Below, in pieces: positions 1 to 64,000 of a stretch of 64,000 nucleotides of DNA. Made by a program: the position numbers and the translations under genes. Position 1 is the first letter of the stretch. Every line of letters begins with the position of its first letter. Origin of the DNA: Fimicolochytrium jonesii (Eukaryota); NCBI RefSeq assembly GCF_025526975.1, contig NW_026515679.1, forward strand, positions 496,001 to 560,000, written 5' to 3'. The notes below the pieces were generated by a model. That model saw only the letters and a list, made by a program, of their open reading frames with translations, ran no database searches and was not told the DNA's origin.

Positions 1-1476
1 CGATGCTCGTTCGCAAGCTGGGTTGCTTGTTCGGATGTCAGCAGCCGAGGGTACTTCTCGTCCCAGAAGATGCCATTCACTAGGACGTTTGTGTATGGCG
101 CGATCTTTTCGAAAGCGGGACGTCAGTATCAGGCAAGTTGAAGCACTCTGGAGATGACCAACATGATGCGCACCTTCTCATGGAAAATGGACATGTAATG
201 CTCCGGGTGCTCGCGGTAATGGTCCCTATTGAACTTCCAGCCATCTTTCCGCACTAGATAGTCAGATGCTGTGACCTGGCACGCGTACACTCGGTGGTGG
301 CTCCAGCCTGCAAATGGAGGATGTCAACCTTCGGGCTCCTCCGGATCGGAAGAATCGATCTACCCACTCTGAGTCTTGTACAGGTCGCGCAGCTCATCTG
401 GGCTGACCCATTCATGCGGCAGACACTTGAAGACGTGCATTGCTCCCTACATCCCGCATAATGAGTTCCAGCTCAAGACGTCCGCAACCATCTTCCACAA
501 TGGAACATACTCTGGCAACATGTCCGTCTCCCGTGAACACGAACGACATCGGCCCCATCTGTCTGGGCAGCCCGTCGTCCATGATGACCTGTCCTGTGCG
601 CGTCACATCCAAACGGGCGTCCGCAAGGGTTCTGTACATGTAGGACATTCCAATCGCCTGCATACACACACGAGAGATAAGAACATTGGACTCTTGGTGA
701 AGTTCCTTTTGCCTGACACCCACCAAGAAAGGGTTTCCGTAACCCAGGGCCAGCAGTCGGTGACCCAGCCCATGCATGCTGTCAATCATCCCCGCATAAC
801 CGGCAAAGCGGCTGAACTGGACGACACGCCGCTTGGTGTCGTCTGTCATGAGCTCGTAATCTATCAATCTGATGCGCTGTGACACGAACATTGGAGTTTG
901 GCATCGACGAGTGGCGAGTGAGATTTCATGACAGGAAACACACCCACCTTGTCCAAAACCGCCTGCAGCAATGGCATATTGTACTTCTGCCCCTTGTGCG
1001 TATGCGAGAAGAACAGGTACGTCTTGTCGGCGATGAGCTGTTCTATTGGCACCTCCTTGACTCCAACAATCACATCCGCGACAGACAGGTCCTCAGCGAT
1101 GATCGCTCCCGCCTGGTATGGAACGACGTAGCTTCGTTAGCACCATGTTTTATGAGGGTTCGAAGCTGATGATGTTCAGCCTACCCACCTGCCTATACTT
1201 CTCGTCCGGCACAACTCGCTTCGTGCTCGGCTGCACATACACCTTCGTCCCCGTCTCCTTTACCAGCCGCTCGACATGCTCCGGCATCAACGGCACGCGC
1301 CGCTCCCATCGGTTTTTCTGCTCTGCACGGATACCTATGGATAGGCGGGCTGAAGTAGAGGTGGCGGACGCCGCCACCATCGCCGTTTTCGAGAACTTTC
1401 GCTGGCATTGGTGCAGACACTGCGGGTGCCGCAGACGGGCGTGGGACTGCGACCGGAAGGCTAGCATGGTCGACAT
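1..1476 (-). CDS. AASS: Alpha-aminoadipic semialdehyde synthase-like protein (lysine-ketoglutarate reductase domain), multi-exon, runs off the window start
   Basis: Arg-rich presequence, then IGIRAEQKNRWERRVPL..KVYVQPS; GVKEVP..FFSHTHKGQKYNMPLL; IRLIDYELM..FAGYAGMIDSMHGLGHRLLALG. These are LKR-domain motifs across several exons. Confidence 0.88.
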
Positions 1477-2030
1477 GCTGGGCTGGGGGCCGGGCAGTGT
1501 TGTGGATAGCTAGTTGAAGGGGCTCTGCTACTAAGGACGAGCGATCGCACAACGCAGACCTCAGGGATGCCAGCTGGGGGGTTTTATTATTTGCGCAAGA
1601 ATGAGGACCTCCTCGGCCCCGAGGAAACAATCGAGCGAGAGAGAGAGAGCGCATGGGGGCCCTCACGCGGCCCTTCCACGCGTCGCGCCCTATTACTGCA
1701 GTGGGAGTGACCAACCAGCCACGTTTCACTCGAGGCGGGGCCTTTTTTTTCTGTGCTCACCCTCCCTCAAGGCTCACACACACCCAGTCTCGGTGTCGAC
1801 AGGTCACGTGCCGCGGTCACTTCCAACCCCTCACCTCATGCGGCTGTCCGAACGAGCGAGCGAATGGATGGATGGATGTCCGAATGGGAATGCGAGTCGC
1901 GTCGCTTTCCCTTCTCCCTTTTGCCTTTCACTCTTCGCTCAGGCTCCCTACTCCTACTGTACGCCTCCGAGAGGACGACGCACACTCCACCCGTTCCTTG
2001 AGCTTCTTGAGCTCTTGTCTTTGGCGCGCA

Positions 2031-4560
2031 ATGGCTGCCGCGCGAGTTGCCAAACGACCTCGGTCGGCCGGCGAGAATGATGTCGACGTTTTGGGTCTAT
2101 GTGAGTTTCTTTGTCCAGGTTCAGAGTTCCTTGTCACTGCACCCTCCTTTTTTCATGCACCTAACTTGTGACTCTTTTCGGTTCCAGCGAGCTCTTTGCC
2201 GAAACGTACTCTTCGTTCTCGGACAGCTACCAATTCCTCGCTCAGCGTAAAAGTCGGCGTGTCCTCTCCGTCGCGCACGCCCCAAAGAACGGCTGCTCCC
2301 AGCTCGAGAGCATCCAAAGTCTTGTCGCCCCGCAAATTAGGGCAGGAGATCACCGCTGAGATGCAGCACGACGAGAATGTTGAGCCCACTTTGGTCACCT
2401 CCAAGCGCCAGGGTAAGGCCGCACTCTGTCGTAAAGCAGCAGTCTGGCTGCGGACGACTGAGCTCTCCATTTTACACCTGTAGACTCGTCCCCACCTGCA
2501 AAATCAACACATCCTACCCTCTCGCCAGCGCGAACGCCATCATCGCGATCCAGCAAACACCCCTTCCAGCGCCTCCCCAGCACGCCACGCACGCCTCAAA
2601 CAGTCTACCAGGAGGCCAAAGCACTGTTCCGCCGATGCAGCACGCCAACACGCTTAGTTGGCCGGAATAACGAGAGGCAAGAGCTGCAGTCGTTTTTACA
2701 GACTCATGCGGGAGTGGGGAAGCCGGGAGCGTTGTACGTGTCGGGCATCCCGGGGACGGGAAAGACGGCGCTGGTTGATGAGGTCGTCAGGGAGTTTAAG
2801 AAGGGTTGTGGCGAGGTACGTTGGAAAGGCACTGACAACTCGCCAGCCTCAGAAAGGCCGCGACATCTGACAAACGATCCTTCCCCTTCATGGTTAGTTG
2901 TCGCACGACCTGGTCACCGTGAAAGTCAACTGCATGGCCATGAAGGATCCCAAGATGGTGTATGCCAAAATCATAGGCGAGATCGAGCCGGATTCGCATT
3001 ATTCAACGAAGGATGCCTTTAAGCCTTTGGAGAATGCTATTGTCGGTGGTGGTGCAGAGGCTGGCGGCAAGAGGAGGTCGAAATACTTGTGAGTGCATAG
3101 CGGTTTGGGTCTTGAGACCGGCCAGTTGTCGTGAGAGAACTAATGAGCAATTCCCCGAAAAGCATCGTGATTCTGGACGAGATCGATACTCTCCTCACCA
3201 GAGACCAAGACGTCCTTTACACGCTATTTGAATGGCCCCATCTTGCCGGTTCCCGCTTGATATTGATCGGTATCGCAAATGCACTAGACTTGACGGACAG
3301 ATTCCTGCCCCGGCTCAAAGCCCGCAACTGTGAGTCAAACTCGCTTGCGACACACCACCACCGACAATGTACTAACAATCTGCAACCCCATTTCCCCCAC
3401 TAGGCGCCCCACGCCTGCTCAACTTCACACCCTACGACATCAAAGAGATCACACAAATCATCAAAGAACGCCTGCGGTGCCTCGAATCCTCCGAAACCGA
3501 CACCCTACGCGAAAACGTGCTCTCACCAGCATCCACAACCAAGATTGCCACTACGGTCCTGGGCAACATGACCCCGACGACGAGAGCGAAGGTGGGCACG
3601 CCGTTGATGCAGGATATGGCGATTGAGCTCTGTGCGAGGAAGATGGCGGGGACGGGGGACTTGAGGAAGGCGCTGGATGTTTGTCGGTGAGTCGGATGTT
3701 TGTCCGTGTCATTGTATTCCGAAAGAGCGAAAGCTTACTCTCCGATGGTACAGCCACGCGATCGAGATGGTCGAAGCCGAGTCCAAAAAGAAGGTTGCGA
3801 ACGGATCCGTCTTTCACAACAACTCCTTCGCCGCCAACCCCGCGCCCGGCACACCCACCCCTCGCCGCAACGCCTCCCTCACATCCACCGCCGGTCCCTC
3901 TCCGCTCCGCCCAACACCCTTCCCCCTCCCCAGCACCCCCATCGGCGCCGCCCTCACAACCCCAACAACAGCCGAAACCCCCCTCCTGATGGACACGCCC
4001 CTCTCCTCCCTCGACACGCTACCAAAAGTGACTGTGAAACATATCCTGAGCGCGACGAATGCGGTGTTTGGAAGCCCGGTGGTGAATCGGATCAAGGCAT
4101 TGAGCTTACATTGTAAGATGGTGCTTTGTGCGCTCGTGGTTATGGCCAGGGCACCCGGCGGCGGACGAGATACCACCATGTCGAAGGTATGTGGTACATT
4201 CGACTTGCTCGGGGATGAGGGGTTACGCTATGATACAATGCATGAAACTTGACACACCACCCACCACCACCACACACCCAGGTTTATGAAACATATGTGA
4301 CACTCAGCAAGCACCCCCGCATCGACATCCAACCCGTCACCCGCACCGAACTGCAAGACGTCATCACCAACCTTGAGACAGCGGCGCTCGTCACCCTCTC
4401 CAACACCGCTTCCATCCGCAGCGGCAAGATGATGGCGGCTGCGGAAGGGCGGTTGGCGGCGAATAGGAAGGTGGTGCTGACGTGTGGCGAGGGGGAGGTT
4501 GTCAAGGGGGTTGAGGGTATGCCGGTCTGTGGGGAGGCGTTGAGGGTTGGGGTTGAGTAG
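2031..4560 (+). CDS. CDC6: Cell division control protein 6 / Cdc18 (AAA+ replication licensing factor), multi-exon
   Basis: Walker A LYVSGIPGTGKT, VNCM, Walker B IVILDEID, VLYTLFEWP..LIGIANALDLTDRFLPRL, GDLRKALDVC and a C-terminal winged-helix-like region. Start codon inferred. Confidence 0.92.
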
Positions 4561-4752
4561 TGGTGTGCATCTGGATTGAGGAGATTTGGACGGGTTTGTG
4601 GATTTGATGTTTTGCAAGCTTTTGCTAGAGATTTAGGGATGCCAGGAGGGAATAGAGGATGGAAGGAGATATGCATACGGCTTTTGTATTGTCATTCGAA
4701 GTATCGTAAAACATGTTTTCACGCATCCCAAAAACCGCAGATGTTGCCCCCA

Positions 4753-7700
4753 TCAAGCATAAAGCCTCAAAAACAAACTCTTCAACAGCCTCGCCTCACT
4801 GCTCACATTCCCATTCCGCCTCTTCCCCTCCTCCTTCCCTCCTACAACACCGGCCCCTCCCACCCCCCCGCCCCCCGCGGGGATATTCCGCCCATGCAGC
4901 TCACACGCGTCAAAGAACGCGAGGATTTCGGTAAATACACTGTCTTTGAGCAGGATCATGTGCTTGGCGAGCATCTCGAAGAGGGACGCGAAGCAGCGTT
5001 TGGCGTAGTACCATGTGTCGGTGCCCAACTGGAAAAAAAGGCCCATCAAAGATGTGAATGAGGAGTTCTGACTATCCCCCCCCCCCCCCCCCCCCCGACG
5101 AGAAAGGGGGATGTGTGATAGGGTTTTACCTTCTTGTTAAACGGCTCCAGACTCTTCATCACCCGCGTGATCCCAAACTCATAGTTCCCCTTCGCGCAGT
5201 ACAGCGTCCCGATCACCAGATTCACTATGCACAGGTGGTACGTCCGTCTCCGCCCTCCGCCCGCCACCGCGGTCGGACTCGAGGGATCGGAGGGATCGGA
5301 GGAGGGGTCGGAGGACGGGTCGGCGGGGAGCGAGGTGCGTTCCTCCTCTTTTTCGATCTTGCGCATCAGGTCTTCGGCTTCCTCGTTTTGGGACGTCATG
5401 ATGTACGAGACGCAGAGGTTTGCGAGGACGATGGCGGTGACGTTCAGGATCTGTGTGGCAAGTTCGATACATCAGTTCGTGTGTGCGATGGGACGGGTCT
5501 CGCTTTGAAGTCAGAGGAGGATAGCCTCAACCCCCGTGAGAAACCACCGAACACTCACATTGTCATACCCCTTCCGTACAATCGGCTCATAGAAGCTGAT
5601 CGCCTCCTTGTACTTTGTCTCCTGCATGAACAGCACATGCGCCACGTTGAGTTTCCACACCTCGTGCTCGTTGCAGAACTCGACGGATTTGCGGAAGATC
5701 TTTTCCACCATCGCGTAGTTGGCGCGGTCCCAGTAGATGCGCGATTGCGACATGACGAGGGGGATGTAGCTAAAAAGAAACATATCATGGGGGCGGTTAG
5801 TTGGTGGGAGGAGGGAAAGGGGGGTACATTAGCATGATGGGAACCGCTTACCGTTCGACGGCATCGTCATATTCATTAACGATGCGTTTAACGGCGTCCT
5901 CGTCATGGTTTGCGCGGGCCTCCTGGACCTGTTTGGTGAGTTTGCGGAGGATGTCTGCTTGCCGGTTGGCGAGGTCGTCGAATTTGTTGTACGCTTCTTC
6001 GGCGGAAGATTGGCGGAGGAGCGAGGCTTCGATGAAACCGTAGACGTTCTGGAACCACCGGGGAGTGTGAGTAATCGAGGTGGGTACTTCTCAGACCCCA
6101 GGCAGAGTATCGGATATACACTTACCGGATCCAAATACCCCTCCGCAACGCCCCTGTTCTCCGCCAACAAATCCGCCGCGAGATCGAGATACTCGTACTT
6201 GACATACAACAGCAACAAGTTCGCAAACGCCTCCTGCGGCGGGTTGGGCACCTGCTGCAGCAGGAAATTCAGCTTCTCGAACCCGCCCGTCGGGTCTTCG
6301 TCCATGTTCATCAGCGCGGTGTTGTGCAGGGTTACGGGGTCCAGCTCGGATTCGTTGCGGGGGGGCATGTCGGTTAGGGCTTCGCGGGCGGCTTCCACTG
6401 GGTGAGGGGGTTGCGTGAGTTATGTGGAGGGGGTGGGAGGGTTATCGGAATGGGATACGCACGGTTATGGAGATGGTACTCGATTGCGGCTTTGAGGTTG
6501 AAGGCCTCGACGAGATGCGTCTCGTGTAGAAGTTGCGAGTTGCCGACGCTGCGGACTTCGATGCCTTCCGTTGCCATGCCCACATTCAGCTCTGGTAATC
6601 ACACAAAAGGCATCGTCAGCCCCCACCGGCCCCCGCAAACACACCCATCTCCTCTCCCGACCGTGCAATCCTTACCAGGATGATCCCGAATCCCCTTTTC
6701 AATAATCTCCGCAATGTACTTCAACGCCGGCACAAACTGCTTCTGCATATAGTAGCACAGCGCGACGTTGTAGCTGAGTTCGGCGGTGTAGCCCACGATC
6801 TTGAGCGCGTCCATGTACGCTGTGCAGGCTTCGTCGTATTTGCCTTCCTTGATGCGAGGGGGGGTGGGAGGGCGTTAGTGATGGTGGCAGGGGTGGGAGG
6901 GTTACATGGGGCAGGGGGGGAAGGTACGGTACTTTACTTTGAAGAGAAGACAGGCTTTGTTGATGACTGTATCAGTGTCGGATGCAGGGAGGGAGTCGAT
7001 TAGGAATTTGCAGCCGGTTAGGTCGTTGGTGGCGTACTTTATTGCTGCTTGTAACTTGACCGCCTACCAAAAACGGGAGAGCCGTCGCCGTCAGTCTTCT
7101 GCTTCCCCATCGTCCGTCAACGTTCATCTCAGACACTGGACTGCCACCTTATCGCTATTCTCCGCCGTCTCGATCAAGGCGCTCGACCGCTGGGCGTCTT
7201 CGTACAAGCCGGCTTTGTACAGGCTTTGCGCGTGGTAGACCCGGTAGTGCTCGAATTCAGGGTACAGCCGGGCGAGTTGCTCATAACTACATCGATGGTC
7301 AAAGCGAAACGTCAACATCTGTGTGGTATACATCCATCCCGCGCCATGGCATCGACTGTATTCGTACGCCAGTGAGTCGTCGGTGGGCGGAGCAGCTCGT
7401 TGAGGTCGCTACGAGCCGTGGTTAGGTGTATTGCGCCTTGAGCGCAAGGAACTAGTGCTCGCGAAGGCGTTCGCCTCGTGGCTCGCCTGCCTCAAGCACC
7501 TCGCTGTCGCTCATCGCAGTCCGCATTCGCTTCGCGAATCAACCGCTCGCTTGCGGCTCCCGCACGGTACCTACCACTCAGCAGCCTCCGCGAACCCCCC
7601 GACCATAAACCAACAATAACCCAACAAACTCAGCACCGGGCGACTCTCCGGACTAACAACAAGCTCATTCGCCAGAATCTTAATCACATCATGATGCCTT

Positions 7701-7846
7701 CCATCACGGATATACGAATAGATGGTGGTGGTGTATTTCCCTTCTGGCACCTGAGTGATTGTTGTTGCGGCCGTGGTGTTGTGAGCGCCTGGGTAGGCGG
7801 TGGATGGCGGGAGGGATGTGCGGGGGGGCAGGCCGTAGGACGTCAT
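4753..7846 (-). CDS. TTC30: Intraflagellar transport protein 70 (TTC30/DYF-1/fleer), multi-exon
   Basis: VPEGKYTTTIY, YHAQSLYKAG, ALTDMPPRNESELDPVTLHN, YHLCIVNLVIGTLYCAKGNYEFGITRVMKSLEP, LGTDTWYYAKRC. Confidence 0.95.
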
Positions 7847-8839
7847 GATTGGGTGGTGGGTTGGATCGTGGTGGTTGGTGGCGGATGGGAGTGGAATGAT
7901 ATCTTTTCTGTCGGGGCGGAAGTGCGTTTGCTCGATGCTCGTCGATGCGAGAGTCGGGGAAAAGTGATTACGAGGACGCGTCGTTTCTCACGTACTGTAG
8001 ATCTAGAGGAGAACGCGTCGCGCAGGTCTCCCTCATCAAGGCTCTTTCAAGTTGTTGCGATGAGGACAGGGATGGGACAGGGTGGGGTGTCTGCGGGGCT
8101 GTATAGATAGACCATTCCCATCCACAGAGCTTACGAGTGAAACGGACCAGGGTGTCGAATCAGTTGCCAGGAAGGAAAGCGGCGAAAACAGACCAGGCGT
8201 TGCGTTGGTGAAGGTGTAGGTTCTGCTAGCCGCCTCCCCGCCCGCGCCGGAGACTGCATATAAACAGGCCCTCCTCCTCCGGGACTACAGCGGTTGACAT
8301 GGAGTTGCGAGGGTACATACATACATGCGCAGGACTAATAAACAAGGGAAATCCGCAGCTTTGGCTGGGAGTTGGGCATGTCGGACTGCACGCTGTTTGT
8401 CATGTCCTCACGGACGCGTTGCAACTGGATGTGAACGGTGAACCGGAGTGGAACCGGAAGAGCAATGAGAATGGCAGCACCAGACAGTGGCCACCTCCAC
8501 GCATCTCACTTAGGGTTAGGGCATATGTAGAGGTGACCGACAGCTGCGTCTGCATTGCAGCAACCGGAGGGAGTGAGACCCTAAAGCTTAAATCAAGGGG
8601 CGCGCCCTAGGCTGCCCTCCCCTGACTCCGCCGGTTTAAGCTTTCGCTAGTTTCCACTCTCATATTGTTGCACTTTCCCACGCTCAAAGACTTGCAAATC
8701 CACCAACGGAACCGGTATCGACAGCTTTGAGCAGTGTAGTAGCAACCTAGTGTTCACCCCAGTTGGCCCAGTTGCTCTCCACATGTTGTTTCGTCTACCA
8801 TAGCCTCCCAACAACTCACCCAGCCGAACACCCGTCGCA

Positions 8840-11800
8840 ATGGCCTCCGACAACATTGACTGGGACCTCGGCTATGCCTCCGAATCGCTGGACACCCACA
8901 TGAAAGGCACCGACGAACATAAACTCTCAAATAGGCTTTATAAGGTGAGCTTCCCTCCCCTACCTGTTTTTCGCATGTCATACTCATTTATATCCGTACG
9001 GCATAGACAGAGGAGGAAATAGGCCGCTACATCCTGGACGAGGGGCTCGATGAAGTCAGCAGGGCAATACATCTCTTAAGGTGCCGCTAAGGTGTCTGAA
9101 GCATATCTCACCACATGCCCTATGTGTCCTCTTCGGAGAACGGGTTATTGAAGGGAGGGTGCTGACCGATGTGCTTTTTGATGTGCGTTTTTGCAGACAG
9201 GGCGCACCGATTCAGAAATATAGCGTCGCGGCGTCGTTGTGTCGGCTGTTGCAGGATAGGGGTGCGGAAGCGAAGAGTAGGGTCGTGCCGGTACTGTTGA
9301 GCGCCGTAAAGCAAGACCCACCAGACCTGCAAATCGCATTCGGGCGTAGCCTCATCCAAGTGATTGACAAGGAACTGTTGACGAAATCGGGCCTGCAGAA
9401 TGTAGCGGATACTGCAAAGGCGCTGCTTGCGAAGAATGATGAGGGTGGGTTGGGATAACCAGCGCGAACAATGGGGATGTAGGAGGAGTTTGGCTGAATG
9501 GGGTGCTTGATTTGTAGATGTGAGAGAGATTTGGGCGGATGTCTTGCTGGGCGCTATCCGGTTTCTTCCGGCCGAGTTTGTTGAGAAGGAGGTGAGTGAA
9601 CTGGTCCAATGCACTGAGAATCATCCGCAACGCAGAGCTAATATCTTACTCCGCATACCCGAAATCGAATCAGATTGTACCAGAATTCTTGACGGAAACC
9701 GGTTTAGCTCAACCACCTCCAAAACGATTATGGGCCGCGCGGGTGCTGGGGGCCGCTGCGCCGAGAATAGAAAGCAAACAGTTGAGTTCTGAGCGGCGCC
9801 GGTCGAGGGGCCGGAGTTTCGTCGCCGCACACAAACTAGGCCCAGTCTGACAATACCCATCTCTGCTGCAGAATACAGCAAGCTCTCATCCGTAAAGCGG
9901 CATCGCTTTGCCAAGACACCGATTACGAGGTTCGGGCGTGCATGTGCAGGGAGCTGAACTCGATTGCGAGAGCTGTGGGGTGAGGTCTTCGTTTTTGTTG
10001 AATCGTCACGCCGTATGCGTCTCATTCATCTGCTGTGTCGTGCACAATCAACAGACACGAATGCACTGTGCGGGATTTGCTCACGGAGTATGTCGAGTTG
10101 ATTATGGACGAGGAGTCGGTCGTGCGGGAGTCGGCGATAGAGAACATCATGAATCTGATGGATTTCTTCGAGCCTGGTATGATTGAGCTTCCCCAAACAG
10201 ATGGGAGTGTAGCAGTTCCGCACTCAACTCATTGCGCGTCCAATCACACAGCCGTGAAAACCCAAACAATCATCCCAGTCTGGAAAAAGCTCTGCGAAGA
10301 GCAACCCACCCGCATCCTCCCCTGCCTCGCCCGCCACCTCGGCCCCTTCCTCTGGGAAACCCGCCCGCAGCTCTCCGATCAAGACCTCCGCTACTTCACC
10401 AACTTCTACCACTCCCTCTCCACCTCCCAATACTCCGAAGACGACACCCGCGAGATGTGCGCATTCAATTTTCCCGCTATTGTTAAATGCACGTGCGCGG
10501 GGTTTCTCGTTACGCAGAGCTATGAGTCCCATCGGCTTGATATCGTCTTTGACCGACTCACGCAGGATCCGTCCCGACATGTGCGCAGACGTTTGGCGGC
10601 GGGATTGCACTCGGTCGCGGAGATAATGGGCTCGTTTGCGTGGACGCATCTGAGGACGGGTTTGTTGAGGCTGTTCAGCGATGCCGAGCTGGATGTGTAT
10701 CGGAGTGTGTCGGAGCATTTGGGGGAAACCTTGAAGGCTTTTGTCAAGGATGATTTATGTCGACGGGTAAGTCCCTTGATTCACATATGTGCTCTTACTT
10801 ATATCGCACTAGAAATGCTGAAAACATATGCGAAATAGGACACGCAACTAGACGACATCTTATTTCAAATCCTCCGCCGCGAACGCGAGTACGCGACGTA
10901 TGGAAGTCGCCACAACTGGCGGCTCCATCAATCCCTTTTGGATCAGTTTTGTGTGTTCCCGGATATTTTCGGGCAGGAGCTGATTCATGGGCATTGTGTG
11001 CCACTGATGTTCAAGATTTTGCATGAGGTATGAGGTCTGTCTTTGGCTTTTTTGAGTGGTGAGATTTTTGAAATGTTATACTCCCTTGGGCGTTCCTCAC
11101 TGTAGAATGCGGTGTTGCCTGTGAAGGAGACCGCGTTGAAGTGCGTATGCGTTTTCTTACGGCATGCGCGGCGGTCGGAGCACCGGGATCGGCTGCATCG
11201 GCATATCTATGGTAAGGAGCGGGCAATTGAGACGGAATAGTATGCTCGCAACTCTCGAAACTAAAGGTCCTGAACGTTTTCAGAACTGAAAGACTCCAAC
11301 GACTGCCACCACCGCCTCCTCTTCGTCAACCTCTGCTCCCTCGTCCTCCAACACTACTCCTCCCGCTTCTTCCACGAATCCTTCTTCCTCCCCGCCCTCC
11401 TCGAGCTCGTCAAAGACCCCGTACCAAATGTCCGATACCGCGTCGCCCCACTCCTCCCAGAAATCCGCAGAGGGCTCCGAAAAGCCGAAAACTCGGCCTT
11501 GCAAGCTCGCGTCAACGACGGGATCGGCGTGCTGATTGGGGATAGCGATATGGATGTTAGTGATGCGGCGAGAGCGTTGCCGATGGGCCCGCGGTTGGAG
11601 GGGATCACGGAGCAGGATTTGGTGACGGTGTTGGGGAGGTTGATCACGGGCGCCGAGGATATAGCTGCCGCAGTAGCGGATCTGTCCCCTGACGCGGCGC
11701 AGAGGCTGTACGACCTCCAAGACGCGCGAAAAGAGGAAGACGAGCATAAGTTGACATTGCTGGAATTCGAGAACGAGGAAGCGGTGCGCAAACGCGATAT

Positions 11801-12770
11801 GGAGGATGCAAGAGCGGAGTTTACGAAACAGCTTGCGGAGAAGAGCGCGGGTTCGGCGACCAGCGGGAAGAAAACGAAGGCGGCCGCGGCGTGCAAAGGT
11901 CCGCCTGGTGGTGCGGACCGGGATATGGCGGGCGGTGGATCGAGTAGTATGACTGGGAGCGGTGGGTTGGCGAAAGTACGGACAAGTGCGGGGCCCGCGG
12001 TGCCTAGCGCGGTGGTGTCGAAGGTGAAACCTTATGGCGGGGCGTCAACGCTCCCGCAGTTCACTGCCGAGCGCCGGATGTCGAACCCGGTCACGGTAAG
12101 CAACGCGTCGCGGATCCATTCCACATCCACAGGGCATCGCGGCGCGGCCGTGTCGTCTACGTCCAGCACCGACAGCACCCATTCCCCAATAGACCGACAC
12201 GCCATGTCCGCTTCGCACGCCGAAGGCGCCAAACGTGCGTCGGCACGGTCGGCCCTCTCTACCGCGCGCGGCCACGGGCCCGCCGAAGCCGAGATCCCCG
12301 TCGGCAACCGTCTCCCAGGCCTACGCACCGGTGGCGGGACCTCCCGCTCAACAGCTGCTGCTACCGGACGAAGCATGTACACCAATGGAAGCAATGCATC
12401 GAATACCACCAGCACCAACACGACCACCACCCGCACCGCCCTCGCCTTCCCCCTCACCCCCGTCCACCGCTCCCAAGAACTCTACACGCCCACCACCTCC
12501 TCCGTGCCCACCACCTCCCCCCGCCTCCAACGCTCCGGCTCCGGCACCTCATCCTCATCATCGCCCTCATGGATGACAACATCAACAACCAGCGCGGTGA
12601 GAGCGGCTCACGGACCACCGAAAATGAATATGAAGCTCTCGCCTATACCGAGGATTGCGACGGGGGGTGCTGGAGGGTTGGAGGGTAACCCGTATGGAGC
12701 GACACCAACGCATCATCCGGGGAGTGCGGGGAGGGGACAGAGGGAGAAGGGCCTTAGGAATCATAATTGA
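8840..12770 (+). CDS. HEAT-repeat protein phosphatase 4 regulatory subunit 4-like protein with a low-complexity C-terminal tail, multi-exon
   Basis: HEAT repeats: ELIMDEESVVRESA, CAFNFPA, LTQDPSRHVRRRLAAGLH, WRLHQ, LLELVKDPVPNVR. The N-terminus resembles PPP4R4. Confidence 0.72.
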
Positions 12771-13070
12771 GGTTGGGGATAAAAGTTTTCTGGGGTCTGT
12801 GTCCGATTCTTTTTGTTCCTCATTCCTTCTCTTTTTTTGGATCTCGGGATGTGGTGTTCTTTTTGGGGATTTCATTCTTTTGATTTGCATATGCATGTAC
12901 ATTCTTTTTGGGGTCTGCTCTCAATGGAAGCGTCTTTTGTGACATGCGTGGTCGGTACGTCTGTCCTCGCTAAGCGTGATCGCGGGCACGGCGCATTGAT
13001 TCATATTGGGACAATAGTTTTGTGGTTTCTACCATTTGATGCCCCCGCGCCCTTCAAGACATCTACCATG

Positions 13071-14198
13071 TCACGTCCGACCCTCCCCGCACTCCACCCA
13101 CCCCTCAATCAACGGCCGTCCCCTCGACTTCTCCCGATTATACATCCCCTTCGACTTTTCAAAATCCGGCTTCACCACAAACTCCCATCTTCTCCCATCC
13201 CCCTCCCGCCGATCAAACACCTGCACATCCACGCTACTCGGCAACATCACCGGACTCTTGAACTGCACGTGATACCGCGCCGGCAATTCGAGGGTGGAAG
13301 CGTCAGGGATGTATGCGGCGGCAGCGGCGGCGACGTATAACCCGTGGGCGATGTTTGATTTGAACCCGAACAGACGGGCCGTGGAGGGGTGGATGTGGAT
13401 GGGGTTGAAGTCGTAGGCGAGTTTGGCGTAGGCGACGCCGGTGGTCGGGGGGAGGGGGATGGGGTGTGTGATGGTTAGCGAGGCGGGGCCGGCTTCCTTC
13501 TCACGATTCGACTCTGGTTCAGAAGGGCCCTTCGAGGCAGATGCGCCCGACTTGCCCAGGACTAGGATGGTGAACACGCAATCCCAAACCAGCACCCCGT
13601 CCAGAAACACCGAGATCAACTGATCGAGCTCCGTCCCGCGCCTGGCGGCGCGGATCTCGGTGAGCTTGCACACCGCTTCCAGTCCTTCCGCACCAGTGCA
13701 TTCCCTCACAGTCAGATGGCGGTAGACGGTGATCCGATTCCGCACATTCAACGCCCCCAGAGCTGCGTACGGGAAGTCAGGGTGCGATAGGAACAGCACC
13801 TGCAGGAACCCCGCAACGGCGTTCAAGTAGAACGGCGGGAGAACATCATCATCTGCGATCTCGCTGCTTCGGCCAGGCCGAATCAACCCAACATACCGCT
13901 CCAAATGCACCCGGTCAACCACCACCGGAGATGTAATCTCAATCCCCTTCGCCCTCCTAGCCGCGACCTCAGACCGCGCTGGTTTGCGGAGGTTGAGCCC
14001 GATGGCTTTGAGGAAGATGCGGGTGTAGGCGCGCAGGAGTTCGGAAGGGAGGGTGTAGGGGCTTCTGAGCGAGGTGGGTGAGAGGTGGATTTGGGGGGAG
14101 GAGATGAGGGTTGCGATATAGAGGTGGTAGTAGAAGGCGAGGAAGAGGAGGATGAGCAAGAGGTAGAGGAGCATGATGGGAGAGGGCTTGCTGCCCAA
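13071..14198 (-). CDS. MaoC-like (hot-dog fold) dehydratase with an N-terminal hydrophobic segment, intronless
   Basis: 375-aa ORF with YAKLAYDFNPIHIHPSTARLFGFKSNIAHGLY and VQFKSPVMLPS, the hydratase-2/MaoC motif. Confidence 0.85.
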   Translation of the reverse strand: MGSKPSPIMLLYLLLILLFLAFYYHLYIATLISSPQIHLSPTSLRSPYTLPSELLRAYTRIFLKAIGLNLRKPARSEVAARRAKGIEITSPVVVDRVHLERYVGLIRPGRSSEIADDDVLPPFYLNAVAGFLQVLFLSHPDFPYAALGALNVRNRITVYRHLTVRECTGAEGLEAVCKLTEIRAARRGTELDQLISVFLDGVLVWDCVFTILVLGKSGASASKGPSEPESNREKEAGPASLTITHPIPLPPTTGVAYAKLAYDFNPIHIHPSTARLFGFKSNIAHGLYVAAAAAAYIPDASTLELPARYHVQFKSPVMLPSSVDVQVFDRREGDGRRWEFVVKPDFEKSKGMYNREKSRGRPLIEGWVECGEGRT

Positions 14199-14747
14199 CG
14201 GTTTGGGGCTTCACAATTCAGTTTGTCGCGCATTGTGTTCCGTTGCGAAGTCGAACAATCCGAGCACAAAGCTAACAATAGCTCCCACTGCCCCCATACC
14301 GGTGGTAACGACAGATTCATGATTGAATTCAGTTTTTTTCTCCAAAAACTGGCAGCAACATCAATCAGGTTGAATCAAGGACTTGTCTTTGGAACAATGT
14401 GCACAGAGAAAGCGTACAAGGGAGCATCATTGAATCGGGAGTCTTTTCTTAGAACCACCAAGAATTCGAGACATGAAGCCTGACAACCACAGACCGGAAG
14501 ATGGGTGTTGGGAAGTCCGGTTGCGATCAACGAAATCTGACAAGTCCCTCTATTTCGAAAGAATGTTCTGTGTATCTAGTGTACGTCAACCTTAAAAATC
14601 CATCTACAACTCCAAGGACCATCATGAAAACCAGCATAATGGTCTACGGCGCCCGCGGCTTAGCATCTCGCAAAAAATGTTTATGCGCAAACCGTGCCCA
14701 CAGTCGAGTGTGTTTCCTTCTATGTAATTCCGCCCTGAAAGAACATC

Positions 14748-16156
14748 TCAAACGACAGTCATAAACAGTCCGACGGGCAGACCTGCCATTATCGCAGCGA
14801 GAAAGCTGTGGCTGCTCAACGTCCAGGTTGTCGCGGTTCCGGAAGACTTTTTGTCCGAAACTGACCCCTGGGTAGTGGAGGCGGCGGCACCAGAGGACCC
14901 AGTAGTGGGCGCACCGGAGGGTGTTTTACTGGCATCCGCCCCAGGAGGGCGGAATCCTGGCGGTAGAGTAGTAGCGTTCACAACATCGATGGTGCCCGGG
15001 ATCGGCAATGTACAGTATCCGAATTCAAGGGGGTCATTGGCACCGGCCGATGCCCCAGAAGGACATTTGTCGGGAACCAATGTTGAATTCCGTTCGCATT
15101 GCGTGCAGTCGTCGTTGCATCTCTGCAAAATCGTGGCGACGCCCTTCGAGTCGCATGTGAATTTGCGCCAGTACTTCTTGCCCATGTAGACATCTGAGAT
15201 GCAGGAGTTCCCGGCATATCTAAGAGAGATGAAGGAGTTCCCGGCATAGCTAAGAGAGATGTCGAAAGGACCATCACATCCTGTTGGCCTGAGAGAATGA
15301 ATGTATGAGCTTTTGGCACACTCATAATTGGACGGTTGGATGGTTGAAACAATACCCTGCTCGCCGCTCGCGACAAGGAAGTTGGGCGTGGGTGAGGGGA
15401 GTATTGCGGCTTTGGCGCAATGTAGGTGCTCGCTTCGCTCGCAAAAGATCTGACGCTTGCTGAGCTCGCTAAGAAACCCGGTGAGGGGAGTATTGCGCCT
15501 TTGGCGCCATGTGGCTCGCTCCGCTGGCGAAGGCGTTCGCTTGGTCAAAATCAAAACTCACCCGACCTGGGAAGAGACGATATAAGGACGGTTGGCTGCA
15601 GCGGAATCCTTGAGGATTTCGTCTGGGAACAGACTGGGCTTTGGGCCGGACGGCGTTCCGGCGTGCGGCAGCGTGGTCCAGTCGCCAACGAGTTTCTGAA
15701 GGTACGACCCCGTCTCCTGCGTCTGGTCACCGGCGCGGCAAACGCCGAGAAAGTTGAGCATGTTGCAGCGGTCTGGTCCCGCAGCGGCGTTCGTGCTTGT
15801 TAGGGACGGCTCTCCGGAAGCCACGTAGGTGGTGTAGCAGTCGGACAGGCTGGTGTCCCATACGTACTTTGTCGTAGAGTCGGGACCGACGGGCGTGAGA
15901 ATGACATTTGGAATGCCTTTTTCACACAGGCGGTGAAGATACGTTAGAAGTCTGCGTGCACTGCGAATGCAGTTCTGTTGTACTGTCGCCAGACTCTCTC
16001 TCTCTCTCTCAACTCACCTGTGCAGTCTGCCGAGTCATACCAAAGCCCTAGAATTGACTTGTAGGGAGCCGTGCCGTTCGTCTGAGCGCGTGCGAGAGGG
16101 ACCGAGAAGGCGACAGCCGTTGCAGCGACGGTGGACAAGAGCGAGAGCCTCATCAT
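14748..16156 (-). CDS. Secreted, probably GPI-anchored Cys-rich cell-surface protein, multi-exon
   Basis: Signal peptide MMRLSLLSTVAATAVAFSVPLARA, Cys-rich domains, Ser/Thr-rich stalk and hydrophobic C-terminus. Intron 15289-15561 restores the frame (SQVG|PTGC). Confidence 0.7.
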
Positions 16157-17554
16157 TATTGTTGCGAGCGAAGGTGGATACTGTATGGATATTGGAGAGA
16201 GCGTGAGGAAGTGGGTTTGGGCGAGGCTCTTGCCTTCTTGTAGCCGACGAGCCGAGCCGTTTGAGCTCGGTAGATGGGATAATGGAACATCAGCCCGGCC
16301 GTTTAGGTTTCCAACGTCCACAACCACACGCGTTTCCGTCATCTCACCGAGAATTCTATTCCACGTGAGCCATAACGTAGTAGCCAGAACGCGTCGATGG
16401 CTTACATGAGACGCATAACCGTTGACATTTTGCTCCTTTAGTAACCATCATCTTCATGATAGGAACCAACCACTACTTCTCCGCCGATATGACCTCGCTC
16501 AAGTCCGGAACCGCCAATCGCAAAGAGCGCACCCCTCGTGGACCGGCAGTCCGAAGCCCTACAGCTGTACGGCAACGTTTCGACACAATCGACACGTGCC
16601 AGCTATCGCCTGAATCCGGATAGCTGGCACGTTTGTTTGGATCGCTCCTGTGAGGAACCTATCTCCCGCTTTCGACAGAGCCGAGTATCAGAAGGCAGTC
16701 ATCCATCTTGGTACGGACGGACATCAAGACCTGGCCAATGTCAACACGGGCAACCAAACCTTGGAGTTTGCCGAAAGCTCCGCGCATACCCTGCTGCAAC
16801 CTATCATCATTGCATGGCAGAAAGTGTGAGTATCAACCTTGGGAATGATTGCGCAAGCCAACTATTTGCCGCTCTCAACCAAAGCGATCCACGTAGGAGT
16901 TGACTCGCTCACGGACGGCTGCGTGTATCCTATAGCTTTTTTCGGAGTTGAAATCTTCGGAATCACAAGCCGAGCCAACTTTATCGTGACGTTCGATGTC
17001 ACCAAGCGACAAATCAACGGTTCGCGGTCCAATGAAGAGGTCGAAAAACAGCTTGCAGACTTTTTTCAGGGCCGCGAAACGTTGATTTGTCGCTTGGTGG
17101 TAATATTCGCCGCGTCGACCAGGTCCCAGACGATCACCAGTTCCTCCTTTGAAGAGACTGCCGCCTCCAGACTAAGACCGAGAATCTCTGACTCCTGGAG
17201 AAACTTTGCGATAGCCTCTACTCTTTTGACCATATTGGACCACGTCCGCCTCTACACGTCTGCTGCAACCTGTCCATCAACTTTTGATGGTCTTCTTTTG
17301 CCTTAGCGCGGTTGTTATCGTATCTCTTCTGAAGCGCGGAGTCTACGGCCTTGGCGCGGGCCAGCAGCGAATAGTAAAGAGTAGTAGCGTCTGTCTGGAG
17401 CTTCGAAGAGGCCGAAGAGGAGGAGACGAAAGAGGGTAACCCGAGGGTGAGGGACAAACGTTATCGGGTAGCATTGGACAACAAAGAACCCAAAGTGAGC
17501 TACTCTGTAATAGATATAGGTTTCTGGTGTGCGAGCCAGTGGCGCGCTTTCAAC

Positions 17555-17711
17555 TCATCCCGACCAAGGTAGTTGTGCATGTGCGTGGCGCGAGCAATGC
17601 GGTAGACACCCGAGTCGAAGTGCGTAGTTGCCGGAGAGGGCGGCCGCTATCGCTATGGCCAGCTATCCCGCCGCCTATGGTGAGTACGTCGTGGACAACC
17701 GGATTGGTCAT
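17555..17711 (-). pseudogene. Fragment of a GliT-like / thioredoxin-reductase-family FAD oxidoreductase
   Basis: MTNPVVHDVLTIGGGIAG (Rossmann GxGxxG), then after a frameshift FDSGVYRIARATHMHNYLGRD. No recognisable continuation. Confidence 0.7.
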
Positions 17712-18361
17712 CGTATTGATATCAAAGGTGTTGGGCTTTTGGCGTTGGGACAGGCCGAGAACGCGGTTCTGGTGCTCAAACTTGTTCCAGACAATTTCGG
17801 TTTTCGGGTTTGCACGACAATGGACGCGCTGCAGGTCCCCCATTGTTTCAAATAGTGACCGCATTTCGACAGCAGCCGCGGTTCTCCTGGTGCGGCGTGT
17901 CGGTTTCATCGCAAACAAACCATCCTGTCTGCAACTGCTGTGCACCACACATCGCCAAGAAGCGTTCGCCGGGGGCGTTTTTTTCCATTGGAAATCCGCG
18001 ACACTGCACGACCCACGGGAGAACGACGATGGGGGCTTCTGCTGTCACTGGTTCTCAGTACTTGCGGTAGGACTCCGATAGGAGTACGTGGGACGGGATG
18101 GGATCGTTTCAACCAGCCCTCATGGGCACAGCGTCGTCCGCACATGTTACGGAAGTATTGATGGGAGTTCAGAGTGGACAAGTATAGGAGCAGAGGCAGC
18201 CGTGAGAACTCTGCATCTTATAAAAGCCCAAGACAGAGTGGGAAGACCGCCACCTCATTCGTCTCTCGCCACTCCCTCATAAACAACGGAAGTTCCTACA
18301 TTTGGAGCAACGCTGCATCTCCCTCAAGTGTAAAACCCACCCAAGTCACAACCTTTCAACC

Positions 18362-19388
18362 ATGCTCGCCCTGAAATCCGTCCTGCCGTTCGCGCTCCTC
18401 GCCCTCGCCTCCTTCACCTACGCACAAGACATCAACGCCATCCGATGCCAGAACGGTCAAGCCGCCCAAGCCGCTGACCAGGCCAAAGCCAGCATCAGCG
18501 CCTCCTCTGCCTGCAACACGGGCGACGTCGCGTGTGTCGGCGACAAATTTGGCCAATGCGTGGGAAGCAAGTTTGTCACGACTGCGTGTGCAGGCGGACT
18601 CAAATGCCAAGTTCTGCCTCTCGTGAACAAAGCGGGAACCTCCGTTGCGTGTACGTCCGATACCGACAAGAGTGCTCGTATCTCCGCTTCCCTCGCGAGC
18701 TGCAATGGCAATGCCGGCGGTAAACAAGCTGCCGGCCAGGGTAAACAGCCAACGAAAGCCCCTGCCAAGCCTGCTGCCGCGCCAGCTCCCGCCCCTGCTG
18801 CGGGAGGTGCCGCTTCTGGACCCAATGGCGCCGGCAACAAGAAGGCTACGCAGTTCATCACCGGTCCTTGCTCGTCGGACGCCGATTGCGCATCGGGATG
18901 CTGTGGATTCAGGACGGGCAAGTGCGCGGGTCCGGTCATTGCCCAAGAACGCGACGGTGGTTGTGGGTTCGGTGATGCTCAGCCCAATGGTACGTCCTCA
19001 ACTTTTCCCACCCATTTTCGTACATTGTACATAAGTCCGTTGTCTAACTCGATTTCTTCGGCTCACAGACAGAGCCGCCCGCATCTTCCGCGGCCAATCT
19101 CCCGCTCCTGCGCCGGCGGCCCCAGCGGCCCCGGCCCCCGCCAAACCCCAAAAGCAAGCACCACCGCCACAACAGGCGCCTGCCACAGGTGGGGCCGTGA
19201 CGAAGAAGGGCACCCAATTCATCACCGGCAAATGCGCCTCGGACTCCGACTGTGCCTCCCAATGCTGCGGGTTCAAGTCCGGTAAGTGCGCTGGCCCCGT
19301 CATCGCGCAGGAACGTGATGGCGGGTGCGGGTTTGGAGACGCTCAACCCAACGACCGCGCTGCCCGTATCTTCCGTGGCCAAGCTTAA
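18362..19388 (+). CDS. Secreted Cys-rich protein: CBM19-like domain plus two BAS2-like repeats, one intron
   Basis: Signal peptide; ACVGDKFGQCVGSKFVTTACAGGLKCQVLPLVNKAGTSVACT; two copies of QFITGxCxSDxDCASxCCGFxxGKCAGPVIAQERDGGCGFG separated by Ala/Pro linkers. TATAAA near 18219. Confidence 0.8.
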
Positions 19389-20315
19389 GTTCTCCGACGA
19401 CAGGGACATGAAGTTTTAGAACATCTGTACATACCTGATACATAGCCGCATTTGTAGAGTTTCCCCCACACCGAAGCGGTTTTCTTTCTTGAAGAGAGGC
19501 TTCTCCGTGTATATATATCATCGCTGCTCCTGTAGATAATACAATTTTCATCCCATTTGGTGTGCGAGGAACTAAGCAGCGGAACAAAGCAGCGGTGATG
19601 CTGAAAGGTGTGGGCACCGTGCCAAAGGTGCAAACGAGGTATCACAGAAGGTTCGAATGGGTTATCTACAAACACAGACAGCGGCAGCAGTGGATTGATA
19701 GATACGGATCCTAGCGAAGGGAAAAATGAACCAGGCTAGGGGGAGGCTAAGACTCGGAGTCCACACCCTTTCTGCATAGTTCTATCGAAAGGCTCATCCC
19801 ATCGTTAACGGGTATGTACGCCGACACCGCCCTCCCGCTCGAGCTTCTTGTAGTACTGTACTTCCATGCACACACAGCAGTGCCGACGTTAAATAAAATC
19901 GACAGCATGATGCCAAGTTCAGTAAAGCAGGACAATATAGCTGCTCCAACATTGTCACCATCTCGTCGTCCATTCCAACGCCTTTCAACCGCCAGATTAA
20001 AGTGTCTTGGTATGATTTGCATGTGTTTAGCAACACAACGGTGCGGTAGATTATGACGACGACGTTCAGTACCGACTGGTTAAACATGAACCAGGCAAAG
20101 CGACGGACGCCGGTCGAGGCCGTGGAGATTCCGCTCTGCGTCCGAGGGTCCGGGGCGTTTCCCGTGAATGAGAGCCAGCCGATGGATGAAAATGCACGTC
20201 CACCTGAAGAACATGGCCAAAAACGGGATGGTGTGATCTGTTTGGACAAGTAGACAACAACGCTAATCCCGCAGCTACTTGAGTTTCCGATGCTGGGCGA
20301 TAGACATGACAGTGT

Positions 20316-21338
20316 CTAAGGAGCCACTTGAATCTGCTCAACTTTCCGTTTCCCCTTACAATTCGCCTTAAAGAGTGAGACATGAGGATTCTGATCGTAA
20401 AAGAACCGCAGAGGCTTGTCCTTCCATTCAGCAGCATAATCTATCCCGATTCGCGGGCCCGCCTGTATCGCTATAGCTGTCTCTTCCGAAGCCTCGTCAA
20501 CAACTCCGACGTCTTCAAAGTACAATCCAGCGTCGGTACACGTCATGTCCACCCCATTTTGTGCCAAGTCGATCCCCATCGCCTGACACAGTTTCGCTGG
20601 TCCCGAGCACAGATCAGCCTCTCGCATTTCCTTCACATGCTTGACTGCAGCCGTTTCCCCACCGACGGCTTCTGCCTTTCGTTTCCGCGTGCTCCGTAAC
20701 GTCCGCATCGTTGCGACGCTCTCCACCTCTGGCTGCAGGGCTCGAATAAGCACCGCCTCTGGATAGCTTTCGGACCCGCAGACCACGTTGAGCATATGAT
20801 GCATGCCATACGTAAAGTAAACATACGCGTGGCCTTTAGGCCCATATATGATCTCCGTGCGCTTCGTCCGTCGGCCGGCATAAATATGGCAGGCCTTGTC
20901 ATCTTCTCCACAGTATGCCTCCGTTTCGACGATGATGCCCGTGAGACGCATGGTTTCGTTCGAGGAGGGTAGGAGCCGGACAAGACGCTTTCCGAGGAGA
21001 TCGCGGGCGACTGCTTCAGCTGGCCTCTGGAAGAACGACCGAGGGACGACGGGGTTGGCGGCGCTGCTGGCATCCGTCGCGGCAAGTGGTGGGCACTCAT
21101 TGGGAGCACTTTGAACTGGAAGGGTGCCGACCTGCTTCTCAGCTTCGAGCACTTCAAACGGCACCAGTTGCTCGATCTCCTTGCCCGTATCAGGCCCCGC
21201 CTGGTGATCTTCGTACGCCACTGCTCTGTTCCTCGGGCGCAGCGACGGTGATGCGACTGGCCCATAATCCGTCCCAGCTCGCCTGCTCCGTCGGAGAGGA
21301 AGTCCGGGAGCGTCCGTTGGACTTTTTCGTTTGGTCAT
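20316..21338 (-). CDS. MPG: 3-methyladenine DNA glycosylase (MPG/AAG family), intronless
   Basis: VARDLLGKRLV, GIIVETEAYCG, GHAYVYFTYGMHHMLNVV, AVLIRALQP, LCSGPAKLCQAMGI, GPRIGI. Basic NLS-like termini. Confidence 0.93.
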   Translation of the reverse strand: MTKRKSPTDAPGLPLRRSRRAGTDYGPVASPSLRPRNRAVAYEDHQAGPDTGKEIEQLVPFEVLEAEKQVGTLPVQSAPNECPPLAATDASSAANPVVPRSFFQRPAEAVARDLLGKRLVRLLPSSNETMRLTGIIVETEAYCGEDDKACHIYAGRRTKRTEIIYGPKGHAYVYFTYGMHHMLNVVCGSESYPEAVLIRALQPEVESVATMRTLRSTRKRKAEAVGGETAAVKHVKEMREADLCSGPAKLCQAMGIDLAQNGVDMTCTDAGLYFEDVGVVDEASEETAIAIQAGPRIGIDYAAEWKDKPLRFFYDQNPHVSLFKANCKGKRKVEQIQVAP

Positions 21339-21389
21339 CTCGTCTAGCCTTGGTCCCAGGAAAGAGACAGAGGGTGCCTTTGCGAACGA

Positions 21390-21600
21390 GAACGACAGGA
21401 AAGCGGTACCTGGAAGGTACCGTCAGAGAACTCTTATCCCTCGTAGTCTGGACCTGATTCCGAACGACAACCGAGAAAATGACTCTTAGATGAGGTTGAT
21501 AAGAAAGCGAGGGAATGAACGAGAGGGAAGCGGCACCTGGAGGCTACCCTCTCAAAGCTCTTATTCCTTGTGCTCTATACCTGAGTCTGGACTACGGTCG
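21390..21600. repeat. Diverged direct repeat, two 84-nt copies (21390-21473 and 21517-21600)
   Basis: Ungapped alignment, 61/84 identities by hand count (GAACGACAGGAAAGCGGTACCTGG.. vs GAACGAGAGGGAAGCGGCACCTGG..). Confidence 0.75.
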
Positions 21601-21780
21601 GAATGTGGATGCCTGACGATTGCCAACCAGATTGCCAACGGAATTCGGCGCGTCCCTTCTTGAAAAGCTTATGCGATGGATTGTACAAGTTGCCATCATC
21701 GGCGACGCCTCAGGCAGAGGTACAATGATGTGGATGGCAGATAACCACCACGGAAAATGGGATGTGGTGAGGATTCTAGA

Positions 21781-23200
21781 CTACCTACGGTTACGGGAGA
21801 ATGCGCCTGGTCTGCGGCCATTGCCAAACACCACCGAACGCACAATCGAGAGGAAATTCTTGGTGCTCAGGACGTCCCGATTGTGCACTCTCATCCGTAG
21901 TCGTAGTGGTCGTCTTCCAGGAATCTCAAATGGCGTCCAGTCTTGGTTGATACATTCAGGGTTGGGGCAACCCACCAATCCATGGACGTATTCCATTCTC
22001 CCCCTTCTAGCTTGCCACGGCCGAGATGACAGCCGCTGTCGGATGTTTTTCCTCACACGCCCGTGGCAGTCTGGGCACACGGAAGACGTTCGATACTCAT
22101 CTAGCAAGTAGCATGGAATGCTGTTTCTTGCAAAGAGTGTGCGGAATCTGATTTCCACGATGAGTTAGCATATTATAGTACATAGTAGGTACTACCAACG
22201 ATAGTCACTCACCCTTTGGTCTTTGATGACTCCTGAAAGCGCATGGTTTTTCCAGCGTCGCTCCAATCACCCAAGATGACCAAAAAATGCTTTCCATACA
22301 GGCGTCGCATGTTCTTGATGAGCTTGCTCTCAGACTTTTGCCGCAGTGAGAACGCCTTGAATCTGCGAGCCACGTGAATCTCATCCTGGTAAAACTCATC
22401 CAGGGCAGGATCTGGGATATGGATGTCGGCCCATGCATTACCAAATTTGAAGACGATGCATGATACATCATACCTGCATGTTCGTAATCCACAATGAACG
22501 CTGAGAACACCTCGATGTTCATGCTCTTGTGCGACGAAATATGTGATTCCATCTCAGCGATGCCGGCATTGATCTTTCGCTCTGTCATGTCTCTTTGAAA
22601 GTACCGAGACTTTGTCTCGACCGCCCGTTGATTGGATGTGTATCTGATACGGGGTGGTGCATTGTGAGAACGCTGCAGCGGAATGTCGAACGAAGGGGAT
22701 CGTGGGGACGGGGACAAATTTCAAAGTGACGTTTTCTTGCGACGGTGACATGTCGTAACATGACCGCAATCTGGCATCTGCGGCATATGTAAACTGCGGA
22801 CGGTCATTGTATTACAGTATGTATTCAGATTTTCTTCCAAGGGCTCCCAACTTCCATACCCAATCTCAAAGTCTAGACTGCGAGCGGCTTTTATGTATTG
22901 ATCTAGTATTTCGGAGGTCATACGCTTGCCCTGCCATCCGGGAAGAGCGCACGCATCCACTCGGTCGCTGGGACGTCACTATGCAACGTGCGGCATCCTA
23001 TGGACAAGTACAAATTCGATTACGGTGAGGTTCGTGCGTAGTGCCCGGCAACCGAACTGGCAGCGATAGGTCTAGGTAGCTGCCCCAATTCTGAAGCGTT
23101 GCGATGCGATGGATGCAGACCGTGCGAATCTCCCGGCGGCTAAGGTGGGGCGGGCCTTCAAGGGACACTAAACCAGCGGCCTGACGTCGTTGCGAGACAC
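21781..23200 (-). mobile_element. Fanzor1 (eukaryotic TnpB) gene remnant with two spliceosomal introns; 3' half in frame, 5' half decayed
   Basis: Spliced translation: IRYTSNQRAVETKSR..SHKSMN..EFY..RQKSESKLIKNMRRLYGKHFLVILGDWSDAGKTMRFQESSKTKG|FRTLFARNSIPCYLLDEYRTSSVCPDC..VHGLVGCPNPEC..NRDVLSTKN..RPGAFSR. Introns at 22412-22473 and 22148-22212. The upstream boundary is approximate. Confidence 0.9.
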
Positions 23201-24124
23201 CGTGTGTTGGCCCACAACTACCTCAGGCTTATCACTTAGTGTCTCGCAAGTCCCAGGGTGACCGTATCGACGCCGTAGACAAATGCCCATAAAATGCCAT
23301 CACCCACAATGCCCTGATGTTCCTCGCCGACTGTGATCCGATATCCCACTAGACCCGCCGTAGTTAGTCCAGCCTAGCAATCCAAGCTTTGCTCGATCTG
23401 AGATAAGACACAGCTCAGTAACGGCGTGAGTATCTTCCCAAATCGCCGGATCGCATATCAAAAGCTCTGGTCGCTTTGATGGCGAGAAAATCAAGCAATT
23501 TCCTCAAGCAATCCTCCTCGTCGTTCGTGGCGGAGTTATCGAAATAGAGGTCGATTGTCGCATTGATCAATTCTGGACTCGTTCTTCTGGAATGACTATA
23601 GCTGTCTGCTCGGCTTCATTCTCGTCGGCTATCGACGTCAATGGTTCCACGTATCTGGGCTAAACCCTTCCAACGTAGGTGTACAGTTGACCGAAAAGAC
23701 TTCGGCAGCCTGTTTGAAGGTCTCGTGTATGCGACGAACCCGTCTTATCCGCTTGCGGCTTCTTCAACCGATGTTGACGGTTGACGGTTCTTTGCAACAC
23801 GGCGATGAGGGTGCAGGGAGAGAGGTTGTGGCGGACCAGTTGGACCAGGCAGCGACTTACCAGCGACCGGGCAGGAACTGCAAACCGGGCTACGATTTGT
23901 AGGAGCGACGGCTGGCGACGGCGCTCAGTATGGGTTGCCAGAGGCTCCAGATCCAGAGGGGAATGTTCTCAAAAATGCCCCAGTTTCTGTCAGCGTTTCT
24001 GTCATCGACGGGCTTCGAAGTTGTCCGCGTACGTTTTTCTGCTGGCCTGCGGTGGACATTGGACCCTCAGCACGTCGGCTCAAATACTCCACCTCTCACT
24101 ACATATCCAGGAACAGCAGCCATA

Positions 24125-25188
24125 ATGACCCAGTGTATCGATATCAAGGACAACGACGGCTATGACTTGGAGGTACCATTCACCTGAGTTTCGAAAGTAG
24201 AACAATGGCTGTTGGGAGTTCGAGCAAACCCTGACCGTCAGGGTCTATCCCATTCCCAACGCCCGCTTATAGAGGCTCTAACACACCTTTCCCACCTCCA
24301 TAGAACTTCGTTCTTCCCACGCACTATGCCCGGGACCTAGAGCGTGTGTTGATCCCGTATGGCCTCATCCGCGACCGCATCGAGAAACTCGCCGCTGATA
24401 TAGCCGCCGACTGTACCAACCCCGTCGTGGCCTGCTGTGTGCTGAAGGGCGCACATGGGTTCTTTGCGCATCTGATGGAATCACTGAAGAAGCAGAAAGA
24501 TCGCAAGGCTGAGTCTAGTACGTTCTTCTTCTCGGTGGTATCGCGGTGCCGGGCCTTTGATATACTGTCTAACGCCCGGCCCTCTTCCACCATTTAGTCC
24601 CCCTCAGCTTCGAATTCATCAAAGTAAAAAGCTACGAAAACACTGAATCGACCGGCAACGTCTACATCTCCCTCTCCGAGGAGGACATGAAGTCCTTCAA
24701 GGGTAAAGACCTCCTCATCTGCGAGGATATCATCGACACGGGGCGGACGATGGTCGCGTTGATTGAGAAGCTGAAGAAGTATGAGCCCGCTAGCATTCGG
24801 GTCGTGAGTTTGTTGTTGAAGAAGACGCCGAGGAGTAATCAATATGTGTAGGTTTCGGGGGGGAGCATGTGGGTTGAGCGTGGACGGGAGTGATGGCTGA
24901 TGAGTCGGTTTTGCAGGCCCGAGTATGTCGGATTCGCTATCCCGGATCTGTTCGTCGTTGGGTAAGCTTTTTCTTGGTGGTGCATCTCTCTTCTGAACTG
25001 AGTCTCACTTTCTTTTCCATTCTCTTCTAGATACTGCGTACGTATAAGCCCTGGTCATCCGACTGATCGATTGACGCATTTGAATAACTTCGAGTTTCCC
25101 CCCACAGCTCGACTACAACGAACACTTCCGCGACCTCGACCACATCGCTGTCATCAGCGAGCACGGAAAGCAGGCGTACGCTGTATAG
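24125..25188 (+). CDS. HPRT1: Hypoxanthine-guanine phosphoribosyltransferase, multi-exon
   Basis: VLIPYGLIRDRIEKLA, CVLKGAHGFF, EFIKVKSY, LLICEDIIDTGRTM, GFAIPDLFVVG, LDYNEHFRDL. Confidence 0.93.
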
Positions 25189-26640
25189 CGGTGTAGAGTA
25201 ACGCTCCTGTGTCAGTACATCATTTTCCACACACCTTTCGCTTGATCCCCTTAGTTAGCATCAGAGTACACTTAGAGTAATATATTTAGCGTAATTCATT
25301 GAAAAGCGGTGTTAAAGCGTCGACTGTTCATGTCTCCTCATCAACATCAAACCTACCAGTTCTCAATAGACTCCAAGTGCGAGCTCACCAACTTTCCCAT
25401 TCTCTAACAACTCAAATGTGTACAGTATATATACGTGTGTGCTAAATACCCAAAAGTGCTCGTCTCGTCACCCAGATATTCCGCTTGAACGGAGACAACC
25501 CCATCCTACTACGTCTTCTTTCTACGTACAGGCCTGCCCCTCCGGCCCCGACACCCTCGGGCTCTGCGTCCTTGACGTTATGGTACAGATTGTGTTCCGA
25601 CCGATTGTTTTGTACGGTGGCGATGTGCGTATGGAGGGTTCGCTTCCCCGGCATGCCGATTGCCTTCTCGACGTCCACGGACCCCCCTCGAATAGTTCTG
25701 TGGTCACCCCGCAACCCACATAACGCGCATTGATAAATACAGATATTCCATCCCCACCACCCCTTTTCTTCTCCTCTCCTTACGTCTCCGCATCGGCCTC
25801 ATTCTCCTTCTCCGCGGCCGGGTCAATCGTAAACCTATGCCCACACTTGACGCAGGAGTAGAACAGCTATCACACATAGTCAGATATACGCCCACATCGT
25901 TCCCGAAAGTGCGACGCAAGGTGTTGCGAGGCCCGTACCTTCATAGTCGCATCACGGTGTTTCGACCTCGAATGGTAAAACACCGCTTCCGTTGAGGTGC
26001 AGTCGTACTTTGGACACTTTATATTGTTGGCACGGGGGAAGGTTGGGTCGGAGGCGAGGGCTACCTCTTCTGCTGTTTGTTCACTGCGAATAGGTAAGTA
26101 TTTCAGTATAGATTCCCTCCGTCCTTGTCGCAGGTGGAGTTCACGAAGTAGCTAACACTTCTTCCCACACAATCATGTGATAATTCACAACTCACCGAGC
26201 AGTAGCAGAAACAACATGGGAGTAAACCTGCGTGAACTCCGCCTCCTCCGAGTGATTGCAGTGCCTGCAGTTGAATGTCAGTTTCCGCTCTGCGCGGTCT
26301 TCTTTGGGGTAGAGGAGGTTGTTGCTGGTAGGTGGTGTTAATAGTTATGTGTGATCGCACGGCGGGTGGGAGTGAACGCACCATTCTGAGCAGAATCTGA
26401 AGGCGGACATATCAGCAAGGAGGTTGAGGGAGGGTCGGCTGAGAGAGTGCGTGGGGGCATCAAGGGGGGAAATTGACCATGGGCAATGGGCACGCAACTG
26501 GAAGACGCTGGAGCTGACAGGGCTGACAACTCGCGCGCGACTTGCCCTTCCCAGAGCCCTTCCCCGTTTCCTTTCGATTCGGCTGGACGGTGTAATTGCG
26601 AACACCTCGCGAACTAGCTGTACCTTACCATACGTCAGAA

Positions 26641-28082
26641 ATGACCCCGCCACCCGAAATCCGCGCCCTAGAGTTCTTCTCCGGCATCGGCGCAATGCAC
26701 TACGGCCTCCAATGGGCCGGCGTCAAAGGCGACGTTGTGGCTTCATTCGACATTAACCCCGTCGCAAATGCGTGGTAATGGAAATAAGTCCTCGGAGGGG
26801 TTTTGGTTCTACGGAATGCAATGCTCATATATTTCTCTGGGCCCTCAGCTATCGACATAATTTTGGGATAGAGCCGATACAGACGCTCATTGAGACGATG
26901 ACGGAGAAGAGGTTGGAGGGGTTTGGGGCAAATGGTGGGTTGGGGTTGGGGTTACAAGGCTAGGGATAGTGTGCATCGATGTTTGGTTCGGTCCGGGCTG
27001 ATGATTCGTTGTTAGCTTGGTTCATGAGCCCGCCATGTCAACCGTATACCAGGAGTAGGTAAACGAACGCTTGAAGGAACACTGACTGCCAGCAGAACTT
27101 CCATTAACATCAATCCCTCGCACCCAGCCGGTAAACAACTCGACACAACCGACCCCCGCGCCGTCGGCCTCCTTCACCTCATCCGCCTCCTCGGCACGCT
27201 CACAACCCCTCCAACCTACCTCTTCCTCGAAAACGTTCTCAACTTCGAGTCCTCCCAGACCCGCTCCCTCCTCACCCAACAACTTTCAAACCGCGGGTAC
27301 GACTTCACCGAGTGGTTTTTGACCCCGACGCAGATGGGATTGCCGAATGATCGCGGGAGGTATTATTTGACGGCGAGGAGGGTTAGGGAGGCGGGAGAGG
27401 ATGTGGGTGTTCCGGAGTTGAGGTTGGTGAAGGAGTGGCCGTTTGGAGGCGCAGGGGTGAAAAGGAAGACTGTGGGGGAGTTTTTGGAGGAGGATGGGGA
27501 GGGGGAGTTGGTGAGAAGGTATAGGTTGCCCGAAGCTTTTGTAAAGAGGAGGCAGGCTTTTAGTGAGTCAGCGGTTGTGACTGCGGATGATGTGCGAACG
27601 TCGTGCTTCACGAAGGCTTATGGGCACCATGGTAAGTTGGCAAGTTGGTTTCCGAGGATTGTCGTTTGCTTCTGATCCGACGTCAACATCTAGGACTAGC
27701 GGCCGGATCATATCTCCAAACCAAAGGATTCGATGTAAGTTGCCCCCATATCTTTGAATCGTGGTCCTCAGAAACCGCCAACATGCTTTCCCATCGGCAG
27801 GAACCCAAACGCCTAGACGAGCCCTCAACCGCCATCGACCGTCTCGGGCTCCGGTGCTTCACCCCAACAGAAGTTGCTCGTCTGCACGGGTTTCCCATAG
27901 ATGACCGCGCACCCGCCCCGCCCCGTCCAGCGGCAGCGGTAGCAGAGCGTCTGGCGTATAAGTTTGAGTTCCCGGAGGAGGTCACTACGATTCAGCGGTG
28001 GAGGGTTTTGGGGAATAGTATGAGTGTGGTGGTGGTGGGGGAGTTGATGAGGTGTGCGTTGTTTGCTGATCATGTGGTTTGA
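26641..28082 (+). CDS. TRDMT1: tRNA (cytosine-5) methyltransferase DNMT2/TRDMT1, multi-exon
   Basis: LEFFSGIGAMH, MSPPCQPYT, LENV, CFTKAYG (DNMT2-specific CFT motif), LRCFTPTEVARLHGFP, LGNSMSV. Confidence 0.92.
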
Positions 28083-28196
28083 GGTGGGAGATAGAATGGT
28101 ATATGTAGATACCCGAGAAAACAGATAGAAGTGTACGGAATTTTGAACAAATGAAGTAGAGTAAGCTATTAGTATCAATGCATCGCTGCATAAAAT

Positions 28197-29261
28197 CTAG
28201 CAGCAGCCTCCGGCAGCGGGGCTGCTTGAGCTACCGCCAGGGACCGGCGCACAGTCAAACGCCCCAAAATGCACACTACGATCGCCATCCACTTTGAAAT
28301 GTTTCCCCAACCAAGTCCTCCCAACCATATCCGCACTATTCCCACACACCAAAACCGGCTTCCCCGTCACGAAGGTATGATGATCATCCAACTCATACGC
28401 ATGCGTATGTCCCGGAATCGTCCCCAAATACGTGGCAACCTGCCCATAATCCTCACACAGCGTCTCCAACGACGGCAGCTTGAACAACCGGTACGTGATT
28501 GAGTAAAACTTGATGTTCCCGCATAGCTCCGCGATCGCCGGGTCCCGCAACTCGATAGGCGCGGATGACAACGCCCGCGGGTCCGTGAACCCGACTTTAT
28601 GGCACAAACGCACGAAATCGTTGATGTACAACGCGCCGGACAGACATTCCCCATAGAGGATCTTATCCCCCACCAGCGCCTCGGGCATGCGACGATCGCA
28701 GTACACATCCGAGAAGTACATCTCACCGCCCTCCTTGAGCGCGTTGTACACGCCCCGCAGCACCGCTTCCTTGTCGGGAGAGAGGTTGATGACGCAGTTG
28801 GAAATGCAGAGGTCGATGCTGTTGGCCGGGACAATGGCATCTAGATTTTCGATGTAGGCTTTCGCAAATTTCACTCGAGGGGTGTAGGTGAACTGCTTTG
28901 CAAAGGCGGGCAGTGCGTCCCTGGCGACTTTTAGCTGCTCATCGGTCATATCCACGCCAATCACCTCCCCCTTCTCTCCCACCAACCCGGCGGCGATATA
29001 CACATCCCTGCCTGTCCCGCATCCCAGATCTAATACAGTCAACCCCTCGATCCCGAGCGGGATGGGGTTCCCGCAGCCGTAGTAGCGGTCGGTGACTTCG
29101 GCGGGCACCTTTTTAAGGGCGGCGCGGATGAGGGGGTGCGGGGCGGCGGAGGTGCAGCAGGCGGAGGTTTTGAGGTCTTTTGTGGAGGAGAGGATTTTGC
29201 CGTAGTACTCTTGGACGTTTGCCAGGACTGTTGAGGAGGGTGTTGGGTCGGTGGCCGTCAT
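28197..29261 (-). CDS. AS3MT: Arsenite S-adenosylmethionine methyltransferase (ArsM/AS3MT), intronless
   Basis: VQEYYGK..LKTSACC, YYGCG, VLDLGCGTGRD, IGVDMT, ISNCVINLSPDK, GGEMYFSDVY, GECLSGALY, VCGN, C-terminal CC. Start taken at MTATD. Confidence 0.93.
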   Translation of the reverse strand: MTATDPTPSSTVLANVQEYYGKILSSTKDLKTSACCTSAAPHPLIRAALKKVPAEVTDRYYGCGNPIPLGIEGLTVLDLGCGTGRDVYIAAGLVGEKGEVIGVDMTDEQLKVARDALPAFAKQFTYTPRVKFAKAYIENLDAIVPANSIDLCISNCVINLSPDKEAVLRGVYNALKEGGEMYFSDVYCDRRMPEALVGDKILYGECLSGALYINDFVRLCHKVGFTDPRALSSAPIELRDPAIAELCGNIKFYSITYRLFKLPSLETLCEDYGQVATYLGTIPGHTHAYELDDHHTFVTGKPVLVCGNSADMVGRTWLGKHFKVDGDRSVHFGAFDCAPVPGGSSSSPAAGGCC

Positions 29262-29265
29262 GGTT

Positions 29266-29333
29266 GCTGTGCTGGTGGATCTGCTGTGCTGGTGGATCTG
29301 CTGTGCTGGTGGATCTGCTGTGCTGGTGGATCT
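29266..29333. repeat. 17-bp tandem minisatellite (GCTGTGCTGGTGGATCT) x4 immediately upstream of the ArsM start
   Basis: Directly visible identical units with no spacers. Confidence 0.9.
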
Positions 29334-29698
29334 CTCTGTGTTGCGGGACCCACCCACTCTGAAGTGCAGTCCGTGGGGAGAGCTTTTCTCGTTGATCCTC
29401 TTGCTCCAGCTCTTGCTCAAGTTTGTCGCAAGAAGGACGCGGTGAGTCACCCACCGCATTCGACCGCTTTTTCTCTCAACTCAACCACCTCAGGCAGGTA
29501 GGCAACAATCCCTACACTCGCAAATACTGTACGCTCAAGAGAGCAGGCGCATAAGGTCGCCGCAAAGAGAGACTCCCAGTATACAATATATATAGAGGTA
29601 GCCGCCGCACAAAGAAAGGTAGAGTATCTAGAACCACTGCTTTCCGCTCGTGAGCCGGTATAGATCACTTTAACAACACCACCACCAACAGAAACAAA

Positions 29699-32445
29699 AT
29701 GTCTTCTTTCGACCACATCTTGAAGAAATCCGGCGTGGTCGCCACCGCAACCCACCACGCCGTCGCAACCGACCTGCCCGCCTGGATCGCCACAATCACC
29801 AACCTTAACGGCCTTGCTACAAAGACACTTGTCGTCAAACCTAAGGGTGGGAACTTTAAGGGCGACGGTTATGTCCTGGGAGTTGCGCTCAGTTCCACTG
29901 AAGTTGCTGCTTCGGCTGTGGCGAAGAGTGCGGGGGCCAAGGAGGGACGGGTTGTTGGGGATGATGTTAGTGAGAAGGTGTTTGGAGTGACGCGCAAGGA
30001 TGGTGAGTTACAGTGATCGGCGAGGGCGAGCGTCAACGTGCGGTCGATTCCCCGCAAGGGAGCCAGAGCGACCTGGAGCGAATGGGCGAGTGACACGAGG
30101 CGCAGGCTGGTGAGCTATAGACGAGCCATTGTTCCGAGCGATACCGAAGGCCACCAGAGCGAACGCCTTGGCGAGCGGCGGCGGAACTCGCTCCGCAGGC
30201 GACAACTCTAGCGAGTTATGCGAGCATTGAGTGTGAGCGACGCCGAACGGTCGACTTTATCACGCGTCGCACAACATTCTGTTGCGAGTTGAGGGTATCG
30301 TTGTTGGTGGTCGGATGACAAGCATATCTCGTCCATCATACACGCATCACGACCATTACTCAACACGCACTGACACCCTTCCCTCGTAGTCACTCCACTT
30401 CACATTGCCAACTTGGAGGACAAGTCTCTCATTACGGTCGTTGTCGACTCGGCTCTGTTGGACCTTCCCGGCGACAAATTCGTCGGATTCCGCGCTGGCG
30501 CAGACGACCAGAGTGTGTTGATCACCGTCACCGACCTGAGGGCGTTTTTTGACCGGTCCGGCGTCACATACACATCCGTTGACTTTGCGAGCCTCGCGAC
30601 CGCCAAACCCGCCGCGGGAGCTGCCAAGCCTGTGAAGGCTGACAAGGCCTCGAAGCAGGTGTCGAAGCAGGAGAACACTTCGGACAGCAAGGAGGTCCTG
30701 ATTGGTCTGACGGTGAAGAAGGCTGAGGACTTTCCCACTTGGTACCAGCAGGTGCTGACGCGGACGGAGATGTTGGACTACTACGATATCAGTGGATGCT
30801 ACATTATTCGTCCATGGGCTTTTAAGATCTGGAAGGCCATTCAACGTGAGTTCCGGGTTTCTGATCTTGTGGGGATCGGTGATACTGACTCTGACGCACA
30901 GGATTCTTCGGCGACGCCATCGAGGACCTTGGAGTCGATGATTGCTACTTTCCCATGTTTGTGTCTTCAAAAGTATTGGAACGCGAGAAGGACCACATTG
31001 AGGGATTCTCTCCCGAAGTCGCATGGGTGACAAAAGCGTACGTTGATATGAACATTGCCGTTTGCACACTGAAGTTGATATCTCACTTGGCCGAACTCTT
31101 CATACAGTGGACAATCCGACCTCGCCGAGCCTGTTGCCATCCGTCCCACTTCCGAGACCGTTATGTACCCCTACTTTGCATCCTGGATCCGCAGTCACCG
31201 CGACCTCCCCCTCCGTCTCAACCAGTGGTGTAACGTCGTCCGATGGGAGTTTAAGCACCCCCAGCCCTTCATCCGCACCCGCGAGTTCCTCTGGCAAGAA
31301 GGCCACACCGCCTTTGCCACCAAGGAAGAGGCCGATACGGAAGTCTTGCAGATCCTCGACCTCTACCGCCAGGTCTACGAGGACTTCCTCGCCGTCCCCG
31401 TCGTCCCCGGCAAGAAATCCGAGAGGGAGAAATTCGCCGGTGGTCTGTACACCACCACCGTCGAAGGGTTTGTCCCCACCACCGGCCGCGCCATCCAGGG
31501 CGGAACATCCCACTGTCTGGGCCAGAACTTCTCCAAGATGTTTGACATCTTGATCGAGAACGAGGCCAAGGAGCGCGTGCATGTGTGGCAGAACTCGTGG
31601 GGATTGTCCACCCGTACCATCGGTGTTATGGTCATGATCCATGGTGATGATAAGGGGCTCGTCCTCCCTCCCCGTGTTGCTGCGGTGCAGGTCGTCATTA
31701 TTCCCGTTGGGATCACGGCAAAGACGTCCCAGGAAGACCGCAAGGCTCTGGCGGCCAAGGCTGACGAGCTTGTGAAGGACCTGCGGAAGGCGGGTATCCG
31801 TGCCAATAGCGACACGAGGGAAAACTACACTCCTGGATGGAAGTACAACCATTGGGAATTGAAGGTAAGATCAAAGCCTCGATGCTTTGGAGTGATGCGC
31901 AATTAGTTGCCCTTGAACTCGGACACCGGAACTCACTGTCCCTCCTATTCCTGTCTATCTGCCAGGGTGTCCCTGTCCGCCTCGAAATCGGCCCCAAAGA
32001 CCTCGCCAAAAACTCCACCCGCGCCGTCATCCGCCATGACAGCTCCAGCCAAGACATCCCTCTGGCAACCCTCACATCAACCCTTTCCACCCTCCTCGAA
32101 ACCATCCAAGCCGCCATGTTCACCAAAGCGCGCGCCGAACGCGACGCACACCTCATCCGGCTCGAAACCTGGGACAAATTCGTCGAAACCCTCAACAACC
32201 GCTGCATCATCCTCGTCCCCTGGTGCGAGCGCGAGGCATGTGAGGAGAGCGTCAAGGAGCGTAGTGCACGCACGGCGGCCGAGCAGAGTGGGGAGGATGA
32301 GGATGAGAAGGCTCCCTCTATGGGCGCCAAGACGCTGTGTATTCCATTCAAGCAGCCTGAGGATGGAGTGAAGCATGGCGTGACGAAGTGCTTTGCTTGT
32401 GAGGAGTTGGCGAAGAGTTATACGTTGTTTGGAAGGAGTTACTGA
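29699..32445 (+). CDS. Cytoplasmic prolyl-tRNA synthetase with an N-terminal YbaK/ProX-like domain, multi-exon
   Basis: [84 protein letters not shown] terminus. Confidence 0.96.
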
Positions 32446-33440
32446 GCGGATTCGGGTTTCGATTGACTGTCTCTTCCATAATGATGGTTCTGTTCCCGGT
32501 TGAACACTCAATTCCACTGGTCTTCCCTCCTAACATCCTCCTTCACCGTATCTAGTATCCGGCATTATTACATTCTCTCTTCGTGTCTCATTTCCTATGC
32601 GTCTTTGCATATAGCATACATATTTGCAATAGCCATCAATGACGTGCACAGAGTTCATCTGTTTTCTGAACCAACATCTATCCTCAAGAAGATGGAGGAT
32701 AGATGAACCAACATGTATCCGGATCTTTTAATGATTTAGGCCGCGTGTTGTATTGTTTGAGTAACGAACTGCAAGCCGGAAGGACAGATCACCGCGGTGT
32801 CGAAATATTATTACCTCTCCCAGTGCCCGCCGTCAATACGGCCTAATATTATTCCTCCCTGACGACGCTCAGCAAAACCCTAGCATTGTTTGATCTCACC
32901 CAATCTTCCATTTATTACACCCCTGAACCTAAAGGGATTTGAAACGCTCAACCTAAAATTTCAGATTGTTCTACCGCCCCCTTCCTGAGTCCTAAATCCA
33001 GTAACGCACGCCAGAACCTTGAAATAAGGAAAATAAGGAACAAGTATTAGCCCCCCTCCGTCACACGCTCCCCGGTCACGGTACCTTTACACAGCCACTC
33101 AGCAAGGAAAGCCCCATTGCAAACCCCCTTGCCCGAAAAGCCCTGCTCTCCACATTTGCGAGTATAAAAGGCCAAATACAAGATGTGAGGCCTGGCGCGT
33201 ATCGATTCTTCATTCTTGAACGAGTGGAACAGCGCACAGCACAGTGTTTCCGGAGCACAACGTATATACATATACATATCTCGCACCGCAGCAGAGAACT
33301 CAACCGCCGAAACCTACGCAACTGCTCAAACTTCTCGGCGTTCGACAACGTCGGAAGATCTCTGACCGTCAAATATCTGGCGACACACACCGGCCTAAAA
33401 TTGACACGACTCGACCCCTTCCAATAAATCACATCTAACC

Positions 33441-33914
33441 ATGATCCCTCTTGGACGTTCGATCCCCAACGTGCCAACCAACACCGCTGGCACTCCCGAC
33501 TCTGCAACTGGAGGACAGATTCCATCCGACTTCAACCCCACCCGTCGCAGGTCATCCATTGATGTAAGTCTTGAAAAGTAGGGGCGTGCGATGTTTGGCA
33601 TCATTGGAAAGAATCTGACCTCTCTATACCCTACACAGGCAATCATGGGCCACCTGCGCTATGTCGGCTCCTTCCCCGGGCGCGTCATGCACGACCTCTC
33701 CCAACCAAACCTCAATGTCCAACAACGCCCGCCGGGATTCCTAGGTGGGATGCAATCACAGACCTCCTTCGGATCATCCACATCCTCGTTCGGCACATCG
33801 TCGACCAACCTGGGAGCGGCGTTTGGGCAGCCACAGCAGACGCAGAAAGAGCCCGTGCAGCAGACGGCTCCGTTGCCGAAGGTCCCAGCAGCCGAGGCGT
33901 TTTTGTCGATTTGA
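33441..33914 (+). CDS. Small hypothetical low-complexity protein, one intron
   Basis: ATG, GTAAGT..CAG intron restoring the frame, TATAAAA near 33163. No recognised domain. Confidence 0.5.
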
Positions 33915-34551
33915 GATCTGCTGTTTTGGCCACTCTGTTGACGGAGTTAATCGGGTTCCCCTTCTTCACTTTTCGACTCCCCTTGTGACGTGGCATCGAG
34001 CTGTACCTGAGACGATCTGTCGCCATTCAACTGTATACCCCCCCGCGTTCGCTCCTGTACTTCTTGAGCATGTACCTTCCAGTTCTTTGTCATCGTTCGT
34101 AACGAAGTGTCCTTTTTGGGGTTTTTGGTTCTGCCTGTTCTGCCTGATCTATTGCTGCTGGCCCTATTGATGTTTCCATCTCTGCCGTTATCCGCGTTTC
34201 TTCAACGTCTGTTTTTGTGTTGATGTATGTGCTCTTTTCTATCGAGATTGAGGGAGATCTATTTGCATATCTGCTTCGTATTATATATATTCTGTTGTGC
34301 AAGTCATCGTCGTCCCATCTTCGCCGTCCTGCGCGTACTCCAAAAGATCGCAATGAGATGGAGGGGACAAAGGGGACAACCGCGTCCGTCGGCTTTGCCC
34401 TGGGTTCTCATGTGCAAGCCTTTGGACGAATTCATACAGTAGGTTTTTCGCTCGTTATAGATAGACCTTTGGTTGCAGCTGCAACGTCCGTGCCACTTTC
34501 TTTTCAAGTCTGCTCCGACAAGGCCTTTCTTGAACATCCCGTTAGCAAAAC

Positions 34552-37500
34552 ATGGCATCTGCCTACCAACAAATATGCGCTGCACTGGCCGGAGCTACTT
34601 CACCCGACCCTAACGTCCGCGGGCCGTCCGATACACAGCTGAAGCAGTGGGAAACAGAGCCAGGGTTCCACTCAACACTGCAGGACGTAGCAGCTGACGT
34701 TACTATCGATCTTAAATTACGGCTTCTGGCGGTGATCACCTTGAAGAATGGGATCGACAAGTACTGGCGGAAGACGGTGAAAGTAGGGGCGGTGCAGCCA
34801 GCGGAGAAGGTCAAAATACGTCAAACGGCTCTAGCGGTCCTGCTCAACGAAGAAAACGACAAAATTGCCGGTTACAACAGCCTCGTTGTCTCGAAAATCG
34901 CACGCTGCGACTATCCGCAGGAGTGGCCGGACCTCCTCCACACGCTGTTGCAGACGATACAAACCGCATTTGTGGATAATGCGCATGAGGTTGAGTCGGA
35001 GCCTGTGCGTCGCCGCGTGCAGCACCGCGCTTTGCATGCGCTGTATATGGTTGTGAAGGCGCTGTGTTCGAAGATGTTACCGACCAGTAGGAAACTGTAT
35101 CAGCAACTCGCGCCAGAGCTTCTGAGATACACGGCTACGATCTATACAGATCGAGCGGACCGAGCATTACAGCTGCTAGGGGAGCTGGTCCCTCGTCCGG
35201 GAGAAGAGCACCTGCTGCAGCTGCATTCCGGTCGGCCTCAGGATGCGGAAGCGGAATCGTGTTTGCGGCTGGCCGCTTTGGCGCTGAAAACGTTGCGAAG
35301 GGTGGTTGTGTATGGGTTCCGGGAGTGCCACAAGTCGCCTGAAGTGGTGAGCGTTGTGTCAATGCTCGTTGAGTATTTGCGGAAGTTTATGCCTCTGCGT
35401 GAGTTGGTCTCTGCATTTGATACCGTTAGTGTGGTATCCAGTCGCTTATCATTTTCCACCCTCTGGCCATTTAGGAACATCTGTACCACTACACCCGACC
35501 GGCCTCAAACGCTCCCTAAACACCATCCTGCTGCAAACCGGCAAAGTCTACCTAGACATGCAAAACCACGATGTCGCCAATTTCGTGCGGATCCCATCAA
35601 GTCTCGAGGTCGTCCGGTTCTACTGGAGCATAGCCGAAGAGAGCGCCGTACCCAATGACGATGTCATATTAGAAAAAGTGCTTATCCACTCCTTACGGCT
35701 GTTGAAGAACCTCATCAAAAACCCGGCGCTGAACATCCCGGCCGACCGTGATCTCCTCACCACGGTGCCAACAAACATTACTGCACGAGCGAGCACGCCG
35801 TCGATCAGAAGGGTCGTGTACGATCGTCTCCTCACGCCTGAATTCGTGAAACGCGCATGCGAGGTGCTTGTGGGGCGGTATATGGTGTTGACGGAGGACG
35901 ATCGGACGTCCTGGGAGGACAATGCGGAAGAGTGGTTTATAGAGCAGGAGGCGGATCGGTGGGAATACAATCTGCGGGTATGTTACACATTGTAGAGATG
36001 CCGAGGTCTATCGGGATGCGTGCTTACTCGGGGGTCGCCTCTCTTTTCAGGGTTGCAGCGAAAAGGTCTTCATGGACTTGATGTCAACGAACAGAGATAC
36101 GTTGCAACCGGTTGTGATGAGCATGCTTCAGATGGCCTCTGGGGATATCACCAACCCGGACGATTTCAACGCCATACTACTTAAAGACGCAGTATACTGT
36201 GCCGTCGGACTTACAGCGCACGACATGTTTGATTTCATCAACTTCGAATCTTGGTTCCAAACGAAGTTACTGGCCGAAGCCACGACAACAGATCCGCGTT
36301 TGACACCGTTGCAACGACGAATCGCGTGGTTGATCGCTCAATGGCTCCCTGTACAGCCCAGCCCGACGCTCTATGTCCCGGTGTACCGGCTTCTTATTCA
36401 ATTGATGTCAGGCAACAACGACATGGCGGTTCGTCTGACCGCCGTATCAACACTAAAAGCGGTGGTGGATGACTTTGGCTTCGAGCTCCAACCGTTCCTC
36501 GGATACGTCCAGCCTGTCCTCGACTCGTTGACCGCCGTCCTCGGCGATGTAGACGGAGTGGACTGCTTGGGCGGAGTGGTCAGCTGTCTCGCTACTGTGG
36601 TTGAGCGGCTGGAAGGCGTGATCGCACCACATGTGGATACAATCATGGGGATCGTGCCGATGCTGTGGGACGCAGCTGACGGGCAGGAGTTGTTCCGAGC
36701 GCATATTCTGCACATTCTCTCCAAATTGGTTGTTGCGCTACGGGCTGATTCGGAGCAGTTGCACCCGTTCATTATCCGCGTTCTTACGTATAGCATCGAT
36801 GTGCAGAATCCTGCGCATGTGTACCTCCTTGAAGATGGACTGGATCTCACGCTGGCGGTCCTGCGCAACGCCAAGCGGTGCACCACGGAGCTGTTTTCGC
36901 TGATGGGGTTCATCGTCCGTGTTCTCGATTACGGATCCGAGTCGTTGAAGAAAGCGCTCGCTATCGTCGAATGCTTTGTGATATTGGACATTCGCGTCCT
37001 GGATGCACACGCGCGAGGGATCTTGACGCAGATCTCAGAAACACTGGGTAATCTTAAACCAGAGGCTTCACAAGCCACTCTCCGCTGCCTGGACAGTATC
37101 ATTCAAGCGACCTCTGCGGACCCACACTACTCTGACGCACTCAAAAGCATGATGCTGGAAACAGGGCTCGTGAATCGGATTATCACGACCGTGTTGTCTG
37201 ATACGGAGCTGGCTGTGGTGGTCGTGGGGTATCTGAAGATTGTCGCGAGGCTTGTTGTGGAGGACCCGGCGTGGACGTTGGGCTGTTTGGTGGATGGGAG
37301 GACCTTGACGGCTTGGTGTGAAAAGGTATGTGCCCGCGCGGACGTTATAGCATTTGTGCGCTTGCACATGACTCACTGGTTCCGTCTGATCTGATAGTGG
37401 GACAACATGGGGCAGGCAGCCGACCGCCAACTCACGGCAATAGCTCTCACATCTCTCTGCACTATTCTTCTACCCTCGCCACAATCGCCGCAATCTCCCA

Positions 37501-38135
37501 GTGTAAGCCACCAACAATACCTCGCCACTCTCCAACCCCACCTCCCCACCATTCTCGGCATGGCAAGCAGCCTAATAGCCGAACAACGGTCCCTGAAAGA
37601 ATTCAAACGCGCGGGGAACACCAGCACGGGCGGCGGCCGACACAAGCATTTCGTGCTGAACGGCGAGATCGACAATGATGCAGATGCGGACGACGACGTG
37701 GATAACGATGATGACGAGGACGATGCCGAATTGGAGCGGGATGGGTACGATGCTGATCTTGATGTGGACACTGCGGGCGTGCATGATGTGGAGGGGTTCC
37801 AGGCCCCACACGCCCAACGACGGAAAGCGCTCCTGAAAGCGACGCGAGACGCTGCACTCGTCCGACTGTTTCACGGCGTCTCAACCCAATCACCACTGAC
37901 TTCGATCCCACGACGGGCGAACCGAACGCGGATGGAAACGGCCGTCGTGTGCGCATGGGCGAGGATTTTGGCGGGGTTGGCTGGCGCAAACGCAGCTGCG
38001 GTTTCGGCGAGCGCTGATCAGCAGAGTAGAGTGAGGGCGTATGAGCTTATCGTCGGTTTACTGGGGAGTGTAGATGGGGTGGAGGAGTTGAGGGCAGCTG
38101 TGGGGGAAGTTATAGGGGAGGGGGTTGTATTGTAG
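34552..38135 (+). CDS. IPO11: Importin-11 / Kap120 (karyopherin beta family), multi-exon
   Basis: IBN_N motif LKQWETEPGF..LAVITLKNGIDKYWRK, KIARCDYPQEWPDL, LLKDAVYCAVG, RRIAWLI, VYLLEDGLDL. Confidence 0.9.
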
Positions 38136-38555
38136 AGTTGCTGCATATAGAGCCACTCCATATATTCATACATCGACGGTAGTGTTTGAGAACTAGAAGC
38201 CGATCGCTGCATCGGCGTACCAACGAGCATGGACGTAACCTGCAACCAGCGTGATTTCCGGAAACATTCCTTCAATGTGCGAAATGTTTTATCTATTGAC
38301 AAAATACCCTCATAGGCAGAAAAAGTCAATCATCGCAGTGATAGATGCAACCTGGGTATTTTCGGCCTCTCTGATGGAGCGCTGCCCCGGACTCCTGACT
38401 ATCAGCAGGGTCCGAGGTGACCCACATCGGAAACCCTCGGTTGTGGCCTTCCGCTAGCACCCGCCCCCCTTTTTCAAGCCACAACCACATCAGACTCGGC
38501 TTTGGGTTTCGTGATTATCAGCGACGGTTCACAAATCGATGCGTCGCGCTTCTTT

Positions 38556-39389
38556 CTACTTCGTTTTGATAAAGCGGAGTTTTCCAGGAACATACTAGAA
38601 GCACAGATCAAATGTCGTCAGCAGACGGGCCCAGAATCCGCCATGTCGCATACACCTCCCACCCACCTTGAAGTTATCCGCATAAGTCTTAATCCTGAAT
38701 TTCGCCTTTGCTGGCTCATCGACCGTGTATTCCCACCCTTGGCGAAGCGCAAACCTGATAGCCTGCTCCCTATCGGGGAACTCCATCGTCACACCTTGTA
38801 CAGGGTCGTGGGAAGACGCCCAACCCATCAAAGGGTTCTCCCAACGCTCCTGTACGTCGAAGGAGATCACCCACTTTTCGGCTTTGCTGCTGCCTTGCTG
38901 TGTGGCGGAGCGGGACCGTTGGTAAATTCGGATGGGGCGGCGGGTGACGTAGTCGGGCACACCTATGGATGTTGAAACGGAGGGTTAAGCAGACGTCTAT
39001 ATGCAATCTGTCCAGCCACGTTTCCTGTTCCACGCGCCGACCTGCCGCTCATTGAAGCATCGTCTTCCTAGTTTCGCAACGCTCAAGTGCTTGCGCAAAG
39101 AATTCCAAAAGCCATCCCAAACTGATCCTGCAAGCCCTTTGTCGAATAACAAGTACTCACCAGAAGCAGCATCAGCCTCGAAGATGATATTTCCACCTTT
39201 CGGGTTGGGGATAATGAGTTCAGCGTCCTTGTCGGCGGTCTTATCGCCCGACAGCGACTCCATCTTCTCGCTCGACACGGCGTGGCATGGCGTTGTGCGG
39301 GAATAGGAGCGCTGTTGCTTTACTGAAGGAAACGACCGTGCAAGCGGCGAGGAGCGGACGAGTGTACGAGTGCACTGGCGCAGAGACAT
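38556..39389 (-). CDS. NDUFS4: NADH:ubiquinone oxidoreductase subunit NDUFS4, multi-exon
   Basis: IRIYQ..ATQQG..WVISFD..RWENPLMGWASS..AIRFA..GWEY..YADNF, with a mitochondrial presequence. Last exon YVPGKLRFIKTK*. Confidence 0.93.
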
Positions 39390-39713
39390 GATGCTGGTTG
39401 TTACTATTCGCCTAGGACTTCGTTGTTGAAGGTATCATAGCGCACGTTTGCTCGTCGCCGTTGAGGTTGTTCGCCGTCACAGCTGAATTGAAATGGGGCT
39501 GCAGTGCACGTGACAGCAATAGAACCGCGTAAGAGGATTCCCAAATCGCATTCCCAGTCGTCGCTTTTTCGGTCAGCGTTTTGCACTTTTGGACTCTCAC
39601 ATTGAGAAGGACTGGCAGTGGGATCTGAAACCGTCATTCGTGGCTGGCACTTTCTCGGCCGCAGGTTACTGAGCCTGTATATTTGCACGGTCTTACCCCG
39701 CTATAGTCCAGTC

Positions 39714-42554
39714 ATGGGAGGAGACAAAACTTCCCACCACCACCGGTCCGGTTTGAAGCAACAAAACAAGGGCTTCAAGTCCCGGCACTCGACGAAAGGA
39801 CAAGTCAAGGCCAAAACGAAGGGTTGGTTGTGTTTGTAATGGGCATCACCTCACGACTCCGTTTGCTAACTGGGTGCACACTGTAGGAAAGGTCGATGTG
39901 ACTCAGTCGGTAAAGCACAAACACAATGCTGTTTCGCATAAGGCGGACCGAAGGAACCAGGCGAAACTCATTCAGCAAAAGAAACGCAACGACCTGGTCA
40001 ACTTCAACCGATTGTTCTCTGGAGCGAGGGGCGCACCAAAGATTGTAGCTGTAGTTCCACTATGCCCGGACGTCGACCCTCGCCAAGTCGTCGCTGACCT
40101 GTACAGCTCACTAGGGGAAACGATGCCCTCTACTGTTGGCCCAATTACCCTGAATGTTGAGCGCTACAAGCAAAAGATACAGTTCCTAGCGCTAAACAGG
40201 AACTTGTTGGATATCTTGGACGGTGTGAAGATCGCCGATTTTGTTGTGTTTGTGGTATCGGCTCAAGTCGAAGTGGATACATTTGGGGAGCAATGCTTGA
40301 GTGCTATCAAAGCTCAGGGCGTCCCGTCTATCCTCAGCGTTGTCCAGGTGAGGGAGGACTCTGAATTGATGAATGGGAACTTATAGATCGCAGTGATTGA
40401 CCTTCGTTTCTCCCACAGCACTTGGACAAATGCCCTGAGAAGCAGCAAATAGACATCAAGAAGTCGCTGAACTTGTATATGGAGGATCATTTCCCGGAAG
40501 ACTCGAAACTCTTCAACACGGCCACAGAGACGGAAGGACTAGCCACCCTACGATTCATCACCCAGCAACGACCAAAACCCATTGCGTGGAGGGATCGTCA
40601 CGCCTATATCGTACCGGATACTGTGGAGTTTGTCCCGATTGAAGGAGATGAGGAGTCCGGAACCCTGATAGTCACTGGATATGTCCGCGGTAATAATCTT
40701 TCGGCGAATAGGCTGGTCCACATCCCGAATCACGGTGACTACCAAATCAAAGTGATCACGTCGGCTCAAAGCGCTGCTCAGTCAAGCGACATGGCGCTCG
40801 ACGTTACAATATTGGACCAGCCGGACCCCGCTCAACAGGTGCGCTACGGCCGGCGAATACGGCGGAGGAAACCGACAGCTAACATTCCGTCCTTTGCGCA
40901 GGAGTCGCTGGTCGTTGAGAACTCCCCAAATCCATTGGATGCCGAACAGACGTGGCCTACCGAGGAGGAGCTGCGTGAAGCTGATGGTAGCTATCTTTTA
41001 CTAGCCTCTGAGGTCTGGAATGCTTGCTCATCTTAGCGCCTCCACAGCCCGGGTCGAGCAAATGGGAGGAATCGTCGAAAGTGAAGCGCCGGCGAGAAAG
41101 CCACGGAGAGTACCCAAGGGTACGTCTGCATACCAGGCGGCTTGGATCATGGATGACGAGGACGAGGAGGAAGACGACGAAGATGCAGAAACTCACAGGA
41201 GCATGGACGTCACAATGACCGATGCGTCGGGAGTATCCGGAACCACCGTTGATTGGGCCAGCATGGGCCTCGGGCACAATGCTGGGGCAGATGTCGAGGT
41301 CGAGGAGGAAGAAGAGTACGAAGATCTTCAGGAAGATGACAAGAAATCATCTGATTTCGATGACGAGTACGACGAGGACGAAGAGAAGATGCAATACGAT
41401 GCATACGTCGATAAACAGAAGCAGGAGCGAGAAGAGAAGGAGTTCCCTGACGAAATCGACACGCCAAAAGATCCTGCGGCTCGAATTCGGTTCCAGCGGT
41501 ATCGTGGGCTGAAGAGTTTCAGGACGTCGCCATGGGACCCATATGAGAACTTGCCTGTAGACTATGCCCGGATTTTCCAAATCAAAAACTTCAAGCGCAC
41601 GCGGAGACGTGTGTTTGACAGTATCGACGAAGAGGGTATTGCTCCAGGAACAAATGTGGTGCTCCATATCCAGGCTGTTCCTCGGGCCGTGACTCGTAAG
41701 TAACAGCCGAACAAACCAGCAGTCAGGTGTTCCTTCGGCTGACTTTGTCATCACTTCACAGAACGGGACCTCACCCGCCCCTTCACACTCTTCACGCTGC
41801 TCCCCCACGAACAAAAGTTCTCCGTGGTCAACTTTGTCGTCTCCCGCAACGACCAAGACCAAGACGCAGTCAAGTCAAAAGACCCCGTCATCATCCAATC
41901 AGGGTTCCGTCGGTATATGGTTCAACCCATCTACTCCACCGACACCCGTGGTGGGAACAACAACGTGCATAAGTTTGAGCGGTTCTTGCAGCATGGCCGC
42001 ACGTCCGTGGCGACGGTGTATGCGCCCATCCAGTTTGGCCCTGCGCCTGTTCTCATGTGGAGGCCACAGGAGGGTGGAAATCGATGGGATGCGGGTAAGC
42101 AAGTTTGATGCACTCCACAATGTCTTCATTGCATCGTCTAGTACACCAGTCATTAACTCCGTGCATTGTAGAACACTGCCCGCCAATGCTCGCTCAGGGC
42201 TCCATCCTCGACCTCGACCCCTGCCGCATCGTCTCCAAACGCATCATCCTTACCGGCCACCCCTTCAAAGTGCACAAACGCGGCGCCGTCATCCGCTACA
42301 TGTTTTGGTCCCCGGAAGACATCAACTACTTCAAACCCGTCCAGCTCGTCACCAAGATGGGCCGCGTTGGGCATATCCGCGAAACCCTCGGAACACACGG
42401 GTACATGAAGTGTATCTTTGACGCCCCGTTGAAGGGGCAGGATACCGTGTGCATGTATCTGTACAAGCGCGTGTTCCCGAAATGGAATACGAGGCTGTTT
42501 GTGGATGCGGCGGGTGCGAAGGCGGATGAGGCTGTGGCTGATATGGAGATGTGA
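39714..42554 (+). CDS. TSR1: Pre-40S ribosome biogenesis factor Tsr1, multi-exon
   Basis: [83 protein letters not shown]. Confidence 0.95.
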
Positions 42555-42992
42555 GCCCCTGTCTGAAGGTATCTAGCCTTTTCTGAGATAGACCTTATGC
42601 AACTCGCTCTAGTCGTATTTATTTCGCGTACACCACATTTCCATCTTCATTTTTTGATCAATGATATATATAGCATATCGTATCTTTTGAAAGAGACGTT
42701 AGACTTATGGCTGCATGTGGTCTCGCTGGAGCATATCCGCCGAGGAGGCCGTTTGGGCGGGATGCCTCGGCAGATACCCATCATTTGATTGCAGTGATTG
42801 AGGGCAGTTCCGCCAATTGATGCAAGGTGCACAGTTAAGCAGACTCTGGCGCAGTCTTAGATTGTGTGCGGCCGTTATTGTCCAACTGTCATGCCGATAT
42901 CCTCAGGCCTAGAACTACGTCGTGCTGAGCACCAATCACTATTAACCTTCATAGACTACAGAATACGCCTGGGGATCCAACGACTAAATCTC

Positions 42993-44932
42993 CTAAGAGA
43001 TAGCAAGACGCTGTATACTAGGAAACGGATCCTCCTTCGCCGTAACCACCATCTGCTTCTCATACGATACATATCCCTTCAGATATCCCTTCAAACAAAC
43101 AAAACCGTTTATACAGTGCCCGCAGAGGTGGCCGTAATCTCATTTTGGTTGAACTTACCTTATCGATCATGTTTGCAAGCATACATCCCACATCGTCGAG
43201 CGTGGCCTCTGCGCCGGCCAAATGCAGCGCTTTTTGGAACTGGGTCATTTGGATCCGGGAGCTGGATCCATTCAAGATCCATCTGCCAAAAACCAAAAGT
43301 TCACCGGTTATTCCCCGACCCCTAACCTCCCCCCTATCATCCGGTACTCACACTTTCTTAAACAACTTCCGCACAGCCAAAGCCCTCGCCCTCTCCACCG
43401 TCAAATACGTCCCTCGATCAATCAAATCCCTCTGCAGATCATACAAACTCTGATCAAACAGTTTGATGTCGCCGCGTTTTATCGCCGTTACGAAATTGCC
43501 GTAGAGGTAGTTTAGGGCGGGGTATTTGGTGAGCAGGGTGGGATGGGGGAGGATGCCGAGGATGAAGCGGGCGGGGACGAGGTAATTTAGGATTAGGCTG
43601 GTGGGGTAAGGGTGGTGAGTATGTATGGGAAGGGTTGCGATAGTTGGCAGGGCTTACAGTCTGTTTTTGACCAGGCGGGATGATGCGCCTTTCTTTTTGA
43701 GCTGGGCGTGGCAGTGCCATAATGCGAAGGAGAGGTCCTCGTCCGCCTGCAAAGAAAGATAAGCATCAACATACCCTCCTGTGAATATGATATGAGACTC
43801 GGTCGATCCGTACCTTCTTGTAATTCTCGTTGTAGAAAGCCAGCACGCCAACATGGTATTTAAAGCTCAACTGATCCGCGATCGGGAATCTTTCGAGGCC
43901 TGGTAGATCACCTGCTGATATTGACCTAAGGATCGTTGGACATAGGTTCGTTTGTTGCAACTACGATATCGTGCATTAGTCGGGATGTGGTGGGGGAGAA
44001 GGTGGGACTGTAAGTGACGTACCCTGAAGTATATGCGGAACAGGAGGTTGACGATGTGATATGTTCCCCATTTTCTCGATTTGTCGGCTGGGGAGAAGCT
44101 GTAGCATGCATTCCACCAGAGTGAGCAACGGGCCCGTTTCCGATCCCGTTTTTGCGATCTTTACGGAATCCGTTGTGGGGAAACATACCGATCGGTCACG
44201 CAATACGAGAAGGCCTTATTCATCGATCTCGCCGCATCTTCCAGCCGCCCCGCTTTCTGTCCCGTACGTTGAAGGTACGTATCCGCCTATATGCGTAATC
44301 CAGAAAGATTCAGGAATCCTCCGCTCGCACAATCGTCCTCACTTCCGACCCTGTGCGCACCTCAATGCTCAACGCTCGCAAATCCCCATCAACAGCGTAG
44401 AGCACAGGAAGACACCACCGTGTCTGATTGGTAAACACCTGGTGAAAAGCCCTGCGAAAGTCAGCCACCCAAAGCTTTCTCCCGTGGGAGCTCAAAACAA
44501 CAACAACACTCACTGGGCGACCGTGTTTTGCAGCTCAGCAGCGCGCACAATGCCAGCTTCGTCTTCAACGCTGGTGCTCCGCTTAGGAGAAGAGGCAGAA
44601 GCAGACCGCCCCGAGCCCTCCAACGCTCTCAGGACTCGTAAGTGACCCCACACCACCTCGGCCCACTGCTCGTTTAACCTGCGTCGGACGGCGTTTTCGA
44701 CCACCGAGCCCTTTGTGATCACGGCAGATAACAACATTCCGTCGTTAGTTGAAAGTTGATGGACGCGAGAATAAAGAATTTCACTCACATGTGCTGCTTG
44801 CAAAGCGCCGTTGAGTTGTCGGGCGTGGTCATCGCCGATTTTCAAAAGTGCTGCCAACGTGGTGCCGTCTTCGACCTCTGCGGCGCTTGCTATCTGGTTC
44901 AGATAGGCTTGAACCGCTTCTTGATTCCCCAT
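42993..44932 (-). CDS. PCID2: PCI domain-containing protein 2 (PCID2/Csn12/Thp1-like), multi-exon
   Basis: NLCPTILRSI..FKYHVGVLAF, RLILNYLVP, DDVGCMLANMIDKG..KGYVSYEKQMVV..DPFP. Confidence 0.85.
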
Positions 44933-45246
44933 GTTGCCCTTGCTGAACCACCCTTGAACTTATGTATGCTGGAGCTTTGTACGGGGGGCTTCTCTAGGGG
45001 CTTCTTGGAGCCTTTCAAAGCAGACAAAAGGGGGACGGAAAGGGCGAACGCGACACGCGGCTCTGTTAGAACCCGTTACGAACATGCTGGTTGATACTTA
45101 ACGAGAGCGGGCGCTGCGCCACTTCGCACGCGCTGATTCATGACGGTGTTCCCGCTCCCTCCCGGCAACATCCGCCGGGCCCCTTGCTCAACTTCGACGA
45201 CTTCCAGTTTGCATTCCCCACAGAAACACTCGCAGGCACAGCGAAA

Positions 45247-46661
45247 ATGACCGCCATCATATCTACCCAGACCCACGACCACTTGGTCAAATACCTGTCC
45301 ACCGCAACCGGTAAGAGTATGCGTGCATTGCATCTCAGTCGAGAGGGCGATGATGCTAACCACCTTCTCCATATAGGTCGCGACAGAATCCACAGGTAGG
45401 GCGAACCAACCGAACGACCCATATAGAGCTAGAGCAGGATAACGGGGCGAATGACTAACGGCGAGACCTTCAGATTCGTGCAGTACTTCTCCCGCTTCCT
45501 CGTGTGGCACGGCCAGAGGAATGGCTACGACAAGGATCTCCTCGCCCGTTTGACCAACCTCATGGGAGCTCTGGGACAGACGAGGAAGCTCATGCGCGTC
45601 GGGCGACAGGTCGAGTTCTTGAGGACTATCCAGAAGGCTGCTGGCTTGAAGGACGATGTTACGCGTTTGACCACGATTGTCAAGAACACGTTCTTGTCCC
45701 TTTGGTTGGCCCATGATACGTGCCAGTGGGTGAGTTGTGTGCGAGCGATAGCTCTCGCGAGCGGAGCGAGTCCACTGTAATATCGAGCGTTAGCGAAGTA
45801 CGAGCGAAGCGAGTTCCGCGCCGCAGGCGCAATAACTGTGAGCGATAGCGAACAATTCTCTCTTTAGGCGAGCGAAGCGAGCCCCTGTCTTCCGCTGTGA
45901 GCGATAACGAACGTTCGTTTTTATGATATCGCGCCCAACCTCCTCGTCGCGAGCGGAGCGAGAAAGGTATCGTTCAACGGTCCATCCGTCCAACCAACCA
46001 ACCTCGCTTCGCTTCGCTTCGCCTCGCTTCGCCTCGCTTCACCCCAACCTTCCAACCGTCCAACCTAGGGCATCGTTTCAATCAACAGGCCTTTCATTCA
46101 TCCATCTAACCGCGACTCATTCTTCGCGGGTTTCATAGGCACACGGCGCCGGAGTCGTCAAATTCACCAACATCACCGAAATCTCCCGCCGCGGTATGAA
46201 GTGCTGGCTGATAGCCCTGACAGCCTCCATCCTGGGCAACCTGCACAAATCGCGCGTGATGGAGCTGCGTTACGCGCATGAGGAGAAGATTGTGCGGGCT
46301 GCCAAGAACAAGGGCGTGCCGGATGAGGTGGCTACGCAGACTTTGGAGACTTTGAGGCGGTGGGTTTTGTGTTTATTGCTTGGATTGGGACCGCGATGAT
46401 GGTCTGATATCTTGTGTGGAAAACAGTGACAAGGTCAAGCAGAACCTGGCGACGTTCCAGGACGCACTCGATATCTGCATCCCGGCGACGGGTCTTGGGC
46501 TCCTCAACATTGAGAGTGGATACATTGGTCTTATCGGAGCTACCACATCTATACTCGGCGCCAGTAAGTGACATCGTGACTGGAAGTATATTTTCTTGAT
46601 CGACGTGCTGATACGTCATTCTTCTTTCTTTGCAGTCACGCAATGGAACAATACCCGCTAG
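45247..46661 (+). CDS. PEX11: Peroxisomal biogenesis factor 11, multi-exon (includes a micro-exon and a 409-nt intron)
   Basis: KYLSTATGRDRIHRFVQYFSRFL, RKLMRVG, QDALDICIP..GYIGLIGATTS..QW. Confidence 0.88.
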
Positions 46662-46868
46662 ATTTCAACACTGCGATTTGTATATATGCACCAATTCATT
46701 GCATCTACGCAACCGTATTGTGACTGCCAGAATGTGCTATTATAACACTGTAGGAAATAGATTTGAGCATATGTATGTAGCTGAAAAGGATCTTCCTGGG
46801 GTATCTACCGCCGCTGTGACGAATGACGACTACATACACACGAGATCTACCCCAAATGTTTTCCTTCC

Positions 46869-49800
46869 TCACCCGCCCCTATCAGGAAACACAGGCACAT
46901 ACCCCCTCTCATCCGGCCGTCTCCCCAAATCCACCGCATCATCCACCCACTCATCTGCAACCACATGCACACGCCTATGAAACCTCCCCTTCATCTTCCC
47001 CAACACGACATTGATCGTGCGGATCCGATCATGCAGCACCTTTGTCGCGGAGGTCGTCAAATTTTGCTGTATCTGCTGTTTACTTTGCCCCGCTTCATTC
47101 CGCCGTTGAATCCCAGCGACAGCATCAAGGAACGCATCCTCCCCTCCCTCCCCCTCCCCCCGACCCTGCCCCGCCGCCATCAACCCCTCCCTCACCTCCT
47201 CGGCATCAACAACAACATGCGTGGTATGTTCCCCCAAAGCCCCACAAATAACCCCGCCTCTTGCCCTGATCTTAAGCGCCAGCACGTCCAGCCTCGAATC
47301 CAGCACACGGTCCTCCTGCGGGTTATCGTCCTCGGATTCTACAATGTGGGCATGCGTGCCGTCGGGGAGGGACCAGTCTACCCTTTGCGTTGGTGATGTG
47401 TCTGGTGAAGTGGCAAGGAGGGCCCCCACGACGCGAATGTCGGTGTATCGGTCAAGGTACACCCGACACGGTCTGAACAGGCCTCCCTCATGCGGTGCGT
47501 CGGTGAAGTACCGTTCCTCGATTTCCTGGATCGTGGTGAGGCGGGATACGGGGGAGGGTGGTCGGTTATCGTCTACGGCTTCATCGTCGTCTGATCTCCC
47601 CGTCGATTCGCCGCTATCCTTGTCAAAAAACGGTCGATTTACAGGCTCCAATTTTCGTTGTTTCCGCATCGTCCCCCGTTTCTTTTTAGTTGGATCTGAC
47701 TCCCACGCTGGCACCTCCATATGGCTAAACAGCTCCTTCAGGGTCGAGACTTTAAGGTCCTCGAAGTAGCTGTCGCCCCACTGGTCGGCGTTTTCTCTGA
47801 ACATGTGGAGGGTTTTAGGGGTGGCGTGGATCATGAAGCGGGGGCAGAGAGTGATGATTTCGCGGGCGGAGAGGCAAGCGGCGATGTAGCGGGATTTGAC
47901 GATGTCGTATTGGGCGGCTTTTTTGAGGTTGGACACCTTGAGGGCTGTGTGAAATCGAACATGCACACATCAATCGTTAGTGCTTGGCAGACTTAGGGGA
48001 CGAGCGACACTTACTGTGTTGGTCTGCGATAACCATCTTGGTTTGAGCAGTCGGGTTCTGTACCACATCCCCTCCATGTTGCGCAATCAGCGTCTCGATA
48101 GCCGCTTTATTGACACACAGATTCTTCGGCCCGTCTTTACTCGATTCCTCCGCTTCCCCCTCCGTCCCCGCCCCGGGTAACACACAGAACTGCATCCCTG
48201 TGAACAAATCATCACTCTTCGTTATGCGCGACACGTCAATGCCCATATGCTGTGCCGCCACCTTAATAGCGGAGGATAGTGCCGCCCGTCCTCGCCGCTG
48301 TTTCTTATTCGCAGGCCCATCCCCTTCCTCGCCCTCCGCGTCAAATTCCCCCTCAATCCCCTCCAGCCGTCTCCGCTTCTGCATCCCACCCCCCTGCACC
48401 CTCTGCAAAATCATCGAGAAAGTCGCCGCCTCATCCGGCGTCTTATCCTCCCTCATCGCCGCAAACCGGGGAAACCGTAACGTCCACCCGGCGCCATACG
48501 TGTCGGATTTGACAATCTCGAACGCTTTGATCTGCACTACGATAGCCTGCTCGGGCGAGGTGATGATATAGTCCGGTTTCTCTTTACTGTTCCGGGGATG
48601 CACGAACCACGCGGGCGGTTTGCGCGGGTCGTATTTCTGCCATAGGCCGTCGACGTTGCGGCGGGAGATGAGGTCGATTTGGTCGTCCTTGTAGCCTGTG
48701 CCGAATTTGCAGAAGCTGACGCACCGGCGGGATGGGGTGGTGCCTCCTGTTGTCGTGAAAGCGAGGCTGCTGCTGGCGGCAGGGGCGGTGACGCCGTCGG
48801 GTCGTGCGTCCTCCCATACGGCACACATGAACTGCGAAATCCTGCCTCCGCGGCGGCCTTGCCCGAACAACCCGCCCACGACCAGCAGGTCGATGTCGTT
48901 CCCGTAGCCGGCGAGGTAGTCGGCTTTCACCTTCACCCAGTCGGTGCTGATCCGTTTGGCGACCAGGTAGCTCGCGGAGGGGTTCTTGATGATCAGCCCT
49001 TCCTCGTTGCGTTCCATGCGCTCGTCTAGGGCATGGAAGATATCCTGCACTGTTTCGCCCACTGTGAAAGGGTTGATTTCCATATATGTGGGTTTGGCGC
49101 GGAACAGCGTTGGGAGAAGAGCGCGGCGTTCGCGGAGGGGCGTGGTGGCGAGGCTTTTGCCGTTGTAGTAGAGGACGTCAAAGACGTTGTAACAGATGCG
49201 AAGCTTGGCGTCGTTAACACCTAGCACCAGAACATCTTTGATAGCACTTTTCAACGACCCAAACGGCACATACACCTCCGTCTCTCGATCATACGCCAGC
49301 ATCTCCCCGTCCAGAATCATGCTCTGAACCTTAGGATCAATCAAATCGTGAATAGACGGCACCAAGGACCCCTCATCCTTGTTCGCGCCATACGAGGAGG
49401 TATAATCCTTCGCCTGTCTAGACCACCACTTGAACTTCGACCCAGCAGGCAACCGCTGCATATGCATCAGAATCCGCTCTCCATCCAGCTTGGTCTCGAT
49501 GTAGAACGGCTCATTGGTCATCAGTTTGGGCACCTCGCCCAGTCGCTGCACGCTGTGACAGAGCATGGGTGTGAAGGGTGTGAAGAGGGTGATTTCCTGC
49601 TGTCCTTGCCGTACCCGGGGATCCCTCAACTCAGACGTTACCCTCGACAACTCGTTGCAGATGTTGTATAGGTCCAGCGCATCCGGGTGCCACTCTTTCA
49701 AGATCGTGTTCTCCGATATTCCCAGCTTCATGTCTTTCAGGATAACCCTCGCGATCCACATCTGTTCCAACGGCGTGCAGTTCTTGAAAAAGTATCGTAT

Positions 49801-50286
49801 CACCTCCTGTCGTTCCCTTTGATCCATAGCTACAGTCAACAAGTCCAGCTGTTCATTCACATCCGCAATAGTCACACTGCTCTTATCTCGCACATTCGAC
49901 CGCGCTCTGAGGAGGTTATACAGAGCCCCGATGAAATCGCCCGCTGTCATCTTCCCACTCTTTCCCGGATTTTTCCAATTGAGCAAACTCTGCGCGTCGT
50001 TGGATTTGATGGAGAGGCCTAGGACGTCAACGTAGGTCTTTGCGAGCACTTTCTCTTTCATTTGGTAGCCTTTGCGTTCTTTGTCGAGGTGTGGTAATAT
50101 AAGTCTTAGAGCTGGGTAAAAGTCGCCGCCTGTCCGCCGCCACTCGTTGATGTACTGCCGTATCTTCTGCCTCTTTGCCTCGGTTCCCTTCTTCGTGGAG
50201 ATGCTTCTCAAGATTTGCGCTAGGTCATAGAAGGAAGCTTGCGATGCCGTGTCGGGCAACAGCGTTGCATTCGCCTGGCCGTCCAT
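46869..50286 (-). CDS. LIG4: DNA ligase IV with C-terminal BRCT domains, at least one intron
   Basis: ETKLDGER (catalytic Lys), ILDGEM, EEGLIIK, WVKVKADY, LRFPRF, BRCT regions. Start codon uncertain. Confidence 0.93.
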
Positions 50287-50856
50287 TTTGGTAGGGGACT
50301 TCTGCACTTGAAGTGACGCAGTGCTCTAGAGCTCCGGAGTTGGTTCTGTCGTGCAGGTGCAGGTCGAGCTACTCTCGCCTCCACTGTTGATGTTCAAGAT
50401 TACGGGGCTTCTGCTCAACGGTTGTGACCTGGTTGTGACCTCAGGTCGTGAGAAGTCGTTGGACGCGTTCCCCTCGTTCCGGCGTTTGCAGCAAGGCGAT
50501 GCGACGTGAGCACGGATTCCAGGCTATGCAACCATGAAGTATTCATCAACGACTCCAGAAGATACAGTACATATACAAATAGACACAGATACCCCATATC
50601 CCCACCCCCCCCCCCCCCCCGGCCCCACCCCGCCTCTACATATCACATCACATCACGTCCAGTCCCTGTCCTCACCCGCCCCCATTGGTACACCAATCGC
50701 CGCTAGACTCCCTTAAATACACGCCCCCCAAAAGAAACATCAGATACGCCATCAGAAGAACGCATCAGGGCCAAAGAGAGAGGCAGAAACGGAGAGTCGC
50801 TCGTGGCGTCCCATCTCCTTTCCTCCCAAGCCCACCATATTCCCATCCTTCCACAA

Positions 50857-53800
50857 TCAATCACGCGTCCTCCTCGACGAAACCCGTCCACTAGTGCGTC
50901 TCCCTACCGTTTCCTGTCCCGGCATCGCAGGCATGGCAGGGACCGACCGCACCGTGGGCGCCCCATTCTCTTTCTCATCCGCATCCCCTGTTTCTCCAAG
51001 AGTCGCTTCCGTCACAGCGTGCTTTTCGACCAACGCGGCGTCAATCTTTGCAAGGAGTGCGTCCAATGAGGGTGCTTCATTCGTCTCCTTCTCACGCGTC
51101 GCGGCAGCCGGGGTGAGCACGGTGTCGACCATTGCGGTGAGCTGCTCCAATGGTGTTGTTTCGTCCGCTTTGTCCAGTTCAGGTACCGTCGTGCCATTCG
51201 CGGCAGGCTCAGGCACGTCTGATGGGGCGGGTGCTCCTGCAGTAACTTCCGAGTTATCCGGTAACTCAGAAACTTGTGCAAGAGTAATGACAACCCCGAC
51301 TTCTTCCGTCTCAGAGACAGCCATACTGACGCTGTTTCTCGCGCTCCTTCTTGTCCGCGCCCCGTTCTTTTCCACAACAATCTCCTCGCTGGTTTCCTCC
51401 GCCACTGAAACCTGCTCGAAGGCCGGTTTGCCATCGCTTGCTGTGTCTCCATATATGCCCATGCTCACATCATCCGCCTGGGACGCGGCTTCAAGTTCCA
51501 CTGCCACCGCGGTGGCAGGTTCCACAGCTGCTGCGACACCAGCTTCTGCTTCTACCGCGGCGGCTTCCGCGGCAGCACCAGCCCGCGTGCGTCTCCTCTT
51601 CACATCCAATTTGCCATGACTCCCCTCGTGCAGACCGTTGAGCCCAGCTTTTCGTTGCTTTGGAGCAGGCGATGCGGCAACGATTTCCGCAGGAAGATTT
51701 TCAGGAACCCCATTTGTCGAGCTTGTCAACGAGATCTGTCTATCTACCGCCATCTCCTGAACCGAAACACCACTCTCCGTCCGTCTTCGCTTAGCACCCG
51801 AGCTGTCATCATCCTGCGCTTTCCGTGAGCTGGCACCATGCTCCTCCACACCCAGACTACGTCGCGTAGAGCCGCGCGTCCGAATCGGGGAAGCCGCACG
51901 TGCAATTTCCGCTCTTGTCCGCTTTTTACCGCCTCGCTTGGGACTGGTGGCCGGGGTCGATGTGACGGATTGTTGGTTCACGGTATCTTCAGATGTTGCC
52001 TGTGAAGTGGATACTTCGGCATTTTCTCTGCCCCTTTGGGCACTCCCGGGAGTCGATGTGACGCTTACATCCCCGACCATATCTTCCACCATCTCTCCAA
52101 TGGTTGAAAAAGCGCCCTCATTGTTGGCAGTACCGCCCTCCACATCATCCACCTCCATCGCCACCTCCTCAACAATCTCCGTATCAACAGTCACACCACT
52201 ATCCGAATCATCCTTCGCCGCAGGCGACGGCAGCGTGCTGTCCGCATCCGCGCGCGGAAGGCCAGCAACCGCGAACGCAGCCCTAGATGAGCGGAGCGAT
52301 CGGAACGTCCGTTTCACGACGCTTGCGACGGCGGGGACGACGTTCCATATGTCGGAGGATGCGTCTTCGATGGCAGCCGGGAGGATAGGCTCTACAGACA
52401 TGCTGCCACTGTTAATCAGCGAAGAACGCGAGCAAGCTGCTGGAGACTGAAGCCCCTTCGCTGGCGCCGCCAACTTGCCAGAGCGCGACCGCGACTGTCG
52501 ATCTGCAGTTCTCCGTAACGATCTGCCCGTCTCCTCAACCTCAGCCCCAAGCTTCACATCCTCCGCCGGCGGAATGACAGTATCGTCCTCCACACCTGCC
52601 ACAATCCTCAGATCCCGGATTATCTCATCCAACGACCGCGTCCGACGCGCCACAATCTGCTTCCTGCTCATCCTCTGTTCCCCGAACCTACTCGGCGACG
52701 ACGCCGCAGTAACCGCGGGTGACGACCGCATCGAGCTCCCTTCCCCATCCTCATCCACCTCCACAATGCGTCCCGACCGCGTCTTCCCCTCCGCAACCGC
52801 ACTGGCACCTCTCGCCGCGGCAACAATCTCCTTCCAGCTCGAGAGATTCTTCTTGACATGCCATTTGAGCGAGACCCGGAATGCGCGTAGGGAGAAGATG
52901 CGGAGGTGCGCGTACTGGGCGTAATGCTTGATCATAACATTGCGGTAGGCGGTGATCAGGTGCTCGCGGCGGTGTTTGCGGAGCCAGAAATCGCGTTCGG
53001 CGTTGGGTTTCTTTACGGGGAGCTTTTTCTTCTGGGAAGTCCTCGGTGTAAGAATTGTTGATGCTGGGTCGGTGATGTCCTCGCACATTACGGATCCTTC
53101 GGCTGAAGAGACCGACTCCATCCTCGGAAGCGGAAGTCGTTTGGCTTTGGGTTTTTTCTTCCCGCTCTTCCCTTTGTCTGGGGTGCCCGTTTGATTCGCC
53201 TCCTCTGCAGCTATGAACAAATGGGACATGTATATGAAAAGAATGTTCCGGAATTCCCTCAAGAAACGACTCCGGCGGCAGGCTGCCACAATCATAACCT
53301 GTACACCAACCTTTCTTCGCAGCATCCTTCGCTTCCTTCTTGTTGACCCCAATGAATCCTGCAATGAAACCCCACATCATTAGCACTCGAGCATGTATCG
53401 CATCAATGCTATCAGTAACTGCAGCCGGATTACCTCTACACTTGCTCGCCCCGCATAGACATTTTTGCATAGGGCCATAAGACTCAAATCGATAATCGTA
53501 AGTCAACTCCTGCCCTTCCTCGATCTCGCGGTTCGAGAATATGCCAACACGGCATTCGCCATCCACCTCCCTACAAGGTCGTGTCAGACGTGTTGAAGAA
53601 GCCAAAGTAGCTATGCAGCCAACGAAAGGGGGGACTCGCACGAACCATTTCTCAATACGACAGTTCGGCTCGCAGCTATGATTGACAAAACGAGCCTCCG
53701 TGCCCTTCCGGCAAGCGTCGATAACCTCTCCTTTGCCGTAATTCAGGAAATAATGGTTCTCATATCCCTTATATATCGTCTGCATCCGTTCGATGCACGT

Positions 53801-55123
53801 CTCGTCGGAGATGATCTCGCCTCGATACTCAATGACCATCTGGTTCCGCGGGATTTTCGTTTTCACCTTGAGACCGTATCCACGGCCGTTGGTCCAAAAC
53901 AGGTCGAGATAAGAGGGTAAAGCCGAGGTATCTTGGTTGCGGAATTGCTGGTTCATGCAGTTGTCTCCCGCTGGACAGTATTTGGGGTGGCATTCGATCA
54001 TCGTGCACCAGTTGAGGCAGTTGTCGGTACAGGCCGGCCCTCCGTCGGCCGGAACATCACAACGGCAGATGGGGATCTCCCATTCCTTTGGCTTGTAGGG
54101 TTTGCGTTCGACAAAGATATTCCGGGGTATCCGGACAAACGGGGATGGGAGCTTTGCGGGTGGAGGTGTAGGTAGGGAAGCGCGATGTTTGTTGAGGCAC
54201 TCCTCGACGCCGCCTGAGGCTTCGATGAATTTGTGAATGTCGTAAGGAAGTTCAAAGTCGTCTCCTTCATCCATCATCTTTAGTCCGTGGTACATAGGTA
54301 GAGGGAATGCTGAACGGTGTGATGTGCTGCCTTTTGCCGCTGGGGGTTTTGCTTGCTTAGAGACCTTGCGGTGTCGCCCGGAATTCCGAGAAGGAGACTC
54401 GTTTTCTACATCAACTCCAGCGATAACGCCCCTCTTGAACGCGCTGGAGTAGAAACCAGCAGCAAGATAGGCTTTTTTCGCGTAAAGTTCCTGCACCTCA
54501 GCAAGTTTCGTCCATCGCTCTTCGGCCTCGCGTGCGTACTTCCCTGGTGGTTTCGGAGGCACTGGAGGCGGCGAAGGCGAAACCACTTCTTCAACAGGGT
54601 ACGTCTTTCGACGCTTCCGTCCGGGGTCCAAGGAAAGCTTCTTCTTGAATTTCATAGACGAACTCGATTTCCGTCGCTTCTTGGACTTTCCGCTGCTTTC
54701 CCTTTCCTCCGACTCTTCCTTCTCAAGCGGTCGCCTATAGTGGACCCATCCGTACAGCTCTTCGGGCAAATCTACCTTCGCAACGCGTCGCTTCAGTCTT
54801 GCGCTCTCCAGTGTTGCTGAACCTGAAGAGCACTGTTTGCGAATTCCATACTGAAGGAGCAACTCAGCAACTGCGTTGGTATCGTAGGCACTCTCCCCAT
54901 TCTCCAGGCCCACTGCATCGCAAAACAGTAATGGCACGTCCTGCTTGAAGAATTTCCGAATCTGCACCCGAGCCGCGTCCTTCGTCATTTGCTGCAAAGA
55001 CAAGGCTTTTGCGGCCGCCAACCTAGCCGAGAAGCAGTTCTTGTTTTTGAACGACGGAGAACGAGGCTTTCCTTGAGATGAACCGGTCGACTTCTTTGGG
55101 CTTACTAGTTCAGCGGTTGACAT
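50857..55123 (-). CDS. ASH1-like SET-domain histone H3K36 methyltransferase with a long disordered C-terminus, multi-exon
   Basis: AWS Cys cluster, GRGYGL, IEYRGEII, IDACRKGTEARFVNHSCEPNC, ELTYDY, post-SET CLCGASKCRG, and YLAAGFYS plus FELPYDI motifs. Start uncertain. Confidence 0.85.
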
Positions 55124-55483
55124 TCCCAATGTGCTAAGGATGATGGGAAGAGAGGGGGTTTCGGACAAAAGAGACACCTGGTAAAGAGCCGGCCCGCCGA
55201 CGCCGATGGTGGGAGCTCACGCGGATAAGTTCTCCAGTAAGAGAACGACCTTGGAGTGCACCTACTGTACTAACCCCGACCCTGGTTCGTTTGGAGGCCT
55301 GTTATTGCAGGTGCTCCGTCTGTCAGTCCGGGGGAAGAATTCTGAGAGAAATGCTGAGTGAAATGGATGTCTTGTGCTTACAGGCGCGTCTCCCCGGAAT
55401 CTCGCTTGCTTTTCCAACTCGCTTCTTTCCCTGCTTTCTGCTCGGTCATTGAAAGTGCAAAAAACAGACTTCTTTCGCACCCC

Positions 55484-57166
55484 ATGGACGACCAGGACTT
55501 CCTCGCTAACGACGACGACGACGACTACGACTATGAACGGACTCAGCGCGCCGCTAGAAACCTCGCGGCCCTCAGAGCTCCAGTCACTTACAATATCGAG
55601 TTCGAGAAACTATTCAGTCGGTGCCACCCAATGCCTTGCAGAATGTCACACTTGAGCGCTCAGTTGGACAGCTGACCGGGTGTTTCGTCCACAGATTTTA
55701 TGGAAGCTGGCATTATCGATTTAGAAGCGCCTTATCAGGTTCGTGGCAGTCTGCATACCGTGAGGTCACATTCCAACCTCTAACCTCTGACCGACGGGTT
55801 CCCGCTTCTGCAGAGAGAAGTTGTTTGGAACGGTATAGGGCTTTGTTTGATTGAATGAATCGCTGAGGAAGGCGACACTGAACCCTTGCCGTAATCAGAC
55901 GGGAAGCAAGGGCATCTGATAGATTGTAAGTGGGCCGCACACTGTCTGCGGACCTCTGACGCATCCTAATAAAGCCATTGATGTGATGTTGCAGCACTCG
56001 TAAAGAACTACTATGTTCCCCCCGCGATCTTCTCAATACGGTGAGTGCAGGGACATAAGGCTGTGGAGCAGCTGAGTGCTTGATGCTAAGATGCCTTCCA
56101 GGGAGAATCCCCTCGCAGAACATGACATCAGGATGGCCATCGATGGGAAGCAGCGTTTGACCTCCATACACAAGTATGTGCCTGTTTACCCCCGAAGGTT
56201 ACAGCTCCTCCACCGTAGAAGCTGAATACCACCTCCAGCTTCATGCACAACAGGATACCGCAGATCGACTCGGCCGACGGAATGAGAATCTGGTTCTCGC
56301 ATCGGACGAGGGTCGGAGCAAAAAACCGGGTCATGACCGAGCTGGAACGGAAGGAGTTCAAAAGTAAAATACTGACGTGCGTGGAGTACCGCCAACTGAG
56401 CGAGGAACAGGAGCAGGAGATCTTCCGCAGAGTACAACTCGGTAAACTCTTGCGTTATCGCTTTTGAAGGACTCGGGGTTCAATGGTGTATCTCACAACC
56501 TCAATTACATCGTTAGGCATGGCTCTGAGCACAGCCGAGAAGTTGTTTGCGAACCCGGGCCCGCTGGCTGACTTTGTACGAGAGCTCATGGACGTGCGTA
56601 TCGCTCCAGCACCCTTCACTTCTCCAGTATCCTAATCACATTTCTGATTCTTTCCGCATCGTGCTGTCTCTTCCCAGACCTTCAAAGACCTCTGCTCAAT
56701 GGTGGACTCGAAACGCAAAGTATCCTTTCAAATTCTCCTCCAAGTCTACCTCACGGTCGTGGAAAAGCCCCGGAAAATCTGCTCCGCCAAAGAACTGGAA
56801 ACAAAGCTGAGCAAGAGGGAGGATGTGGAGGAGAAGGACCAGATCTTGCTCAAGAGCGTGTTGGACATTTTCACAAACTTTATCAAGAAGTATCCCGATG
56901 TGTGGACAACGCCTACTAAGATGGCGGTGAGTACTTAGCTGTCTGTCAGTTTATGGTGTCCGCAACACTTACTGTGTCACCTCCCCCAGCCAATCGAATT
57001 CATAATGTGCGCCTACCTCATCGCCACAAAGGACTCCTCAGAAGCCGAGATTGCAGAAAACATCATCAAGATGCGAAAGAAGATTCGCGAGAACTTCATC
57101 GATGTTCGCTCGAATCAGCGGCTGTACGCGTTCATTAAGGATTATATCGACAACAAGATTGAGTAG
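55484..57166 (+). CDS. DUF262 (GmrSD N-terminal, ParB/Srx-fold) domain protein, many small exons
   Basis: Spliced: IDLEAPYQREVVWNDGKQGHLIDSLVKNYYVPPAIFS..AIDGKQRLTSI..EQEIFRRVQLGMALS. This matches the QR, DGQQR and FxxxN-like motifs. Most of it is not visible in the ORF track. Confidence 0.85.
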
Positions 57167-57539
57167 GCTGGTATCGGCTTGGCCGTGGAGGACGGTAATG
57201 GGGTGACAACGCAGCGTATGGTCTCTCCCCTTTTGCAGTTAAGGGGGTTACCGTGGCGTAGGATGTGTGTACATCGTTTACATACGTAGTTTTGTGCATG
57301 TGTGCTTGGAGTCGAATTCTGAATCCTTCATCTGAAATAGAGATCATCCTGGTTTTGCGATTGTGCATTTATTGTTCATAGACACCAGCCACGACACTAG
57401 GGAAGTTTATGCTATCGAGAAGGTACTGTACTGCCTGATACGTGTACGGGTACAGAAAGGATAACCCAAAAAAAAAATTATGGTAGGCAAAGCCAGGGGT
57501 ATATATACGGGCCAAATGCCCATCCGATAAGGGCTGTGA

Positions 57540-58793
57540 TCACGCCTGCCGCAGATATTCACAAGCAGAACACATCCGAAACATCTCGGAGTTAATAAAC
57601 GTGCATCGTGAACAAGCCCATCCCTCCACTTCCGTTCGCGATACTTCCCTTTCCATCCCTTTGGAGCGTTTAGGCGGCGGTGTTTCCGGCCGGTTAGTCG
57701 CGCATGCCTCGCATTGCAGGACCATTGGCCGATTGAGAAGGGTGCAGAGCGGACATGGCCACTGGGTGTCTGCGGATGCTGTGCGGGTATGATGCTGGCC
57801 AGAAGCGATGGAAGAGTTCCGCGGCCGTTTCCGGTCCTTATCGGTCGACGTGTTGGCTGACGATTCTCCTTTGATTTGTGGTCCTGTATCGTCATTCTCG
57901 TCGTCGATCCATATTGGTTCCGTCCATACGCTTTTCGGCGGAGGTTTGTAGGTACCGGCTGCCTCTTTCGTATCCCGTGAGCTCGAGGTTTCCAAACGAG
58001 GCGGTACATCTTCATCGTCATCCAACACCCAGATAGGCTCATTCGCAGCCGGGGTTGTCGCATTCACCGCGCTCCCATCCCCGACATCCTCCTCAACATA
58101 ATCCCCTTCATCCGCCTTCCCACCCGCATCGCCCTCCTTCTCCGATCCATGCTGCGCGTTCCCACACCATATCGCATCCTTCGCCCTCCGTTCCGCCGCC
58201 ATCGCCGCCGCCTGGGCTGGCGACAGCCCTAGCTCTTTCAGCGGCACGCCCTCGGAGCCCCCAAGTCGCCGGCCGCCAGCGGGGATCATGACCTCGTTAA
58301 TCTTCCTCCGCTTCTCAGCAGCCTCCATAGCCTTCTGTCTCGCCAAATGCGGTGGCAAGTCATGTCCAACACCCTGCCCAACCCGCTTCCCCGGCGCAAA
58401 GAACCCATCCCCCTTCCACCCCTTCGCCACCAACTCATCATACTCCTTATTCAACCCATCCAGAAACTGATAAAACTTCGCGTCATGCGGCCCGCGCACG
58501 ATATGCGTCAGCTCATGCAACATGGTCCCCAGCACGAAAACCATATCGTAGAACGAGTCCGGGTCGCGCGCCGGTCGCAATCGGATTCGGATTTCGAGGC
58601 CGCGGTTGACGTTGAGCCCGAGGAGGTTGGGTTGGGTGGGGAAGAATTCGCGCAGGGTTTTGACGTGGAAGTTGTGGGCGCGCATGAGAGGTTTGACGAG
58701 GGAGGCGATGCGGTGGAGGATGTGGAGGGCTGAGGAATGGTTTTTGTACTTTTTGAGGGCGGTGACGTGGGTTATGTGTTCGTTGAAGGCCAT
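57540..58793 (-). CDS. WSS1: Wss1 DNA-protein crosslink metalloprotease (WLM domain plus two RanBP2-type zinc fingers), intronless
   Basis: LREFFP..LLGLNVNRG..IRLR, TMLHELTHIVRGPHDAKFY (HExxH), WPCPLCT..CEAC and WACSRCT..CSAC. Confidence 0.93.
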   Translation of the reverse strand: MAFNEHITHVTALKKYKNHSSALHILHRIASLVKPLMRAHNFHVKTLREFFPTQPNLLGLNVNRGLEIRIRLRPARDPDSFYDMVFVLGTMLHELTHIVRGPHDAKFYQFLDGLNKEYDELVAKGWKGDGFFAPGKRVGQGVGHDLPPHLARQKAMEAAEKRRKINEVMIPAGGRRLGGSEGVPLKELGLSPAQAAAMAAERRAKDAIWCGNAQHGSEKEGDAGGKADEGDYVEEDVGDGSAVNATTPAANEPIWVLDDDEDVPPRLETSSSRDTKEAAGTYKPPPKSVWTEPIWIDDENDDTGPQIKGESSANTSTDKDRKRPRNSSIASGQHHTRTASADTQWPCPLCTLLNRPMVLQCEACATNRPETPPPKRSKGMEREVSRTEVEGWACSRCTFINSEMFRMCSACEYLRQA

Positions 58794-59970
58794 GGTTGCG
58801 AGGATATGTGGGGACAAACGACGAAGCAGCCACAGGGGACTACAGGACGGAGTAACAGTACAGTACTCGCTAAAAAGGGCCCTGTGCTTCTCGATAGTGG
58901 TGGCAGCGGGCCTTCCCGGACGTGTAATACTGTACCCTTGGCTGTACCCTTGTTCCCCTGTCGGTGTCTCAGCGGTGTCTCTGAGTTTGCGTCCCTTCGC
59001 GGGCCCAGGGCTGGGCCCAGGGGCAAACGAGCGTAAGCGAACGCGCGCGGCAAGCAAGCAGCGCAGGAATATAAAAGAGCACCCTCATCCGCATGCCCTC
59101 TCAACTTTTCTTCAACCAGCTTTCACCACTTCCGGCTATCCATTAGTACCCTTGGAGTTGACCACGTTGGGTCGGGCTTCGGTGCTCTGGAAGGAACAAG
59201 AGCAGGGGCGATGTGGTCGCTGGTTAAGAGAAATCTAGACCCTTCGCAGCGGGTTGGACATCCCGTCGCATCGTCCCTTGGTCGTGATGGCCGGTTGGGG
59301 TGGAATGCTGGTTTTACCATCGAACTATGTGGAGGATTGTGTGGAGGATTGCGGCCGCTATGAGAAAACGATAGAGGTACGTGCATTTGCTTTTCGCCGT
59401 TCTTCAAATACGTTAGGCGATTGTACTATTGTCAATCGGCTAACTAATGAGCCTACGGTGGTCCCAAGCCCACAAACCTCTTTCGAGAGGGAATCCAGAG
59501 GGGTTAGCACTAACTTGTACTCGTCGAAAACTCCTATCTGCTATAATATTGTCAAAGCCTTGCGATCCTGTAATATACAGTACATTCTTTCAATATATAA
59601 TTTGTACATCGTAAGAATGCCCTGTCTTGACCATCGAGTTGAAAACCAGCCCTTGAGCGCTCAGACGTCTGCTCCATGTAACAAATCCATCCAGTGCTGA
59701 ACGCCTCTTCGGGTTCTCCGGAGCTCCAGCAATGCGGCCAATGCTCACGGAAGCTCTGGTGTGTGCAAAGCGGGTGGATGACGTCTGGCAACGGCGGCGA
59801 CGATGAGCTTGATCAGTCGATAGCGGTTGTTGGAGACGTTTGTTCGCGAAGTTCAAGAGTCTGCTTTTCCGTGTGAACTTACCTCCACTCCAGTAGCCCC
59901 CAATTAGCCCCATTCCCCACATGATTCCTCACGTTCCCAATTGTTTCACAAACGCAGAACATCGCCCACC

Positions 59971-60872
59971 ATGCTCCTGAAAGAGACCTACCCAATCGAC
60001 CTGCCCACCTCCACAACCCCCATCCGCGTCTTCATCACCGAGCCCTCCCTCCCCTCCCACCCCACCGCGCGCTTTCCCGCCGTCATAGTCTGGTCCGAGA
60101 TCTACCAAGTCACTGGCCCCGTCGCCCGCTTCGCCTCCCAGATCGCCGCCCACGGGTACATCGTCGCGTGCCCGAGCGTCTACCACGAGTTTGAAGGGCC
60201 TGAGCCGCTGGCGTATGATGTGAAGGGGACAGATAGGGGAAATGAGTTGAAGGTGAAGAAGGAGTTGAGGGCGTATGATGAGGATGCGAGGGTGGTGGTG
60301 GATTGGCTAGGGGGGTTAGAGCGGTGTACGGGGAGGATTGGGACGACGGGGATGTGTTTGGGGGGGCATTTGGCTTTTAGGGTATGTACCGCAAGGAAAG
60401 ATGGGAGTTCGTACGTGCAGCATCTCAAACTCAGACCACTCCACAGACGGCCTTCGACAAGCGTGTAACCGCCGCCGTCTGTTTCTTCCCCACCGACATC
60501 CACAGCAGCACCCTGGGCACCATCCCCGCCGGCGATACCGTCACCAAAGACTCGCTCACCCTCGTCCGTTCCGGCGCCCTCTCCCACGCCGAACTCCTCA
60601 TCCTCCTCGGCAAGCAAGACACGCACATCCCGCGGGCAGGGCGGGACCTCATCCGCGCTACCTTGGAGGACGCGAACGTGGTCGTGACGTGGTGCGAGTT
60701 TCATCATGCCCAGCATGCGTATATTAGGGACACATCGTCGAAGGGCCGGTATGATGCGGTGTTGACCGGGTTGTGCTTTCAGCAGATGTTAGAGGTGTTT
60801 TATAGGACGCTGGTGATTGATTTGGGTGGGGGAGAGAGGGTGGCTGCTAAGGCGCCTGTGCATGTTTGCTGA
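59971..60872 (+). CDS. Dienelactone hydrolase family protein, one intron
   Basis: WSEIYQVTGPV, GMCLGGHLAFR (GxCxGG nucleophile), GKQDTHIP, AQHAYIRD. Confidence 0.9.
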
Positions 60873-61107
60873 GATGGACGGCGTACCGGATCGGTTTGGA
60901 AAATGCCATCGATACTACTCATTCGAGGTCCATATGATTTCATTGTCCAACAATTGCCTCGACGTTCCCATCATACGCCCAAATCTCGCAGTCCAAAACG
61001 TCCAGTGGCATCTACGCCGAAACTCTACCCCGCTACACAGGTTTTGAAGAGTCCAACCATGCGTCGCAAGCAGCTAATCTGCATCCACTCCCCAATTCAT
61101 CCTCACC

Positions 61108-62129
61108 TCACTCCCCATCAGGCCTCGGCAACCTCTTGATAACCCTCGCCGGATTACCCGCAACCACAGTATACGCCTCCACATCCTTCGTTACGACACT
61201 GCCAGCGCCCACCGTGACGCCGTTGCCGATCGTGACACCCGGGCATACGATCACATTGCCGCCGAACCAGACGTCGTTGCCGATCTGGGGGAGGTGGGTG
61301 AGTATGATTTCGAGTGAGTGGGGATGTTGGGAATCTTACCGTGATGGGTTTGCCGAGCTCGGGACCCCAGTTGCGGCGTACGGCGGGGTCTGTAAGAATA
61401 CTTCAAATATTAGCGGGTTGCAGCTGGGATTAAAGGATGCATGTTGTCCTACTTACCAACGGGATGCGTCGCAGATAGCAGCGACACATTTGGCCCAAAC
61501 AGCCTGCAAGTTCAGTGTCACGTCCATCAGCAAATGCCATCGTCCGCGTCGTGAGTGGGAGCGTTCGACTAGGGACCATCGCGTCGCTAGGCCACATTGT
61601 AAACCACAGCAAGTGTCCTTACACGTCGTTCCCAATCGTTACGCGGCAGGTATCAAGAATCACCGCACCAAAGTTCTGCGCAAAGAAGTTGGGTATCAGA
61701 CGTTGGTGTCCATCGCTGGCGAAAACCAGGAGTTGGTAGTTTGAAGCCAGAAACGCTCAGCAGCTCACCATAAAGACCCGTTCGCCTATATACGTATTGC
61801 ATCCCTACAACAAGCAACACGACGCAGATCAATCCAACCCCATCCACGAATTCCTTGCCCCATTACTATTCCGCGGCACCCTCACCCACATAGTCCATCC
61901 GCACAGGTGGCAAAATCACTACATCCTTCCCAATCCCTCCACACAGCTGATCAAGTATCGCCTTCAACCCGGCTGCATCTTCGGGGTCGGAATCGTTGAA
62001 CTTCTTGCAGAGACGGAGGGCGGTGTTGCGCTTGGCGAGGAGGGCTGGGTCGCTGGCGAGGTAGAGGTCGCCGGCGAGCATTTTTTGTTCCTCCGTGCGG
62101 GAGTCGGGTTGCTGCAGCCGAGAGGACAT
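61108..62129 (-). CDS. Maltose/galactoside O-acetyltransferase (hexapeptide repeat), multi-exon
   Basis: [71 protein letters not shown]. Confidence 0.9.
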
Positions 62130-62464
62130 ATTAGCGAAAGCAAGAGGGGGTTGAATCGCGTATATGGAGATGAGAGGGATGGCGATGATGCCGGCAAGAT
62201 TGCGAGCTCAAGTGATCAAACAGTTTGAGGAGGAGCCTGTTAGTAACGTTGTGTTTTATCCTGTTTGCTGACATAGGCCCCTTGCCTTTGCCTTTCTCCT
62301 CCTCGTTTCTCTCGCCCTTCGGTCCGGAGAGCATTTCCCAACTGCCCATAATGCCACGTTCTCACGTTTCTAAAGCAGTATATGTTTTACAGAAGCAAAT
62401 ATCCTTCTCAACTTTCGTTTCACGTCCTCCCGTAAAGCCAGCCAGCGACAAACCAGTCAGCAAC

Positions 62465-62779
62465 ATGGCTACCACCGTGCAACCAGCCGACGCTTCGGCA
62501 GCAGTCCAAGTCGACGACGGCGACCAGCACCTCCAAACAGAAGACACTCCTCTCCTCGGGGAGACACAACAGGCCGCCAGCCGAACATACCCAAACGACT
62601 CCGACCTCCTCATAAAAGCCACCAAGAACAGCTGGAAACAATGGCTGTGCGTCGCATTTCTGTGCGTGTATTTTATCTACATCCCGCATAAGCTACGTGA
62701 CGCATTGGCGGGCAGCGATGCCGATGTTCGCGGGGTGCATATCGTCTCCCTCAACCCGGACGGCGTTGTTCTCTGCTAA
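62465..62779 (+). other. Short ORF with one hydrophobic segment; possibly a truncated membrane-protein gene or pseudogene
   Basis: EDTPLL dileucine-like motif followed by a TM-like stretch, then an early stop. No convincing downstream exon. Confidence 0.3.
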
Positions 62780-63364
62780 AGCTATCCTTTGAGCACCACC
62801 GCCCGAGACGGAAATATGAACTTAATACCACTTCACGACGGTTGTCCATCGCACAATTGACAAAAATAGGCGGGCCCTACGGAAACCGAGGGAGTTTCTC
62901 GCTCGATTCTTTTCTTGATGGACATCGGGTCGAAAAGTCAGTTCGTTTCCAGCTCCGTGGAGCTCAGGGAGATTATACGAGAGGTGTGCGATACCATCAT
63001 TGTACGTATCACGTTATCCTTGCGGTTGCGCACACGGATATCAAGTGTCTTCTTTCCAAAACACAAACTTGGAAACCACCAAGGTTTATGGAAATAAGCA
63101 ATCCTGTTTGGTATTTCCACGGGACAAGGGGGCTGGGGAAGAAAGGAGACGCGTATGAGTGACAGCACCCGTTATTGTGCGACTGACTTGAGGCAGTAGA
63201 CGCGTTTCTCACAGTGAGGGAGCCACAAGAGCCACAGCGGGAAGACCCCGTTTGGACTCGGCAACCCCCTCATCACCAGTCCGGATTCCCACGTTTCCCA
63301 AGCACAACCCGCCAGACATCCTGCATCCTTATCCACCGCAGAGCTTTCCCTAGTGACTGCCACA

Positions 63365-64000
63365 ATGACCTCAATTGGTACCGGAGTATGTATGCCCAGC
63401 AGCTTCCCATTTCCGTCACCCGCTCTTGGAGCAAACAACTTTGAAGATCACAGTCTCACCACCCATCGTCCTCTCCTTTCATAGTACGATTTATCAGCCT
63501 CAACATACTCTCCCGACGGCCGTATCTTCCAGGTCGAGTATGCCGTGAAGGCCGTCGAGAACAGCGGGTGAGTGGAGTGACACGAACGTCATTGCACCCA
63601 TTCGCTATGTGAACTCAAACTTCGGTTTGATCTCGACCATCTAGCACGTGCATTGGCCTACGCTGCAAGGATGGCGTCGTGCTGGCGGTGGAGAAGCTTG
63701 TGCAGTCGAAGCTGCTGATTCCGGGGTCGAATAGGCGGATTGCTACGGCGGATATGCATATCGGAATTGTGAGTGGGCGAGTGGGAGAATCAAGGGATAT
63801 TGTTGAGACCAGAAAAGGAGCTGAATGGGTTTGTTTTGTTTTGATATAGGCGACCGCAGGACTTTTGGCGGACGCAAGGCATCTTGTCAACCGCGTGCGG
63901 GAAGAGGCGCAGAACTACCGAGACATCTATCGCACGCCCATCCCCGGAAAGGTGAGACGACTCGGTGCCCTCCCTTACGACACAGCCGCCATGAAGCTCA
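63365..64000 (+). CDS. PSMA3: 20S proteasome subunit alpha7 (PSMA3/Pre10), multi-exon, runs off the window end
   Basis: MTSIGTG|YDLSASTYSPDGRIFQVEYAVKAVENSG..CKDGVVLAVEKLVQSKLL. Confidence 0.95.

What the first reader, a model, noticed from the sequence alone, without database searches (positions are those of the whole stretch)
21781..22680. Intron-containing Fanzor1 (eukaryotic RNA-guided TnpB-family nuclease) hidden across three exons
Seen: removing two canonical introns gives one continuous frame. They are 22412-22473 (GTATGA..CCCAG, 62 nt) and 22148-22212 (GTGAGT..CTAAC..ATCAG, 65 nt). The frame contains RYTSNQRAVET, RQKSES, GDWSDAG, DEYRTSSVC (RuvC-II Glu), a CPDC..CPNPEC zinc finger and NRD (RuvC-III Asp). 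Knowledge: these are Fanzor1 hallmarks and, as I recall it, closely follow the C-terminal half of Spizellomyces punctatus Fanzor1. Inference: this is a member of a chytrid Fanzor lineage that acquired spliceosomal introns, and intact sister copies may exist elsewhere in this genome.
Basis: partly seen in the sequence, partly recalled or inferred. Interest (0 to 1): 0.92.

Follow-up and report, generated by a model that had tools for sequence, protein, structure and literature searches.

The report
Headless, intron-split Fanzor1 transposon remnant
This is the rear third of a gene for Fanzor1, a known family of RNA-guided DNA cutters, split by predicted introns in a chytrid fungus; this copy has lost its front two-thirds and its first catalytic residue, so it likely cannot cut, though it keeps a likely guide-RNA tail and has intact-looking sister copies elsewhere in the genome.

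Summary
Observation confirmed; the locus is a fragment. Removing both introns (62 and 65 nt, minus strand) gives a stop-free frame. Each junction ranks first among nearby alternatives. The three exons match S. punctatus Fanzor1 (SpuFz1) in order, and the product equals a Fimicolochytrium jonesii gene model. No RNA test was possible.

RuvC-I Asp, WED and REC are absent from the whole window, so it likely cannot cut.

A likely omegaRNA begins 22 nt after the stop (14 of 19 bases match SpuFz1's). Among 49 sister models, 19 keep all catalytic motifs, and P0050 is full length.

SpuFz1 has no introns, and a metagenome relative has two at other positions, which favours separate intron gains. Intron-bearing Fanzors are published. 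This scan already reported whole six-intron copies on other DNA of this genome.

Verdict: an ordinary remnant of a known family. Interest 0.27.

The parts
22644..22720 (-). 3' part of a third (upstream) intron; the element's homology appears to begin here (5' break at about 22715-22735). Branch-like CTCAC at 22668-22664, acceptor AG at 22645-22644
   Evidence: 25 of 49 sister models read F-R-Y-T-S across this point; models P0011 and P0016 read into matching intron sequence, and P0016's match fades near 22715-22727
22474..22643 (-). Exon (170 nt), SpuFz1 residues about 401-457; ATG of the annotated 226-aa model at 22588
22412..22473 (-). Predicted intron, 62 nt, phase 1
   Evidence: sister models P0003 and P0034 read into the same intron
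22213..22411 (-). Exon (199 nt) with RQKSES and GDWSDAG, including the RuvC lid region
   Evidence: lid at SpuFz1 506-522 from PMC11423790 passages
22148..22212 (-). Predicted intron, 65 nt, phase 2, CTAAC branch site
   Evidence: 4 of 73 F. jonesii-type models read into matching sequence
21781..22147 (-). Last exon (367 nt with stop): RuvC-II Glu (22098-22096, SpuFz1 E541), C4 zinc finger, RuvC-III Asp (21876-21874, SpuFz1 D606)
   Evidence: residue numbers from PMC10432273 with fusion offset 394 read
21670..21758 (-). Likely omegaRNA scaffold and element right end (89 nt, two predicted hairpins, ends in CATA); 3' end placed by analogy only
   Evidence: 14 of 19 bases match the start of the SpuFz1 omegaRNA, 22 nt after the stop (21 nt in SpuFz1); folds
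21655..21669 (-). Would-be 15-nt guide taken from host flank; no other exact copy in the window
   Evidence: inferred from the 14-15-nt guides of PMC10432273
22721..24100 (.). Unassigned DNA upstream of the break; no Fanzor N-terminal homology and no left inverted repeat found
20316..21338 (-). Host neighbour: methylpurine-DNA glycosylase (MPG) gene, ATG about 330 nt past the likely right end
   Evidence: Pfam PF02245 E 7e-61
24304..24851 (+). Host neighbour: pieces of an HPRT-like phosphoribosyltransferase gene, divergent from MPG
   Evidence: Pfam PF00156 E 2e-14 for 24576-24851; the label HPRT is recalled

Best explanation
The locus is a 5'-truncated copy of a many-copy Fanzor1 element of the chytrid Fimicolochytrium jonesii: it keeps the last three exons and a likely omegaRNA tail but lacks WED, REC and the RuvC-I Asp, so it likely cannot cut DNA. 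Shown: exon order and homology, absence of the front part from the window, sister gene models with all catalytic motifs. Inferred: an intact sister is spliced into a protein of about 760 aa; it binds an omegaRNA of about 89 nt plus a guide read into the flank, and cuts empty sites to help the element persist, as proposed for SpuFz1. This copy likely arose when a full element inserted between the divergent MPG and HPRT-like genes and then lost its left part by deletion or rearrangement (or was inserted incomplete). It is likely decaying; at most it could supply an omegaRNA to intact sister proteins.
For: Junction ranks 1 of 49 and 1 of 35. Spliced frame ends in the exact sequence of model P0001. 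Fanzor profiles hit only positions 407-644 of 678 and 515-757 of 757, all within 21772-22651; nothing else in six frames of 64 kb exceeds 5 bits. tblastn of 52 and of 30 fetched proteins finds no N-terminal match. SpuFz1 D383 lies about 18 residues before the first matched residue. The window differs from the commonest sister residue at 12 of 244 positions, several nearly private: Pro to Ser (37 of 38 sisters Pro), Ala to Val (39 of 39), Asp to Gly (36 of 37). Tail: 14 of 19 match to the SpuFz1 omegaRNA start, reached at only 3 of 127,964 window positions.
Against: The three remaining exons have no stop or frameshift and both introns keep canonical sites, so decay is slight or recent. Tail folding is only modestly stable (z -1.4 for 21670-21758, 16 of 200 shuffles as good; z from -2.1 to 0.0 for four other frames covering it). 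Rfam has no match. The 19-nt length was chosen after seeing the match, and the L001 tail matches weakly (11 of 19, reached at 235 of 127,964 positions).
Confidence: 0.85

Rival explanations
1. The copy is a working ghost-type locus: the protein is dead but the tail is transcribed and loads onto intact sister Fanzors, guiding them to alleles that lack the insertion upstream of the MPG gene.
For: S. punctatus has 134 ghost loci whose omegaRNAs work with SpuFz1 (PMC10432273 passages). The tail keeps its position, 5' motif and two hairpins. Intact-looking proteins exist in trans.
Against: Ghosts keep both inverted repeats, and no left repeat was found here (best 17-18 of 30 ungapped). With the 5' part gone the element's promoter is probably gone too (inference). 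The fold is weak. This reading is compatible with the main one.
Confidence: 0.25
2. It is an internally deleted, non-autonomous element that keeps both ends, with the left end somewhere in 22721-24100 (for example at 23457).
For: TATGCGAT at 23457 is the exact reverse complement of the last 8 nt of the likely right end and is the only other occurrence in 64 kb.
Against: The match is 11 of 30 over a TIR length, whereas Spu-1 has 30-33-nt repeats. About 2-3% chance for an 8-mer in 1.6 kb (my arithmetic). No TSD-like word at the boundaries (longest shared word 8 nt, away from both ends).
Confidence: 0.12
3. The 226-aa C-terminal product (model P0001, ATG at 22588) is expressed and has a function of its own, such as binding omegaRNA or dampening the intact enzymes.
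For: Open frame with an in-frame ATG; at least seven other models start at the same Met. RuvC/TNB surfaces bind the first omegaRNA stem-loop (PMC11423790 passages).
Against: It lacks the first RuvC strand, so the fold is likely broken (inference). Shared starts are expected when a gene finder picks the first Met in fragments. N-terminal-only models are also common (19 of 25 hits named F. jonesii). Private substitutions at conserved sites.
Confidence: 0.04
4. The gene is whole in the cell and the missing front is an assembly artefact.
For: Many copies at 77-100% identity make misjoins possible; a sister model reads through low-complexity sequence in this same intron (P0016).
Against: No gap or composition step at the break; ordinary host genes lie on both sides.
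Confidence: 0.04

Closest known systems
SpuFz1 and the Spu-1 (SPu-1) element of Spizellomyces punctatus (PDB 8gkh, 9ceu-9cez; PMC10432273, PMC3627910)
   Same: Colinear C-terminal third with E541, D606 and the C4 finger; a tail resembling its omegaRNA start at the same distance from the stop; many copies, many partial (19 of 42 full length in S. punctatus).
   Different: SpuFz1 is one unbroken 1917-nt ORF. The F. jonesii family has introns, an N-terminal extension of about 130 aa, Gly for N385 and Ala for the TAM contact N133 in P0050. Likely scaffold 89 vs 75 nt, ending CATA vs ACTA. This copy lacks residues 1-400 and a left repeat.
Ghost Spu-1 elements (PMC10432273)
   Same: An omegaRNA-like right end without a working nuclease gene.
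   Different: Ghosts are about 550 nt with both repeats and no Fanzor ORF; this keeps 244 codons and shows no left repeat.
CRe-1, 2, 3 / CrFNuc of Chlamydomonas reinhardtii (PMC3627910, PMC10530073)
   Same: Intron-split Fanzor1 genes (5 or 10 exons, EST-supported) that are often 5'-truncated with intact 3' ends.
   Different: Helitron2 elements with 7-19-bp TSDs; no TSD found here, and no clear 3' bias could be shown in F. jonesii.
Metagenome relative L001
   Same: Fanzor1, 41.5% identical to P0050 over 638 columns after removing two GT-AG introns.
   Different: Its introns lie near P0050 positions 272 and 697, where F. jonesii models and the window run through; it runs through all three window junctions.

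Membership tests
Fanzor1 (sequence family) | Significant similarity to a characterised Fanzor1 | tested here: met
   P0001 vs 8gkh E 1.5e-60 and vs PpFz1 9cf0 E 9e-19
Fanzor1 (sequence family) | RuvC-II Glu, TS-xx-C4 zinc finger and RD (RuvC-III) part of the Bao and Jurka motif | tested here: met
   motif from the PMC3627910 abstract
Fanzor1 working nuclease (this copy) | RuvC-I Asp (SpuFz1 D383) | tested here: not met
   absent from six frames of the window; not filed as a working nuclease
Fanzor1 working nuclease (this copy) | WED and REC domains | tested here: not met
   profile positions 1-406 of 678 unmatched
Fanzor1 working nuclease (sister copies) | Full-length frame with all three catalytic motifs and the zinc finger | tested here: met
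   P0050 covers 8gkh 410-1027; 19 of 49 models hold all motifs, many of them short; predicted models only
Fanzor1 system | omegaRNA scaffold between stop codon and right end | tested here: inconclusive
   position and 14 of 19 match favour it; folding modest; no Rfam hit; no sister DNA for covariation
Fanzor1 system | omegaRNA expressed and bound; RNA-guided, TAM-dependent cleavage | not testable with these tools
   needs small-RNA sequencing and biochemistry
Spu-1-type element | Terminal inverted repeats of 30-33 nt at both ends | tested here: not met
   no left repeat in 22650-24300 or elsewhere
Spu-1-type element | TA target-site duplication | tested here: inconclusive
   likely right end finishes in TA; the left end is missing
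Spu-1-type element | Single unbroken ORF | tested here: not met
   introns here vs CDS 1179..3095 unjoined in SpuFz1
Spliceosomal introns | GT..AG ends, branch site, removal restores the homologous frame | tested here: met
   intron 2 has CTAAC, intron 1 has no clear CTRAC
Spliceosomal introns | Junction reads in RNA | not testable with these tools
   no run was listed
Helitron2-borne CRe-type Fanzor1 | Variable-length TSD around 5'-truncated copies | tested here: not met
   longest word shared by the two flanks is 8 nt and not at the boundaries

The most novel reading that the evidence does not exclude
The SpuFz1 clade gained spliceosomal introns at least twice at different positions (none in S. 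punctatus, about six in F. jonesii, two others in L001), and the F. jonesii enzyme has switched its target motif. Its right end reads CATA directly before the guide, which a CATA-reading enzyme like SpuFz1 would cut as its own filled site, and the TAM contact N133 is Ala in sister P0050. This headless copy still feeds an omegaRNA to intact sisters, aimed at insertion-free alleles of the MPG upstream region.
Probability: 0.15. Interest if true: 0.55.

Novelty: new member of a known kind. Interest (0 to 1): 0.27.

Why it matters
This copy matters little by itself: partial Fanzor copies are common. The family is more useful. It is a close relative (about 40-45% identity) of the best-engineered Fanzor, it was not found in the two main Fanzor papers' supplements, and its introns hide it from ORF-based mining. 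If its TAM differs from CATA, a sister such as P0050 would add targeting range and give a natural test of how TAM contacts and element ends change together to avoid self-cutting. The three-way intron comparison is a small, clean case of intron turnover inside one transposon-borne gene clade.

Tried and rejected
No whole genome is held for this window, so there was no genome tblastn and no sister DNA. Sequencing runs: none was listed; this is no evidence on expression. Pfam did not recognise the exons or sister models above cut-off (best Cas12f1-like_TNB E 0.027); the precomputed PF26935 label on some sisters has no name in these outputs.

Upstream DNA: an 84-aa frame at 22724-22975 looked chromodomain-like by eye (recalled pattern) but had no Pfam, Atlas or homologue hit; rejected. 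A weak tblastn match of P0061 at 23702-23532 (E 0.014 on a 2.9-kb subject with about 210 queries) suggested an older Fanzor piece, but neither profile found it; rejected.

Ends: no left inverted repeat or TSD found. A 3' bias among copies could not be shown, because the sister set was found with the last exon and N-terminal fragments also exist. An introner-like origin is not supported: no pair among five intron sequences beat shuffles (best 19 of 200 as good).

L001 tail comparison: one search was off by one base and is discarded; redone, weak. The L001 splice test was also off by one; redone.

Other searches: a metagenome scan with P0050 and a viral scan with P0055 found nothing. Eight viral loci at 25-30% identity were too distant and were not analysed. 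Look-ups of earlier findings by sequence returned nothing even for the coding exons, so those blanks say nothing. The bacterial promoter scan is not applicable to a fungus. The tree (29 rows picked from about 200 fetched proteins) does not resolve the base, so gain versus loss of introns is not settled by it.

Full report
Observation. The feature is on the minus strand. The exons match the SpuFz1 chain of PDB 8gkh in order: fusion residues 793-846, 856-918 and 919-1027. I scored every GT/GC donor and AG acceptor pair within 45 nt of each site, plus the unspliced read-through, against a profile of the 14 non-F. jonesii rows of alignment A1. In an alignment with 20 relatives, intron 2's junction is gap-free and intron 1's shows only a one-column gap. 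The introns are therefore not coding in homologues. Splicing is predicted; no sequencing run was listed.

Source and family. A search with the last exon returned 13 proteins among 1933 candidates, all named Fimicolochytrium jonesii, 73-100% identical. The spliced frame ends in the exact sequence of one of them, the 226-aa model P0001, so an independent gene prediction uses the same junctions. Ten of those clusters were opened. After dropping three unrelated 51-56-aa metagenome members, 49 F. jonesii models remained, median 92% identical to the window product. Of these, 34 carry the intron-1 junction peptide, 41 the intron-2 peptide, and 19 hold the RuvC-I, II and III motifs and both zinc pairs. 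P0050 (761 aa) aligns to 8gkh 410-1027 at E 5e-149 without large gaps. Some models read into intron sequence that matches the window's (P0003 and P0034 for intron 1; P0025, P0033, P0053 and P0074 for intron 2), so sister loci likely carry the same introns.

Sisters read K-E-R-P-F-R-Y-T-S (25 of 49 have F-R-Y-T-S), but the window has an acceptor, ATCAG, ending at 22644 with a CTCAC 20 nt before it. Models P0011 and P0016 read into this third intron, and P0016's match to the window fades near 22715-22727. Nothing upstream resembles Fanzor. A profile of 85 near-full-length relatives matches only positions 407-644 of 678, a profile of 10 F. jonesii models only 515-757 of 757, and no other hit in six frames of the 64 kb passes 5 bits. 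With the fusion offset of 394, the copy covers SpuFz1 residues about 402-633 of 638. It keeps E541 and D606 but not D383, N385, WED or REC. The paper names E541, D383, N385 and D606 as the magnesium ligands (PMC10432273 passages), so this copy likely cannot cut. It differs from the commonest sister residue at 12 of 244 positions, several nearly private, including a Pro kept by 37 of 38 sisters and most relatives. The frame is otherwise unbroken, so the loss is probably recent (inference).

The tail. In the SpuFz1 locus printed in the paper's supplement, the omegaRNA starts 21 nt after the stop. In the window, 22 nt after the stop, 14 of 19 bases match that start; only 3 of 127,964 window positions score as well. 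I chose the 19-nt length after seeing the match, so the figure is optimistic. By eye, the first stem differs from SpuFz1's at three pairs on both sides and still pairs; this is a two-sequence comparison, not a covariation test. The stretch 21758-21670 folds into two hairpins (z -1.4, 16 of 200 shuffles as good; z -1.75 and -2.1 for tighter frames, -1.0 and 0.0 for wider ones), the layout described for SpuFz1 and PpFz1 (PMC11423790 passages). Ten bases follow the second hairpin and end in TA; I place the right end at 21670 by analogy with SpuFz1's TA end. Against: no Rfam hit, and L001's tail matches only weakly (11 of 19). No left inverted repeat or TSD was found; an 8-nt match at 23457 extends to only 11 of 30.

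Introns across the clade. SpuFz1 is one unjoined CDS of 1917 nt, and both papers call it a single ORF. Metagenome locus L001 encodes a relative with two GT-AG introns (1235-1293 and 2575-2638); once they are removed it is 41.5% identical to P0050 over 638 columns. It runs through all three window junctions. Its own introns fall where F. jonesii models run through (17 and 42 of 73 models show the continuous peptides; the window's last exon is continuous at the second). Read-through patterns suggest three more F. jonesii introns upstream, which fits the six in earlier notes; those positions are inferred without DNA. Non-overlapping positions favour separate gains, but the tree leaves the base open: F. 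jonesii groups with P0070 and Phlyctochytrium arcticum P0055 (90/94), L001 with P0062 (100/99), and S. punctatus P0056 is unplaced.

How it likely works. By established knowledge of SpuFz1, an intact copy makes a nuclease that binds the RNA from its own right end and uses 14-15 nt of flank as guide. This copy lies between the divergent MPG and HPRT-like host genes and is best read as a remnant of such an element (0.85). It might still donate an omegaRNA, as ghost loci can (0.25, compatible with the main reading). One testable point: the likely right end reads CATA just before the guide, which is SpuFz1's TAM, whereas SpuFz1's own end reads ACTA. An enzyme with a CATA TAM would cut its own filled site. 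In P0050 the TAM contacts Q130 and R291 and the unwinding residue Y345 are kept but N133 is Ala (contacts). The family may therefore read another TAM, or my end is misplaced. The lead on changed contacts came from note e1-10708267.

Prior knowledge. Intron acquisition by Fanzors is reported (PMC10530073, passages). Multi-exon, often 5'-truncated Fanzor1 genes are reported in Chlamydomonas (PMC3627910, passages). Partial and ghost copies are reported for Spu-1 (PMC10432273: passages, section 7, supplement search and part 1 of 83 of supplement 6). I found no paper on the F. jonesii family. Of 17 papers holding 'Fimicolochytrium', 15 were listed and none has a Fanzor title (listing only). 'Fanzor' with 'Spizellomycetales' gave 0. 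The name and its accession prefixes are absent from the searched supplements of PMC10432273 (9 files searched, one scanned file not readable) and PMC10530073 (2 files), and the name is absent from the main text of PMC10432273, PMC11423790 and PMC13434818. PMC10711439 passages added nothing; its supplements were not searched and could list these proteins. Subscription papers are not covered. This scan already noted whole six-intron copies and a Fanzor-TET-like pairing on other DNA of this genome; those notes are unreviewed.

Verdict. Real, correctly identified, but a headless copy of a known kind. Novelty: new member of a known kind, filed as a truncated Fanzor1 element and not as a working nuclease. 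Interest 0.27.

Noticed in passing
window 21390-21468 and 21517-21595: A 79-bp degenerate direct repeat (75% identical, E 1e-8 within the window) between the Fanzor tail and the MPG start codon.
   Followed up: partly
window 15328-15388 and 45932-45993: A 63-bp inverted copy at 83% identity, 30 kb apart, with GCTCGCTTCGCTCGC-type motifs in both places and an 89-nt-spaced internal repeat at 15391-15531; possibly ends of another small mobile element.
   Followed up: partly
window 17000-17099: A hairpin with 31-bp arms, 94% complementary, 38-nt loop.
   Followed up: no
window 29265-29349: A 17-bp tandem repeat, about four copies.
   Followed up: no
window 18224-19390: A Cys-rich, secreted-looking ORF with an internally duplicated 162-bp module (73% identical, spacing 364).
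   Followed up: no
L001 448-2787 and 3720-5093: A complete-looking two-intron Fanzor1 on a 5.1-kb metagenome contig, followed by an open-ended ORF of 458+ aa with no Pfam hit above cut-off. Relatives P0059, P0207, P0208 and P0062 read into an intron at the same second position.
   Followed up: partly
window 23457-23450: An 8-nt exact reverse complement of the likely right-end terminus, unique in the window; too short to call a left end.
   Followed up: partly
proteins P0055, P0201-P0205, P0066, P0228, P0229: Related Fanzor1 proteins are annotated as hypothetical in Phlyctochytrium arcticum (six members, three of 660 aa), Gaertneriomyces semiglobifer and Synchytrium endobioticum.
   Followed up: no
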